Assembly (NCBI GenBank): GCA_963666285.1
Contig: OY762711.1
Origin: Sedimentisphaerales bacterium
GTDB lineage: Bacteria; Planctomycetota; Phycisphaerae; Sedimentisphaerales; SM23-30
Strand: one strand, 5' to 3'
Length of the DNA stretch: 64,000 bases
In this document: in pieces, positions 1 through 64,000 of the stretch
Numbering within the stretch: the first letter of the stretch is position 1
Layout of the letters: every line of letters starts with the position of its first letter
The notes under the pieces: model-generated
Database searches by the model: none
Seen by the model: the letters and a program-made list of their open reading frames with translations, nothing else
What the model was told of the DNA's origin: nothing
Translations under genes and position numbers: made by a program

Positions 1-1132
1 CAGATAATCCTGAAGTTTGTGTATCCCAGAAAGAGTTTGAAATATTGGCATAGATTCCATATTGATATCCACAGAGTCCGCCGAGATAAACATCGCCGGA
101 AACGGAGCCAGTGGCATAGCAGTTGCTTATAGTGCCAAAATAATTACGCCCGCATAGTCCGCCGAGATAAACATCGCCGGAAACGGAGCCGGTGGCATAG
201 CAGTTAGAGATGGAGCCAGAATTATTTTTTCCACATAGACTGCCGAGATAATCATCGCCGGAAATCGAGCCGGTGGCATAGCTGTTAGAGATGGAGCCAG
301 AATTATTATATCCGCATAGTCCGCCGAGATAATCACCGCCGGAAATCGAGCCGGTGGCAAAGCTGTTAGAGATGGAGCCAGAATTATTATACCCGCATAA
401 TCCGCCGAGATAATAAAATCCATCTACAAAAGCTTCAGAAAAACAGTTGTTGATGTATGAGTTGTTGGCATAACCGCATACACCGCCAAAATGTTGCGTA
501 TAAGAATAATCCTTCTGAGGATATATAAAGCCGGTTGAGCTGCAATTGTCTATAGAAATACCATTGGCATAACCGCAAATACCACCTATATATTTTTCAC
601 CGTAAACTGTTGCGTTGACATTGCAGTTAGTAATATTGCCTTGAGAATATCCACATAGTCCGGCACAATAACTGGAAAAGCTTGTTCCTCCGGTTATTTG
701 GAAATTATCGATGTATAGATTTGATATTGAAGCATTACTATCGATATACCCAAATAGTGCCAGATAGTCATGGCCGGAATTTGGTACATTGATTGCAAGA
801 TTAGATATGGTTTTATCATTGCCGTCGAAATGGCCTGAATAGGGAGTGCCGTCAAAATCTTCATATAGGGCACAGTATAAATCAGGGGCAATTGGAGCCC
901 TGTAGCATTGTCGAGAAGAAAGGTCGAGGTCGACCGTAAGTTTGGTATAAACGCCTGCGGCCCAATGATCGATGGTGGTATTGGGATCGGCGAAAGCATT
1001 GAAATCGTCAATATCTTCGATGAGGTATGGGTTGGATGCAGTACCGGAGCCGGGCAATATGCCTCCGGCGGCGAAGATAAGGTTAGTAAACAAACAAATA
1101 ATTACCAGAGACAGCTTCAATTTAGCACTCAT
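1..1132 (-). CDS. Secreted GLUG-motif repeat protein (partial, runs off left edge)
   Basis: Absent from the ORF track because it has no stop in the window. Manual translation from ATG 1132 (AAGGAG RBS upstream) gives MSAKLKLSLVIICLFTNLIFAAGGILPGSGTASNPYLIED...FDGNDKTISNL...YLGGLCGYNNSGSISNSYATGSISG... and stays open to base 1. Confidence 0.9.
   Translation of the reverse strand, partial: MSAKLKLSLVIICLFTNLIFAAGGILPGSGTASNPYLIEDIDDFNAFADPNTTIDHWAAGVYTKLTVDLDLSSRQCYRAPIAPDLYCALYEDFDGTPYSGHFDGNDKTISNLAINVPNSGHDYLALFGYIDSNASISNLYIDNFQITGGTSFSSYCAGLCGYSQGNITNCNVNATVYGEKYIGGICGYANGISIDNCSSTGFIYPQKDYSYTQHFGGVCGYANNSYINNCFSEAFVDGFYYLGGLCGYNNSGSISNSFATGSISGGDYLGGLCGYNNSGSISNSYATGSISGDDYLGSLCGKNNSGSISNCYATGSVSGDVYLGGLCGRNYFGTISNCYATGSVSGDVYLGGLCGYQYGIYANISNSFWDTQTSGLS
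70..413 (-). repeat. Intragenic 81-bp (27-aa) tandem GLUG repeats, about 4 copies
   Basis: The C(C/T)GCCGAGATAA core recurs at 78, 159, 240, 321 and 402, a period of 81 nt. Confidence 0.9.
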
Positions 1133-1721
1133 GTTACACTCCTTCAGTTAGACACAGAATTTCATAAAGACAATAAATAATAATCTACTGTGAAGTACGG
1201 CTATGGTGTTTGTGCCGGAAGGCAAGTTGAACAGACAAAAATAACGATACAACACGAGCAAACTATCAAAATCCACATAAATATAGAGTTTCTATATGAT
1301 TACAATTATAACAAACAGGATATCGGTAAGTAAATAAAAAAAGTTGCAAGGGAGAAAATATTAAGAACTTATTCTCTGAACTTTTGTGTTACAAACCTTT
1401 TGTCAAGATATATGTCCATCGTTGTTGTATTCTTCTAGTTCTTTTTCATCAAATAAGTAAACAATGTATCTTGTATTTGGCGGTATTAGGACGTGATCTT
1501 CCATAGTAACACCAGGGGGCGATTGTGGGCCAGAAACGGCCATTGTTGGGCGAGGTTGTTTGATTCGGAATTGTTTATGAGGCAGTCACCATTTATATCT
1601 GGCGAGGGCTGTTTGTATTTGATTGTGATAGCTCATAGAAAAGCTTTTTGGATGTTATTGCTGCTATTGGTTGTCAAGTGAATAAATTTAACACATTGTT
1701 AATTACTTTAAATATTTACTC

Positions 1722-1750
1722 TTGAACGATGGGTGCGAAAATGCTACTAT
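1722..1750 (+). promoter_or_regulatory. Putative sigma70 promoter for the C25 protease gene
   Basis: TTGAAC-N17-TACTAT with TG at the extended -10 position. Confidence 0.5.
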
Positions 1751-2123
1751 AGTACTTATAAGAGAAATTCAGGAGAAAAAAAGATATAAATGGCCTTCCT
1801 CAAATAACTTACCTATTTATTACCCATGTATGAAAAATAGAGCTAATGAATAATTAATCAGCCCCCGAACAGCATTTTTTCATGATTTTGAGGTTGTAAT
1901 CATCCGATAACACAAAGTATACAGTCTCACCGGCAATGGTGTTGTCTTAGATAGAAACAATAGAAGAGAGATATTCCCAAAATAATTCAAATGGTATTTC
2001 AGCCGGAAAGCTGGAGTAGATTGCTAATTATTGGGGGATGTAGTTGGAATAAACGTGCAAATTTGGAAAAAAGTATAAAATTCAGAGCCTACATTAAAAT
2101 ACAGATTTGAAAGGAAGTGATAT

Positions 2124-5100
2124 ATGGTCTTTATGTCCAGAATTATGAGATATGTCGCAATATTAGCTATTGCAACTAGTTTATTAAGTAATTATGCAAT
2201 GGGTCAAAATAGCGGCAGTTTTGAGGACAGTACATCAGTAATCAATGTCTGGCTCAACGGCAAGGAGATTCAATATGAAGCTCAAATGAGTGTTGGATTT
2301 GTCGGTGACGAAGCGATATTTATGCTGAACAAAGATCAGAGTTATGTTTCTCAGTCTGGTCAGCCCAAGCTGCCATTTCAAAAGATTCGCCTGTTACTGC
2401 CTGCAAATGCAGTTATGAGCAGCATTGATATGCATCTGGAAGCCGAATATAGCGAAGTTGAAGGTGAGTGGGATGTGTCCCCGATGCCTCCGGCTTCAAT
2501 TGTAGACAGTAATGGAGAAGAACTGATATGGCCAGAGTCAGCAACAATAATTGATGGTTATGATGCAGATATATATGGAGCTGACAGTTTCTGGCCTGAG
2601 TCAAAGGCTGTAGAAACGAGTTCCGGAAGTTTGAGAAGCTATAAATTGCTGGAACTGGCAATACCATTATTCAGGTATAATCCATCAAGCGGTAATCTGC
2701 AAAAACTGGTTGAGGGAGATTTGACAGTATTGGCCCCGGAGAAAAAAAGTACGACTACAAAGAGCCAGGTTGTCGGTAATGCAGAAATTAACGATCGAGT
2801 TAGCAGTCTTGTATCGAATTATGATCAGTTTAGTGAAGAATATTCAGAGAGTGTTGTTAGCAAGTCTCCAAATCTGAATGACAAAGGGTATGTGATTATT
2901 ACAACCAATACGATTGTGAATGCATCGAGTAAACTGGCAGATTTTGTGGCTCATAAATCAGCAAATTATACAGTCAGTGTAATTACAGAAAGTCAGTATG
3001 GTTCTGGAAGCGGCGATACCGCTTCAAATAACATCAGGGCATGGCTGCAGTCAAACTATGCAAATGAGAGTTACGGTTCGGGCGGAATATTGTATGTCTT
3101 ACTGATAGGTGACCCGCGGACAGACAGCAGTAGTGTTCCTATGAAGTTGTGTCGAGATGACCTCCCGACAGATTATTATTATGCCGAATTGACTGGCGAC
3201 TGGGATAGTAATAATGACGGAGTTTACGGTACAGATGATGACAGTCCGGAAAAATATTTTGAAGTATATACCGGTCGAATTCCATATTACGGCACTATAA
3301 GTGATACCGATAATATCCTGCAGAAGTTTATTGACTATGAGAATTCCACAGATACAGATTGGCGTCGAAATGCATTGCTTCCAATGGTTCCGCTTGATGA
3401 CAGCACGCAGGCTTATCAAATGGGCGAGCAGATTAAGTATAATTGCCTGGAGTCCAGGTTTATAACATCAACTCGAATATATGAAGAGAGCTATGGTTTG
3501 ACTCCTCCGGCAGAATATTTACTTGACGACAGGTTTCCAGCGACTGAATGGAGTGAAAATGCATACGGTATGGTTATCTGGCAGACCCACGGCTGGAGTC
3601 AGGGAGGATCCGGAGTTATTAGCAGCAGTAATACCGGCAGTCTAAACGATGATTATCCAAGTGCGGTATACCAGGGTTCCTGTATGACAGGTAATCCGGA
3701 TGCGACAGACAACCTGGGTTATATGCTATTGAAAAACGGAGCAATTGGTACAATAGCTGCCAGTAGGAATGGTTTATACTGGGTAGGCCAAACGAATTTT
3801 ACAAATACCAACAGTGTGGGCGGTATAGGATATCAATATGCCAAGCGTCTGGCAGAGAAAAAGACACTCGGTCAGGCTATTTTTGACAGTAAGGAATCAC
3901 TTGGTTTCTGGCTGCAGAATTACTATGTATATAATCTATATGGTGACCCGTCTATGGTTATAATGCCAGAAGAACCGGATTTTGGAATAGTACCAACACA
4001 TAGCCTAACGTTTAATACTGTATATGGCGGGATAAGTGATGACTCATTGAGTATTTCACTAGTGAATAATTCATCATCCGGTATGAGTTGGACAGCGAGC
4101 AGGGGTAATGCTACATGGTATGATCTTTCCAGTTTAAGCGGCAGCATAAGTGGAAACAGGACAGCTAACCTAGTTGTAAAATTGAATAGTAATGTTGAGT
4201 CTATGCCGGTTGGTACACATACTGATGTTATCACAGTTAAGAATAATTCAACCGGTCAGACAGAAAGCCGCACAGTTACATTGACAGTGTCGCCAGTGAG
4301 AAAACTGGTACACTGGACGTTTGATGAGACAAGCGGCGAAACGGCTGAAGATGTGTCGGGTAATGGATATACCGGTACACTTGTGAATACAGATTTTAGT
4401 ACGGCGTCAATTGCTGGTAAGTATTCCACAGCAATGCTGTTTGACGGGACAGATGATTATGTTGAGGTTTCAGGTTTCAATGAAGATATGTGCGGTATGA
4501 CTATATCTGTGTGGCTGTATCCTGATGACTGGAATGGTAATCGTCGAATAATCCAGAAGGGCGGCGACGGCAGCGAGTTTCGGTTGTTGCGGGAGCGAGG
4601 ATATTTTGTATTTGAGATAGGCAGTGCCAGGCTGGAATTATCGTCATTGCCTGCAATAGGCAGCTGGACACATGTTGCAGCAGTATATGACGGAAATGAA
4701 ATGAGAGTCTATTATAATAAGGAATTAAAGGGCCGTTTCGTCCGCAGTGGAAAAGTACCAATCAGCAGCAGTACGATGTACATAGGGGCAAAGAATGATA
4801 GTTCAGCAGCTTCTGACTTATTCAAGGGCGGCATGGACGAATTGCAGATATTTAATTATGCCAAGGATGAGTCAGGAATAGAAGCGTTGTATAACGGCAT
4901 TAATCAGCCGGAAGCATTATGTCCGTATCATGGCGCAGGTAATGTGACTCTTATAACTGACTTGGAATGGCGGATGGGAATATCTGCGGTTAACAATGAT
5001 GTCTATTTCGGCAGTAACTATGATTCTGTTTTGAATGCAACAACTAGCTCAGATGAATATAAAGGCAGGCAGACCGGTGAGAGCTATTCGCCAGGAACCC

Positions 5101-7379
5101 TTGTGATGAATTCTGATTATTACTGGAGAATAGACCAGATTGACACAAGCGGCGCAGTTACTAGCGGTCCGGTCTGGAAATTTACAACAGGAAATGGAAC
5201 CGGTGGTATTACCTGGGATGTATGGTATAACATTTCCGGAAATTATGTAACCAATTTGACGGGCAATAGTCGTTATCCAGACAGTCCGGATGATACAGAA
5301 ATTATGCCAACTTTTGAAGGTCCGAGAGATTTTGCAGAGAACTATGGTTCAAAGATGTATGGATTCCTGATACCGCCTGAGACAGGTAATTATACTTTCT
5401 GGATAGCCAGTGATGACTATTCAGAGTTGTGGCTGAGTAGTGATACAGATCCTTCAAATGTTTCCAGGATAGCGTATGTTTCAGGATACAGTGGCTACCA
5501 GGAATGGGAGAAGTATACTTCGCAGAAATCAGCAGCAGTGTATTTGGAAGCCGGAGTGCCATATTATGTAATGGTATTACATAAGGAAGGAGGAGGAGGA
5601 GACTGTGCCTCTGTAGCCTTTGAAAGCCCAAGTTTTGGCAGGAAGCTGATTACAGGCGAGTATATTATGCCATACGCGGAAGATTATAACTGGGGGCCAG
5701 TATTTGAGTCAGGTCGAATAAAAGGTGAGACAGCCTATGAAGGTGATGCCGGATATGCCGGGAGTCTGTCTGAATATGTGTGGAGTGCATCGAGCAGTGA
5801 CTTGACGTTCAGCAAGATTGCCGGCCCTGAGTGGCTGACAGTTGAATCAGATGGAAGTTACCATGGTACAGCATGGGACAAGCATACCGGATTTAATCTA
5901 TTTGAAGTAAAGGCAACCGATTCTAATGGTTTGTCAAGTACTGCGATTTTAGAGATTAAAGTTGTAGATATGTTTACCGGTGAGAATGGCATGCAGGACT
6001 TTTCTCCGTTCAGTGAAGGGTGGATGAGTCAGACACAAGGATATCATGGCTCTGATCTGGATGGAAATAATTCTGTAGATATTGGAGATATGGCAGAATT
6101 TGCCAATAACTGGCTGATAGAAATATCATATGGTATAGAGCGATTCTACTGGCCGTTTGATTATGATGCAGACGAAGTGTTAAATGATTATGAAGGTATA
6201 TTTAATGGAGGAGCTTCTATAACTTATGAAGGTATTACTAAATTGCCAAATGGTGATGGAGCTTTATTATTAGATGGAGTAGATGATGATCTGGCAGTAA
6301 AAGATTTTGTCGGAGTATGTGGTACTTCCAGTCGCACTTGTATGGCTTGGATTAAGACATCTTCAACTGTTGGAGGGACTATTGCTTCTTGGGGGGAAAA
6401 TAATAATGGCGAAAAATGGATGTTTAGGGTTAATGTAGATGGAAGTATTGGTGTAGGTGTATGGGGTGGGTATACACACTCTCATGTGATAGTTAATGAT
6501 GGTGAATGGCACCATGTTGCTGCAGTACTATTTGATGACGGCACACCTGATGTAAATGAGTTGACTCTATATGTTGATGGTAGAAAAGCTGAAAGTTATT
6601 CAAGTGGTAGTAGGGCAATAGATACCGCAAAAGCTGATTTTATTAGGATAGGTTCTTATGTTAATGAGAGCGCCATTGGTTTCTTTGACGGCTATATTGA
6701 TGAATTTAGGCTTTTCAATGAAGCATTAACTTCAGATGACATTAATTCATATGCAGGCTTTGACTTGGATTTGTATTTTCCATTAAATGAGAGTTCAGGC
6801 TCTATTGCTAATGATTATTCATTGTATGGCAGAAATGGAGGATTGGTTAATGGACCAGTTTGGCAGAGTGGCAAAGCATTATTATTTGACGGTGTAGATG
6901 ATTATGTTCTTGTAGATGATTATGTTGGAATTGTTGGTCAGGCAAGCCGTACAAGCATGGCATGGATAAAAACAGATTCAACTCAGTCAGGTGTAGTACT
7001 AAGTTGGGGGCAGAATGACGCTGGTAGAAAATGGATGTTTAGAGTTAATTCAGACGGTAGTTTTGGTGTAGGTGTATGGGATGGATATGTGCATTCAAAT
7101 GCTGTTGTTAATGACGGAAACTGGCATCATATAGCCGCAGTTTTGCAAAATTATGGAGAATCTGATCTAAGTGATATTGTTCTGTATCTTGATGGAAAAG
7201 AAGTATTATCTTATTATTCTAGTGAAGTTACAATTAATACTGCGATTACCCCGGGTGTGCTTATTGGTACGTATGACCACACTTTGAGTTTGGGCTGTTT
7301 TTCGGGGCAATTAACCGATGTTAGGATATATAATAGAGCTCTATCACAAGACGAGGTTGAAGCGGTTGTTACAAATTAG
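2124..7379 (+). CDS. Secreted multidomain C25 (gingipain-like) cysteine peptidase with propeptide, LamG x3, PA14 and dockerin-like modules
   Basis: Signal peptide. Propeptide motif GQPKLP. C25 motifs YVLLIGD, TDYYYAEL, GRIP, catalytic THGW and GSC, and YNLYGDP. LamG motifs FDGTDDYV and WTHVAAV. PA14 motifs YTFWIASDD and HKEGGGGD. Dockerin-like DLDGNNSVDIGDMAEFANNWL. Confidence 0.85.
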   Translation: MVFMSRIMRYVAILAIATSLLSNYAMGQNSGSFEDSTSVINVWLNGKEIQYEAQMSVGFVGDEAIFMLNKDQSYVSQSGQPKLPFQKIRLLLPANAVMSSIDMHLEAEYSEVEGEWDVSPMPPASIVDSNGEELIWPESATIIDGYDADIYGADSFWPESKAVETSSGSLRSYKLLELAIPLFRYNPSSGNLQKLVEGDLTVLAPEKKSTTTKSQVVGNAEINDRVSSLVSNYDQFSEEYSESVVSKSPNLNDKGYVIITTNTIVNASSKLADFVAHKSANYTVSVITESQYGSGSGDTASNNIRAWLQSNYANESYGSGGILYVLLIGDPRTDSSSVPMKLCRDDLPTDYYYAELTGDWDSNNDGVYGTDDDSPEKYFEVYTGRIPYYGTISDTDNILQKFIDYENSTDTDWRRNALLPMVPLDDSTQAYQMGEQIKYNCLESRFITSTRIYEESYGLTPPAEYLLDDRFPATEWSENAYGMVIWQTHGWSQGGSGVISSSNTGSLNDDYPSAVYQGSCMTGNPDATDNLGYMLLKNGAIGTIAASRNGLYWVGQTNFTNTNSVGGIGYQYAKRLAEKKTLGQAIFDSKESLGFWLQNYYVYNLYGDPSMVIMPEEPDFGIVPTHSLTFNTVYGGISDDSLSISLVNNSSSGMSWTASRGNATWYDLSSLSGSISGNRTANLVVKLNSNVESMPVGTHTDVITVKNNSTGQTESRTVTLTVSPVRKLVHWTFDETSGETAEDVSGNGYTGTLVNTDFSTASIAGKYSTAMLFDGTDDYVEVSGFNEDMCGMTISVWLYPDDWNGNRRIIQKGGDGSEFRLLRERGYFVFEIGSARLELSSLPAIGSWTHVAAVYDGNEMRVYYNKELKGRFVRSGKVPISSSTMYIGAKNDSSAASDLFKGGMDELQIFNYAKDESGIEALYNGINQPEALCPYHGAGNVTLITDLEWRMGISAVNNDVYFGSNYDSVLNATTSSDEYKGRQTGESYSPGTLVMNSDYYWRIDQIDTSGAVTSGPVWKFTTGNGTGGITWDVWYNISGNYVTNLTGNSRYPDSPDDTEIMPTFEGPRDFAENYGSKMYGFLIPPETGNYTFWIASDDYSELWLSSDTDPSNVSRIAYVSGYSGYQEWEKYTSQKSAAVYLEAGVPYYVMVLHKEGGGGDCASVAFESPSFGRKLITGEYIMPYAEDYNWGPVFESGRIKGETAYEGDAGYAGSLSEYVWSASSSDLTFSKIAGPEWLTVESDGSYHGTAWDKHTGFNLFEVKATDSNGLSSTAILEIKVVDMFTGENGMQDFSPFSEGWMSQTQGYHGSDLDGNNSVDIGDMAEFANNWLIEISYGIERFYWPFDYDADEVLNDYEGIFNGGASITYEGITKLPNGDGALLLDGVDDDLAVKDFVGVCGTSSRTCMAWIKTSSTVGGTIASWGENNNGEKWMFRVNVDGSIGVGVWGGYTHSHVIVNDGEWHHVAAVLFDDGTPDVNELTLYVDGRKAESYSSGSRAIDTAKADFIRIGSYVNESAIGFFDGYIDEFRLFNEALTSDDINSYAGFDLDLYFPLNESSGSIANDYSLYGRNGGLVNGPVWQSGKALLFDGVDDYVLVDDYVGIVGQASRTSMAWIKTDSTQSGVVLSWGQNDAGRKWMFRVNSDGSFGVGVWDGYVHSNAVVNDGNWHHIAAVLQNYGESDLSDIVLYLDGKEVLSYYSSEVTINTAITPGVLIGTYDHTLSLGCFSGQLTDVRIYNRALSQDEVEAVVTN

Positions 7380-7403
7380 CAAATCCACAGTATCAATAAT
7401 TAA

Positions 7404-7434
7404 AAAAAGCTCTGCTGATATGGCAGAGCTTTTT
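7404..7434. terminator. Bidirectional intrinsic terminator
   Basis: AAAAAGCTCTGC...GCAGAGCTTTTT lies between convergent genes. Confidence 0.85.
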
Positions 7435-7464
7435 ATGTTTATATGTCGGATTTTGTCGGTTTGA

Positions 7465-8310
7465 TTATTTTAGTAATATATCGCCGAAACTGGTGGCGGC
7501 TACGATATTACCAGAACCGTTACCGATTTTCCCTTTCATGTTTTCTTTATTGATAGAACCAGATATGGTAACGGGTTTGTCGCATGTGACTTTGCCGAAA
7601 GAAGTTGACAGTTTTACATTTCCGGCATAATTATCCAGATTGCATATCTTGATATTGCCGTAAGATGTATTCAAATTGCAGTTGAAGTCTTCCGGGAGGT
7701 CGGATCCTGAGAAGTTGATACCGCCAAAAGATGTATTTACTTTTGCTGTCTTGCAGTGATGGTTTTCAACATTGACAGTACCGTATGAGGTGTTCAGGTC
7801 AGGGTTACCTTTACAGTTTTTGACTGATATGTCACCGAAACTTGTATCAGCTTTAACAGGTTTATTGATATTTTCAATAGAAACTTTACCAAAAGAAGTG
7901 TTAAGGTCGAGAGTAGTGCCAGTAGCGAGAGTTACAATGAAGCCGGCTCCGATAGTTTCATTATGTTCTTTTGAGATATTGCATTTTGGTTTAGCGATGA
8001 TTTTGTCACCGCTGATTTCTATGATAATCTCGGTATTATCTGCCAGTTCCCGGGCTCTTTCCTTAGTTTTTGCCCTTGCGATGATTTTGCCGGAGATTTC
8101 GCACTTATCAGTATCGCTACCGGTGATTTTAATATCTCCGAACTGGGTGTCGCAGGCAAATGTTTTGCCGGAGGTGTTTTCAGCGGTCATTTCAAACGGT
8201 TTTTTTACCTCTTCTTTACATGAATCGCTGCATCCGTTGATATAAATGCAGCCGCCCATTGATATAGAGACGAGAATAAGCAACAGGGAAATCTTAATAA
8301 GTTTGAACAT
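7465..8310 (-). CDS. DUF4097-family beta-strand repeat lipoprotein
   Basis: Lipobox SMGG-C. Repeated (N/D)TS(F/Y)G-x-(I/V) units typical of DUF4097/adhesin-like beta-solenoids. Confidence 0.8.
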   Translation of the reverse strand: MFKLIKISLLLILVSISMGGCIYINGCSDSCKEEVKKPFEMTAENTSGKTFACDTQFGDIKITGSDTDKCEISGKIIARAKTKERARELADNTEIIIEISGDKIIAKPKCNISKEHNETIGAGFIVTLATGTTLDLNTSFGKVSIENINKPVKADTSFGDISVKNCKGNPDLNTSYGTVNVENHHCKTAKVNTSFGGINFSGSDLPEDFNCNLNTSYGNIKICNLDNYAGNVKLSTSFGKVTCDKPVTISGSINKENMKGKIGNGSGNIVAATSFGDILLK

Positions 8311-8367
8311 GGTTTGACTCCTATTCCAAAAAAGTTTTATAAACTATATATTCCACACAACAATACA

Positions 8368-8393
8368 GTCGAACAGATAGAAAAAAAATATCA
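8368..8393 (-). promoter_or_regulatory. Putative ECF sigma promoter of the DUF4097 gene
   Basis: Minus strand TGATAT-N16-CGAC. The spacer has a T-tract plus CTATC, as does the copy at 9103-9128. Confidence 0.5.
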
Positions 8394-8445
8394 TAATATT
8401 TTGGTAATTTATCTGGTACGATTTATGCTTCGCATCTTATACAAG

Positions 8446-8645
8446 GCGTACTTTTGACTGTTCAGCGTTAACCGCAAAGGTCAGAACAGGGCCAACTAAG
8501 TGAAAAACGAATAATGAAAAGTGAAAAATTAACATTAAGGTGTTCAACTATCGTCTCACGCTTTGTTTAAAACATAAGCGTGGCAGGAAGGCCCTTTTAG
8601 GCGTTTATTGCAACTTGAAAAGTGCGAAAGTAAACTATCTGATAT
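8446..8645 (+). repeat. Dispersed ~200 bp repeat, family A copy 1 (centre replaced by a family B element)
   Basis: Its reverse complement matches both ends of 52645-52826, for example ATAGTTTACTTT...AAGTTGCAA.AAACGCCTAAAAGGGCCTTCCTGC and GGCCCTGTTCTG.CCTTTGCG...CAGTCAAAAGT.CG. Confidence 0.85.
8497..8572 (+). repeat. Short A-rich heptamer plus hairpin-like element, family B copy 1
   Basis: Aligns with 10784-10853: TAAGTGAAAAAC...AAAAGT.AAAAATT...GG.GTTC..CTATCG.CTCAC..TTTGTTTAAA. Confidence 0.8.
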
Positions 8646-8652
8646 ATTGAAT

Positions 8653-8736
8653 CTATCCAATATAAATGCAACCGCCCATAGCAAGAAGGGTAGTTACTGC
8701 AGCAATCGCGAGGAAAAGCAATTTTGATAATTTCAT
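8653..8736 (-). CDS. 27-aa micro-lipoprotein MKLSKLLFLAIAAVTTLLAMGG-CIYIG
   Basis: Manual translation. AGGAG RBS, basic n-region, hydrophobic h-region, lipobox Cys23, TAG stop at 8653-8655. Confidence 0.7.
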   Translation of the reverse strand: MKLSKLLFLAIAAVTTLLAMGGCIYIG

Positions 8737-8780
8737 AATAAGCTCCTGATAAAAAAAGGTTAAATGATTCTTAAGGTTCA

Positions 8781-8823
8781 TAATACCTCTCAAACTGACC
8801 GATGGCCAGTTTGAGAGGTATTA
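8781..8823. other. Perfect 17-bp inverted repeat (stem-loop) between the two micro-lipoprotein genes
   Basis: TAATACCTCTCAAACTG-N9-CAGTTTGAGAGGTATTA. Confidence 0.9.
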
Positions 8824-8868
8824 GGTATTAGTTATTTGGTATTAGGTAAGGTTTGCCGCAAAGCGGCA
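8817..8868 (+). repeat. GGTATTA heptamer run followed by a GC hairpin
   Basis: GGTATTA GGTATTA GTTATTT GGTATTA GGTAAGG, then TGCCGC-AAA-GCGGCA. Confidence 0.75.
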
Positions 8869-8955
8869 GGCTAATTAAATCATTAATGTAACAATTTGCA
8901 TTGAATTATGTTACCACAATAAAAAATGTAAAATCGGTCACTTTGAGTAATTAAT

Positions 8956-9039
8956 TTAACTGATATGAATACATCCACTTGAAGCGAGCGATAAAACAAC
9001 AAACAGTAATGCCAGGAAAAGTTTTTTAATTGTATTCAT
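8956..9039 (-). CDS. 27-aa micro-lipoprotein MNTIKKLFLALLFVVLSLASSG-CIHIS
   Basis: Manual translation. GGAG RBS, signal peptide II architecture, Cys23, TAA stop at 8956-8958. Confidence 0.7.
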   Translation of the reverse strand: MNTIKKLFLALLFVVLSLASSGCIHIS

Positions 9040-9102
9040 GGTAAATCTCCATAAGTAAATAACATACATAATTACACGTCAAGGGTAGATTATAATATAT
9101 TT

Positions 9103-9128
9103 GACGTGTTTGATAGGAAAAAGTTACA
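9103..9128 (-). promoter_or_regulatory. Putative ECF sigma promoter upstream of the micro-lipoprotein genes
   Basis: Minus strand TGTAAC-N16-CGTC, the architecture of Bacillus SigX/SigM/SigW-type promoters. It overlaps an ACACGTCAA-N18-TTGACGTGT inverted repeat (9074-9109). Confidence 0.6.
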
Positions 9129-9418
9129 AAAATAATTATTTTTTTGCAAAAAAGTGATGATTACTTAGGTTTTTAGTTCAAATAAGAAACTAAGTAATAT
9201 GCGAATTCTGTTTGGGTATACTTTATTTTTCAATTATTTGTAAATTGGAACTCTGGTGAGATTATGTAGAAAAACAATTGTTTCCCGTACTTTATTGCGT
9301 TGCAGAAAGAATGTTATTCCTTATAATGTAAAGTGTTAAATCTAATGGCAATTTCAGAGGTAATCAAAAGTTTTTGATCATTGATAAAAGTAATAATTTG
9401 TGAAAGAGTTGATTCCTA

Positions 9419-10786
9419 ATGAAAAAGATAACAATTTCTTTACTATTGTTTGTGATTGGTACGGTTTTGAATGCAGCCGGAGGTTCCAAGCCGAATGTTA
9501 TATATATCCTGGCTGATGATCTGGGCTATGGCGATTTGAGCTGCTATGGCCAGACCAAGCTTCAGACGCCTAATATCGACCGCCTGGCTGATGAAGGTAT
9601 GAAGTTTACCGCCCATTATTCCGGTAATACAGTATGTTCGCCGTCACGTGCGGTGTTAATGACAGGTATGCATGCCGGACATTGCCATGTTCGCGGGAAT
9701 ATTGGAGAGGCGGGATGTGCCCTTGACCCTGATATGGCGGTGCTGGCAGAGTTGTATAAGCAGGCGGGCTATGCGACCGGAGCATACGGCAAATGGGGGC
9801 TGGGCGTAACCTGTGCCGGCGGCAATCAAAGTCCGTTGAAGCATGGTTTTGATGAGTATGCCGGGTGGAAGAGCCAGAGTATTGCACATACCTACTATCC
9901 GTCAAGTATAATAGTAAACGATCAGGAGATACCATTAGCTGAGGGGACATATATTCACGATATACTAATGAATATGGTTTATAATTTTATCGAGAGAAAT
10001 GCCAAGGCAGAAAAGCCGTTTTTCTGTTATGTGCCGACGGCGATACCTCATGCGGCGATGCATGCCCCTAAAGAATTGCATGAGAAATGGCGAAAGGTGT
10101 TTCCGCAGTTTGATAATAGGATAGGTCGGTATGGAACAGGCAGAAATGATGAGAAATGTGCTGATGTTGTTAATCCGATAGCGGGTTTTGCGGCGATGAT
10201 AGAGCATCTGGATGATAATGTCGGTCATATACTGAACATGCTAGAGGAGCTGGGAATCGATGATAATACAATTGTGATGTTTGCCAGTGATAACGGAGCG
10301 CATGCCGAGGGCGGTCATGATATGCGGTTCTGGAACTCAACCGGCGGCCTGCGTGGTATGAAGCGTGATATGCATGAAGGCGGTATCAGGAGCCCGTTTT
10401 TGGCACGCTGGCCGGGAGTTGTTGCCGAGGGCAGTATTAGCGATCATATAAGTGCGTTCTGGGATGTAATGGCAACCTCGGCTGATCTGCTGGGAGTGGC
10501 GGTTCCTGGGCAATGTGATGGGATATCGTTTCTACCTACTCTGACGGGGCATCCAGAAAAGCAGAAGCAGCATGAATACCTGTACTGGGAGTTTCATAAG
10601 GGCCGGAATCTGTTTTCGCGTGCATTGCGGATGGGAAAATGGAAGGTGTACCTGGAAGAAGGCAAACCGATAGAGCTGTTTGACCTGGAGAATGATCCCT
10701 ATGAAAAGAATGATATTGCTGCCGATAATCCTGAAGTGGTGAAAAAGGCTGAGAAGTATATGAAAGAGGCGAGTAAACCAATTTAA
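9419..10786 (+). CDS. Arylsulfatase (formylglycine-dependent, S1 family)
   Basis: Signal peptide. Motifs KPNVIYILADDLG, CSPSRAVLMTG, GKWGLG and SDNG. Confidence 0.95.
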   Translation: MKKITISLLLFVIGTVLNAAGGSKPNVIYILADDLGYGDLSCYGQTKLQTPNIDRLADEGMKFTAHYSGNTVCSPSRAVLMTGMHAGHCHVRGNIGEAGCALDPDMAVLAELYKQAGYATGAYGKWGLGVTCAGGNQSPLKHGFDEYAGWKSQSIAHTYYPSSIIVNDQEIPLAEGTYIHDILMNMVYNFIERNAKAEKPFFCYVPTAIPHAAMHAPKELHEKWRKVFPQFDNRIGRYGTGRNDEKCADVVNPIAGFAAMIEHLDDNVGHILNMLEELGIDDNTIVMFASDNGAHAEGGHDMRFWNSTGGLRGMKRDMHEGGIRSPFLARWPGVVAEGSISDHISAFWDVMATSADLLGVAVPGQCDGISFLPTLTGHPEKQKQHEYLYWEFHKGRNLFSRALRMGKWKVYLEEGKPIELFDLENDPYEKNDIAADNPEVVKKAEKYMKEASKPI

Positions 10787-10853
10787 GTGAAAAACTTAAA
10801 ATTAAAAGTTAAAAATTCCGGCGTTCGGCTATCGCCTCACAATTTTGTTTAAA
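10784..10853 (+). repeat. Family B element copy 2
   Basis: Aligns with 8497-8572 and begins at the sulfatase stop codon. Confidence 0.8.
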
Positions 10854-10917
10854 GCTAACGCAGATCGTTAGTTCTTTTTTGGTTGATTGTATTTGTAGTT
10901 TTAGAAAAGACTCGTTA

Positions 10918-11979
10918 ATGGACGTATTGATATTTAATATAGTATTTTTGGCGGTAGTTGCAGGTGGAGTGCGGTTCTGGTGGGTAAGTCAGAAGGAGCA
11001 GCATAACTTTCATCATACGCTGGGAATAGCGATGCTGATCTTTATGCTGGGTTTTTTCCTGGCGATGGCGGCTCCGGTCGGGCTGTTTTATAAGATGCAG
11101 CTGCTGACATGGGTGATGTTTCTGCATATTCCGTTGTTTTTTGCGGTGGTGTCGCTGTCGCTAATCAGGCGAAAGTGCAAGTGGACGCTGGTTGTGCTGG
11201 GTATTTCGCTGGTGATAATAGCGGTTGGCGTTGATGCGGTATTGGTCGAGCCGAACTGGCTGGAGGTAACGCATTATGAGATCCGTTCGGATAAGATAAC
11301 CGAGCCGGTGCGGGTGGTGGTAATTGCCGATATCCAGACTGATACGGTTGGAGATTTTGAAGAGAATATCTTGCGGCTGGTAAAGGAGGCGGAGCCGGAT
11401 CTGATACTGTTTGCCGGAGATTATCTGCAATTAGAAGACCTGGATCTGTACCGGCAGGAGAGTGAAAAGTTCCGGGAGCAGCTTTTGCAGGCAGGTTTGA
11501 AGCCAAAGCTGGGTATGTATGCGGTGCAGGGAAATCACGAGCATGGCAGGCCGTGGAAAGGTATGTTTGAGGGTACCGGCGTAGAGCTGCGGGCGTATAC
11601 GGATACGATAGATCTGGGAGAGGTTAGTCTGACGTGTCTGAAATTTGAGGATTCCTTTCACCGGGACCTGGAAGTAGAGAGTCAGCGTGATTTTCATATT
11701 GTGCTTGGCCATTCGCCGGATTTCAGCATGGGCGGTATTGGCGCCGATCTGCTGGTTGCCGGGCATACACACGGCGGGCAGGTGCAGCTGCCGTTTGTGG
11801 GGCCGCTGGTGACGTTTTCGCAGGTTCCGAGGGGTTGGGCATCCGGATTTACCGAGATTATGCCGGGAAAATACCTGCTGGTCTCACGCGGGCTGGGTGT
11901 GGAGCATAACGGGGCGCCCAAGATACGCTTTTTCTGTCGGCCGGAACTGGCAATTATTGACCTAGCTTGCGCTAGATAG
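10918..11979 (+). CDS. Membrane-anchored metallophosphoesterase (YkuE/YaeI-like)
   Basis: N-terminal TM helices. Motifs ADIQ, GDY, GNHE, GHSPD, GHTHGGQV and SRGLG. ATG 10918 is preferred over TTG 10879. Confidence 0.9.
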   Translation: MDVLIFNIVFLAVVAGGVRFWWVSQKEQHNFHHTLGIAMLIFMLGFFLAMAAPVGLFYKMQLLTWVMFLHIPLFFAVVSLSLIRRKCKWTLVVLGISLVIIAVGVDAVLVEPNWLEVTHYEIRSDKITEPVRVVVIADIQTDTVGDFEENILRLVKEAEPDLILFAGDYLQLEDLDLYRQESEKFREQLLQAGLKPKLGMYAVQGNHEHGRPWKGMFEGTGVELRAYTDTIDLGEVSLTCLKFEDSFHRDLEVESQRDFHIVLGHSPDFSMGGIGADLLVAGHTHGGQVQLPFVGPLVTFSQVPRGWASGFTEIMPGKYLLVSRGLGVEHNGAPKIRFFCRPELAIIDLACAR

Positions 11980-12112
11980 TAGAACAGGAGATCAGTAGAG
12001 CAGAAGAAAAACATGGAAATATTTCTTGAGAGAATGTTTAAGTTTTGTTAGAATTGTAAGTGCTGTTAGAGGCTAATCTTAAATTAGTCATTTTCGGCAA
12101 ATTGCAGTGAAT

Positions 12113-12186
12113 CGGGGCGTAGCTCAGCTTGGTAGAGCGCTGCGTTCGGGACGTAGAGGCCGCTGGTTCAAATCCAGTCGCCCCGA
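12113..12186 (+). tRNA. tRNA-Pro (anticodon CGG)
   Basis: Acceptor stem CGGGGCG/CGCCCCG, D-arm AGCTCAGCTTGGTAGAGC, anticodon loop TTCGGGA, T-loop GGTTCAAATCC. CCA is not encoded. Confidence 0.97.
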
Positions 12187-12406
12187 GTTTGGGCTGTTCG
12201 ACATGCTTCTGTTGGACAGCTTTCTTTTTATGGTACAAAAACTCACATAACTAACTATTCTGTTTGGTTTTGGGTTAAACCGAGTCAGAAATATGACCGA
12301 TAAACCGAATAGAACGCTTATTCCGTTTTTGTTGGGATTAAATTCTGTTCGTAAAAGGGATGAGTGAGGAAAAGAAACGTTAATATGTAAAAAAGGAAAA
12401 AGGTTG

Positions 12407-14092
12407 ATGTACAAATTGTATGTTTTGATTTGTTTATTATTAGCAAGCGTATGTTTTGGAAGTGAAATCAATGTGCCGGGGGATTATTCGACCATTCAGG
12501 CGGCGATTGACGCAGCCGGCTCGGGTGATACCGTGAGCGTTGCCGCCGGGAGGTATGTCGAAAATATCACGATTATGGAAGGCATTGCCGTGATCGGGGC
12601 GGGGTCGGATGTCTGCACCATTGACGGCGGCGCTGCCGGTTCGGTTGTGGTCTGTTCAGATTGTTCGAGCGAAACGCGGCTTGTAGGCTTTACGATCACG
12701 AATGGCACTGTAAAAAATGGCGGCGGCATGTACAACAGCAATTCCACGGTTGCGGTTGCCGACTGCGTTTTCGAATCTAATACCGGCACCTACGGCGGCA
12801 TAGTACTGAATGACAGTTCCACGATCACCTTCACCGGCTGTACCTTCAGCGGCAATACTGCTACCACCGGCGGGATGTTAAATCGAAACGCCTCTGACGT
12901 GACTCTTTTAAATTGTACCTTTACCGAAAACACGTCAGAAAATAACGGCGGCGCGATGCGCAACACGAGCAGCTCAACGGTGACCATCACCGGGTGCAGT
13001 TTTACTGACAACACCGCGACCAACACGAATGCCGGCGGCATCTATTGCGAAAGCGGAACCACGGTTACCGTCACGGATTGCACGCTATCTCGAAATTTCC
13101 CGCAACACATCACCGGTGATTACACCGACGGCGGGGGTAATTCCGTCGATTACTGTGTTGATAGCGATACTGACAATTCAGCTCATTATAGAATTATCCA
13201 GGCCGCCATCGATGCGGCGGAGGACGGCGATATCGTGACGGTCATGCCGGGTACGTATGTCGAGAATCTCGATATGTCCGGCAAGGCGATTACCCTGCAA
13301 AGCAGCGACCCGACCGATGCGGAGGTGATTACGACAACGATTCTTGACGGCAACGCTTCCGGTTCGGTGATCAAATGCATTTCGGTTGAAGGTGCCGATA
13401 CCGTTATTACCGGTTTTGTGATCACCAATGGGACAGGAACAGTTGGGGATCGTGATTGTACCTACGGCGGCGGGATCTTCAATCGCTACGGTTCTTCACC
13501 AACGATCAGCAACTGTACCTTCAGCGGCAATATATCCGACTACGGCGGCGGGATCTTCAATCGGAATTCTTCTCTGACCTTGACGAACTGCACCTTCAGC
13601 GGCAATATATCCGACTACGGCGGCGGGATGTGTAATTTCGAATCTTCACCGACGGTCAGCAACTGTACGTTCTGGGACAATACCGCAACCGAAGGCGGCG
13701 GGATGTGTAACCTGGACTGTTCGTCTGTGAAGGTCAGCAACTGTACTTTCAGCGGCAATACCGCAACCGGTGGCGGCGGGATGTATAACCTGGACTGTTC
13801 GTCTGTGAAGGTCAGCAACTGTACTTTCAGCGGCAATACGGCAGATGGGACCGGCGGCGGGGTCTATAATACGTCGGGGTCTTCCCTGCAGATGACAGAC
13901 AACTCTTTCTGTCTTAATTCACCGAATGGGATTTCTGGCAACTACACTGATAACGGCGGAAATGGTTTCGGTTTCTGTGTGAGCCCGGCGATTTCTACGA
14001 TGACCATTACCGGCGACCTCGACGGTGACGGCGATGTGGACCTGATCGACTTTGCGGCGTTTGCGGAGAATTGGCTGATGGTTTCAGAATAG
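12407..14092 (+). CDS. Secreted right-handed parallel beta-helix repeat protein with C-terminal dockerin-like motif
   Basis: Signal peptide. Two IQAAIDAA...G.Y.EN modules. Repeated GGG(I/M).N...NCTFSGN. C-terminal GDLDGDGDVDLIDFAAFAENWL. Confidence 0.85.
   Translation: MYKLYVLICLLLASVCFGSEINVPGDYSTIQAAIDAAGSGDTVSVAAGRYVENITIMEGIAVIGAGSDVCTIDGGAAGSVVVCSDCSSETRLVGFTITNGTVKNGGGMYNSNSTVAVADCVFESNTGTYGGIVLNDSSTITFTGCTFSGNTATTGGMLNRNASDVTLLNCTFTENTSENNGGAMRNTSSSTVTITGCSFTDNTATNTNAGGIYCESGTTVTVTDCTLSRNFPQHITGDYTDGGGNSVDYCVDSDTDNSAHYRIIQAAIDAAEDGDIVTVMPGTYVENLDMSGKAITLQSSDPTDAEVITTTILDGNASGSVIKCISVEGADTVITGFVITNGTGTVGDRDCTYGGGIFNRYGSSPTISNCTFSGNISDYGGGIFNRNSSLTLTNCTFSGNISDYGGGMCNFESSPTVSNCTFWDNTATEGGGMCNLDCSSVKVSNCTFSGNTATGGGGMYNLDCSSVKVSNCTFSGNTADGTGGGVYNTSGSSLQMTDNSFCLNSPNGISGNYTDNGGNGFGFCVSPAISTMTITGDLDGDGDVDLIDFAAFAENWLMVSE
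13461..13862 (+). repeat. Intragenic 75-78 bp tandem repeats (beta-helix rungs)
   Basis: The AACTG(T/C)AC core occurs at 13511, 13586, 13661, 13739 and 13817. The last two units are nearly identical. Confidence 0.85.
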
Positions 14093-14217
14093 ACCGGCAG
14101 CGAGAATTATCCGACTATTTTTATAAATTCTTGCAATGAATGGAGTTGAAAGTTATGCCGAAGGCCCATTTTCAGGAAAGCATCAAGCAATGGTTCAAAC
14201 GAAGGACATTTGCCACG

Positions 14218-14242
14218 AAATTTTCAGCTAAGCTGAAAATTT
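14218..14242. promoter_or_regulatory. 25-bp palindrome, candidate operator
   Basis: AAATTTTCAGCT-A-AGCTGAAAATTT. Confidence 0.6.
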
Positions 14243-14301
14243 AGAGCAGTTGGGTAGCAGGACAAATAGTTTTGAGTTTTCTAGATACCCTTTATCATTT
14301 C

Positions 14302-14330
14302 TTGACAATTTTCAAACATTGTAGTATAAA
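14302..14330 (+). promoter_or_regulatory. Sigma70 promoter for the HzsA-like operon
   Basis: TTGACA-N17-TATAAA. Confidence 0.7.
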
Positions 14331-14443
14331 ATATATACACAATTTGAAAGAAAGTATTTCCCAATACCACACTTGTAATATTCATATTTTTCATGTTTTT
14401 TAATATTGTTCTAAGTCTGGTATTTATAGAAGGTTAAGGTTAA

Positions 14444-16954
14444 ATGAGAGTACAGAAAGTAATTCTACCGGCCTGTCAGACACTAATTTTTTGTGTAATT
14501 CTTTTACAGGTATTGTCTGTATCAATCACAGCAGCTGAAATTCATTGCAGGCATTTCAATACATGGCCAAAAGCAATGATAGAACTTAAAGCTGAACTTA
14601 TTAAGCATAGTGATTCCGGAAACCTCAATAAAGACGGGTATCGCCTGCTTAAAGAGCATCAGGACATGTTTCCAATTGAAATCGATTGGTTCATACAGGC
14701 GTTAGGTAATGATTTGTCAAAATGGTTAAACCGGGAAGATAATAGTTTGTTACCTGAATTGGTTTCATCTGCACTAACAAATTTGAAAGATATAGTCGGT
14801 GAACATAATCCTGAATTTAAGATATTACAGGAAACTCAAGCAAATGAAGTTTCCGATCAATATAAATTATTTCTGAAGATATGTGAATTTCGACGAAAAT
14901 ATCGAATAGCCGATAATAATGCATTGTCAGCGGAAATAGTATATACGAAACACTACAATCTTGGCGGTTCTCATTATGCTTATACAGAAGGACAGTCAGA
15001 TGCCCAGTCAGAGTCGCATTTTCACGGCGGCTCATCGTTGTGTATTATGAAGATTAAGGATAGTTCGGTGTCATTTAGAACAATTCTTGAAGATCCCAAG
15101 GGAGTTATTCGTGACCCGGACGTATCGTTTGATGGAGAACGGATATTATTTGCCTGGAAGAAAAGTCATAAAAACGATGATTATCATTTGTATGAAATTG
15201 GTAAAGACGGGAAGGATTTGCGGCAGTTAACATATGGAGAAGGGGTGGCAGATTATGAAGGTATATATCTGCCTGATGGTGATATTATTTTCAACTCGAC
15301 GAGATGTATACAGACTGTAGATTGTTTTTGGACAGAAGTGTCGAATCTATACAGGTGTGATGGTGAAGGAAGATATCTGCGCAGACTTTCGTATGACCAG
15401 GTCCATACCAACTATCCCCAGTTATTGCAGGATGGCAGAATAGTATATACCCGCTGGGACTATAATGACCGAGGCCAGATATTTCCTCAGGCTTTGTTCC
15501 AAATGAATACTGACGGTACATTGCAAACAGAGTTTTACGGCAATAATTCGTGGTTCCCAACAACAATTATGCATGCCAGGGGGGTGCCCGGTAAGAATAA
15601 AATAATTGCAGTTTTGTCAGGTCATCATACAATACAGCAAGGAAAGCTGGCGTATATTGATCCAACGCCGGGACGCCAGGAAAATGAGGGTGTACAGTTA
15701 ATCTCGCCCAAGCGTATTACGCCGGCTGACAGGATTGACCAGTATGGCCAGGATGGCGAACTTTTTCAGTATCCATATTCTATAAATGAAAATGAATTTA
15801 TTGTAACATACAGTCCCTTTGAAGGAGATAGAAATCTTCACTCCCGTCATTATGCGATTTACTGGATGGATGTTGACGGAAACAGGGAATTATTGGCATA
15901 TGACCCGGATGTTTCATGCAGTCAGCCAATGGCATTATCTGAGCGTCAAGGATATCATCAGCGTCCGGAGATGGTAGATTATTCGAAAGATTATGGGATA
16001 TATTATGTTAAAGATGTATACGAAGGGCCAGGGCTAGCCGGTATAGAAAGAGGGGCGGCCAAATCTATCAGAGTTGTTGCCCTTGACTTTCGAGCGGCCG
16101 GAATTGGCATGAATGGCAGTCATGGAGTAGCAGGAGGAGCTTTGAGCAGCACGCCGCCGGCTGCCCGGAATGCCAGCTGGGATGTGAAAATCGTATTGGG
16201 TACCAGCCCAATTTATAGTGACGGGTCAGCAATGTTCAAGGTGCCTGACAGGACCCCGGTATATTTCCAGGTTTTAGATGAAAAGAATCATGTGATTCAA
16301 ACGATGCGGTCCTGGTCTACACTTCAGCCGGGAGAGATATTCTCCTGTATTGGATGTCACGAAAGCAAGAATTATGTTCCTCCTGCATCCAGTCATACGA
16401 CAATAGCGATGCAGGAAGGAGTCAAAGAGCTGGATGAGTTTTATGGATCGGCTAGAGGATTTAGCTATTTGAAAGAGATACAGCCTATTTTCGATCGCAG
16501 TTGTGCTGCCTGTCATAATGGAGACAAGATATTCAGTTTGTCGGCCAAGGAAGTAGTTGATGAGCAGGCAAAACGTAAATGGACCGAATCATATCAGAAT
16601 CTAACCAGTATAAAAGGTTCTTTTTATGATGCTAAGGATAAAAATATGCTGGTTAACTGGATCCCGGTTCAGTCTGAACCATCGATGCTGCCGCCGTATT
16701 ATGCGGGTGCGGCCAAAAGTAAGCTGGTTAGAATGCTTGAGAAGGGGCATAAGGATGTAAAGCTGTCGCAGGAGGATATGGACAAAATTGCCTGCTGGAT
16801 TGATTTATTAGTGCCATTTTGCGGGGATTATATGGAAGCAAACGCCTGGACAGATGAAGAGATTCGTAAATATCTTCATTTTCTTGATAAGCGAGAGAAA
16901 TATGCTGAGATTGACAGGGAAAATATTGAGGAATACATGAAAAGTAAGAAATAG
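14444..16954 (+). CDS. HzsA-related protein (TolB-like propeller, hydrazine synthase alpha middle domain-like region, two c-type haems)
   Basis: Signal peptide. Motifs DPDVSFDG.RILFAWKK, YLPDGDIIFNSTR, DGRIVYTRWDY, DGSAMFKVP...YFQVLDE...QTMRSW..LQPGE..SCIGCHE and IQPIFDRSCAACH. Confidence 0.8.
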   Translation: MRVQKVILPACQTLIFCVILLQVLSVSITAAEIHCRHFNTWPKAMIELKAELIKHSDSGNLNKDGYRLLKEHQDMFPIEIDWFIQALGNDLSKWLNREDNSLLPELVSSALTNLKDIVGEHNPEFKILQETQANEVSDQYKLFLKICEFRRKYRIADNNALSAEIVYTKHYNLGGSHYAYTEGQSDAQSESHFHGGSSLCIMKIKDSSVSFRTILEDPKGVIRDPDVSFDGERILFAWKKSHKNDDYHLYEIGKDGKDLRQLTYGEGVADYEGIYLPDGDIIFNSTRCIQTVDCFWTEVSNLYRCDGEGRYLRRLSYDQVHTNYPQLLQDGRIVYTRWDYNDRGQIFPQALFQMNTDGTLQTEFYGNNSWFPTTIMHARGVPGKNKIIAVLSGHHTIQQGKLAYIDPTPGRQENEGVQLISPKRITPADRIDQYGQDGELFQYPYSINENEFIVTYSPFEGDRNLHSRHYAIYWMDVDGNRELLAYDPDVSCSQPMALSERQGYHQRPEMVDYSKDYGIYYVKDVYEGPGLAGIERGAAKSIRVVALDFRAAGIGMNGSHGVAGGALSSTPPAARNASWDVKIVLGTSPIYSDGSAMFKVPDRTPVYFQVLDEKNHVIQTMRSWSTLQPGEIFSCIGCHESKNYVPPASSHTTIAMQEGVKELDEFYGSARGFSYLKEIQPIFDRSCAACHNGDKIFSLSAKEVVDEQAKRKWTESYQNLTSIKGSFYDAKDKNMLVNWIPVQSEPSMLPPYYAGAAKSKLVRMLEKGHKDVKLSQEDMDKIACWIDLLVPFCGDYMEANAWTDEEIRKYLHFLDKREKYAEIDRENIEEYMKSKK

Positions 16955-17014
16955 AAACTACTTGATAAGTGTGATATTTAACAAATAATTGTTTGCTGTA
17001 AATTGGAGTCTGAA

Positions 17015-18862
17015 ATGAAAAAATATCCTGTTTGGCTGATAATGACAATCTTGATATTAGTATCTTCTGTAACATTAGCTCAAAAGAATTCTGAAGATAC
17101 CAAGGAATTGTGTCCAAACTTTATTGCCGTCAGCCCGGATGGAGAGCAACTTTATGTTGCTTGCGAAGGAGAAAATGCTATTGCAGTATTGTCAGGAGAT
17201 AATAAAGAGCATATCCGCTTAATTAATCTCCCTGCCAGTCCTAATGGTATTGTAGTTTCAAAGGATGGGAAATATCTTATTGTGGCATGCGGTACAGAGA
17301 GCGGTGTATTATGTATGATAGATAGCCAGAGCGGTGAAATCAAAGTCACTGTTCCTGCCGGTCATACGCCTATGTCACCAGTAATGACTCCGGATGGGAA
17401 CAGTTTATATGTATGCAGCAGGTATACTAATAGCGTTATGAAGTATACTGTTTCGCCGGATTCTCTGGCAAAAAGCGAGAATAATATTCCAGTATTGAGA
17501 GAACCGGTATCGGCAGTTGTAACCCCGGATGGCAAAAATGTGCTGGTTGCCAATAATTTGCCAAAAGGCTCTGCCCTGGATGTTTTGATAGCAGCAGAAG
17601 TTACAATAATTAGCACAGATAACGATTCTGTTGCCGCCAATATTAAGCTGCCGATTGGTACTACCTCGATTATGGATGTTGCGGTATCGCCTGATGGCAA
17701 ATATGCATATGCCAGCCATGTTCTGGCTCGGTTTGCGTTGCCTACTACCCAACTAGATCGAGGTTGGATGAATACGAATGCCTTATCCATTATAGATATT
17801 GCCAATAATGGGTTGTTGAATACTGTATTGCTGGATGAGCCGGATCTTGGGGCCGCCAACCCTTGGGGTGTCAGCGTATCACCGGATGGTAAAATAATTT
17901 GCGTGGTCCATGCCGGTACCCATGAGGTGAATCTGATTGATGCAGCCGGGCTGCATGCAAGGTTAAATGAAGCTGCATCGGGAAAACAGGTAACACCGGT
18001 GACTGCAAGCAGTGAAGATGTGCCAAATGATCTTAGCTTTATGACAGGTATTCGCAAAAGAGTATCATTAAATGGAAATGGTCCGCGAGAAGTCTGCTAT
18101 GCCAAAGACAGGTTTTATGTCGTAGAATATTTTTCCGATACGGTTTCTTCCATTGCCATAGATGGTAAAACATCTCAAATTCGCCTGAATGACAATTTGC
18201 AGTATTCGCAGGTTCGCAAAGGAAAAATGTATTTTCATGATGCCAGGTTCTGTTTTCAGCAGTGGCAAAGTTGTGCCAGCTGCCATCCGGGTAATGCCCG
18301 TGTTGACGGTTTGAATTGGGATCTGTTAAATGACGGGATAGGCAATCCTAAAAATACGAGCAGTCTTTTATATTCTCATCAGACGCCGCCTGCAATGGTT
18401 ACCGGTGTTCGGGCAGATGCTGAGACAGCCGTTCGTGCCGGTATGAAATATATCCAGTTTGTAACACGTTCAGAAGAAGAATTGAAGGCAATTGATGAAT
18501 ATTTACGAGATCTCAAACCAGTTCCAAGTCCGTATTTAGTAGAAGGCACATTAAGTAAATCTGCGGTGCGCGGCAAAGTTGTTTTTGATAAGGCAGGGTG
18601 CGGTCATTGTCATTCAGGGGCACTTGGAACTAATATGAAGCAGTATGATGTCGGGACAGGAACAGGGAAAGACAAAGGCATAAAGTTTGACACCCCGTCT
18701 TTGAATGAGTTGTGGCGAACTGCCCCATATCTTAATAATGGATGTGCGGCAACGGTCAAAGATGTGCTTACCAGGTATAATATTGATGATAAGCATGGCA
18801 GAACATCTCAATTATCACAACAGGAAATAGATGATCTTGCTGAATTTCTCTTGTCTTTTTAA
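17015..18862 (+). CDS. YVTN/YncE beta-propeller fused to a di-haem cytochrome c peroxidase/MauG-like domain
   Basis: Signal peptide. Repeated (S/T)PDG propeller blades. SCASCHP and GCGHCHS haem motifs. DTPSLNELWRTAPYLNNG. ATG 17015 with GGAG RBS. Confidence 0.8.
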   Translation: MKKYPVWLIMTILILVSSVTLAQKNSEDTKELCPNFIAVSPDGEQLYVACEGENAIAVLSGDNKEHIRLINLPASPNGIVVSKDGKYLIVACGTESGVLCMIDSQSGEIKVTVPAGHTPMSPVMTPDGNSLYVCSRYTNSVMKYTVSPDSLAKSENNIPVLREPVSAVVTPDGKNVLVANNLPKGSALDVLIAAEVTIISTDNDSVAANIKLPIGTTSIMDVAVSPDGKYAYASHVLARFALPTTQLDRGWMNTNALSIIDIANNGLLNTVLLDEPDLGAANPWGVSVSPDGKIICVVHAGTHEVNLIDAAGLHARLNEAASGKQVTPVTASSEDVPNDLSFMTGIRKRVSLNGNGPREVCYAKDRFYVVEYFSDTVSSIAIDGKTSQIRLNDNLQYSQVRKGKMYFHDARFCFQQWQSCASCHPGNARVDGLNWDLLNDGIGNPKNTSSLLYSHQTPPAMVTGVRADAETAVRAGMKYIQFVTRSEEELKAIDEYLRDLKPVPSPYLVEGTLSKSAVRGKVVFDKAGCGHCHSGALGTNMKQYDVGTGTGKDKGIKFDTPSLNELWRTAPYLNNGCAATVKDVLTRYNIDDKHGRTSQLSQQEIDDLAEFLLSF

Positions 18863-18979
18863 GAGGATGATGTAGGCGGCAGCTTAGGTAGAGGGTAAAA
18901 TATATTTGCCTGAAATTATTTTTGCCTGTATCTTATATAATGTTAGTGGATTTATCTGGAAAACATTAAGGAGTTACTT

Positions 18980-20008
18980 ATGGTAAAAACAAAAATAATA
19001 GCCACTTTGGGTCCTGCCAGCAGCAGCGAAACAATTTTACGTAAAATGTATAATGCCGGACTTGATATTGTCAGGCTTAACTTTTCTCACGGACTTCATA
19101 GCGAACATATAGAAAAGATAAATACAGTTCGTGGTCTGAATAACAAAATGAGACGTTCCATCAAGGTTTTACAGGATTTGGCGGGATATCGTATACGCGT
19201 AGGGTATCTGCCGGAATCGATAAAATTAAAAAAGAAGAAATGCTATTATTTTACGCAAACGGAGATACAGGGCGAGGCGGATCAGATACCATTTGATTAC
19301 CATGGCGATCTTGGCAGGATTAAGCCCGGTCATCACATTTTTGTAGATGATGGAAAGCTTGTTTTTGAAGTTCTTGAAATTCAGAGTGGTCAGTTGAAAG
19401 TTTTGTGTCGGACAAGCGGAGTCCTTAAACAGCGTAAAGGGATAAATATACCGGAAGCAGAATTGGATTTTGAATCTTTGACAGAAAAAGATAAAGAAGA
19501 TATTGCCGCGTTGGCAGATTTTAAGGTTGATATAGTTGCTCAGTCATTTGTCAGGAATGCTGAAGATATATGTGCTGTTAAAGATCTGGTATTGCCCGGA
19601 AATCCCGAAGCTAAAGTTTATGCAAAAGTAGAAAGTCGCGAAGCGATAGAAAACATTGATGAGATTATTGAAGAAGCAGATGGAATTATGGTGGCACGGG
19701 GAGATATGGGAATTTGTCTGCCGTATTATGAAGTACCGTTCTGGCAAAAGCAGATCATTGCCCGATGTAATCAAAGAAATAAGCCTGTTATTGTGGCTAC
19801 CCAGATGCTGGACAGTATGACTGAAGAGGTTATACCTACAAGGGCTGAGGTAAGTGATGTTGCCAATGCTATTATAGATGGCGCCACCCACCTTATGCTC
19901 TCAGCTGAATCAGCAGTAGGAAAACATCCTGACCGGGTTGTTGATACAATGAATCAGATAATCAAGCGATACGAGCAGTATCTAAGAGAAATTGGCCGGG
20001 GCGAGTAA
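18980..20008 (+). CDS. pyk: Pyruvate kinase (barrel and B domain only, 342 aa)
   Basis: Motifs TKIIATLGPAS, RLNFSHG, DGIMVARGDMG, ATQMLDSM, PTRAEVSDVANA and MLSAESAVGKHP. Confidence 0.93.
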   Translation: MVKTKIIATLGPASSSETILRKMYNAGLDIVRLNFSHGLHSEHIEKINTVRGLNNKMRRSIKVLQDLAGYRIRVGYLPESIKLKKKKCYYFTQTEIQGEADQIPFDYHGDLGRIKPGHHIFVDDGKLVFEVLEIQSGQLKVLCRTSGVLKQRKGINIPEAELDFESLTEKDKEDIAALADFKVDIVAQSFVRNAEDICAVKDLVLPGNPEAKVYAKVESREAIENIDEIIEEADGIMVARGDMGICLPYYEVPFWQKQIIARCNQRNKPVIVATQMLDSMTEEVIPTRAEVSDVANAIIDGATHLMLSAESAVGKHPDRVVDTMNQIIKRYEQYLREIGRGE

Positions 20009-20023
20009 ACGGGCATATAAAAT

Positions 20024-20059
20024 AAAAAAACAGCTCTCAGCAAAGTCGCTAAGAGCTGT
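20024..20059. terminator. Intrinsic terminator between pyk and the GH38 gene (U-tract on minus strand)
   Basis: AAAAAAACAGCTCT.AGC...GCT.AGAGCTGT. Confidence 0.75.
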
Positions 20060-20098
20060 GTGAGTTGTTGTGTAATTTTTGACATTAGCTTGCCAGGG

Positions 20099-23000
20099 CT
20101 ATTTGCCGTAAACTTCAAATTCATATATCCTGACAGCAGTGTTGTCGTCCTGGGCCGGTTTGGTAATATAAAGTCTTAGGTATCTAACTTTGACAGGATC
20201 AACTATATGCCTGGAAACGCTTTTAGAGTTGCCTTTAACATCAACCAGGTTTGACCAGTTATCATTTCCATTTGGGCTGGTCTGTATACAAAAATCGCAG
20301 GTATTCCAATGTAACGGCTCACTGCCATTACCGGCATGACGTATTACAAAAGTGTCAACTGTATATTCCTTTTCCAGGTCTAAGACGAGCCAGTGTGCAT
20401 TATTTGTTTTATCGTTCACACACCATTTACTGTTGTTACCTCTTTCGCCGTCAACGATATTTTCTGGTTCTTCATTGGGATTGAAGCTGTCTGCATGTAC
20501 CGGTTTGTTCCAAGCCAGGTTGTTTCTGGTCTCCGGTTTTGAAGCCAGTTCAGGCAGGTAAGGCAGTTTGTCAATTTTTTCACTGGCAGGTGTAGTGCTG
20601 TTGGCCGGTACATTTGCCAGGGTCATGGCGAATATTACAATATCTTCATTGTCAGGTAATGTAATTGACTTTGCTCCCTTTGGGAGTTCTATTTTGTACT
20701 GGAACAAATAACAGAATTCATATGCCTGGTTGCCTTCAGGGCTGTGGCGGTGTGTGCCTACCCAGGCAACGGTATCATTTTTGATATAAGGAGCATCTTC
20801 TTCACGGCCCCAGTCGGCGATATTTTTATGATAGTCCTGTATTTTAATGGAACAGGTATTGCCGGAGATATTGAACTCACCGTTAATATCACCATTTTTA
20901 GAAGCTGCCAGTATGTAAAGTGATTCATAATCCTGGGAGCCAAGATTGATAGTCTGCCCTGAACAGGAAAGTGCATTCATGTTATTATCCAGACGTGTAC
21001 CGATTTTGTAGTTAATATTGGCAAAATCGAGTGAGTCTGAAATCAATTCAGCAGGGTATGTAAATCCATTTACAAAGTCGCCATTGGCTTTGTCGCTATC
21101 GAAGCTGAAAGCGTCGATATTAAATGGCAGATTTACGCGTGCGGTACTGACAGAATCTGTAATAATCGATGGCTTTTCTAATATTAGAGCAAAAGTTTTT
21201 GGCTGATATTTAGTCATGCTGAACTTGAGTTTACCATTGACGACTGATGCAGGAGCAATATCTCGTTCACATCCGTTAACTTCTCTGGCTGATTTAATGC
21301 CATTTCCTACATTGACTAGTACGTTTGATGCAGTAGAGCCGATTTGTTCCTGGAAGCGAATAACCAGTTCATCAGTACGTTGAGCTTTCTTGACAGCTTT
21401 AACAAAAACGTTTGGATTGTCAACTTGCAGGAATGAATATTGTTTTCCAAGCTTACCACTATGTTTATCTGACTGGTATGTAATAAGAGGCTGGTTCAAG
21501 CGAGCAGCTCGATTAGGTATATCTCCGTCTATCCAGTTGCCGGTATGCGGGGCAATTGCATAAGTTAAGATATGCTGACCGTGATCCAGGGTGGTCTGGT
21601 CGGTATAGCTTTTATCAACCGAGGGTGTATGCAAAAGCGTAAGTCTTAAAATATTGTCAGCCGGTTTGTCCCAGCCATATCGACTATCATTTAAAATAGA
21701 AGTACCAAATGAATTATCATTATTGGTGATATCAGCCCATTGCTGTGCAGGCACCTCGTATATGTTTTCTTTATTATTACCTCGCTCAATTGTGCCCATG
21801 CCAAGATCGTATGCAGCATTGGGGTTCTTGGCTGTTAGAGGAAATGAAGCTTTTAGTAAAGTACCTTTTGCCCGCCAGTCGATTTTACTGGTAACGTTAA
21901 CCTGTCCGCCGGCATTGCCAGAAGCAAGTGAAAAGGTCTGAATGAAAGTAGATTTTTCTTTATCCCCGTAGGTGCGGGTGATTTGTAAACTTACCCGGGC
22001 AGGGCCGTTATCAATGATTTTTACATCGGTTGGTCCAGAAACGTATGCCATTGGCTGCTTCTGTAGATCTTCATAGCGAATTTCCCAGGCCGGCCATTCG
22101 GGTGAATAATTCGGCAGCAGTTCAAGTCTGCTTGGAGCAGCAAGTATTTCTTTTTTGGCTTGTTTGTCCCAGATTGAGGCTATATCGCCATTTTGGTCGA
22201 TTTTAACCAGGAATTGTTTATTTTCCAGAGTTGAAGTAGTAACTTTGAGACCTGTCTTTATCTTACAGGGTGTTTTAGAAGACCTTACATCGAAAACATT
22301 GAAGCCGACAGACGGGGCATCTGCAATAAATGCAATAGAAATTGAATTGTTATTGCGTGATATTATTTGCGAAGGTACTTCTTTTGATCCGTTATATACT
22401 TTGATATATTCTGGTGCTGTGGTTTCGTATGAAATTGTAGCTTCGGTAATATCCTGCCGAGAAATTCCCAGCGGGTTGAATACTATAACGGGCTTTCCTT
22501 TTACAGCGGTGTCAAGAGCCTGGGCTATGCTTCCCACGCCATAATCCAGAATTGATGAAAACTGGTTAAGAGAAAGAATTTCATCGTTCCATGAAATATT
22601 ATATGCTTCAGGAATACTGGTTCCAGTCAGGTCGTCATGAAAACTATGCCAGAGGAAACGGATCCATGCATCATCAAGATTTTTTTGCGGATATTTGGCA
22701 GCCCCAAACCAGTCAGCAATGACGGAAGCTCTTTCGGCAGAGTCGGCAAGCAATTCGTTCTGGCGGTTCCATCGCTTCATAGCGGCCTGTGCGGTATAAC
22801 ACCCGGTGCCATGGATACGCATCAATAGTTCCCCGTCATAAACTGGCAGCTTAGCTTTTTGTTCCGGGGTGATATCATTATAGAGGTCATCTGACCCGGC
22901 GCTGAGTACTTTTACAGGACCGTTACCGGAAATACTTTTTTCCAGCCATTCACAAGATTCGGCAGCAGGGGCACCGCCGGTGTCGCCGGTTCCAAAGTAA

Positions 23001-23752
23001 TGGTAGTCAGCAAACAGTCCATAGTTTTCACCATTCTGGTTTATTCTTTCCAGCCATTTACTGTCATTACTTAGATCTGTTTCTATTTTACCGCCATAAG
23101 AGCCAGGTTTTAGTGCGGCAATAATTGAAGAACCGTCTGGACCTTTCCATACGCCCACACTAAATGGAGCTGGGATAATTCCTCCCCAGGATAGTTTTTG
23201 AGAAGAAAATCCGTTTATGCCGCAATGAGATGCCCATGTAGGCATAGTGTATGAAAAGCCAAAGCAGTCCGGCAGGAATATATCCGTGCTGCGTTTGCCG
23301 AATTCATCTTCAAAATAATTGTTGCCTATTAGTGCCTGACGGATAAGAGATTCCGGAGAAACCACGTTCATATCACCGTTTTCCAGGGTGGTGCCGCCAA
23401 CATTCCATCTTCCATTGGCAATGTATTTTGACATGATATCATAGCGTTCAGGATAGTATTCTTTGATAAGCATATATCTGAACGGACCTTCAAAGCTGAA
23501 ATTATAGTCCGGGTATGATTCAAAATAAGAAAAGTTTGTATCAAGAGTCTTTGTCAAGTATTCGTTGATAGTGGTTTTTACTGTCCATCGCCATTGGGTG
23601 TCAAGGTGGGCAGTAGCAACGGTATAAAGTGTTTTAACTTTTGAAAGATCAGTATGTTCTGCTTTTGAGATGTGAGAAAAGGTGAGTATAATAACAAATA
23701 GTGTAATAATCTTTGCTGCCTGTTTGGATCCAATACTTAATTTATGCTGCAT
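20099..23752 (-). CDS. Secreted GH38 alpha-mannosidase with C-terminal F5/8 type C (CBM32-like) domain
   Basis: Motifs AHLDTQW, PDCFG, GDTGG and FHDDLTGTS. C-terminal NLAWNKPV...VDG...SKW...IYEFEVYG. Confidence 0.92.
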   Translation of the reverse strand: MQHKLSIGSKQAAKIITLFVIILTFSHISKAEHTDLSKVKTLYTVATAHLDTQWRWTVKTTINEYLTKTLDTNFSYFESYPDYNFSFEGPFRYMLIKEYYPERYDIMSKYIANGRWNVGGTTLENGDMNVVSPESLIRQALIGNNYFEDEFGKRSTDIFLPDCFGFSYTMPTWASHCGINGFSSQKLSWGGIIPAPFSVGVWKGPDGSSIIAALKPGSYGGKIETDLSNDSKWLERINQNGENYGLFADYHYFGTGDTGGAPAAESCEWLEKSISGNGPVKVLSAGSDDLYNDITPEQKAKLPVYDGELLMRIHGTGCYTAQAAMKRWNRQNELLADSAERASVIADWFGAAKYPQKNLDDAWIRFLWHSFHDDLTGTSIPEAYNISWNDEILSLNQFSSILDYGVGSIAQALDTAVKGKPVIVFNPLGISRQDITEATISYETTAPEYIKVYNGSKEVPSQIISRNNNSISIAFIADAPSVGFNVFDVRSSKTPCKIKTGLKVTTSTLENKQFLVKIDQNGDIASIWDKQAKKEILAAPSRLELLPNYSPEWPAWEIRYEDLQKQPMAYVSGPTDVKIIDNGPARVSLQITRTYGDKEKSTFIQTFSLASGNAGGQVNVTSKIDWRAKGTLLKASFPLTAKNPNAAYDLGMGTIERGNNKENIYEVPAQQWADITNNDNSFGTSILNDSRYGWDKPADNILRLTLLHTPSVDKSYTDQTTLDHGQHILTYAIAPHTGNWIDGDIPNRAARLNQPLITYQSDKHSGKLGKQYSFLQVDNPNVFVKAVKKAQRTDELVIRFQEQIGSTASNVLVNVGNGIKSAREVNGCERDIAPASVVNGKLKFSMTKYQPKTFALILEKPSIITDSVSTARVNLPFNIDAFSFDSDKANGDFVNGFTYPAELISDSLDFANINYKIGTRLDNNMNALSCSGQTINLGSQDYESLYILAASKNGDINGEFNISGNTCSIKIQDYHKNIADWGREEDAPYIKNDTVAWVGTHRHSPEGNQAYEFCYLFQYKIELPKGAKSITLPDNEDIVIFAMTLANVPANSTTPASEKIDKLPYLPELASKPETRNNLAWNKPVHADSFNPNEEPENIVDGERGNNSKWCVNDKTNNAHWLVLDLEKEYTVDTFVIRHAGNGSEPLHWNTCDFCIQTSPNGNDNWSNLVDVKGNSKSVSRHIVDPVKVRYLRLYITKPAQDDNTAVRIYEFEVYGK

Positions 23753-24073
23753 AATTGTGCCTTTAAATACTTGTAAATAATGATTTAGTGTTATCTTGTC
23801 TAAATTGTATTAGTAAATAGTCATATTTTCCTTTTTCTAAATCTAAGAAGAATTATAAGTGGTGAAAAATAAGGCTTGATAAAAATTTTTAAGACTAAAA
23901 TAATATCAAATTTGGAAGATAATATCAAGAAATATCCACACCTGAGGTGTTATGAGTAAATTTATAGATTCTTTTCAGTTTTGCTGCAAATTTGATTCAC
24001 ATTAGAAAAATAGGTAAAGTTTATTAGCAGCAAATTTGCCATTAAATAATGTAAGCCTATCTACTAGAATATC

Positions 24074-24102
24074 TTGCAATAATTTCAAAGCTGCATTATA
24101 CT
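24074..24102 (+). promoter_or_regulatory. Sigma70 promoter of the miaA operon (very short leader)
   Basis: TTGCAA-N17-TATACT, with the ATG 10 nt downstream and no SD sequence. Confidence 0.6.
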
Positions 24103-24112
24103 TGCCAGACAT

Positions 24113-25035
24113 ATGAGCGAACAAATGTATTTAATTATGGGCTGTACTGCCGGCGGAAAGAGCCGTCTAGCTTTTGAATTAGCCAGGAAAATTGGCGGCG
24201 AAATCATAAGTATCGATTCTATGAAGGTTTACCGAAGAATGGATATCGGCACAGCAAAGCCCTCAAAAGACAATCTTGATGCTGTTGTCCATCATATGAT
24301 TGATGTAGTTGAGCCTTGGGATTATTTTGTATCGGCGTGTATATGGAAATGGTAGAACCAGTTATTGAACGCCTGCGTAGAGAAGGAAAGCCAGTCATAG
24401 CTGCCGGAGGCACAGCGATGTATATTCGCGGTTTGATGGAAGGGATATTTGACGGGCCGCCAACAAATCCGGAAATTCGTACAAAATTGGAGGAAGAAGC
24501 AGACCAAAATGGCACAGCTTTTTTGCATGAAAAACTTAAAAATGCTGATCCGGAAGCAGCAGAACGGATACATTCAAATGACCTCAAGCGATTGGTAAGG
24601 GCTTTGGAGGTGTTTGAACTGACCGGTAAGCCGATTTCTTCATTTCAGAATCAGTTCCGAAGTGGCAATTTGAAATATCCATGGAAGATGATAGGGCTTG
24701 CCAGGGAAAAAGAAGCAGGCAACAGGCGTATTAATGCCAGGGTTAAGAAAATGGTTAATGATGGTTTAGTAGATGAGGTTCGAGCTTTGGTTGATGACCC
24801 GCGTGGATTAAGTGACCAGGCTTCGCAGGCAGTTGGTTATGCAGAAATAATAAAATATTTTAATGGTGACTGGCCGCTTGATCATGCTATAGAGCGGATA
24901 AAGATAAATACCAGAAGGTTTGCCAAGCATCAACGCACCTGGTACAGGGGATTTCAAGGAGTCAACTGGATACATCTTACCAAGGATGATACAGCCAAAG
25001 GTGTTGCAGAAAAGGTCTTAAAAGAGTTTGGATAA
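24113..25035 (+). pseudogene. miaA: tRNA dimethylallyltransferase split by a single frameshift near 24325-24328 (possible sequencing error)
   Basis: The N-half (GCTAGGKS, DSMKVYRRMDIGTAKP) is in one frame and the C-half (GGTAMY, RLVRALEV, AVGYAE, TRRFAKHQRTW) in another. The junction is at GATTATTTTGTATC. Confidence 0.9.
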
Positions 25036-25039
25036 TATT

Positions 25040-26680
25040 ATGTCTGGCCAGGTAAAAAAAGCAATATGGATATATGCTGATCTTGAGGTAAGTCCTATAG
25101 GAACTCGCAGTCGCTTGTCGGATGAGCTGGCCGGGAAACCGGTATTGAAGCGTACTATAGATCAGTTATGTAAGACAACTGAATTTGATGTTATTACTGT
25201 ATTCTGTCAGAACGCATCTAAAGATGAAGTAATTACTTTAATTAATACAACAGATGAAAAGGTGGAAGTAGTCGGCATTAACTCGCCGGTGAAAAGCAAA
25301 TACATCAAATATCGTAAATGGTCAATTGAATGTTGGCGTGGCGGAGTCGGTGAATATACACAATTTGATGAAGATGCCGTTTCTCCTGAGATGGTTAACT
25401 ATGGCATAGACAGTAAGCATAATGTTGTCATGATTTGTCCCGCGGCTTCGGTTTTAATTGATCCGGAACTGCTGGACGGCATGGCAAGGCATTATGATGA
25501 GCATCGGGACGAAATGAGGTTTATATTCTCACAGTCTCCGCCGGGTTTATGCGGTTGTATGTATAGGCTTGATTTACTGCACAATATAGTACAAAGTGGG
25601 CTAAGTATTGGTAATGTTATTGCCTATGACCCGGAGTCTCCTCATTCAGACCATATAGCACATGAATGCACCTACAAAGTAGGGGAAAACATATATTCAT
25701 GTTTTTCCAGGTTTATCGCTGATAATTGGCGAAGTACTGTACTGCTTAATGAAATTCTTGATACATATGAAAATGTGCCTGGAGCGGTAGAGCTGGTGTC
25801 GTTTGCCAATAAGAAAACCCAATCAGGTGTGTACGAGTTTCCTCGTGAAATTGAAGTAGAGATTACCAGTAATCCATCGCTAAGATATTCAGGTTATCCG
25901 CATACAGTTAAAGATAGAAGCAGCTGGAAATGTTCCAGGTCGGATATGCAGTTTGATATATTTAAAAGTATAGTCGATCAATGCCGGGACTATGATGATT
26001 TGTGCCTGACAATAGGAGGTTTTGGTGAGCCATTGCTGCATTCGCAGTTAGTTGAGTTTTCATCTTATGCCAAACAGTCAGGTATCTTTGGTGTTAATAT
26101 AGAGACCGACGGTATGAATTTGACACCTGAATTATGCGGTCAGTTAATAGCAGCCGGTGTTGATATTATTACGATCCATATTGATGCCTGGGAGGAAGCA
26201 ACCTGGTCCAATGCTAAAAATCAGCATGGAGGTTTTGGCCAGGTAATCTCGCATGCCAAAAGTGCTGTAGAGATGGCCAAAGGTTCTGATACAATAATTG
26301 TATGCTCAATGGTAAAGACTCGAGAAACACTTGCAGATATGGAGCCTTTTTATAATGAGTGGCGAAAACTTAAGGGTGTTTCAATCATCAAAGGCTTTAA
26401 TGACTATTGTGGTTTTATTGAAGATGAAAATGTTATGAATATGTGCCCTCCAGCCAGATTTCCATGCAATTCATTGCTGAGGCAGTTGATGATATTGGCT
26501 GATGGTACGATTTCGGCCTGTCCACAGGATTTCGAAGGAATAAATGTTTGCGGCAATGTATCTGAAGACAGTCTAAAATCTGTATGGGTGGGTGGGAAGT
26601 GTGCAGCAATGCGGCAAAATCATTTTGGAGGAATTTTCACTGACGAATTATGTAAAAATTGCAAAGAATGGTTCAGATAG
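25040..26680 (+). CDS. Cytidylyltransferase-like + degenerate radical SAM + SPASM protein (spiro-SPASM-like)
   Basis: N-terminal SRL...LAGKPVLKRTI and LIDPELLD. EVEITS lacks CxxxCxxC. GFGEPLLH. SPASM cysteines PC...DG...AC.QD...CKNC.EW. Confidence 0.75.
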   Translation: MSGQVKKAIWIYADLEVSPIGTRSRLSDELAGKPVLKRTIDQLCKTTEFDVITVFCQNASKDEVITLINTTDEKVEVVGINSPVKSKYIKYRKWSIECWRGGVGEYTQFDEDAVSPEMVNYGIDSKHNVVMICPAASVLIDPELLDGMARHYDEHRDEMRFIFSQSPPGLCGCMYRLDLLHNIVQSGLSIGNVIAYDPESPHSDHIAHECTYKVGENIYSCFSRFIADNWRSTVLLNEILDTYENVPGAVELVSFANKKTQSGVYEFPREIEVEITSNPSLRYSGYPHTVKDRSSWKCSRSDMQFDIFKSIVDQCRDYDDLCLTIGGFGEPLLHSQLVEFSSYAKQSGIFGVNIETDGMNLTPELCGQLIAAGVDIITIHIDAWEEATWSNAKNQHGGFGQVISHAKSAVEMAKGSDTIIVCSMVKTRETLADMEPFYNEWRKLKGVSIIKGFNDYCGFIEDENVMNMCPPARFPCNSLLRQLMILADGTISACPQDFEGINVCGNVSEDSLKSVWVGGKCAAMRQNHFGGIFTDELCKNCKEWFR

Positions 26681-26742
26681 TAATGTACTTTGCCGATAAT
26701 TGTAAATATATGTAAAAGAACTGCTATTTTGGAGATAAAAAA

Positions 26743-27669
26743 ATGAAAAATGCAAAAATATACATAATTTATATTGTAGTTGTGCTGGTATTGAGTTATG
26801 CCTTTACTTATGCAATGAGAATATGGCAGTATAAGGGTGGATTTGATAATGCCAGACCATTTCTTGAAATACAGTATGATGTTGAAAGCTGGAAAGCGGC
26901 AGAAGGTTTGACTTTGCATGATTTCGGCACATTTAGCATGGGGCTGCCAGACGAAGATATGCAGATGATTTCTATCCCAGTAGCTCCAAATGGTACAGTA
27001 ATTGAACCTTTTTTCTTAATAAGTGCTAATAGCGGTTCATTTAAATTTTCTCAGCCCACTTCTGTTGATATCCAGAAACAGGACATGGAGAAGTTGAAAA
27101 GCCTGAAGCCTGATGATGAGAATGTTCAGTCTTCAGTAGTCAAGGATTATGATTATTATAAATCTATGCTTGACGTAAAAGAGTTAGGATATTTTGAGTA
27201 TCTAAAGCTTGATGAAAATGCAGTTAAGGCATATATAGAAAAAGTAAATGAAAAGGTAAATTTTATTCAAAAAGCAAAAGATATAGTGCTGTTTGAAACC
27301 GAAGATCTGAATGGGGTTTTGATCCAAATAGAGGGAGTTGTTAAGCATAAGGACGAAGCTGTTGATGAAGGTAAATCATTTGCAAATGCTGAAGTAACTG
27401 TTTGGAGTAAAACTGGTGATATAACACAAAAGTTCTTTGTCACTGGTAAACCCGGTGAGCTTGGAGCCTCAATTGAATTGATTAAAAAGGTAATTCCTTC
27501 AATCAATTATGCCGGCAGAGAAATACAGACTTTAGATAAACAGATGCCTGCTTGTTTGAATGCAATTAAGAACCTGGAATGGTTTAAATATCTCAAATTG
27601 AAGATGCCTGAAGTAGAGGGTCCCGCTGTGCCGGCTAATCCGGTTGGTGAAAATGAAGTAACAAATTAG
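26743..27669 (+). CDS. Hypothetical protein with N-terminal membrane anchor
   Basis: 308-aa ORF with a GGAG RBS, co-oriented in the operon. Confidence 0.75.
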   Translation: MKNAKIYIIYIVVVLVLSYAFTYAMRIWQYKGGFDNARPFLEIQYDVESWKAAEGLTLHDFGTFSMGLPDEDMQMISIPVAPNGTVIEPFFLISANSGSFKFSQPTSVDIQKQDMEKLKSLKPDDENVQSSVVKDYDYYKSMLDVKELGYFEYLKLDENAVKAYIEKVNEKVNFIQKAKDIVLFETEDLNGVLIQIEGVVKHKDEAVDEGKSFANAEVTVWSKTGDITQKFFVTGKPGELGASIELIKKVIPSINYAGREIQTLDKQMPACLNAIKNLEWFKYLKLKMPEVEGPAVPANPVGENEVTN

Positions 27670-27690
27670 TAATATTAAAGAGAAGCAATA

Positions 27691-28404
27691 TTGAATATAT
27701 TAGGATTTATACCAGCTCGAGCAGGCAGTGTAGGCGTGCCAGGTAAAAATATACGCATGTTATGCGGCAGGCCGGTAATAGCATATACAATTGATATAGC
27801 TCTGAAATCCAGTTCCCTTACAAATATAGTTGTCAGCAGTGATGATCAAGAAATCAAAAAATACTGTGCTGAGCAGAATATTAATTTTATCGATCGTCCG
27901 TTAGAGTTAGCCGGTTCGGATTCTCGCATAGATGATGCCATTCGTCATGGGATTTCTGTAGTGGAACCAGCTATTGGTAAAGTCGATTTCATTGTCTTGT
28001 TATATGCCAATATACCGGTTCGACCGGCAAATGTAGTAGATGATGCCGTTGATATGATGATAAAAACAGGAGCTGATTCAGTTCATTCCATATCTGATAT
28101 TGGCAAATTTCACCCATACTGGCTTTTACAGAAAGGCAATGAAGGACGGGTTAGCAAATATATTCCTAATAATATTTATCGCAGGCAGGAATTACCGGAA
28201 TTGTTTGCTATTGACGGTGCTGTTTGTGTGTTAAAAAGAGATATCGTTATGGCTGCTGAGGGAAGTGAGAACCCTCATGCATTTTGGGGCAAGGATATTC
28301 GCGGGCTCCCGCTGGCACCTCATGACACTATAGATATTGATTCCGTTCGTGATTTTTTATTAGCGGAATCTGTCATTAGGCATAAAAATGGCGAAACCAG
28401 TTAA
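27691..28404 (+). CDS. neuA: Acylneuraminate cytidylyltransferase (CMP-nonulosonate synthetase, NeuA family)
   Basis: Motifs IPARAGSVGVPGKNIR.LCGRP, VVSSDD, RRQELP, DGAV and IDIDS..DF. Confidence 0.85.
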   Translation: MNILGFIPARAGSVGVPGKNIRMLCGRPVIAYTIDIALKSSSLTNIVVSSDDQEIKKYCAEQNINFIDRPLELAGSDSRIDDAIRHGISVVEPAIGKVDFIVLLYANIPVRPANVVDDAVDMMIKTGADSVHSISDIGKFHPYWLLQKGNEGRVSKYIPNNIYRRQELPELFAIDGAVCVLKRDIVMAAEGSENPHAFWGKDIRGLPLAPHDTIDIDSVRDFLLAESVIRHKNGETS

Positions 28405-28608
28405 GGCGACATGGCATAACCACTTGTCATTTATATGTTTACCATTATTTACTACTGGTGTCGTATCAAATTATCTAATCTAAATCAATCTTTATATATA
28501 GTACCATTTTGTCTGGACAGTGTATAGAGTATCTGATATACTGTATCTTTTGTATGTAAATGTAATTGTTTGTGATATAATAGTTTATGATCTGATTGGA
28601 GAAGCAGA

Positions 28609-30822
28609 ATGTTAAAAATAAAATTATTTGCGATGGCTCTTCTGCTATTGTTTGTTTTTAATGCCGTTTTATATTCTGAAAACAATGAAGCAGCTGACAA
28701 TAAAGATGATTCAGCAGCTAGCGTAGATTTAGGAGCAGTTGCTGTTAAAGTCAACGACTTTGCAATTACTGAAGGGGATATTGAAGCAGCAATTGTCCAA
28801 CAATTGTCCAGCAGGCCTGATATTATGAAAAATGAAGAGCTTTTTGCTCGCTACAAGCAGTCATTGCGTCGAAGAGTCTTAAGTAGTCTTATAAACTCAG
28901 CTTTACTCAACCAGGCGGCAGAAAGTGAAGGACTTGCTTTAACAGAAGAAGAAATAAATGAAAAACTTGATGAAATTGTTAAGCTTGGGATGCAGCAGAC
29001 CGGGATGACCAGGGAAGAGCTTGCGGCTGATATACTGAAAAATAAAAAAATGACGATTGAAGAGTCATTAAATCTGTATAAGAAAAACAAGCAGTTTTTG
29101 GATGTCATTTTGTTTGAAAAAATAGTATCAGCAAAATTCCCGAAGGAAGCGTTTGTTTCAGAAAATGAAATCAAAGAATATTATAATAAGAATTTAGATG
29201 CCAGGTACAAACAGAAGGCTACTGTTACCGCCAGTCATATTCTAGTTACTACCCTTGATGAAAAACGCCAGCCACTAAGCGAAGAAAAGAAACTAGAGGC
29301 TAAAGCGAAAATTGAAAAAATCAAAAAAGAATTATCTGAGCCTAAGGCCGATTTTGGCGAACTGGCAGAGAAGTATTCTGATTGTCCCAGCGGAAAGCGA
29401 GCTAAGGGATCTCTCGGAGCGTTTCCAAGACATGGTGCAATGGTTGAACCGTTTGCAGAAGCTGCATTTGAGTTGGAGCCGGGTGAGATTAGCGATATAG
29501 TTGAGACTCAGTTTGGTTATCATATTATTAAAGTAACAGATAAAGCTGAAGAAAAAGTTACTGCTTTTGATGAGGTTAAAGACGGTATAGCTAATCAGCT
29601 TGCCAAGGCAAAGAAACAACAGGTTTTGAGTGAATATGTTCAAAAGCTTCGCGAAAAAGCACAAATTATTTATACGAATACAAATGACGACCCTGTAGAA
29701 ATTATGAAACAACAGGAAGAGTTAAAGAAACAAATTGAAAGTAAGCAGCAAGAAGAAGAAAACAAGAAAGTAGCTTCTGATGACAATAATATTAAAATGA
29801 TAGAAAAAAAGCTTAATTCCATTAAATCTAATGAAAAGCGGAATAGTAATGCTTTAGAATCTTCAAGGCAATTAAATTTAGATAATTTATCATTAAATCA
29901 GAAGATAGAGTATTATGTGTCTACTAATCAGCCATCAAGTGCTGCTGCGATTGGGAAACCAGCAGTGAAGCCATTGATAGCTTTTCTTGATAATACTAAT
30001 CGTGAATTTTGTGTTACTGCTGCAAAAGCATTGTGCGAAATTGGAGATTTAGAAGCAGTTGATTCTTTAGATAAATTTTTTAATTCGTCAAGTTTATTTA
30101 ACAAATCTCCAGCATTAAATTTTACTGCTTACCATGGTTATGCAAAAATATTTAATGCATTGATTGGTAAAAATCAATATAAAAATGCACTTGAATCTTA
30201 TGGTCCTAATGCGTTATTATGTGCTGCTGATCAGGGTCATGGTGATATAGTAAATGAATTGTTATTGAAAAATATCGATGTTAATAGTATTGCCCCTTAT
30301 AGTGAATATGAATTTGCTTATATTGTTCATGACTTGTCAGAGAACGGTATAACTTTGATTGGTAGCCAAGGTAAACGATTGCCAATAATGAATGCTGCAG
30401 ATAAAGGTTATAATAAAATTGTTCAACTTTTGATAAATAATGGAGCAAATGTTAATGTGAAAGACGAGAACGGAATTACACCGTTAATGTTTGCTTCGGC
30501 TAATGGGCATACTGACGTTGTAAAGCTTTTGATAGAAAATGACGCTGACCTAGAAGCAAAAGCAACATGGGTTATAACAGAGTATGAAAAGTTGAAGTTT
30601 ATTAATGATGTTACACGGGTAAAAACTAAAACTATTGAAGGTGTTACCTCTTTAATCTTAGCTGTTAAAAATGCCCATACGGATGTAGTTAACCTTTTAC
30701 TTTCAAAAGGTGCAGACGTTAATGCCAAAGATGCCAATGGAAAAATGGTGCTTGATTATGCAATAGAAAGTTGCAATAAAGATATAATCAAACTTCTAAA
30801 ACAGTTTGGTGTTCAAGAATAA
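28609..30822 (+). CDS. SurA/PrsA-type parvulin peptidyl-prolyl isomerase fused to HEAT-like and ankyrin repeats
   Basis: Parvulin ASHILV...LAEKYSDCPS...GSLG...MVEPFAEAAF...ETQFGYHIIKV. HEAT-like AVKPLIAFL...AAKALCEIGD. Ankyrin GITPLMFASANGHTDVVKLLIENDAD. Confidence 0.85.
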   Translation: MLKIKLFAMALLLLFVFNAVLYSENNEAADNKDDSAASVDLGAVAVKVNDFAITEGDIEAAIVQQLSSRPDIMKNEELFARYKQSLRRRVLSSLINSALLNQAAESEGLALTEEEINEKLDEIVKLGMQQTGMTREELAADILKNKKMTIEESLNLYKKNKQFLDVILFEKIVSAKFPKEAFVSENEIKEYYNKNLDARYKQKATVTASHILVTTLDEKRQPLSEEKKLEAKAKIEKIKKELSEPKADFGELAEKYSDCPSGKRAKGSLGAFPRHGAMVEPFAEAAFELEPGEISDIVETQFGYHIIKVTDKAEEKVTAFDEVKDGIANQLAKAKKQQVLSEYVQKLREKAQIIYTNTNDDPVEIMKQQEELKKQIESKQQEEENKKVASDDNNIKMIEKKLNSIKSNEKRNSNALESSRQLNLDNLSLNQKIEYYVSTNQPSSAAAIGKPAVKPLIAFLDNTNREFCVTAAKALCEIGDLEAVDSLDKFFNSSSLFNKSPALNFTAYHGYAKIFNALIGKNQYKNALESYGPNALLCAADQGHGDIVNELLLKNIDVNSIAPYSEYEFAYIVHDLSENGITLIGSQGKRLPIMNAADKGYNKIVQLLINNGANVNVKDENGITPLMFASANGHTDVVKLLIENDADLEAKATWVITEYEKLKFINDVTRVKTKTIEGVTSLILAVKNAHTDVVNLLLSKGADVNAKDANGKMVLDYAIESCNKDIIKLLKQFGVQE

Positions 30823-30900
30823 ATATATGTTAATTCTTTGCCTAGCAAATTGATGATTCTGTTAAACTAAAATATAATAAACAAGTGAGGATAATATATC

Positions 30901-31773
30901 ATGTTTACCGGTTCACTGGTAGCTTTAGTAACGCCATTTAATAATGGCCAGGTTGACTATGACAGTTTGTCAAAGTTGATTGAATTTCATGTAGATAACG
31001 GCACAAACGGTCTTGTTCCATGCGGCACAACCGGAGAGTCTCCAACATTGTCTACTCAAGAGCACAAGGATGTGATTAAGTTTGTAGTTGATAAAGCTGC
31101 AGGGCGTTTACCTGTGATTGCCGGTACCGGTTCTAACAGTACTGAGGAAGCAATAGATCTTACTCGTTATGCCAAGGAAGTCGGTGCAGACGCGACCTTG
31201 CAGGTTTCTCCGTATTATAACAAGCCTAGCCAGGAAGGGCTTTATCAGCATTTTGCCGCTATCGCAAAATCTGTTGACCTGCCTATAGTACTATATAATA
31301 TTCCCGGACGCTGTGTTGTGAATATGGAACCTGAAACAATTATCAGGTTAGCCGAATTAAAGAATATAGTTGCCATAAAAGAAGCAACTGGAAAAATGGA
31401 TCAGGCATCTTCTATCTCAGTCAGCAATTGTGGATTGACAATTCTATCTGGTGATGACAGTTTAACCTTGCCTTTGGGCTCTGTTGGCGGCCGTGGTGTA
31501 GTTTCTGTTGTAGCTAACATTGTTCCTGTGGATGTTCGTAAGCTTACTGATGCGATTTTGGCCTCAGATTTTGTAGAAGCACGCAAATTGCATGATAAGC
31601 TATATGGCTTGGGTAGTGCTCTATTGGGTTTGTCAACAAATCCTGTCCCAATTAAGGCTGCAATGGCCATGCTGGGAATGTGCAGCGAAGAACTTCGTTT
31701 GCCTATGGTACCTCTTGACGATTCATCAAGAGCTAAACTTAAGAATATACTAACAAACTACGGCCTGCTTTAG
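30901..31773 (+). CDS. dapA: 4-hydroxy-tetrahydrodipicolinate synthase
   Basis: Motifs [28 protein letters not shown] and SGDD. Confidence 0.97.
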
Positions 31774-31828
31774 TTTTGAGAAAGACTACCTGAAAATCAA
31801 ACTGTAGTAATGACAGTTTGTATATATT

Positions 31829-32971
31829 ATGCTATTACCTCTAGGTACCGACAACAGATTACGCAAAACACCAATAGTCAATTATGCTATCATTGCGCTA
31901 AATTTGATAGTATTTGTTCTGGCTCTTGCAAGTAAGCATGCCCATTCAAGCGAGGATGAGGTATTTGCTCCATATTTGCTATATCCTTCAGTTCCGGCAC
32001 TTCATCAGTTTATAACTTATGCTTTTTTGCATGGGAGCTGGATGCATATTATATCCAATATGTTGTTTTTATACATATTTGGTAATAATGTGAATGATAA
32101 GCTGGGGCATCGCGGGTATCTCCTGTTTTATTTAGCCGGAGCTGTATTTGCCGGTGTAGGGCATTCATATGTTAGTGATTCCCCGGTTTTAGGTGCTTCC
32201 GGTGCGGTGGCTGCCGTTACAGGTGCTTACATGGTACTATTTCCGCTTACACGGGTGATGGTATTGTACTGGTTGTTCTTTATAGGAACGTTCGATGTTT
32301 CGGCATGGATTTTCATAGGCTTGAAATTAATCTTTATTGATAACTTCCTGGCCAGGGGGCCAAATGTGGCATACGATGCTCACATTGCCGGATATTTGTT
32401 CGGTATTGTATCGACATTGTTATTATTGCATTTTAATTTTCTGCCGGCCAGTCAATTTGATATGTGGGCTATGATAAACCGTTGGAAACGCAGGCAGGAA
32501 TTTAGAGCAGCGGCAAGAGATGGGTTTGGACCTGATAACAATGCCAGGAAAGTAGAAGTTAAGGTCAAAGATGTCGATCCGGAAAAAGCTGCTCAAATAG
32601 AAAAATTACGTAATGAGCTATTTGATTTCGCCGGAGCAGGAGACCTGAATTCGGCATCAGATGTCTATTTGAAATTATTGGAAATCGATCCGGAACACGT
32701 TTTGCCTCAGCAGAGACATCTGGATATATCGAATAAGCTAATGCAGCTTGGTAACTATGAGAATGCTGCGATTGCGTACGAATTGTTTTTAAATCGGTTT
32801 ACTCGGTATCAATTTGTTGAACAGGTTGAGCTTATGCTCGGTTTGCTGTATGCTAGGTATCTGGAAAAGCCAGACCGTGCAAAAGAATTACTCAACAAGG
32901 CAAAAGATAGATTAACTGATCCCGGTCAGATAAAATTATGTGAAGATGCACTTTCTTCACTTGAGTCATAA
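31829..32971 (+). CDS. Rhomboid intramembrane serine protease with C-terminal TPR-like domain
   Basis: FLHG..MHI..NM, catalytic GASGA and AHIAG, helical C-terminal extension. Confidence 0.9.
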   Translation: MLLPLGTDNRLRKTPIVNYAIIALNLIVFVLALASKHAHSSEDEVFAPYLLYPSVPALHQFITYAFLHGSWMHIISNMLFLYIFGNNVNDKLGHRGYLLFYLAGAVFAGVGHSYVSDSPVLGASGAVAAVTGAYMVLFPLTRVMVLYWLFFIGTFDVSAWIFIGLKLIFIDNFLARGPNVAYDAHIAGYLFGIVSTLLLLHFNFLPASQFDMWAMINRWKRRQEFRAAARDGFGPDNNARKVEVKVKDVDPEKAAQIEKLRNELFDFAGAGDLNSASDVYLKLLEIDPEHVLPQQRHLDISNKLMQLGNYENAAIAYELFLNRFTRYQFVEQVELMLGLLYARYLEKPDRAKELLNKAKDRLTDPGQIKLCEDALSSLES

Positions 32972-32974
32972 TCT

Positions 32975-33008
32975 AAAAAAAAGCGTATGATACGATACCA
33001 TACGCTTT
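32975..33008. terminator. Intrinsic terminator between convergent genes
   Basis: AAAGCGTATG-N9-CATACGCTTT with a flanking A-tract. Confidence 0.75.
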
Positions 33009-33033
33009 GATATTTATTCGGTTTTTTAATAGC

Positions 33034-33954
33034 CTAGTCAGCCAGGCTTAGCAGAATTTCTGAATTAGATGATTCTATTTCTACTATATCCATTATTTCA
33101 GCTATTTTATCAGGTGTCAGGCTAAATTCTTCACGAATTTTACTGTCATAAATTGCGGCGTAGTTTCCACTGTCGCCAATATTCTGATTATGGCATATAT
33201 AGTCTGCCAGGTGAACTAATTTAACCAGCGGGAGATGTTTTTCATCCGGGCAGCTGGTCGGATCATGGTGATATTCCACTACCGCTTTCAAATCGTCACC
33301 CAATCTCCATTTATCTGCCAGCCATGCACCGGCTTCATTGTGGCTCATTCCGACGAATCTTGCTTCTTCCTTATCCAGTGGAAGATCAAGTTCTTTACCA
33401 CTCTTGATAGCCTGGTGGAACTGCTTGTTTGCGTATTTTTCAAACAGGATTTTGCCCATATCGTGTACAATACCTGATAAATGTGCAATGTCCCTGGTAA
33501 TTCTCTGGTCTATATGATTAGCACAGAAATCGTATAATGTGCCGGTAATGATACCGACAGTTATAGAATGCCGCCAGAATTCTCTTCTATCAAAAACCGG
33601 CTGCTGAGATTTGCTGAATGCCTGGAAAACGCTTGTGCTTAGAGCAATGTTAGTAATGGTAATAAATCCAAGCCTTGCGATTGCAGGTGACAGCTGGGTT
33701 ATCTCTGCGCCATGGGAAGGGCGATAGAATACTGAGTTAACCATTTTCAGCACCTTGGTAGATATTGAAGGGTCATTTTCGATGATTTTGGCAACGTCTC
33801 TGGCATCGCTATATGGATCATCTACAACCTGCTGCAGTTTCAGGGCTACTTCAGGTAATGTTGGCAAATCTTCTGCATTCTCGAAAATACTGATCAATTT
33901 ATGTGAATCAATAGGTGCAGACTGTTGTTCTGTCATTTGGTCAAATTCGCTCAT
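33034..33954 (-). CDS. HDOD domain signalling protein
   Basis: Motifs LPTLPEVA, DPSI..KVLK.VNS, FWRHS, HDMGK and YHH.P. Confidence 0.92.
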   Translation of the reverse strand: MSEFDQMTEQQSAPIDSHKLISIFENAEDLPTLPEVALKLQQVVDDPYSDARDVAKIIENDPSISTKVLKMVNSVFYRPSHGAEITQLSPAIARLGFITITNIALSTSVFQAFSKSQQPVFDRREFWRHSITVGIITGTLYDFCANHIDQRITRDIAHLSGIVHDMGKILFEKYANKQFHQAIKSGKELDLPLDKEEARFVGMSHNEAGAWLADKWRLGDDLKAVVEYHHDPTSCPDEKHLPLVKLVHLADYICHNQNIGDSGNYAAIYDSKIREEFSLTPDKIAEIMDIVEIESSNSEILLSLAD

Positions 33955-34218
33955 TTTCGTTATCCTTAAAAGAAAATAGATTTTTTCTTAAACTCTAATG
34001 TCAGAATACTTTTCGTCATGATTAAAGGCTATAATTAGTAAACTTATTCAAAGAAGTTAAAATTACTGAATATTGAGGTTTTATTTGTAATATATATAAA
34101 TTTATAGGACTTTTGGTAATGTTCACCAGGTATTAATTGAATTTTGGTGATAATTATAGTATCATTCATAACAATAACTGAATATTGACCATAATAATTG
34201 CTTTAGGAGTATTTAAGA

Positions 34219-35727
34219 ATGGCGAATGTAAAAACAATAAATGTATCTGTTCAATATAAAGAATTAGCCGGTGCCAAGGAAGACCTGCTGGTATTAGGTG
34301 TTTTTGAATCGGCTAAAATGCCTAACGATCTTGTTGAGCTTGACCGTCATACAGATGGAAGTATAAAGAAAGCTTATTCATTAGGTGATTTTACCGGTAA
34401 AAGCAAACAATCAACAATGATATATTGCGGCTGTAATAAATGTTCCGGCAGAATATTACTTTTAGGGCTTGGCGTCCAGAAGGATTTTGAGCTGGATGTA
34501 CTTAGAAAGTCAGCGGCATTGGCAGTAAAACAGGCCGATAAAATCAAGGCCGGCAGTATTGCTATTTGTCTTGACGTGCCAAAGTCCGTTAGTCCACAGG
34601 ATAAGGCAAAAGTCATATCCGAAGGCCTGGTTATTGGCAGGTACGAATATGTTGAGCAGTTTTCTGAGCCTGCCGGCAAGCTTGGCAGCATGAAGGCTGT
34701 TATTGTCGCCTGGAATCAGCAGGATGTTGCTCCAATGAAAAAAGGTGCAAAAACAGGAATAGCATTAGCAGAAGCGCAGAATTATGCCAGGTATCTGGGC
34801 AACAAGACTGGTGCCGAGATAAATCCGGTAACATTGGCAAATGAAGCTCGCAAACTGGCCCGCAAAGTCGGCTTAAAATGCAAGATATTTGATGATAAAG
34901 AGCTTACCAGTCTTCAGATGGGCGGGATTTTGGCCGTAGGTCAAGGATCTGCTACTAAACCAAGGATGATAATGCTTGAGTACACTGGAAATAAAAGCTC
35001 AAAATCTCCTGATGTCGTTATCGTTGGCAAGGCAATTACTTTTGACAGCGGCGGTATTTCTCTTAAACCTGGTGCCGGAATGCACGAGATGAAATTTGAC
35101 AAATGCGGTGGTTGTGATGCCTTTGGTATTATGCAGGCAGTTTCTTCGCTTAAGCTGAAAAAGAATGTAGTTGCGTTGATACCTTCGGCTGAAAATATGC
35201 CTGACAGTCACAGTTATCGTCCGGGCGATATTATAAAGACCTACAGCGGTAAAACTGTCGAAATTCAGAATACCGATGCCGAAGGGCGTATGATTCTTTG
35301 CGATGCTATCTCTTATGCAGTCAAAAAGTTAAAGCCTAAGGCTGTAATTGATATGGCAACTTTGACTGGTGCCTGTATCATCTCGCTTGGCCATCATAAA
35401 GCGGCATTGTTTAGCAATAATGATACTTTAGTTAAAGAGCTTGTTTCTGCTTCAGAAACAGCAGGCGAGCCGGTTTGGCATATGCCATGTGACAGGCCTT
35501 ATGCCGATCAGTTGAAAAGCGATTGTGCTGATTTGAGAAATATTGGCGGTCGCGAAGGTGGATCTGCAACGGCAGCGGCATTTTTACGAGAATTTGCCGG
35601 TGAGGAAATCTCTTGGGCACATATTGATATTGCAGGTGTTGCCTGGACAACTAAGCCAACTGACATTGCTTCGTCAGGAGCTACCGGCTATATCGTAAGA
35701 ACAGTTGCAGAATACCTAAGTAAATAG
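34219..35727 (+). CDS. pepA: Leucyl aminopeptidase (M17)
   Basis: Motifs GKAITFDSGG, MKFDKCG, NTDAEGR, DMATLTGA and HIDIAG. Confidence 0.96.
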   Translation: MANVKTINVSVQYKELAGAKEDLLVLGVFESAKMPNDLVELDRHTDGSIKKAYSLGDFTGKSKQSTMIYCGCNKCSGRILLLGLGVQKDFELDVLRKSAALAVKQADKIKAGSIAICLDVPKSVSPQDKAKVISEGLVIGRYEYVEQFSEPAGKLGSMKAVIVAWNQQDVAPMKKGAKTGIALAEAQNYARYLGNKTGAEINPVTLANEARKLARKVGLKCKIFDDKELTSLQMGGILAVGQGSATKPRMIMLEYTGNKSSKSPDVVIVGKAITFDSGGISLKPGAGMHEMKFDKCGGCDAFGIMQAVSSLKLKKNVVALIPSAENMPDSHSYRPGDIIKTYSGKTVEIQNTDAEGRMILCDAISYAVKKLKPKAVIDMATLTGACIISLGHHKAALFSNNDTLVKELVSASETAGEPVWHMPCDRPYADQLKSDCADLRNIGGREGGSATAAAFLREFAGEEISWAHIDIAGVAWTTKPTDIASSGATGYIVRTVAEYLSK

Positions 35728-35745
35728 TATTCTATACTTATTGAT

Positions 35746-35783
35746 AAAAAAGCTCGTCCTGGAATCCAAGGCGAGCTTTTTTT
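35746..35783. terminator. Bidirectional intrinsic terminator
   Basis: AAAAAAGCTCG...CGAGCTTTTTTT. Confidence 0.85.
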
Positions 35784-35822
35784 ATTGTTAATTTGCCCTT
35801 TAAGTCATTGATGTATAACGGG

Positions 35823-37304
35823 TTAAATGTATAGTTTAAGGCACTCGATCCATTTGCTGTATGCCTGGACATATTGTTCTGTTAGTTCATTGTTCGGTGA
35901 GATTTTATCCAGGGCTGTCAGGCCGACAAAAGCATCTTTTTGGTCTTTATAATAACCAATTCCAATTCCGGCTCCGCGTGCTGCTCCCTGTGAACCGTCA
36001 GTATTATACAGTTCAATTTCAGCATCGGTAATGGTTGCAAGTGCTTCTGCAAAAATTCTGCTTTGGAACATGTTTGCTTGTCCGGCTCGTATATTAGTTA
36101 CCTTCAGGCCCATTTCTTTCATAATGTTCATGCCGTAATTAAAAGCAAACACAATACCTTCCTGAGCAGCTCTGGCAAGGTGAGCTTTATTATGAATATT
36201 GAAATTTATCCCGTGTATTGATGAATTGATCTGCTTGTTGCCGAGAGATCTCTCTGCTCCATTACCAAATGGGAGAATGCTTATACCATCCGATCCGGCT
36301 GAAACCGCTGTCGCCAGCTCATTCATTTCCGTATATGAAAGAGTTTCACCAACAGCCTTCTTAATCCAGCTGTTTAGGATGCCGGTGCCGTTGATACACA
36401 ACAGTACTCCCAGGCGTTTCTGGTCGCTGGTATTATTGACATGTATAAAAGTGTTAACTCTTGACTGGCTGTCAAAACAGGCACTATCAGCAACACCGTA
36501 GACAACACCGGATGTCCCGGCTGTAGCGGCAATTTCACCCGGCTCCATAACGCCAAGTGAAAAGGCGTTATTCGGCTGGTCACCGGCTCTGTATGATACC
36601 GGAGTGCCGGCAGCTAAACTCAAATCAGCTGCGGCAGATGAAGTAAGTTCACCATGTATGCCAAAAGTATCATATGTATCTGGAATCAGGCTGTTTTCAA
36701 AGCCAAATGCATCCATTACTTCCTTTGATAATTCATCATCTCTTATATTCCAGAATATACCCTCAGAAAGACCTGATTTTGTTGTAACGATAGAATCGGT
36801 CATCATCATGGCAAGATAATCTCCTGGCAGCATGATTTTATCGATTTGGTTATAAATTCCAGGTTCGTTTTCTTTGACCCAGGCCAGCTTCGCCGCAGTA
36901 AAATTTCCCGGGTGGTTGAGCAGGGTTTCCAGGCATTTTTTATCACCAATACTATCTGTTGCTTTTTGCCCGTATGGGACAGCCCGGCTGTCGCACCAGA
37001 TAATAGAAGGTCTCAGAACATTTTTGTTTTTATCGATACAGACCAGCCCATGCATTTGATAGGTTATGCCAATGCCTTTGATATCTTTTGCGTCAATATT
37101 AGCATCTTTAAGCAGGATAGCGGTAGCTGTTTTAAGGTTAGCCCACCAATCGCCGGGGTTTTGTTCTGCCCAGCCGCTCTGGTGTGATATTATCGTCATT
37201 TCCTTTTCAGGATATGTAGCTGACGCTACAACTTTTCCGCTTTCACCTTCCATAAGAGTAGCTTTTATCGAAGAGGTCCCAGAGTCATAACCTATAAAAT
37301 ACAT
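35823..37304 (-). CDS. xylB: Xylulokinase
   Basis: FGGY motifs GYDSGTSSIKA, YQMHGLV, WCDSR and GDQ. Located in the xylose locus. Confidence 0.93.
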   Translation of the reverse strand: MYFIGYDSGTSSIKATLMEGESGKVVASATYPEKEMTIISHQSGWAEQNPGDWWANLKTATAILLKDANIDAKDIKGIGITYQMHGLVCIDKNKNVLRPSIIWCDSRAVPYGQKATDSIGDKKCLETLLNHPGNFTAAKLAWVKENEPGIYNQIDKIMLPGDYLAMMMTDSIVTTKSGLSEGIFWNIRDDELSKEVMDAFGFENSLIPDTYDTFGIHGELTSSAAADLSLAAGTPVSYRAGDQPNNAFSLGVMEPGEIAATAGTSGVVYGVADSACFDSQSRVNTFIHVNNTSDQKRLGVLLCINGTGILNSWIKKAVGETLSYTEMNELATAVSAGSDGISILPFGNGAERSLGNKQINSSIHGINFNIHNKAHLARAAQEGIVFAFNYGMNIMKEMGLKVTNIRAGQANMFQSRIFAEALATITDAEIELYNTDGSQGAARGAGIGIGYYKDQKDAFVGLTALDKISPNNELTEQYVQAYSKWIECLKLYI

Positions 37305-37332
37305 ATCAGATTTCCTTTTACTTTATAGTTTC

Positions 37333-37393
37333 CAAAAAAAATGGTTGCAGCTGGTATTCAGCAATGTTTTACTAAGTACCAGCTTACAACCAT
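37333..37393 (-). terminator. Long hairpin with U-tract between the symporter and xylB (terminator or mRNA-stabilising stem)
   Basis: ATGGTTG.AGCTGGTA...TACCAGCT..CAACCAT, followed by a T-run on the minus strand. Confidence 0.6.
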
Positions 37394-37450
37394 GTTAATA
37401 TATTCTATTCTGCAGATATCTCTGCATCTCTAAAGATGCTTAAAATATTA

Positions 37451-39217
37451 TTACCAGAAATACCAGTAGAAAACACCAGTGAGAGCTAGAATAATTGCAG
37501 TGTGAACTAAGTCCCACTTATTCCAGCTCTGTTTGGTTTCTGCTAATTGTTCTTCAGTTGCAGTACCCATCACCAGTCCTTTAATTTTTTCTGGATCTGG
37601 AGCCTTGGTGAGCAAGCTGACAATTATCACAACTGCTAGGCAGAATGCCATCATGCCACCGCAGAAAAATAGCCAGTTAACTTCATAAAAATAATGAAGG
37701 AACCAGTTGTTTACACCTGTTTCTTCAGCCCATCTGGTAACGTCACCATTACCGTCAGCATCAAGAAAATTGGCGCTTTTAGCAGTTGTTGTATAATAAA
37801 CTTTTGCTCCAAGGCGAGTTAGTCCAACTACCATACCAGAGATAAGTCCCCACATACCGCCCATAGCGGATGTTCTTTTCCAGGCAATACCCATCAGAAA
37901 TGCTGCTGCAATACCAGGAGCCAATACAGACTGAACATCTTGTAGATATGTATAAAGCACATCTCCAATACTTTTCATTATTGGAATCCATAAAATACCA
38001 AGAATTACAATTACAACTGTTGCAATTCTTCCAACAAGTACCAATTTAGGTTGAGGTGTGTCAGGCTTAAATTTCTGATAGAAATCAATTGTAAATAGCA
38101 TTGCAGATGAGTTAAACAGTGATGCCAGTGAACTCATAAGTGCTGCGAGGATACCGCATACAACAACACCTTTAATACCGGCCGGCAGTAATTGTGCCAC
38201 TAAGCTTGGGAATGCCGCATCAGGTGTTTCCATGCTGAAAGGTACGTCACCAATCATGATGTTTTTCTTAACCATTGCAAATGCAATCATGCCTGGAATA
38301 AGGAATAAAAATACCGGAGTCATCTTCAGGTATGCTCCAAAAATTGCACCGCGTCTTGCTTGTTGCTGGTTTTTGCCGGATAATACACGTTGTACAATAA
38401 ATTGGTCAGTACACCAGTACCAGAAACCAATAATTGATGATCCAAGCAATACACCCAACCAAGGGTATTTTGCGTCATCATTACTTCGTATCAAGTTTGC
38501 CATCGAATCTCCATGTTCATTAACAGGAGTGGCACGTACGACTTCCATCATCTGGTCCCAACCTCCTAATTCTCGGAGGCCTAGGACTAGTATTACTAGT
38601 GAGCCAAGAAGTAGAATAGGGGTCTGAAGAACTGATGTATATAGTACTGATTTCATTCCGCCTAGTACTGTATAAACCGCTGTTATCAAAACCAGGCCAA
38701 TAGCTGATATCCAGAAGAAGTCAATACCCCAAAGAGTTTCAATTCCAAAAACCTGTTGGAATACAAGACCACCGGCATATACTGTAACGGCAACCTTTGT
38801 TAATACGTAACTAATTAACGAGATAAGAGAGAGGATTGTTCGCGATTGAGAATTGTATCGCCTTTCTAGAAACTCTGGCATTGTAAGGACCATACTGCGT
38901 GAGTAAAAAGGCACAAATGCCCAACCTAAAATAAGAATCATCCAACCCTGTATTTCCCAGTGAGCCATAGCCATTCCACTATCTGCACCAGCACCTGCAA
39001 GACCAATTAAGTGTTCAGAGCCAATATTAGAAGCAAAAATAGATGCACCTATTGCCAGCCAACCGGCATCGCGGCCCGCCAGAAAGTAATCATCCGAGGT
39101 TTCTTCTTTCTGTCTTGTTACCCAGACAATAATACCAATCATGGCAATAACAAACAGAGCAAGTACACCCCAATCAAGACCTTGAAAAGCTGCTGAGGCA
39201 AGCATAGAGTCAATCAT
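37451..39217 (-). CDS. Sodium:solute symporter (SLC5), probable xylose/xyloside uptake
   Basis: Motifs DYFLAGR, ASNIGSEH, TMPEFLERRY, YWCTDQFIVQR and AALMSSL. Confidence 0.92.
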   Translation of the reverse strand: MIDSMLASAAFQGLDWGVLALFVIAMIGIIVWVTRQKEETSDDYFLAGRDAGWLAIGASIFASNIGSEHLIGLAGAGADSGMAMAHWEIQGWMILILGWAFVPFYSRSMVLTMPEFLERRYNSQSRTILSLISLISYVLTKVAVTVYAGGLVFQQVFGIETLWGIDFFWISAIGLVLITAVYTVLGGMKSVLYTSVLQTPILLLGSLVILVLGLRELGGWDQMMEVVRATPVNEHGDSMANLIRSNDDAKYPWLGVLLGSSIIGFWYWCTDQFIVQRVLSGKNQQQARRGAIFGAYLKMTPVFLFLIPGMIAFAMVKKNIMIGDVPFSMETPDAAFPSLVAQLLPAGIKGVVVCGILAALMSSLASLFNSSAMLFTIDFYQKFKPDTPQPKLVLVGRIATVVIVILGILWIPIMKSIGDVLYTYLQDVQSVLAPGIAAAFLMGIAWKRTSAMGGMWGLISGMVVGLTRLGAKVYYTTTAKSANFLDADGNGDVTRWAEETGVNNWFLHYFYEVNWLFFCGGMMAFCLAVVIIVSLLTKAPDPEKIKGLVMGTATEEQLAETKQSWNKWDLVHTAIILALTGVFYWYFW

Positions 39218-39328
39218 TGCAAATATCTCCTAAACAAAAGTAATAAAAATACACATACATAAATTATGATGTCATAATGACAGATATAATTCTAAAATAA
39301 TAAGGCTTTATGAAACAGCGACTTACAT

Positions 39329-39389
39329 ATTCTACATTAAAACCGGGCTATTTAAATACCATTTTGCGACAAAAAACATCCAAGTCACG
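39329..39389 (-). promoter_or_regulatory. Putative XylR-activated promoter of the symporter
   Basis: Half-sites CCATTTTGCG (39359) and CCAAGTCACG (39380) are 21 bp apart. The -10 TAGAAT is 24 nt from the proximal site. Confidence 0.65.
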
Positions 39390-39578
39390 CAAACTTAATT
39401 ACAAATTGATATTCTGTAGAACTTATAGAACAAACTTATAATACCTATCAGTCTGCTATATTTAAACAATAAACTTGTAATATAGGTGAAATAGATAAGT
39501 TCTTTTTTCGAAAATACTATAATCCAGCACTTATAAATTAGCAGTTTCAATTGTCTGTTGTCTGGCAATCAGGCAGGT

Positions 39579-40889
39579 TTATATATATGTATTTAGAATA
39601 TTTTCCAGCATTTCCTGGCGTCCGGAGACTATTTCTGGTTCACCGTTTTCCAGGGTAAATTTTTCCAGTTCGGCAAAATTTAATTTACCTGATTCGATTT
39701 CGGCACCGATACCGCTATTCCAGCCGGCATAACGTGTTTTGAGATTGTCTTCAAAAACACCGTCTTCCAGCATTTTAGCTGCATTTTTCAGGCCGCGGGC
39801 AAAAGCGTCCATTGCTCCTATATGTGCGTGGAACAAGTCGTCCGGACAAATGCTCTGACGGCGTACTTTAGCGTCAAAATTCAGACCGCCAGTGGTAAAT
39901 CCGCCGCCTTTGAGAATAGTATACATTGCCAGGGTTGTGTCATAAATATCGGTAGGGAACTGATCTGTGTCCCAGCCAAGGAACAGGTCGCCCCGGTTGG
40001 CATCTACCGAACCTAAGAAGTCGTTAGCAACGCAAAATTCCAGTTCATGCTGGAATGAATGGCCTGCTAATGTAGCATGGTTAGCTTCGATATTCATCTT
40101 GAAATGGTCGAGGAGGTTATATTTTTGCAGAAATGCAAAGCAGTTTCCTGCATCAAAATCATATTGATGCTTGGTTGGCTCTTTTGGCTTAGGCTCAATA
40201 TAGAATTGACCGTCAAATCCTATAGATTTTTTGTGATCAACGGCCATTTGCAGTAGTAATGCCAGGTGATCGAGCTCTCTGCCGAGATCTGTGTTCAATA
40301 ATGTTTCGTAGCCTTCGCGACCACCCCAGAACACATAACCTTCGCCGCCTAATTCTTTGGTAATTTCCAGTGCTTTCTTTATCTGGCTGGCGGCATATGC
40401 AAATACTGCCGGAGATGGATTTGTTCCTGCACCGGCCATAAAGCGACGATGGCTGAAAGCGTTTGTTGTGCCCCAAAGCAGCTTCATGCCATTGTCATTT
40501 TGCAGTTTTTTGGCTAATTCGACTATTTTATCCAGCCTTTTGTTGGTTTCTGCCAGGTTATCGGCTTCAGGAGCAATATCTCTATCGTGGAAGCACCAGA
40601 AATCAACACCCAGTTTGGTAAAAAATTCAAATGCGGCATGCATGGTATCTTCAGCCACCTGCATCGGGTCATTTGAAGAGTTGTATTCGCGAATTATTGT
40701 TGGCGGGCCAAAAGGATCGCCTCCCAGTCCCTTGAATGTATGCCAGTAACAAACAGCAAAACGGAGGTGTTCTGCCATGGATTTTCCCATAATCTTTTCA
40801 TTTGCATTATAATGTCTAAATGCTAATGGATTTTTTGAATCTGGCCCTTCGTATTTTATTTGACTAACATTTGGGAAATATTCTTTCAT
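39579..40889 (-). CDS. xylA: Xylose isomerase (class II)
   Basis: Motifs [38 protein letters not shown] and GWDTDQFP. Confidence 0.98.
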
Positions 40890-40980
40890 TATTGCCTCCG
40901 AAAATATATATTGAAACCAAGAAATATTATGTTATCAGTTGAAATTCTATAAATATAGACATTTGTTAATTATTTTTTTC

Positions 40981-41041
40981 ATTATAGTTCAATATTGTTT
41001 GTTTACTAGTCCATTTTACGTTAAAATATAACCATGTTGCG
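40981..41041 (-). promoter_or_regulatory. Putative XylR-activated promoter of xylA
   Basis: Half-sites CCATTTTACG (41011) and CCATGTTGCG (41032) are 21 bp apart. The -10 TATAAT is 24 nt from the proximal site. Confidence 0.65.
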
Positions 41042-41063
41042 CATGATTTAATGGAGGCAATTA

Positions 41064-42212
41064 ATGAAAAAAGTACTAATACTGATTGATACTGCCCGTG
41101 TTGTTGGCAGAAAGTTTCTATCTGGTGTCGAGAGGTACATCAATAGTCACGACCAATGGGAAGTTTGTACCTTGCTGCCTGATTATCTAATAAAAAATGG
41201 CCAGGAGCAGTTTACATGGTTCAAGCTGGATGAAGCAGACGGCATTATTGCTTTGGATTCCAAATTTACCTCGGAGTTTTTGAAACTCAATGTGCCAATA
41301 CTTGTCAGCGATACAATTCTTGAGGTTGTTCCAGGCTCTACAAGTATATATACCGATTCTGATAAAATAGGGAAAAAAGCGGCTGAATATTTTGTTGGTT
41401 TAGGTTTCACTAATTTTGCTTTTTGCGGTTTTGATGATATTCCGTGGTCAAATAAGCGATTCACTTCATTTTCTGAACAAATTGCGTCTTCTTCTATTGG
41501 TAAGGTTTATAACTATTCAGATCACCCAAATCGAAATCCTGTTGGAAGTTTTTCTGACAGGGTAAGTATAGCAGAGTGGCTTGAAGGTTTGCCAAAGCCT
41601 GTTTCTGTCTTTGCCTGTAATGATGACAGGGGAATAAATGTATTGGAAGCCTGCCGGATTGCCAAATTAAAAGTTCCTGAAGAGGTTGCTGTGCTGGGGG
41701 TTGATAATGATGAGCTGGTATGTGGCTTGTCATCGCCGCCTATGTCTAGTATTGATATGAATTTTGAAGGGGCCGGTTATGAATCAGCCAGGATTCTGAA
41801 TGATCAGATGAATAACGGTCCTTCAGTAGCAGATATTACAGTTGAACCTTTTGATATAATTACCAGGCAGTCCAGCAATATTATGGCAGTGGATGATTCT
41901 GAATTGACTGACGCTTTGGTATTTATCCGTCAAAATTACCAGAAAAATATCCAGGTACAGGATGTTGTAAATTCTACTTCAATTTCACGTCGAGAACTTG
42001 AACTAAGGTTCCAGAAACTGCTTAAAAAGTCCATAAAAGATGAAATTAATAAGCATAGGATACAATTAGCAAAGAGAAAACTGATGTATTCCAGCCAACC
42101 AATCTATGTTGTAGCAAATTCTTTAAGCTTTACCGACCCTGAACATTTTGCCAGATTTTTCAAGAAAAACACAGGCATGTCGCCAAGGCAGTTTAGAAGT
42201 AATTATTCATAA
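41064..42212 (+). CDS. xylR: XylR-type regulator (periplasmic-binding-protein fold + AraC HTH)
   Basis: Motifs FACNDD, VPEEVAVLGVDND and TRQSS. AraC HTH SRRELELRF...FKKNTGMSPRQFR. Divergent from xylA. Confidence 0.88.
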   Translation: MKKVLILIDTARVVGRKFLSGVERYINSHDQWEVCTLLPDYLIKNGQEQFTWFKLDEADGIIALDSKFTSEFLKLNVPILVSDTILEVVPGSTSIYTDSDKIGKKAAEYFVGLGFTNFAFCGFDDIPWSNKRFTSFSEQIASSSIGKVYNYSDHPNRNPVGSFSDRVSIAEWLEGLPKPVSVFACNDDRGINVLEACRIAKLKVPEEVAVLGVDNDELVCGLSSPPMSSIDMNFEGAGYESARILNDQMNNGPSVADITVEPFDIITRQSSNIMAVDDSELTDALVFIRQNYQKNIQVQDVVNSTSISRRELELRFQKLLKKSIKDEINKHRIQLAKRKLMYSSQPIYVVANSLSFTDPEHFARFFKKNTGMSPRQFRSNYS

Positions 42213-42446
42213 CATTTATTGCATACCAGATGATTGATAGCGGCTCATTGTTATGGTTTTATAAGGTGTTTAATAACAGTATATTACGGTTTAATTTTAA
42301 ACCATTTGTTAGTCTTATTTGAAAAACTGGTATATTTTTTGTATAATTCTTCGGATTAGTACTAATTTGTTGATTGACAAATAAATATATGATTTAGAAA
42401 ATATATAATATATTAAAAATAATAAATGTTCGAAAAGGACTATTAA

Positions 42447-42677
42447 ATGACAACAAAGTCAAAATCATATCCTTTGATAAATGAATTAGAATGTAAAGGA
42501 TGTGGTAACTGCACTTATGCCTGCCCGCTCAATTTACTTGAGTTGGGTGATGTGATAAATAAACGCGGTTATGTTTTTGTTCAATATTGCGGAACAGGCT
42601 GCATTGGATGCGGTAATTGTTTTTATGCCTGCCCTGAATTTGGGGCTATTGAAGTAATTAATTCTGAAGAAGAATAA
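42447..42677 (+). CDS. 2x[4Fe-4S] ferredoxin subunit of 2-oxoacid:ferredoxin oxidoreductase
   Basis: CKGCGNC...CP and CIGCGNC...CP. Confidence 0.92.
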
Positions 42678-42801
42678 GACCTGTAAAATAGCAATATTTA
42701 TGTGAAGAGGGTATTAAAATTCAGGTTAGTATATACCCTTATTTAACCTGAAAAACCAGATTAGATGGAGTTAATCTGGAATACAACGGAATGGAGCTGA
42801 T

Positions 42802-43860
42802 ATGGCAATTCAAATGATAAAAGGTAATGCAGCAGTAATAGCTGGTGCATTGTATGCTGGGTGTGATTGCTATTTTGGTTACCCGATAACTCCTGCCAGT
42901 GAAGTTTTGCATGAAGCTTCTCAGTTATTCCCTAAATTAGGAAGAAAATTTGTCCAGGCCGAATCTGAAGAAGCAGCGATAAATATGGTTTATGGCGGAG
43001 CATCTGCCGGTCACAGGGTTATGACTGCATCGTCCGGTCCGGGAATAAGTTTAAAACAGGAAGGTATCTCATATTTAGCCGGGGCTGAACTGCCATGTGT
43101 TATTGTTGATATCATGCGAGCCGGTCCGGGTTTGGGTAATATTGGTCCTGAGCAGGGTGATTATTTCCAGATTGTTAAAGGTGGAGGCCACGGCAACTAT
43201 AAAAATATAGTCCTGGCACCAAACTCTGTGCAGGAAATGTGTGATATGACAATTACTGCTTTTGATCTAGCATTTAAATATCGCAATCCGGTTTTTATTT
43301 TAGCTGATGCTGTTTTGGGACAAATGATCGAACCTATTAAATTCCCTGACTATGCAATTGAACCGAAAATTGATACAGATTGGGCTGTATGCGGCACTTC
43401 GGCTACAAATGACAATCTTATTACATCCATATTTCTGGATTTTGACCAGTTGGAAGAATTAAATCTGAAGCTTCAGAAAAAATATCAAGTTATCCAGGAT
43501 AATGAAGTAGATTTTGAAACCTTCATGATCGATGATGCGGATATTATAATCGTAACTTATGGGATATTAAGCAGAATTGCCTGTACTGCTATTGAGATAG
43601 TTCGAGAAGAGGGCTTAAAGGTTGGATTATTCAGGCCTAAAACTCTTTTCCCTTTCGGTGCTGACCAGCTTAAGGCAATTGCTGAGATAAATGATAGTAG
43701 GATATTGGTTGCTGAGATGAGTAATGGACAGTTTTTTGATGATGTCAGACTTGCAGTGGAATGTTCCCGACCGGTCGATTTGATCAGCCGCTGCGGTGGG
43801 AATTTGATATCTGTTGCCGAGATGATTGATCGGCTGCGTTCATTGGCTCCGGTACATTGA
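42802..43860 (+). CDS. vorB: 2-oxoacid:ferredoxin oxidoreductase alpha subunit (VorB-like)
   Basis: Motifs [31 protein letters not shown] and EMSNGQ. Confidence 0.85.
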
Positions 43861-43882
43861 AAAATATCTGATTGAGATTGAT

Positions 43883-45322
43883 ATGGTAAAAAAGAATTTT
43901 AAAAGACCAAAGTCATTATATAAACAATTTACTCGCAAAGGAGGGGCAGCTGATACAGCCTCTCATTACTGTCCGGGATGCGGGCATGGGATTATCCATA
44001 AACTCATCGCTGAAGCTATTGACGACTTTTCTATTCAAGATAGAACTGTTTTGATTAGTCCGGTAGGATGTGCTGTTTTTGCATATTATTATTTTAATGT
44101 TGGAAATGTCCAGGCTGCTCACGGCAGGGCTCCTGCTGTTGCTACCGGCATAAGTCGCACAAGGGACGATGCGGTTGTAATTTCCTATCAGGGTGATGGA
44201 GATTTGGCTTCGATCGGCTTAAATGAGACTATTCAGGCGGCTAATCGAGGCGAGAAAATGGCTGTAATTTTTGTTAACAATACAGTCTATGGCATGACCG
44301 GCGGTCAGATGGCGCCAACCACTCTGATTGGTGAATCAACAGTTACTTGCCCGGAAGGCAGAGATGCTCAGCAAGCAGGGTTTCCGTTACATGTTTGTGA
44401 ATTGCTTCAGACTTTGAAAGCTCCTGTTTACATCGAGCGGGTAAGTATATCAGACATCAAGCATATAAAACAGGCTCGTAAAGCTATCCGGAAAGCATTG
44501 GAAATTCAGCGTGACGGCAAAGGTTATGCTTTTGTCGAGATTTTGACTGTATGCCCCATTAATCTTAGGTTTGACACAAAACAGTGTTCGGACTGGATAA
44601 ATGAACATATGGAAAAAGAATTTCCTTTAGGTGTCTATCGGGATATTTCTGACCAGGTTAAGCCGATTAAGAGACCTGATTCTGATTTTACCCTAAAATC
44701 GCTTAATGAGCTTTACCAGCATGATACAAAAGGTATTTCCGAACCGGTTTTTGATCCGGATTATGGCACAATAGCTCTTAGAGCTTCTGGTTTTGGCGGT
44801 CAGGGCTTATTAAGTATGGGATTGATTATGGCTCAAGCGGGATGCAAGTCTTTAAGGTTTGTTTCCTGGCTGCCTTCATACGGTCCCGAACAGCGTGGCG
44901 GCACTTCTAATTGCTCGGTAATTGTATCCGGGCAAGTAGTTAGTTCTCCTGCTTTTAATAAAAGTGACATACTGGTTGCTCTTAACAGACCTTCTCTGGA
45001 CAGGTTTGTTTCTGAAATCAATCATGGTGGGGTAGTAGTATATGATTCTACTATTGGAGATTATGAATTTCCATCTCACCTGAAAGTTTTTTCTGCTCCC
45101 GCTCTTGAAACTGCTCAGAAGCTTGGAATTCCTAAGTCGGCTAATGTCTTTATGCTTGGGATACTGTTTGCCTTAGATGTGTATAAGATCGATTTGGAGA
45201 TTTTCAGGGAAGCTATCAGCGATATGTTTGCCGGACGCAAAAAGCTGACCGAAGACAATCTCAAAATCTTTGATTATGCTGTCAACTGGGCCGCGGCAAA
45301 TCTTATTGCCGTTGAACATTAA
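43883..45322 (+). CDS. 2-oxoacid:ferredoxin oxidoreductase fused beta (TPP-binding) and gamma subunit
   Basis: Beta part YCPGCGHG, HGRAPA, QGDGD and YGMTGGQ. Gamma part SGFGGQG and SYGPEQRGG. ATG 43883 is preferred. Confidence 0.9.
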   Translation: MVKKNFKRPKSLYKQFTRKGGAADTASHYCPGCGHGIIHKLIAEAIDDFSIQDRTVLISPVGCAVFAYYYFNVGNVQAAHGRAPAVATGISRTRDDAVVISYQGDGDLASIGLNETIQAANRGEKMAVIFVNNTVYGMTGGQMAPTTLIGESTVTCPEGRDAQQAGFPLHVCELLQTLKAPVYIERVSISDIKHIKQARKAIRKALEIQRDGKGYAFVEILTVCPINLRFDTKQCSDWINEHMEKEFPLGVYRDISDQVKPIKRPDSDFTLKSLNELYQHDTKGISEPVFDPDYGTIALRASGFGGQGLLSMGLIMAQAGCKSLRFVSWLPSYGPEQRGGTSNCSVIVSGQVVSSPAFNKSDILVALNRPSLDRFVSEINHGGVVVYDSTIGDYEFPSHLKVFSAPALETAQKLGIPKSANVFMLGILFALDVYKIDLEIFREAISDMFAGRKKLTEDNLKIFDYAVNWAAANLIAVEH

Positions 45323-45337
45323 TAATAAATATGTCTT

Positions 45338-46087
45338 ATGTTTATAACAAGAGCTGTTAAAATATATTATAGGTCTAGTGATGGGAAAATATCTGCATCC
45401 CGTTCAGGTTTAAATTTGCTGGAATATGTTCCAGTCAAATTGTGGCTCTCGTTTGAAGGCCGGGTAAACAAATCCAGCGGCTTAATTGTAAATGTCAGTC
45501 ATATCAAGAAAATGGTCAGGGCGTATCTTGAAACTCATGATGTTTACTGTACCTCTATATATGATATACTCTCATGGGCCGGTAGAAGTTTTGTCAGCAT
45601 TTTTGACAATTGTACGCTCAGCAAAGTTAAGTTAGAGTATGATGACAATAATTATTCAGTTTTAACCGGATCGCTAAATATGATTACTATTACCAGGATA
45701 TATGAGCTTGCAGCAGCACACAGACTGTGGAATGACCAGTGGGACAGTGAAAAAAACTTTCAGGAATTTGGTAAATGTGCTAATCCAAACGGCCACGGCC
45801 ATAATTATACCCTTGAGGTGTCTGTAAGATGCGATAAAGATGATATAAATTCTTATGGCTTGGAAGTTGATCAGCTGGATGCCCTGGTTGAAATGCATGT
45901 TATCGATAAACTGGATCACAAAAATCTGTGTCTGGATATTCCTGAAATGAAGGGAATGGTGCCAACGGTAGAAAATATGGTAGTTGTGGTGTGGGAAATG
46001 CTCGAAGATAAAATCATTAACGGAAAATTATCTAACTTGAGAATCTGGGAAACACAAAATACATATGCAGATTACTCAGGAAGCTAA
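45338..46087 (+). CDS. 6-pyruvoyl-tetrahydropterin synthase/QueD family, tandem two-domain form with degenerate N-domain
   Basis: C-domain AAHRL...GKC.NPNGHGHNY...LDHKNL...TVEN...WET. The N-domain lacks the His/Cys ligands. Confidence 0.85.
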   Translation: MFITRAVKIYYRSSDGKISASRSGLNLLEYVPVKLWLSFEGRVNKSSGLIVNVSHIKKMVRAYLETHDVYCTSIYDILSWAGRSFVSIFDNCTLSKVKLEYDDNNYSVLTGSLNMITITRIYELAAAHRLWNDQWDSEKNFQEFGKCANPNGHGHNYTLEVSVRCDKDDINSYGLEVDQLDALVEMHVIDKLDHKNLCLDIPEMKGMVPTVENMVVVVWEMLEDKIINGKLSNLRIWETQNTYADYSGS

Positions 46088-46422
46088 TTACCATAATAAT
46101 TATTGTTTGTCGGTGAGTTAATTCTACGCTGCTGAAATGCTCTGCCAAGGTTGGCAACTGCTAATTTTCGTATTTCCCCATTTCCCTGGGAACTGAATAC
46201 TGTCAATTCCTGGGTATTTTTATTGGCAACCCAGAGTAAATCCGGCACGCTTGTTCCGGATGTTGTAGTGGTCACAATGTAATACCCGGCTCTCGTTGTT
46301 GAACCAAGCGGACTTAAAAAAGGCTGGTCACCTATTGCTGCCCAGCAGGCAGAAAGAACTGCCAGACTGAACAATAAAAACGCTATTAAAGAATTCTTTG
46401 AAATAAATATATTATCACACAT
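46084..46422 (-). CDS. Small exported hypothetical protein
   Basis: 112 aa with an N-terminal hydrophobic segment. Shares a WV(A/I)(N/D)..T..(L/V)T pattern with the neighbouring ORF. Confidence 0.7.
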   Translation of the reverse strand: MCDNIFISKNSLIAFLLFSLAVLSACWAAIGDQPFLSPLGSTTRAGYYIVTTTTSGTSVPDLLWVANKNTQELTVFSSQGNGEIRKLAVANLGRAFQQRRINSPTNNNYYGN

Positions 46423-46457
46423 TATATTGCACCTGACATTTAGTATCTTATCTTTGT

Positions 46458-46742
46458 TTACGGCATATTGTTTATTGCAGAAACCTGGCCCCAGTCAATA
46501 CTTTTAGTTTCATAATTATACATGCAGTTAGTTACCTGGTGTGTTTTTAGATCTATTACCCAAATGAACTGCTTTCCAAGAATATGATTACCGGGAGTGA
46601 GAATGTAGTCGTTTTCAATTACTTGGCCGTAAGCTTTTGGCGTGGGGTCGAAATAGTGAAAAGCTATAGAGGTCAGAATAAACAGATTCAAAGAAACTAA
46701 TATTAGAATAATATTATCTTTTGTGATTTTCATTACCGACAC
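46458..46742 (-). CDS. Small membrane-anchored hypothetical protein
   Basis: 94 aa with an AAGGAG RBS and an N-terminal TM segment. Confidence 0.7.
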   Translation of the reverse strand: MSVMKITKDNIILILVSLNLFILTSIAFHYFDPTPKAYGQVIENDYILTPGNHILGKQFIWVIDLKTHQVTNCMYNYETKSIDWGQVSAINNMP

Positions 46743-46796
46743 TCCTTTCGTAAAAGTTCGATAACAAAGAATTATATTGAATTAATAATTTAAGAT

Positions 46797-47018
46797 TTAA
46801 TCCAGGTGAGTGCGTTTGCTGTTTTTTAAGCCGACAACAATTGCACCTGCACTGAGGATAGAACCTACGAACCATGGACCGGCAGGGCCTGGTCTGTCAT
46901 CTTCAGGGATCGAACTTACAGAATTTCCATATTGTGCCTTAACATTTCCGGTCAAAATTGCACTATTAATGAACAGGGCGACAAGTATTATTATGGTCTT
47001 TGATGCAAATCTTTTCAT
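46797..47018 (-). CDS. Small protein: signal peptide, short linker, C-terminal TM and basic tail (KNSKRTHLD)
   Basis: 73-aa ORF with a VKA-Q signal peptidase I site. Confidence 0.7.
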   Translation of the reverse strand: MKRFASKTIIILVALFINSAILTGNVKAQYGNSVSSIPEDDRPGPAGPWFVGSILSAGAIVVGLKNSKRTHLD

Positions 47019-47133
47019 AAGTTAATGTCTTATAATGCTTTATGGGTGATTAGTGTTTTAGTCACGTACATATCTATTTATAGTGATTATAATCGAAAGG
47101 TGCGTGGTTTTTAAAGATAAATTTGTAGTTTAT

Positions 47134-47622
47134 TTATTCTTTGTCTAGAGGGATTAAACTATAAATATTTATTTTAACAGATATTGCATCATTTTGGGCT
47201 ATTTCTATCGTGGGATTTCCAAGGCTGAGTTCCTCGGATGTTTTTATTAGGGGGGCAATTTGTTGGGTTTCCAGGTTACGCCCGTCTATGTGGTATGTAA
47301 TTAAATTGAATGGGCCAATTTGTTCGGGTACAGAGCTTTTGATACTAAACTTATCCTGAGAATATATCTTGGATATTTTCAGTTTCTCAATTATCAGTGC
47401 CTCGTTAACCGGATTCTTTTTGTAGTTTTGTTGTAGCATATCGCAATATTTGTTAAATTTATCAATATTTGAGCTGATAGCTTCCATTTCCTGTTTGATT
47501 TCGATTTTATTGGGAATAGTACGTTCCAGCTGCCGGTTTTCTTTAATCAGGGAATTGGCATACAGCATACAGCCGAATATGATTATTAATAACAGTGCTA
47601 TTATTTTTTGTTTCTTATTCAT
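47134..47622 (-). CDS. Probable T2SS GspM/PilO-position protein
   Basis: N-terminal TM and coiled coil. Last gene of the T2SS cluster; the call rests on synteny. Confidence 0.5.
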   Translation of the reverse strand: MNKKQKIIALLLIIIFGCMLYANSLIKENRQLERTIPNKIEIKQEMEAISSNIDKFNKYCDMLQQNYKKNPVNEALIIEKLKISKIYSQDKFSIKSSVPEQIGPFNLITYHIDGRNLETQQIAPLIKTSEELSLGNPTIEIAQNDAISVKINIYSLIPLDKE

Positions 47623-49012
47623 ACTGTTTTTCCATATTGATTGTGACTAAGGCATTATTACTGCTTGTTGTTACTATTTCTATTCCAATATTGCCGGACA
47701 AATCTAATATCGATTTTTTAAAACTTTCTGTAACATCTTTTTCTGCGATTACTGCTATTTTGATGGAGTGACCTTCGAATGAAATGTTATCTATTGTCAT
47801 GACGCCCGGTTTGGCTTTGGCTATATTGTTCAGCATTAAAAGCCAGTCATACTTTTTGCCGTCAATTTCTGTTAGTCTTTCGTATGTTTTTGATATACTG
47901 CCTTCCTTTTCTTTCATTATAGACAGCATCATTTTAGGGACCAGTTTTTTGTCATTTTGCCCTGGAACTGAATTATTAAATAGCGATATAATATCAGAAT
48001 TTACCTGATTGTGAATTTTATTCAGTTTGTAGTTATTCAAAACCAGGTTGAATATATATGCAAACATAACCAGAACTAAAAGTACAGTTGTAATCCTGTA
48101 TTTTGAAGTATTTTGTGCACCACCGCTTTCTTCCTTTATAGTTTTAACCAGATTCATACCTATGTATTCGTTTGGCTTAAAATATATGTTTGCTGCGGCT
48201 AATGGTATCACAAATTGCTCTGGTGATTCGATACTTTTATCATATTCAGTTTCCTTTACTTGAATTACCGGCTGAACCTGGCATCTAAGATTGCTTCTTA
48301 TGAACGAATCCAGCTCCGGGTATTCTGTGTGGTTATTTATTACTACAACTTTTGTATCTTCTGGGATGTGTATTCCAAAGGCCGTCCGCCAGCTTAATTG
48401 CAGTTCCTGTGCAACTATAGAACTGATATCAACTTTTCCAGGTAAAGGTACATTTCTTACCAGCAGCAGGTTTTCATTACTCAGGACAGCAATTGTTATT
48501 CTGCTGTTTGTTACATAAAGCTGCATCCAGCCGCTTTCGCTGCCATGATTTTTATAAGCTGCCATCATGGCAAAAACAGGCAGCTCGATTCTGCTGCAGG
48601 ATAGGTCATTGGCTTTGCATAATTCCTTGATATTTTCAATACCATCTTTTTCAACGGAAATTAGAAGAGAAGATGGTCCGCTGCTGGCAAGCTTATGAAT
48701 TTCAGGTAAATGTATCTGGACGGAATCCGCCATTTTTACAGCAGGGCTGTTCTTGGAAGTATCGTCTGGTGAACTTGTTATATCCTGATCACTTTCTATG
48801 TTCATATAATGGCATTTGTCAGGAGAAACAGTTATCACAATCGGCAGTTTTTTATTAAAGCCTGCTTGCTGCATTTCATCAGAAAAACAGCCATATTTGT
48901 CCTTGCTTATTATAGCAGCCTTTTCTGCATACACGCCGGATGATGTTCTTCTCACTTGAACCAGATTGCAGCTGCTGCCGTTATATTCAATTGCGATACA
49001 TTTTTTGCTCAT
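47615..49012 (-). CDS. gspL: T2SS GspL/PilMN-like protein
   Basis: Actin-like cytoplasmic N-domain, MNL motif before a single TM, periplasmic C-domain. Follows gspK. Confidence 0.6.
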   Translation of the reverse strand: MSKKCIAIEYNGSSCNLVQVRRTSSGVYAEKAAIISKDKYGCFSDEMQQAGFNKKLPIVITVSPDKCHYMNIESDQDITSSPDDTSKNSPAVKMADSVQIHLPEIHKLASSGPSSLLISVEKDGIENIKELCKANDLSCSRIELPVFAMMAAYKNHGSESGWMQLYVTNSRITIAVLSNENLLLVRNVPLPGKVDISSIVAQELQLSWRTAFGIHIPEDTKVVVINNHTEYPELDSFIRSNLRCQVQPVIQVKETEYDKSIESPEQFVIPLAAANIYFKPNEYIGMNLVKTIKEESGGAQNTSKYRITTVLLVLVMFAYIFNLVLNNYKLNKIHNQVNSDIISLFNNSVPGQNDKKLVPKMMLSIMKEKEGSISKTYERLTEIDGKKYDWLLMLNNIAKAKPGVMTIDNISFEGHSIKIAVIAEKDVTESFKKSILDLSGNIGIEIVTTSSNNALVTINMEKQYE

Positions 49013-49016
49013 ATTA

Positions 49017-49967
49017 TTATTTTATATATTTGTCAATAACGTAAATATCTTTATTATTGCTGATGTCTGCCTTAAGTTGGTATTTTTGACCTCTGTCTGT
49101 GCATTCGGCTGTTACGGTGTAATATATCTTTTTAGGTGCTGCTGTCAATATTCCGGCCAGATTATTACTGTCTGAAATGTCCAGCTCTGCTGCCGCAATA
49201 AAATCTGCAACTGTAGTATACTTTGCATCTTTATCAATAACTGATAACAGCCTGGCTTTTTCATCGGCCATATTTACAGCTAAGGATGATATAACCTCCG
49301 GATTTGCGGAATTTATATCAATTTTCCCTGTATTTTTAACAGTCAGAAGGTCAGCTAAATAGTTAAAACTGTTTTTATTTGCTCCTGTGAAGTCTTTAAT
49401 AAAATATATTTCCGACAAATCTGTAAGTTTATTGTTTTTGCATTGCGGCAATCCTTTTTGCCGGTAATATTTGTTTTCGGCTCCTATATAACTTCTTCCG
49501 AATATTTTCAAGTTTTCAATATCATTATCAGTATCTATTGCATCTACCAGTGCAGGGATAAAGTCATATGTTATCTTGTCATCAGGATATCTTTTGTTGT
49601 ATGATCTTATAAGGTTTGACATAATCGTAACATATTGATCGTTGGATTTGTTATCAGTTGCGATCAGGTTGTTGATATTAATTTTGCCATTATCACAAAT
49701 AATATTCAATTTACAGGCTATCCCGTCAATATTTATTGAGAGGTCTTTTATGTTAACTGCCTCATCATTCTGGTTTATAATACCCAGTGCGTAATTAATA
49801 GCACTTTTTGCAGTATGTTCTAATCTGTTTAGTTCGAAATGTTGTGACATCAGCTTATTGCTTGTTGATATCGTCTGGCTGCTTGCCAAAACAATTGTAG
49901 TGATAACAGATGCAATTATAACTGTTATCAATAACACAAAACCTGATTTTCGTCTCTTGTTAATCAT
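49017..49967 (-). CDS. gspK: T2SS minor pseudopilin GspK
   Basis: Motifs SGFVLL, GKININNL, GAENKYY and GKIDINSANPEVI. Confidence 0.85.
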   Translation of the reverse strand: MINKRRKSGFVLLITVIIASVITTIVLASSQTISTSNKLMSQHFELNRLEHTAKSAINYALGIINQNDEAVNIKDLSINIDGIACKLNIICDNGKININNLIATDNKSNDQYVTIMSNLIRSYNKRYPDDKITYDFIPALVDAIDTDNDIENLKIFGRSYIGAENKYYRQKGLPQCKNNKLTDLSEIYFIKDFTGANKNSFNYLADLLTVKNTGKIDINSANPEVISSLAVNMADEKARLLSVIDKDAKYTTVADFIAAAELDISDSNNLAGILTAAPKKIYYTVTAECTDRGQKYQLKADISNNKDIYVIDKYIK

Positions 49968-49974
49968 TTGGATG

Positions 49975-50568
49975 TTAATGTGTGTGAACTATTATACTGT
50001 ATTCGTTTTCCTGGTTGCCGTCATTTGTTATGAGTTCAACCTTGACTAATTTAATTTCATCTAATGATACCTTGTTATTGCTTAACTGTTTCCAGGTATT
50101 ATCAGAATAGAACATAATGTCCAGCTTTTTTACATTTTTTGTCAGTAGTTCGCAATCCTTGATATTAGCAGTTGGTACTGCAAAGTTTAGTTCGGGCTTT
50201 TGATAATATCGGATTGTACTGTTACTTTTGTCAAAGATATATTGTATTATATATGGTCCCAATGGGTATTTGTCATCCTGCCATAAACCTTTATGAGTAA
50301 GAATAGTTATTGTAAATTTACTGCCGCTGTACGAGCATTGTATAGGCACATCTTTACCATCAATACAGGCAAGTCTTTCCAGCTGCTTTTTTATATTATC
50401 TATAATATTGTAAGCTGTATCTGTATTATGCGACATATTAATACAATTTCTGGCAGAGGCATTGCCAGCATGCCATACTGAGAAGACAGTAAACATTATT
50501 ATAGATAAAATTACTGAAGAGATCATTAACTCTATCAGTGTTGTTCCTTTGTTACAATGTTTTGCCAT
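49975..50568 (-). CDS. gspJ: T2SS minor pseudopilin GspJ-like
   Basis: Prepilin motif KG-TTLIELM and operon position. Confidence 0.7.
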   Translation of the reverse strand: MAKHCNKGTTLIELMISSVILSIIMFTVFSVWHAGNASARNCINMSHNTDTAYNIIDNIKKQLERLACIDGKDVPIQCSYSGSKFTITILTHKGLWQDDKYPLGPYIIQYIFDKSNSTIRYYQKPELNFAVPTANIKDCELLTKNVKKLDIMFYSDNTWKQLSNNKVSLDEIKLVKVELITNDGNQENEYSIIVHTH

Positions 50569-50959
50569 AAATGTATTCTTTTATGCTAATTTCTTTCTTT
50601 TCTGATTTACATTCCCAGCTGACTGTAATTATTATTTCGTTCATGTCAATATTATGTTCTTCATTCATATCATTGACTTTTACTACTGAATTTTGTATGT
50701 CCCATTGAAATTCGGTATTATTTATCTTCTCGCTGCCATGATTCAATATTATCTTTTTGTCAGTGGCAGATATTTCTGCCAGTTTGCTTTCTGCCAGCAA
50801 ATGGGCATCTGCCATCTGCTTATTGTATAATGCATAATTAATATTGTTAATGCTTGTTTTAGCGATTGCCGTTGCAATAACAGTGATTATCATTACCGCA
50901 AAGAGGACTTCTATAAGGGTAACCCCTTTGCATTGTCTTTTATATGTGTTATTTATCAA
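50552..50959 (-). CDS. gspI: T2SS minor pseudopilin GspI-like
   Basis: Prepilin motif KG-VTLIEVLFA, LAESKLAE and ITVSW. Confidence 0.7.
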   Translation of the reverse strand: MINNTYKRQCKGVTLIEVLFAVMIITVIATAIAKTSINNINYALYNKQMADAHLLAESKLAEISATDKKIILNHGSEKINNTEFQWDIQNSVVKVNDMNEEHNIDMNEIIITVSWECKSEKKEISIKEYIYGKTL

Positions 50960-51362
50960 GGTTCCAGCTCTCTATGTCTGCGTCCAGTCCTTCACCGCCG
51001 TCTTCACCGTCTTTCCCATACGATTCTATATCAACTTTCCCATTCGTCCCCGGGTATATGTATACATAGGGGTTGCCCCATGGGTCTGTTATCTTGTCCA
51101 GGTAACCTTCCGGGTCGTAATTATCTATATTGCCGGGATCGTTAACCAGGATTTGCAGACCTTCGGCGGTTGTAGGATATCTACCGGTATGGGTATAGAA
51201 CATATTCACGGCATTCATTATATTGTTTATTTCGATTGCCGCCTTTTGTCGCTTAACTTTGTCTGGGTGATGTAGAATCTTTGGCACGATAAACGTAGAC
51301 AATAATCCCAATATAACCACAACAATCATTAGTTCCAGTAATGTAAATCCTTTATTACGCAT
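50949..51362 (-). CDS. gspG: T2SS major pseudopilin GspG
   Basis: MRNKG-FTLLELM, GRYPTT..GL, DPWGNPYVY and SYGKDG..GG.G.DADI.SW. ATG 51362 has a GAGG RBS. Confidence 0.95.
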   Translation of the reverse strand: MRNKGFTLLELMIVVVILGLLSTFIVPKILHHPDKVKRQKAAIEINNIMNAVNMFYTHTGRYPTTAEGLQILVNDPGNIDNYDPEGYLDKITDPWGNPYVYIYPGTNGKVDIESYGKDGEDGGEGLDADIESWNLDK

Positions 51363-51458
51363 ATTATTTCCTCGTTGCTTTCTTTTGTTTCCCAATTAAA
51401 TTTATAAAATACCTTCTTTAATGTTGATATTTATATTCCAATTTTCATGTTTTTGAGT

Positions 51459-52622
51459 TTATAACGTCGAATTAATCTCAAATATAGGTAACAGCATCGC
51501 TGCTACAATATATCCTGTCAGGAGCCCCATAATCAGCATAATTACAGGTTCCATCATAGTTGTTATGATATTAGTTTTATGGTCGATTTCTTCATCCAGG
51601 ATATCGGAAATTGAAGTTAGCTGTTTTTCCAGCTGGCCGGTTGCTTCTCCAATTGCTATTGCATGGTGCACCATTGGTTGAAACACTCCGTATCTCCTGA
51701 AGCTTTCTTCTACACTGTAGCCTTTTGTTAAGCCTTTCGAAATACTGTTTATCGATTGCTTTATATATGTATTCTTTATTGCACCGCCTGCAAGTTCCAT
51801 AGAATCGACGATTGTCAGGCCGCCTCTTAACATTGCACATAATGATCTGCAAAGACGTACGGTTTCTATTTCCAAAAGATATCTTCCCATGTATGGTATC
51901 GTTAATATCTTTTTATCAGTCTGAATTCTATTGTCAGGTTTCTTGATAAATATTCGAAATCCAAAAAATACGACAATTGCTAAAACTATAATATATGGTG
52001 TTGTCAGCTCCAGTGCTTTGCTGGTGAAGATTAATGACTTAGTTATGAATGGTAACTCTCGTCCTGTTTCCATAAATAATGAAGAAATGTTTGGGATTAC
52101 CGTTGTCATTAAAAACATAATCACTAACGCAGATACTGACAGCATTAATGCCGGGTATGCCAGGGCACGGTTGACCTGGCTGCTGATTTTATTTCGTTTT
52201 TCAAGCATATCAGCAAGGTATTCCAGTGCTTTGTCCAGCTGACCGCTGGTTTGGGCGGAATATACAACATTGATAAACATTTCAGAGAATGTGCCCGGAT
52301 ATAATGCCATCGCTTCTGCCAGGGATCTTCCGGAATTCACCTCATTACGAAAGTTCATAATGATTTCTTTCACCTGTGTCTTATTGGTTTGTGTTACCAA
52401 AATCTCAAGTGCGATTGGTATTTCCATGCCGGCTTTTAACAGGTTCGACAATTGGCGGGTAAAGTTATATAAGTCTTTACTTTTCAGGCATAGTCTGCTG
52501 TTATGCACAATTTGTTTTTCGGCGGTCTCTTCCCTGTGCAATATCTCTGGCATAACAGGTTTTACAGTCTGCCGATTTTGTTTGTGTTTCTTATTCTGTT
52601 GTTCTGATTTTAGCTCTAGCAT
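51459..52622 (-). CDS. gspF: T2SS inner-membrane platform GspF (appears 5'-shortened)
   Basis: Motifs FTRQLS.LL.AG, SGQLD, ALAYP, GEATGQL and EP...LLPIF. Confidence 0.9.
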   Translation of the reverse strand: MLELKSEQQNKKHKQNRQTVKPVMPEILHREETAEKQIVHNSRLCLKSKDLYNFTRQLSNLLKAGMEIPIALEILVTQTNKTQVKEIIMNFRNEVNSGRSLAEAMALYPGTFSEMFINVVYSAQTSGQLDKALEYLADMLEKRNKISSQVNRALAYPALMLSVSALVIMFLMTTVIPNISSLFMETGRELPFITKSLIFTSKALELTTPYIIVLAIVVFFGFRIFIKKPDNRIQTDKKILTIPYMGRYLLEIETVRLCRSLCAMLRGGLTIVDSMELAGGAIKNTYIKQSINSISKGLTKGYSVEESFRRYGVFQPMVHHAIAIGEATGQLEKQLTSISDILDEEIDHKTNIITTMMEPVIMLIMGLLTGYIVAAMLLPIFEINSTL

Positions 52623-52644
52623 ATATAATTACGTTATAGTTAAA

Positions 52645-52826
52645 ATATCTATAGTTTACTTTTGCAGTTTTTAAGTTGCAAAAAACGCCTAAAAGGGCCT
52701 TCCTGCAACGCTTTGAATTAAATGTACTTTCGAGAATTAGCTCGGAAATACATTCAAATATAAAGTTTTTCATTCACAAGGCCCTGTTCTGGCCTTTGCG
52801 TATAATGTTGAGCAGTCAAAAGTGCG
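52645..52826 (-). repeat. Dispersed repeat family A copy 2 (gspE-gspF spacer)
   Basis: The ends match 8446-8645 (inverted). The centre TAAATGTACTTTCGAGAA..A.CTCG matches copy 3. Confidence 0.85.
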
Positions 52827-52851
52827 ATACCGCACCTATATATAACAGAAA

Positions 52852-54561
52852 TTAAGCTTTTTCCTGTGTTACGCGTATAACTTCTTCAATACTGGTAGTA
52901 CCAAGCAGGGCGTGTCTCAGGCCGTCATCTCTCAAGGTCAGCATACCTTTTGCTACCGCGTTATCCTTAATTATGTGAGATGGGGTCTGTTTACTTATCA
53001 TTTCTCTAATATCATCATCTATTATCAGCAGTTCCGCTATTGCTATCCTGTTTCTATAGCCGGTTCCGGCACAGTCTTCACAGCCGGTTCCGGTGAAAAA
53101 AACCGGCTGGCATTTAACTGATAACGGACTTTGCTTTAACAGCTCATTTGTATTGTATTCCGTTTTACATTCTGACTTACATGTCGGACATATCGTCCTG
53201 ACAAGTCTTTGTGCCATTACACCTGATAGTGCCGATGCGATCAGATAAGGTTCTACGCCCAGATTTTCCAGCCTGAAAATAGCAGATGCTGAATCATTTG
53301 TATGCAGGGTACTTAATACCAAATGCCCGGTAAGCGATGCATGTGTCGCTATTTCCGCGGTCTCACTGTCTCGAATCTCACCTATCATAATCACATCCGG
53401 GTCCTGCCTGAGAATATGTTTCAGGCATACCGCAAATGAAAGCCCTATTTTAGGCTTTATCTGCATCTGGCCGATACCCGGCAATTCATATTCTATCGGA
53501 TCTTCTACTGTCAGTATGTTTTTCTCATTAGTATTGATCTCATTGAGAATACAATATAAAGTAGTGGTTTTACCGCTTCCGGTAGGCCCGGTAAGCAATA
53601 CCATGCCGTGAGACTGATTGGTCAGCCCCAAAAGTTGGTTTTTTATATTCGGCTCTATCCCCAGGGTGTCGATATTTACTTTTTTGGTTCCTTTTTCCAA
53701 TAATCTCAATACCAGCCTCTCGCCACCAGAGGCAGGAATCGATGATATTCGAATGTCCATATCTGTATCGCCGATCTTTACCCTGAATTGACCATCTTGC
53801 GGCAGTCTTTTTTCTGCAATATTCATGCCGGCAGTTAATTTCAGCCTGGATATTAATGGTAGTACCGTTTTATTTGTAAGAGACATATTGTCCTGCAGGA
53901 CACCGTCTATTCTAAACCTCACTTTTGCATCATTTTCATAAGGTTCTATATGAATATCGCTGGCCCGGCAATTTACAGCTCTGAATAATATCTTATTGAC
54001 AAGTTTGACTACGGGCGGCAGGTTCGCGACATTTAATATGTCTTCTCTTTGCTTGCCGACCAGGCTTGTTTCGATTTCCAGCCCGTCATTATTTTCATTT
54101 TGCTCGGGTTCGTCATTCTTTTTAGAGTCAAAATACAGCTGGCTGATTGTATTTTCCAGGTCTTCGGTTGACGCAATTGCCTTCTGGCAGTATTCACCTA
54201 TTATATTGGAGATACTATCTATCGCTTCAATGTTCAATGGATTGTCTATAACAATAAGATTACCGCCGCTTTTTAATTTTACCGGCAGAATCTTTTTGTC
54301 TTTTAGAAAACCTATAGGGACCCTGGAGATTATGTCTGTATTTATATTGCTCAACGGGATATTGTCAATAAACGGCATATTCCATTGGATTGCCAGGGCA
54401 CGGCACAGCTGCTTCCTGGTGATAAAACCTTTTTCAACCAGTAAATCACCCAGGTTAGGCTTTGGCCGCCTTGTCTGCTGAATCCTGAGGACCATATCAA
54501 GCTGGTCCATGCTCAAATCAGTCTCTTTTAGTAGAATTTGTCCTAATGATACTTCCGTCAT
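52852..54561 (-). CDS. gspE: T2SS ATPase GspE
   Basis: Motifs ASDIHIEP, RLPQDG, GPTGSGKTTT, LRQDPDVIMIGEIRD, TGHLVLSTLHTN and two CxxC pairs. Confidence 0.96.
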   Translation of the reverse strand: MTEVSLGQILLKETDLSMDQLDMVLRIQQTRRPKPNLGDLLVEKGFITRKQLCRALAIQWNMPFIDNIPLSNINTDIISRVPIGFLKDKKILPVKLKSGGNLIVIDNPLNIEAIDSISNIIGEYCQKAIASTEDLENTISQLYFDSKKNDEPEQNENNDGLEIETSLVGKQREDILNVANLPPVVKLVNKILFRAVNCRASDIHIEPYENDAKVRFRIDGVLQDNMSLTNKTVLPLISRLKLTAGMNIAEKRLPQDGQFRVKIGDTDMDIRISSIPASGGERLVLRLLEKGTKKVNIDTLGIEPNIKNQLLGLTNQSHGMVLLTGPTGSGKTTTLYCILNEINTNEKNILTVEDPIEYELPGIGQMQIKPKIGLSFAVCLKHILRQDPDVIMIGEIRDSETAEIATHASLTGHLVLSTLHTNDSASAIFRLENLGVEPYLIASALSGVMAQRLVRTICPTCKSECKTEYNTNELLKQSPLSVKCQPVFFTGTGCEDCAGTGYRNRIAIAELLIIDDDIREMISKQTPSHIIKDNAVAKGMLTLRDDGLRHALLGTTSIEEVIRVTQEKA

Positions 54562-56705
54562 TATTTTATTTCTGTATTATCTCTTGTTATTGTATCTAGT
54601 TTCATCTCACTGATGCTTGCGGCATCGGCTGGTCTGCGAATTATTCTTGGAGTAATAAACAGCAGCAGATTTGTTTTCTGCTTTACTGTTTTTGTTGATT
54701 TGAATAAATCGCCAATTAAAGGTATATCGCTTATCAACGGTATTCCGTCAACTGTTTCATTTGCTTCTTCGCGTATCAGGCCGCCTATCACAATTGAAGC
54801 TCCGTCCACCATTATTATCTCTGTATTGATCTTACGTTTCGATATCGTAGGGGTTTCTGCTCCCAGCCCGGTAAGGCTGTCTTTCTGCTGGGTAAATTCA
54901 CTGTCAATTTCCAGCTGTATCAGTTCGCCCTGATTGATATGAGGTGTTATTTTCATATCGATACCAACATCTTTATAGTCGTAGCTCTTTATGACTGTCG
55001 GGTCTGTCGGGTCTGTTTCTGTTATTCTTGAATCTTTCAGGTACGGTATATTATCACCGGCCATGAAGCTTGCCTGTTTATGATTAGTTGTTGTAACGTT
55101 TGGTGATGATATTACATTGCTGGATGTCAGACGTTTCAGTGCATTCAGAACTGATCCGATCTTTGTGTCATCTCCTACATTCTTAAACGCACCCAATGCC
55201 AATCCTTCGTAATCGCCTGATATGTAGTCCAGGCGAGCGCCAAAGTTGGTAGAGCCGAAAAACCTTATACTGTCACTTACAGCTTCGTCTAAGGTTGCCC
55301 AATCGATACCAAGTTCTTCAAGGTCGCCTTCGCTAACCTCGACTATTAATAAATCAATCGATATCTGTTCCTGTACAATATCAAGCCTTTTTACAATGCT
55401 TTGTATTACATTGAAGTCCGGCATGGCAGCGGTCACTATCAGGGTATTAGTGTCAGCAAAAGGTGTTATCTTGATCGGTATTGTATCGGTACTGCCTGAT
55501 CTGGGGATATCAATCTGTGCCAGGGCATTGGCAATTGTCTCTGCTTTGGCATTAATCAGTGGAATTACATGGATATCGTTATTGTCCGCCGAATGAATGA
55601 CATCCAGCTTTTTTATCATATCGAATATTATCTGCATATCCCTGATACCTGCTATTATCATTAATGAGTTTGTTCTGGTATCAGCCTGGATTTGAACCGC
55701 ATCTGGGTTTGCCGCTCTTGCTCCGACTCCTGTAGATATGGAATCCTGTTTGTTTATCATATCTAGTATTTGTTTACTCAGCGTTGATGCTGATGCATAT
55801 CTTAGCGGTATTCTTACAAATTCTTTTTTTGACCCAGGTACGTCAATTTTACTAATGATCTGTGCAGCATTATGTATATTTGCCGAAGTGTCTGTTATTA
55901 GCAGAGTATTGCTTTTCTTGTATACATTAACGTTTGCAGTAGAACCCAGTTTTGGTTTGATCAATGAGGATATCTCAGATGCATCTGCATATTTTAACGG
56001 CATAATTTGCGTAATTATTGTATCGCTAATTGCTATCTGGTCAGGATCGCTTCCGGTATGAATCTGAATGTTATAGCTGGCAGCATCTTTTTGCGGCACT
56101 ACTTTAACGTGATTTTCTGTAGGTATCGCAGCAAAACCATGTACTTCAAGGATCGACTCTAAAAAGGGATACAGTTCTTTTACTGTAATCTCATTTGGAC
56201 ATACAACAGAAACGTTTCCTTTTACCTGCTCATCAATAATAAATGTGATACCGGTTATTTCACTGACAGTCTTTATTACTGTTTTGATATCTAAATCTTC
56301 GAAATTCAATGACAGTTTTTGATTGGCAAGTTCCTGGTTTGCTAATATTCTGTCAACAGGATTAAGTTCTTGCTTTAGATTACGTGCTGTTGCAGATGGA
56401 TTAGCCTCTTGAGCGTTTTGCGGAAGATCAAATCTTTTATCCCAGTCATAATCGTCCGTAAAGTCTGCTTCTGGCGTATATGTCGGGCTTACATATTCTG
56501 AAGCTGTATTTCGCCTATTCATTTCCAGCATCTGTTTTATGTATTCTGAAGTGCTTACGTCAAGAGATGCTGAGTTTGCAGCAAGGCTGTTACTCTTACG
56601 CGAATTCTCAACGGTATCGCTGGTTTCGTTTTTTCCGTTATTAGCTTCCTGGCATCCGCTAAGGAATATTAAAGCTATTAGCAAATATTTAAATATTCTA
56701 ACCAT
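54561..56705 (-). CDS. gspD: T2SS secretin GspD (lipoprotein signal)
   Basis: LSG-C lipobox, LNFEDLDI N0 domain, repeated PL.YA.A N-domains, YKDVGI...TPHI and GIPLISDIPLIGDLF...LLLFITPRII. Confidence 0.95.
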   Translation of the reverse strand: MVRIFKYLLIALIFLSGCQEANNGKNETSDTVENSRKSNSLAANSASLDVSTSEYIKQMLEMNRRNTASEYVSPTYTPEADFTDDYDWDKRFDLPQNAQEANPSATARNLKQELNPVDRILANQELANQKLSLNFEDLDIKTVIKTVSEITGITFIIDEQVKGNVSVVCPNEITVKELYPFLESILEVHGFAAIPTENHVKVVPQKDAASYNIQIHTGSDPDQIAISDTIITQIMPLKYADASEISSLIKPKLGSTANVNVYKKSNTLLITDTSANIHNAAQIISKIDVPGSKKEFVRIPLRYASASTLSKQILDMINKQDSISTGVGARAANPDAVQIQADTRTNSLMIIAGIRDMQIIFDMIKKLDVIHSADNNDIHVIPLINAKAETIANALAQIDIPRSGSTDTIPIKITPFADTNTLIVTAAMPDFNVIQSIVKRLDIVQEQISIDLLIVEVSEGDLEELGIDWATLDEAVSDSIRFFGSTNFGARLDYISGDYEGLALGAFKNVGDDTKIGSVLNALKRLTSSNVISSPNVTTTNHKQASFMAGDNIPYLKDSRITETDPTDPTVIKSYDYKDVGIDMKITPHINQGELIQLEIDSEFTQQKDSLTGLGAETPTISKRKINTEIIMVDGASIVIGGLIREEANETVDGIPLISDIPLIGDLFKSTKTVKQKTNLLLFITPRIIRRPADAASISEMKLDTITRDNTEIK

Positions 56706-56876
56706 TTGTTAACTTTCTCAGTTTTGAGTTGCAATAATTGCCAAAATGGCCTTTATGCTGTTTTTAGGTTAAATGTACTTTCGAGAAATATCTCGATTAT
56801 ATATCAAAATACTTAGGTTATTGTTTACAAGGTCCGGTATCGGTCTATGCAAATAATGTTGAACGGTCTAAGGCCA
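56706..56876 (-). repeat. Dispersed repeat family A copy 3, diverged (gspC-gspD spacer)
   Basis: Collinear with copy 2: GTTGCAA...GCC.AAA.GGCCTT...TAAATGTACTTTCGAGAA...ACAAGG.CC...TAATGTTGA. Confidence 0.75.
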
Positions 56877-56887
56877 AATTCTCATCA

Positions 56888-57760
56888 TTATTTTTCCTCT
56901 GTGTTATTGATGTCAGAGTCAAATTTGATTTCGTTTCCATCACGTTTGACAATAATACTCAGCTTGTTTTGCAATTTGGCTTTTTGTAATACCTGGTACG
57001 TTTTCTTTATATTCGACAGTTTTTGACCGTTAATGCTTACGATTGTATCATTAGGTTTAACGCCTAGTAATGCAATTGGACTTAAAGGTTTTATGTTTGA
57101 AATCTTCAGACCTTCATCATTACTTCCACTTGTTGACTTTTCTACTATCTCCCATTGAGCGTCCAGGTTGAGACTATCAAGTGTCTTAACCAGGTTTTCA
57201 CGAGTTTTAGGCATAGCCAATTCTAATGGTTCGCTGATTACAGTTTCTTGTATGTTTTGTGTGCTTTCAGGCTGTATTGTTTTACCGTTACCTGATTGTA
57301 TCCAGAGCTTAACTTCCTGTTTGTTGGCTGTCAGTACCACGTAATCTTTTTGTATGTCTTTTATGACAAAACCACCAAGTTTTTCACCTGTCTTCAATAT
57401 CATTGTTTTATCTTCGCCTTGAACTGATATCATTGCTCTTGCGATACTTTCCGGGCCTGTAATTGTGCCCTTAAGATATATTCCTGAGGGGAGGGTTGGC
57501 TTACTTGGTACATCCTCAATTTCTTGTACCGCGTTGTCGTTCGTATTATCGAAAAGATTTTCTAAAACGCCGTTGTCGATTTCGCCAGCGGGTATTACAT
57601 TTTCAGATAATGATGAATCTTCTGTACTTACTTCAGCATTAATTTTTTCTGTATGCGTGTTATCTAAGCTGCTTTTTTTAGGAGAAAAGATACTGACACA
57701 TATCCATACCAGGATGCCCAACAGGCAAATATTCAATATTGTTAATGATATTTTTTTCAT
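56888..57760 (-). CDS. gspC: T2SS GspC with PDZ domain
   Basis: N-terminal TM, HR domain LKGTI.G...ARAMI, PDZ LGVKPND.I.SING. ATG 57760 is preferred over GTG 57787. Confidence 0.85.
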   Translation of the reverse strand: MKKISLTILNICLLGILVWICVSIFSPKKSSLDNTHTEKINAEVSTEDSSLSENVIPAGEIDNGVLENLFDNTNDNAVQEIEDVPSKPTLPSGIYLKGTITGPESIARAMISVQGEDKTMILKTGEKLGGFVIKDIQKDYVVLTANKQEVKLWIQSGNGKTIQPESTQNIQETVISEPLELAMPKTRENLVKTLDSLNLDAQWEIVEKSTSGSNDEGLKISNIKPLSPIALLGVKPNDTIVSINGQKLSNIKKTYQVLQKAKLQNKLSIIVKRDGNEIKFDSDINNTEEK

Positions 57761-58132
57761 AATTATATTCTCAATAAGTACTTTCACACTTTTGGTGCAA
57801 TTGTATGTTCAGAATTATTATCGTCAGTTTCTAAAGGCAACTTTTGCAGATTTAACTATAATATTGCTAAAAGCACTATCTGTAAGATGCTGTTATATAA
57901 GCAGATATGTAAATATTAAGTTGTAAGCTCATTAACTTGCAAAAATAGTGGGATTTTTGATTATAGGGATGGCCGGATCGGACATACGGAAATTAGATTA
58001 TCGCCCATCTGTGACCGGATTAGCAGGGTGATAGGATTCAGCTTACAGTGATTCCTGGGAATTATTTGTCAGATTATTTGCAGTTATACTGAAATACGTA
58101 TAAGCTGCGATATTATAAGGAGTTACTAGGTT

Positions 58133-59644
58133 CTACAATTGGACGGATTCCGACATTGTAGCAACTGGAGCCGACTTGCCGGTAAACAATTCAAATTGCT
58201 TAACTGCCTGGTTAATAAACATGTCCAAGCCGGAAATTGGCATTGCCCCCGACTCTACTGTATATTTTAAGAGTTTGGTTTCTAGCGGGGCATAGACAGT
58301 GTCAAAAACTGTCATATTGGATTTTATGGTAGTTTTGTTCACAGGGCAGGTTTCAATTTCAGGCTCCATACCAAGAGATGTACAGTTTATTATCAATTCG
58401 GCAGACGTAGAGTCTATTTCGTCTGAATTGGCATAATTGCAGCCGAAGGTTTCTGCTAAATGCTTTGCTTTTTCTATGGTCCTATTATAGATTGTTACAT
58501 CTGCTTTATTATCTACAAGCGCAGATACTATTGCACGCGAAACGCCGCCGGCGCCGATAACAGCTGCAGGCATTCCTTCAAGTGATTTTCCTGATTTGCT
58601 TAATCCATCCAAAATAGCTTTCAGAGCACCGTGGTAATCGGTATTATATCCTCGGAGTTCATGGTCACCGGTTATTATTATCGTATTGATTGCACCTATT
58701 TTTCTTGCCGGCGGATCAATGAAACCGTTGTTATTATCAAGATAGTTCATCGCGTTTTGTTTATGCGGCAGGGTAACACTAAAACCGCTAAATAACAGCC
58801 ATGGACGCTTCAGGCACTCATCCATAAACAAATCAAACTCGTCTGCCTGGATAAGCAGAGGCATATACATGCCGTTAAATGATGACTCTTCAAATGCACG
58901 ATTATGAATTATTGGCCCTCTGGAATGGCATACCGGGGCACCTATTATCCCAAAAAGACGGGTGTCTGAATTTGTTTTATCAAATCGGTAAACTTTTTTG
59001 ATTTCTGTTAGATTAATCTGACCGTCTGCTGTTGAATCTTCATTACTCAGCGATGCAAATGTCAGCAGGGCGTTGAGCTTTTTTGCTAATAACCGGGTAA
59101 TTATCCCTTCATAACCCATTGCAATTGCTATCATTCCAGGATTGTCACGCATAATGTCAAGTGCGGCAAATGAGTCAGCAATACTGTTAGCCTTAAATGC
59201 AATCTTAGGTATTGCATCCGACGAAAGATTCTTAATGCTGTTAATTATGTCAACAAGGTCTATTGGCTTTTCTTCAAAATTATGGTGGCTGATTATTACC
59301 TGGGCCGGACCGAATTCAGGCAGAAATTCTGCTACTGCTTTTAATTCAATATCAATATAATCGGCCCTGGCGGAAGCTGCTTTTTGCAGTATCTTGATTC
59401 TGTTTTTATCTGGTCCATCGTATTCGCCGCCTTCCCAGTTTGCTCGGCATGTAGCAATGACTTTCATGCCGTATTCACGGGCGATAGTAACAATATCAAC
59501 AACTTTTTCTTCTAACCGGATTTGGTCCGGCCAGTAATCAAGTCGCAGTTCGATAATATCGGCACCTTTGTCTTTTGCAGCCTGGGCTTGTGTTTTTAAT
59601 TTCTCTATTGATTCTACTTTTATTGGTATAGCAATGTATGTCAT
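58133..59644 (-). CDS. aroDE: Bifunctional type I 3-dehydroquinate dehydratase / shikimate dehydrogenase (AroDE)
   Basis: AroD motifs ELRLD, YIDIE, SHHNF and GQ. AroE motifs HSRGP..HN, SVTLPHK, NTD, GAGG and NCTSLGM. Confidence 0.95.
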   Translation of the reverse strand: MTYIAIPIKVESIEKLKTQAQAAKDKGADIIELRLDYWPDQIRLEEKVVDIVTIAREYGMKVIATCRANWEGGEYDGPDKNRIKILQKAASARADYIDIELKAVAEFLPEFGPAQVIISHHNFEEKPIDLVDIINSIKNLSSDAIPKIAFKANSIADSFAALDIMRDNPGMIAIAMGYEGIITRLLAKKLNALLTFASLSNEDSTADGQINLTEIKKVYRFDKTNSDTRLFGIIGAPVCHSRGPIIHNRAFEESSFNGMYMPLLIQADEFDLFMDECLKRPWLLFSGFSVTLPHKQNAMNYLDNNNGFIDPPARKIGAINTIIITGDHELRGYNTDYHGALKAILDGLSKSGKSLEGMPAAVIGAGGVSRAIVSALVDNKADVTIYNRTIEKAKHLAETFGCNYANSDEIDSTSAELIINCTSLGMEPEIETCPVNKTTIKSNMTVFDTVYAPLETKLLKYTVESGAMPISGLDMFINQAVKQFELFTGKSAPVATMSESVQL

Positions 59645-59669
59645 TTTTCTGTCACTGGTTTTTATAATA

Positions 59670-60566
59670 TTATTTCTGTTTTTTTATAGTCTCTGCGGCT
59701 TCAATTCCTATTTCAACTGCATTTTCAAGCTTACCGCAAATTTCCGCATATGCTATATTTTTGCCGTTTACATCGCCAGAAAATGCTTTTATATGCAGCT
59801 TTGTATTTTCTACCCAGCTGTAAGCACCCATTGGGACCTGGCATCCTCCACCCATCGATGCAAGAAATGATCGCTCAGCATCAGTAGTAAGTTTTGATTC
59901 TTGATCTTCCAATGGTTTCAGTAATTTGGCGGTTTCCGGATCATTTGCTCTTATCTCAATCGCAAGTGCACCCTGACCGCAGGCTGGTAAAAAGACTTTG
60001 GGGTCCAGTTTGTGTGATACCAGGTTGTCCAGTCCCAGCCGCGCTAGTCCTGCGCTGGCAAGTATCATTCCGTCAATCTCGTCATTCTGCAGGTATTTTT
60101 TTATCCTGGTTTCTATATTTCCTCGAACATCTGATATCTGCAAATCTGGTCTTGCGTGTAGCAGCTGACATTTGCGTCTTAGAGAACTGGTAAAAATTTT
60201 TGCTTTTTTCGGTAAATTTTGTATTTCACAGCCGCTTTTACTAAAAAAGGATTCTGAAGAATCTTCTCTGCTGGTAATTGCGCCATATGTCAATCCTTCC
60301 GGCAGATCGGTTGGCAGATCCTTTAAGCTATGGACGGCCAAATCTATTTCTCCGGCAATCAGATTATCTTCTATCTCTTTAGTAAATAAGCCCTTACCGT
60401 CGATTTTACTCAATGCCTGGTCTAATATCTTGTCACCCTTGGTTTTGATTATTTTTATATGTAATTCGATATCGGGGTGTAGGTTTCTAAACAGTTTTTC
60501 TATATGCCTGGTTTGCCATAATGCCAGATTGCTGCCGCGTGTCCCAATTGTCAGTACTTTCGCCAT
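59670..60566 (-). CDS. hemC: Hydroxymethylbilane synthase
   Basis: Motifs GTRGSNLALWQ, KGLFTKE, AVHSLKD, RGNIETR and GGCQVP. Confidence 0.97.
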   Translation of the reverse strand: MAKVLTIGTRGSNLALWQTRHIEKLFRNLHPDIELHIKIIKTKGDKILDQALSKIDGKGLFTKEIEDNLIAGEIDLAVHSLKDLPTDLPEGLTYGAITSREDSSESFFSKSGCEIQNLPKKAKIFTSSLRRKCQLLHARPDLQISDVRGNIETRIKKYLQNDEIDGMILASAGLARLGLDNLVSHKLDPKVFLPACGQGALAIEIRANDPETAKLLKPLEDQESKLTTDAERSFLASMGGGCQVPMGAYSWVENTKLHIKAFSGDVNGKNIAYAEICGKLENAVEIGIEAAETIKKQK

Positions 60567-60595
60567 TTGTCCTCTTAAATAATAATTAAAAACAA

Positions 60596-60624
60596 ATTTT
60601 AATAGCTAAATACAGCAATGTCAA
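60596..60624 (-). promoter_or_regulatory. Sigma70 promoter of hemC-aroDE
   Basis: TTGACA-N17-TAAAAT. Confidence 0.7.
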
Positions 60625-60676
60625 TTACATATGAAATGAATTTATTAGAAAGGAGTCGGAGTTCTGGAAAGATATG

Positions 60677-61069
60677 TCAAATTGTGCAGGGGTAGTCCTT
60701 TTTGACATATTTCATTTTCCAGTTGTCGCTTTCAATACTGCTTAGTATGATTTCTCCGTGCAGTGTCTCACTCTTGAGAACTAACTCGACTTCATCAAAA
60801 GGCAGGCAGGACATAAGTTTGCCTTTAGGGTCAAAATATTGACCTCTTATAACGATTCTCACAAAACCGCGATTCTCAGAAATCGGTCCTTCGTATGTCA
60901 AATACTTAAGCCTGTGGTCAAATATCTTTTTACAGTTAATCTCGCTTTCTGACCACTCAGTAGGGTGAGTTTCTATTTGCCAGGTAAGCAGAATCTCCCC
61001 ACATCGAACCATTAAATCCCAATGAGTATGATCATCGATAGTATGCTCTTGTACGACAAAATCATTCAT
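60677..61069 (-). CDS. Stand-alone LigD N-terminal 3'-phosphoesterase-like domain protein
   Basis: FVVQEH...HWDLM...L.TW...DHRLKYLTYEG.I...RG.V. Confidence 0.8.
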   Translation of the reverse strand: MNDFVVQEHTIDDHTHWDLMVRCGEILLTWQIETHPTEWSESEINCKKIFDHRLKYLTYEGPISENRGFVRIVIRGQYFDPKGKLMSCLPFDEVELVLKSETLHGEIILSSIESDNWKMKYVKKDYPCTI

Positions 61070-61076
61070 CAATTGA

Positions 61077-61105
61077 ATTATATCTTTCTGTTTTATGTTT
61101 GTCCA
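61077..61105 (-). promoter_or_regulatory. Sigma70 promoter giving a probably leaderless transcript
   Basis: TGGACA-N17-TATAAT, with ATG 61069 seven nt downstream. Confidence 0.6.
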
Positions 61106-61407
61106 TAAAACTTAAACTTATAAATTGAGATTTTAATGCCGACTGTAACAGTTGTATGGCTTTACTGCAAACACTAATGCATATGCTGCCTGCTGTGCAT
61201 AATGTGTTGTCTCGTAGATGTTTATGTTGATTTGGCAGTAGTTTGGCCTTGCTTTGTTGTGGCTCAGAATTTGATTGAAATCGTACTCAATAAATGATAC
61301 AATTAATGTTCTATATATATTCTGTTATATGGAGTTATATAGAGCTAAACAAAACACCACACCAACACACCCCGGTTTCAAGACTAGGCAGGAACTACAA
61401 AAAATAT

Positions 61408-63207
61408 ATGGATACCAATTTTATAAGAAATTTTTCGATTGTAGCGCATATTGATCATGGTAAAAGTACTTTGGCTGACCGTATCATGCAAATTACCGGC
61501 GCTGTTTCTGAAAGAGATTTACAGGAACAGATGCTTGATAGTATGGAACTCGAACGCGAAAGAGGCATCACAATAAAAGCTTCTGCTGTTACTATGAATT
61601 ATAAACATTCAGACGGTAATACGTACATGCTCAATCTGATTGACACTCCGGGACATGTTGACTTTCATTATGAAGTTTCACGTGCTCTGGCTGCTTGTGA
61701 AGGTGCTTTATTGGTGGTAGATTCTACCCAGGGGGTTGAGGCACAGACTGTTGCCAATGCTTATCTTTCCATAGATGGCGGGCTCGAAATCGTGCCTGTT
61801 ATAAATAAAATTGATCTTCCTAGCGCTCAGCCGGATGTCGTTGCAGAAGAAATAGAAAATATTCTTGGGATAAAAAAGGGCGAATGTATTTCTGTTAGTG
61901 CCAAAAGTGCTGCAAATATGGCTGAGCTGCTTGAAGCGATAGTTACTTTGCTTCCCGCCCCGGAAGACTTGCATGATGAACCTCTAAAAGCACTTATTTT
62001 TGATAGTCATTATGATGATTACAGGGGGGTAATACTTTATGTCAGGATTGTTGCCGGCAAGCTAAAAAAGAATGACTCTATCAAGATGATGGCTACCGGA
62101 CGAACTTACCAGGTATGTGAACTTGGTAAATTTACACCCAAAATGACACGCATTGATGAAATCGGTTGTGGTGAAGTAGGCTATGTTGTTGCTTCTATAA
62201 AGCAATTGAATGAAGTTACTGTTGGTGATACGATAACTCACCAGCACAAACCTTGCGTCAAACCGCTGCCCGGCTATCAAAAGCCTGTTCAGATGGTTTT
62301 CTCTGATTTCTATCCTGGCAATTCAACTGATTATTCGAAACTGCGGGCTGCTTTCGATAAGCTTGCCCTGAATGATTCTTCTTTTACCTTTGTCCCACAG
62401 AATTCGCCTGCTCTTGGTTTTGGTTTCCGTTGCGGTTTTCTTGGCCTTTTGCATATGGAAATCATTCAGGAACGTCTTGAGCGTGAAAATGATGTGGAGG
62501 TCGTTCAGACAGCTCCTACAGTTAGTTATGAAGTTGTTACTACCGAAGATGAGGTTATCAGGATTGATTCTCCAAGCCAGATGCCTGACATGTCCCAGGT
62601 AAAAGAGTTGCGTGAACCATTCGTCAGGTTGGAGATTATTACTCCGGTAGAATTTATTGGTTCGATTATGACCCTTGCTGATGAGCGCAGATGTATTCTT
62701 GTCAAGCAGGATTATCTGAGCCAGACTCGAGTCATGATAGAATTTAAAGCACCTCTTGCAGAAATTGTATATGATTTTTATGATATCCTGAAGGGTGCTA
62801 CTCGTGGTTATGCTACCATGGATTATGAACTGCTGGCATTCGAAAAGTCAGACCTTGTGCGGGTTAACTTCCTTATCAATGGAAAAGCTGTTGATGCTTT
62901 GGCTATTATTATACACAGGCAAAACTGTGAAAACAGGGCCAGAAAGCTCCTTCTTAAGCTTCGTAAGGCTATCCCGCGTCATCAATTTGAAGTTCCTCTT
63001 CAGGCAGCTATTGGCGGCAAGATCATTGCTCGCGAAACCATCAAGGCTTATCGCAAGGATGTAACCGCTAAGCTTTACGGCGGTGATGTTACACGAAAAA
63101 TGAAGGTGCTCAAAAAGCAGAAAGAAGGAAAAGCCAGGATGAAGACTATCGGCTCGGTTAATATACCACAGGAAGCCTTTATGTCTATTCTTGACAATTC
63201 CGAATAA
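61408..63207 (+). CDS. lepA: Elongation factor 4
   Basis: Motifs IRNFSIVAHIDHGKSTLADR, DTPGHVDF, GFRCGFLGLLH and KQKEGK.RMK. The start is ATG 61408, not 61294. Confidence 0.98.
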   Translation: MDTNFIRNFSIVAHIDHGKSTLADRIMQITGAVSERDLQEQMLDSMELERERGITIKASAVTMNYKHSDGNTYMLNLIDTPGHVDFHYEVSRALAACEGALLVVDSTQGVEAQTVANAYLSIDGGLEIVPVINKIDLPSAQPDVVAEEIENILGIKKGECISVSAKSAANMAELLEAIVTLLPAPEDLHDEPLKALIFDSHYDDYRGVILYVRIVAGKLKKNDSIKMMATGRTYQVCELGKFTPKMTRIDEIGCGEVGYVVASIKQLNEVTVGDTITHQHKPCVKPLPGYQKPVQMVFSDFYPGNSTDYSKLRAAFDKLALNDSSFTFVPQNSPALGFGFRCGFLGLLHMEIIQERLERENDVEVVQTAPTVSYEVVTTEDEVIRIDSPSQMPDMSQVKELREPFVRLEIITPVEFIGSIMTLADERRCILVKQDYLSQTRVMIEFKAPLAEIVYDFYDILKGATRGYATMDYELLAFEKSDLVRVNFLINGKAVDALAIIIHRQNCENRARKLLLKLRKAIPRHQFEVPLQAAIGGKIIARETIKAYRKDVTAKLYGGDVTRKMKVLKKQKEGKARMKTIGSVNIPQEAFMSILDNSE

Positions 63208-63208
63208 G

Positions 63209-64000
63209 TTACAGCCTTAAATCCAGCACCAGAGTTCTATACAGCCAGCTCATAAAGGTTTGCCCGATAGTTTTGTCTTCATAAATGATTCTTATCCGGC
63301 CTGTCTGGCCATCCCTTAAACCTGTGGAATCAGATTGGGCTATAGGCAACACCAGTTCATAAACGTTGATTGCGGGCTTCAGTATTTCTTCTTTGTCTGT
63401 TGTGGGCAACGTAGGGATATCTCCCTGGTACATGGTAGAAAACGCAAGACTGCTTAATATTTGCACCTTGGTATCCGGTATGTTTTTCTTTTCTACCTTG
63501 GATTTTACTGTTTTTGCGTCCATTGCCCATAGCTTTATCTCTGCTTCTAAGCCGTCCGAGATAAACTCCATATCCTGGGCCTTGACAGCTGCTATTGCCT
63601 CAAAACTGTCTTTCTTGCACACAGAAAGTAGTTCGGTACCGGTCTGGATGAATGCCCCGTTATATTTTTCAAACTGTATTTGCGGGTTCAAGACTATAAT
63701 GCCGTCCATTGGCGATATGATGTCAAGATGAGACTTTTCACTTTTCGCCCTGTCGAGATACAGTTCCAGTGCTTTAAGTTCTTCTATTATCTGTTTCTCT
63801 TCTACTGCTTTACCGATATTCCTGGCCTGGTTCAAGGCTATCTGCTTCTGTTTTTTCTGAAGTTCAAGATCTTTTACCCTGTAAATCAATTCAGGGTCAG
63901 ACAACTGTAATATCAGGTCGCCTTTTTTAACTGCCATTCCATCGTCTGGCCATTGGCTCTTGTCATTGTTAAGTTCTAAAAATCCTGGCCTGCTTACATA
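63209..64000 (-). CDS. HlyD-like membrane-fusion/periplasmic adaptor protein (partial, begins beyond right edge)
   Basis: The frame is open from 64000. Lipoyl half-motifs VKKGDLILQL and IISPMDG flank a coiled coil. LRDGQTGRIRI. Confidence 0.75.
   Translation of the reverse strand, partial: YVSRPGFLELNNDKSQWPDDGMAVKKGDLILQLSDPELIYRVKDLELQKKQKQIALNQARNIGKAVEEKQIIEELKALELYLDRAKSEKSHLDIISPMDGIIVLNPQIQFEKYNGAFIQTGTELLSVCKKDSFEAIAAVKAQDMEFISDGLEAEIKLWAMDAKTVKSKVEKKNIPDTKVQILSSLAFSTMYQGDIPTLPTTDKEEILKPAINVYELVLPIAQSDSTGLRDGQTGRIRIIYEDKTIGQTFMSWLYRTLVLDLRL

Follow-up and report, generated by a model that had tools for sequence, protein, structure and literature searches.

The locus described here belongs to a Sedimentisphaerales bacterium (contig OY762711.1) and was analyzed within a stretch of 64,000 nucleotides, which we refer to as the window. 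On its minus strand, two very small predicted lipoprotein genes (micro ORFs) lie between a predicted promoter and a full-length lipoprotein gene. In the direction of these genes, the features are the following.

9101..9128, minus strand: predicted ECF-sigma-type promoter (-35 TGTAAC at 9128-9123, 16-nt spacer, -10 CGTCAA at 9106-9101)
9047..9050, minus strand: Shine-Dalgarno (SD) site of ORF1, GGAG, read from the sequence
8956..9039, minus strand: micro-lipoprotein ORF1, 27 aa, predicted mature lipopeptide CIHIS
8775..8952, no strand assigned: spacer, mostly dispersed genome repeats in about 40-110 genome copies, not derived from DUF4097
8743..8747, minus strand: SD site of ORF2, AGGAG, read from the sequence
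8653..8736, minus strand: micro-lipoprotein ORF2, 27 aa, predicted mature lipopeptide CIYIG
8410..8640, no strand assigned: second spacer of dispersed repeats, with about 60-160 overlapping genome matches per position and high contig depth
7465..8310, minus strand: DUF4097/Toastrack beta-solenoid lipoprotein, 281 aa, mature N-terminus CIYING, own SD site at 8322-8318
7404..7434, no strand assigned: intrinsic-terminator-like hairpin, bidirectional, closing the unit

The preliminary description of this DNA had reported two minus-strand ORFs of 27 aa, each with an SD site, a cysteine at position 23 and a stop four residues later, and both are present exactly as described. ORF1 reads MNTIKKLFLALLFVVLSLASSG-CIHIS-stop and ORF2 reads MKLSKLLFLAIAAVTTLLAMGG-CIYIG-stop. 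Each combines a basic n-region, a hydrophobic stretch and Gly-Cys at residues 22-23, with its SD site 6-7 nt ahead of the ATG. These traits correspond to the Sec/SPII sequence pattern (basic n-region, hydrophobic h-region, lipobox ending in [GA]-Cys), the lipoprotein call being that of a heuristic signal and lipobox filter. The C-I-[YH]-I likeness pointed out earlier is also real, as the DUF4097 gene does begin ...SMGG-CIYING.

Genome-wide, a rule demanding an ATG, an SD site, n- and h-regions, a lipobox Cys and a tail of at most 15 aa returned three matches: ORF1, ORF2 and one poor candidate. When the criteria were tightened to ATG, SD, signal, C-[IVL]-x-[IV] and at most 9 aa of tail, the 6.15-Mb main contig (C1) yielded ORF1 and ORF2 only, and the shuffled contig gave no match in four of four shuffles. 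A looser SD rule produced 18 candidates with tails of up to 40 aa, mostly implausible. Neither peptide matches Pfam at E values up to 1. None of the eight micro ORFs looked up in a collection of 15 billion proteins was present, which makes these genes invisible to standard annotation. Public contigs from three runs showed no difference in ORF1, the promoter or the DUF4097 gene, and ORF2 lies outside their contig cover; these runs may be the source sample and do not count as independent support.

The downstream gene is a DUF4097/Toastrack member by profile and by fold. PF13349 matches with an E value of 2.3e-10 (40.7 bits, cut-off 22.9), and the AF2 model (pLDDT 92) is a beta-solenoid with 4QRK and 3PET as best fold matches. 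By Pfam, the neighboring genes in the window encode a C25 peptidase-like protein, DUF4097 and a sulfatase. The distance from micro ORF to partner is 342-645 nt here, about 90 nt in G102 and G140, and 12-36 nt at nine loci. Gene spacing in the window is wide because the spacers consist of dispersed repeats with tens to more than 100 genome copies. The first spacer also holds an inverted repeat with 20-bp arms at 8781-8823. No Rfam match lies within 8200-9500, and no plasmid match was found for the locus. With repeats and a strong hairpin between the window genes, their transcription may be uncoupled.

A survey of 40 relatives, 18 of them with a DUF4097 match, provided the first comparison. Following a suggestion in the preliminary description, the 1.5-kb flanks of these genes were scanned with the general lipobox filter. 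The outcome was divided: five micro ORFs appeared in four genomes (G001 twice, G002, G003 and G017), and the other 14 of the 18 had none within about 1.5 kb of DUF4097. Those five members were located by position and lipobox filter alone, with no motif requirement. A profile built from seven ORFs was then run on 201 genomes and on 401 genomes of the class, and a stop-anchored DNA pattern and a promoter-plus-motif pattern were each run on 401 genomes of the order. After inspection, these searches added G102, G140, G124, G063, G126, G156, G192, G652, G166, G120 and G136.

The intact family comprises 18 ORFs in 16 genomes, seven genera and three families of the order Sedimentisphaerales, so that the conservation on which the earlier interpretation depended was borne out by the flank, profile and pattern searches. 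Precursors measure 23-28 aa; after the predicted cleavage, eight would leave 5 residues, eight 6 and two 8. Gly at -1 and Cys at +1 occur in all 18, and Gly at +5 in 11 of 18. Ile or Val likewise occupies +2 and +4 in 18 of 18, an invariance that is partly circular for the 11 members from motif-based searches, three of which were found via the promoter itself. TAA, TGA and TAG each serve as stop codon. A copy in G096 is frameshifted and stands outside the 18, and the G652 copy has no lipoprotein downstream. The micro ORF is evidently dispensable, since 14 of the 18 DUF4097 genomes manage without one and G044 and G543 possess the promoter and a motif-bearing DUF4097 gene with no micro ORF.

Searches farther afield returned little. 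Among 20 further regions, eleven (such as G139, G549, G618, G078, G582 and G687) yielded no member of the family. Profile searching across the class, with 401 genomes and inspection of 14 of 30 loci, had limited sensitivity and turned up, outside the order, no mature part with at most 9 residues. Across the phylum, the promoter-plus-motif pattern (301 genomes, limited sensitivity) gave four matches, of which the two outside the order had no lipoprotein ORF. No micro ORF was found at 24 non-planctomycete DUF4097-like loci, and of 78 candidates from a metagenome scan with one DUF4097 protein, none was confirmed. In metagenomes, a strict DNA pattern for five residues matched 18 times, which is about chance level; 17 of these matches lacked a signal-peptide ORF and were put down to chance, the other being L185. 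A second class, in which a signal is followed by the tail CKKGG, is conserved in six of seven matching genomes of another genus of the same order and adjoins an ion-channel gene. The micro-lipoprotein architecture therefore recurs.

The comparison of substitution rates proposed in the preliminary description points to purifying selection. Uncorrected pN/pS was 0.22, 0.63, 0.49, 0.39 and 0.27 in the five of five pairs computed. Pooled over three independent pairs, about 29 changes per 49 synonymous sites stand against 27 per 155 non-synonymous sites (Fisher p 6e-8), and changes at codon positions 1, 2 and 3 number 16, 9 and 31 over 68 codons. These values bear on the possibility that the ORFs are functionless relics, left over from lipoprotein 5' ends that were duplicated or truncated. 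Certain likenesses would fit such an origin: the lipobox regions of ORF2 and the DUF4097 gene agree at 19 of 20 nt (repeat D7), the mature part of G001a is CIYINTCS and resembles the start of the window DUF4097 protein, and the G096 copy is frameshifted. However, a DUF4097 profile detected no remnant past the micro ORF stops, only intact downstream genes. DNA identity of the signal region between a micro ORF and its own partner is only 31-65%, and length is fixed over seven genera. Relics are thus barely credible, and birth of the genes by truncation of a lipoprotein 5' end is plausible. Judged from sequence comparison, the micro ORFs are almost certainly real, selected genes. The earlier proposal of ribosomally encoded lipo-pentapeptides is the best reading because the ORFs are conserved, evolve under purifying selection and are not truncation relics.

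The partner genes fall into three unrelated families: DUF4097, an alpha-helical family of roughly 165 aa, and a family of roughly 130 aa whose sequence looks beta-rich. Pfam gives no match for either of the last two. The helical partner gives no fold match at E 0.001 or better and appears in the Atlas only as a Planctomycetota cluster. The next full-length lipoprotein is visible in 14 genomes, and 12 of these proteins begin C-[IVL]-x-[IV], compared with a background of 3 of 141 long lipoprotein candidates in the host genome (G000). In G192, the lipoprotein instead starts CIVAIG, and in G017 a CGSK lipoprotein intervenes before the motif-bearing DUF4097 protein. The third family includes two adjacent paralogues with a common core; the motif is confined to the paralogue that follows the promoter and micro ORF. 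In G023, three consecutive genes encode motif-like lipoproteins with mature parts of 40, 147 and 297 residues, and no micro ORF is present.

It had been suggested that the lipopeptides supply a donor or competitor beta-strand specific to the DUF4097 solenoid. This reading was not supported. The ORFs also precede other folds, the motif occurs on those unrelated folds, and 14 of the 18 DUF4097 genomes have no micro ORF within about 1.5 kb. AlphaFold gives confident cores for the DUF4097 and helical partners, and in both models the motif is of low confidence, lacks secondary structure and is undocked; residues 1-10 of the window protein, which include CIYING, have a pLDDT of about 50 and form no strand. 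An unstructured motif in both models, together with unrelated partner folds, argues against a strand that completes the solenoid. It favors a module that is portable and lipid-proximal, and the motif is not specific to DUF4097.

Regulation offers a further common element. The predicted promoter sits 89 nt upstream of ORF1 and has the form AAC-N16-CGTC at a suitable distance, as in ECF regulons. It scores 10/10, a value reached in 0 of 300 shuffles with a score defined after these sequences had been seen. Of 16 micro ORFs, 9 have a match of at least 9/10 in the 260 nt ahead of them, equivalent to five of eight independent loci, in a count that takes in G096 and leaves out G057, which is of a different class. 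The background is 26 of 2894 ORFs in the host genome (0.9%) and 2 of 146 ORFs of other loci. The 7 of 16 with no promoter match are the G001-G003 copies, ORF2, G126 and G652. The G001-G003 copies follow a histidine-kinase gene, with an OmpR-type regulator nearby, and the G001 ORF begins one base past the kinase stop.

In the host genome, intergenic matches to the motif number 17 at a spacer of 16 nt versus 1-5 at spacers of 14, 15, 17 and 18 nt. The same genome has about 24 matches to ECF-like sigma factors, which are candidates for the cognate factor. Several other genes behind the motif are of envelope type, including signal-peptide-bearing and lipoprotein genes. In Bacillus subtilis, ECF envelope-stress promoters take the form tgaAAC ... 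CGTC (PMC5758882). Transcription of the micro ORFs from an ECF-sigma promoter, linked to envelope stress, is therefore considered probable on sequence grounds. The envelope-stress role floated earlier gains support from the promoter at 9 of 16 ORFs and lacks it at the remaining seven.

Lgt, LspA and Lnt are all encoded in the host genome and score above their family cut-offs. None of the LolA-type profiles PF03548, PF17131 and PF16584 reached cut-off in this 97% complete genome, in which divergent carriers may escape detection. Targeting of a 27-aa chain must take place after translation. LptM truncated by engineering to nine residues (C20-F28) is still functional (10.1101/2025.01.03.631273), so that cells are able to produce mature lipoproteins of very small size. 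Processing of the micro precursors to lipopeptides is likely.

We propose that an ECF-sigma promoter, probably active under envelope stress, drives transcription of the micro ORFs, which lie ahead of the DUF4097 lipoprotein gene. The 27-aa precursors would reach the inner membrane after translation; Lgt would lipidate them, LspA would cut, and Lnt would N-acylate the products to triacyl-CIHIS and triacyl-CIYIG. The motif C-[IV]-x-[IV]-G would act as a fold-independent, lipid-proximal beta-strand, one also present at the N-terminus of lipoproteins that differ in fold and would be co-expressed. The alternation of Ile at +2 and +4 with a bulky residue at +3 would suit a strand at the bilayer surface. 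The micro-lipopeptides would then represent this module with nothing attached. At the membrane surface they may pair strand to strand, with each other and with motif-bearing lipoproteins, and such pairing would seed, space or set the stoichiometry of stress-induced lipoprotein assembly. We assign this pairing and co-assembly a probability of roughly 0.4. A bolder version is doubtful: natural lipoproteins that consist of a lipid anchor and four to seven residues would be produced without a dedicated enzyme, and their strand would be a docking code by which lipoproteins of unrelated fold co-polymerize with bare filler lipopeptides into a stress-induced lattice on the membrane surface.

Alternatively, the motif could be an address or ligand for a separate protein, such as a lipoprotein transporter, a beta-barrel edge (as LptM on LptD) or a sensor kinase, and the bare lipopeptide a rivet, competitor or trafficking sentinel for it. 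The N-terminal nine residues of LptM suffice on LptD (10.1101/2025.01.03.631273), and the PF13349 domain of LiaX has been suggested to modulate LiaFSR (PMC10269926). The kinase and regulator genes beside the G001-G003 ORFs would fit a sensor, but in the host genome this pair lies about 0.5 Mb away. Copies in f6 and f7 adjoin hisA/guaB-like, MscS or ClpB-like genes and share no receptor gene among their neighbors, and we regard an address function as unlikely. Quite unlikely is an uncleaved single-helix membrane microprotein of 23-28 aa, possibly diacylglycerylated, in which the helix is the functional part. With four residues past the Cys, the product may be too short for LspA or the Lol system to handle, the whole chain does not span the ribosome tunnel, and the class adjoining an ion-channel gene has a charged tail. 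However, members differ strongly in the helix and not in Gly-Cys or the mature motif, whereas a functional helix should give the reverse pattern.

A bulk role for the lipopeptide, in which a gene-encoded amino-lipid would alter membrane packing under stress, is improbable. Its very hydrophobic mature part, the ECF promoter and the presence of signal-peptide-bearing and lipoprotein genes behind the same motif in the host genome are in keeping with that role, which leaves unexplained why, at 12 of 14 loci, the motif recurs on large neighboring lipoproteins. A leader function in cis, by which the ORFs would couple downstream lipoprotein translation to secretion or lipidation status in the manner of SecM or MifM, is very improbable. 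The micro ORF is usually the first gene past the promoter and often lies close to its partner (the nine loci at 12-36 nt), but the wider spacing in the window and in G102/G140 and the stand-alone G652 copy do not suit a leader, and a ribosome-bound 27-aa chain cannot reach the translocon. Least credible of all is the pheromone role suggested earlier, on the model of enterococcal lipoprotein-derived pheromones, because signal peptides that make up nearly the whole precursor vary freely, with no conserved stretch, while the mature motif is fixed.

Strand pairing by a lipid-proximal module would have wider meaning. It suggests that the residues after the lipidated Cys, usually taken as a tether or sorting signal, could be a separately encoded interaction module. 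If the CKKGG class is of the same kind, a whole layer of lipopeptide genes below 30 aa may have been missed by gene callers. The shortest substrate accepted by Sec, Lgt, LspA, Lnt and Lol becomes a testable question.

Several known systems share parts of this organization. The promoter form matches that of the Bacillus sigma-W/X/M/V regulons, which belong to a different phylum from the planctomycete of the window. Toastrack envelope-stress proteins (LiaG, YvlB and LiaX) have their domain and fold in common with the window protein, and Toastrack has been associated with two-component systems and sigma factors (10.1101/2020.09.24.301986). In the available portion of that preprint, however, the domain is treated as intracellular and no upstream micro-lipoprotein is mentioned, whereas here it belongs to a predicted lipoprotein and micro ORFs also accompany unrelated folds. 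DAG-RiPPs are ribosomal peptides lipidated through the Lgt/LspA/Lnt route predicted here, but, as far as the accessible part of the source describes them, they depend on modification by MNIO enzymes, and mining for them covered 50-160 aa (PMC13056109). The precursors of the present family measure only 23-28 aa, their mature part is five residues long in the window, and no MNIO-like gene was noted among the window neighbors and 17 proteins of related loci, which sets them apart from DAG-RiPPs.

Natural LptM (YifL) has 67 aa. Shortened bacteriocin release proteins have reportedly been described; a search of the open literature returned no such report. For natural lipoproteins with 5-8 mature residues, no description was found in the open literature; small-protein catalogues in supplements might list such ORFs. 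The family of minimal lipoprotein genes, real and conserved, is apparently undescribed. The preliminary description's statement that no such system is known holds for the open literature and needs one qualification, in that very short lipoproteins consisting almost entirely of signal sequence were predicted by the authors of the LptM preprint, the only mention of a very short lipoprotein found (10.1101/2025.01.03.631273). LptM and the micro-lipopeptides are alike in that a lipid-anchored N-terminal segment carries, or would carry, the function. They differ in that the LptM 9-mer is engineered, has the motif CGLKGPLYF and targets LptD, whereas the micro ORFs stop naturally at +6 to +9 and encode C-[IV]-x-[IV]-G, so that they do not belong to the LptM/YifL family. 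If their predicted processing is correct, the natural lower size limit of bacterial lipoproteins would be five residues, and the family would provide an example of what the LptM authors foresaw.

Short dispersed intergenic repeats of several families, some of them palindromic, occupy window positions 8410-8640 and 8775-8952 around the micro-lipoprotein ORFs. A genome search returned approximately 40-160 matches per position for these repeats, and an Rfam scan of window 8200-9500 matched nothing to them. The DUF4097 gene is convergent with a gene (2124-7379) encoding a secreted 1751-aa protein that combines a gingipain-like peptidase of the C25 type with PA14 and LamG domains.

The predicted ECF-sigma-type promoter motif recurs elsewhere on the main contig (C1) of the same genome (G000), including positions 305730, 1236936, 1354182, 4532823, and 5948307, among others. 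These sites mark a putative ECF regulon. Behind these copies, as labeled by inspection and not by family scans, lie an efflux-like operon and genes for a glycine-rich lipoprotein, other secreted proteins, and a protein of 4613 aa whose beginning resembles BlaR1.

G000 also carries a cluster of TPR-protein, histidine-kinase, and response-regulator genes (C1:1899747-1909017), orthologous to the cluster that houses the micro-lipoprotein ORFs and DUF4097 in the related genomes G001-G003. Different small membrane ORFs occupy that slot in G000, and an ECF-like motif lies inside the histidine-kinase gene, close to its end.

A second micro-lipoprotein class, in which the signal is followed by G-CKKGG-stop, is present in six of the seven genomes that matched among 14 of the genus of G057, with one member bearing the variant tail CKKNGGG:

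CKKGG-class ORFs
L245:1626-1700
L246:1626-1700
L247:1531-1614
L248:1629-1706
L249:1549-1626
L250:1531-1605

An ion-channel gene (PF00520) lies downstream of these ORFs, and an OMP beta-barrel gene is mostly divergent from them. In G057, the ECF motif is absent.

On a metagenome contig, a 34-aa ORF (L185:609-713) ends in AG-CIVIG-stop, which may be chance. In G000, a lipoprotein-like 31-aa ORF (C1:4690392-4690487; mature part CIFVSK..., 17 aa) precedes a run of lipoprotein genes, the nearest beginning CILD. Other Phycisphaerae encode short SHOCT or BamE-like lipoproteins (17-103 mature aa) with a similar hydrophobic starting motif:

Short Phycisphaerae lipoproteins with a similar N-terminal motif
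L113:1501-1701
L110:1348-1566
L121:1462-1587
L108:1492-1866

Because these proteins begin alike, a hydrophobic tether at the lipoprotein start may range more broadly than the micro-lipoprotein ORFs.
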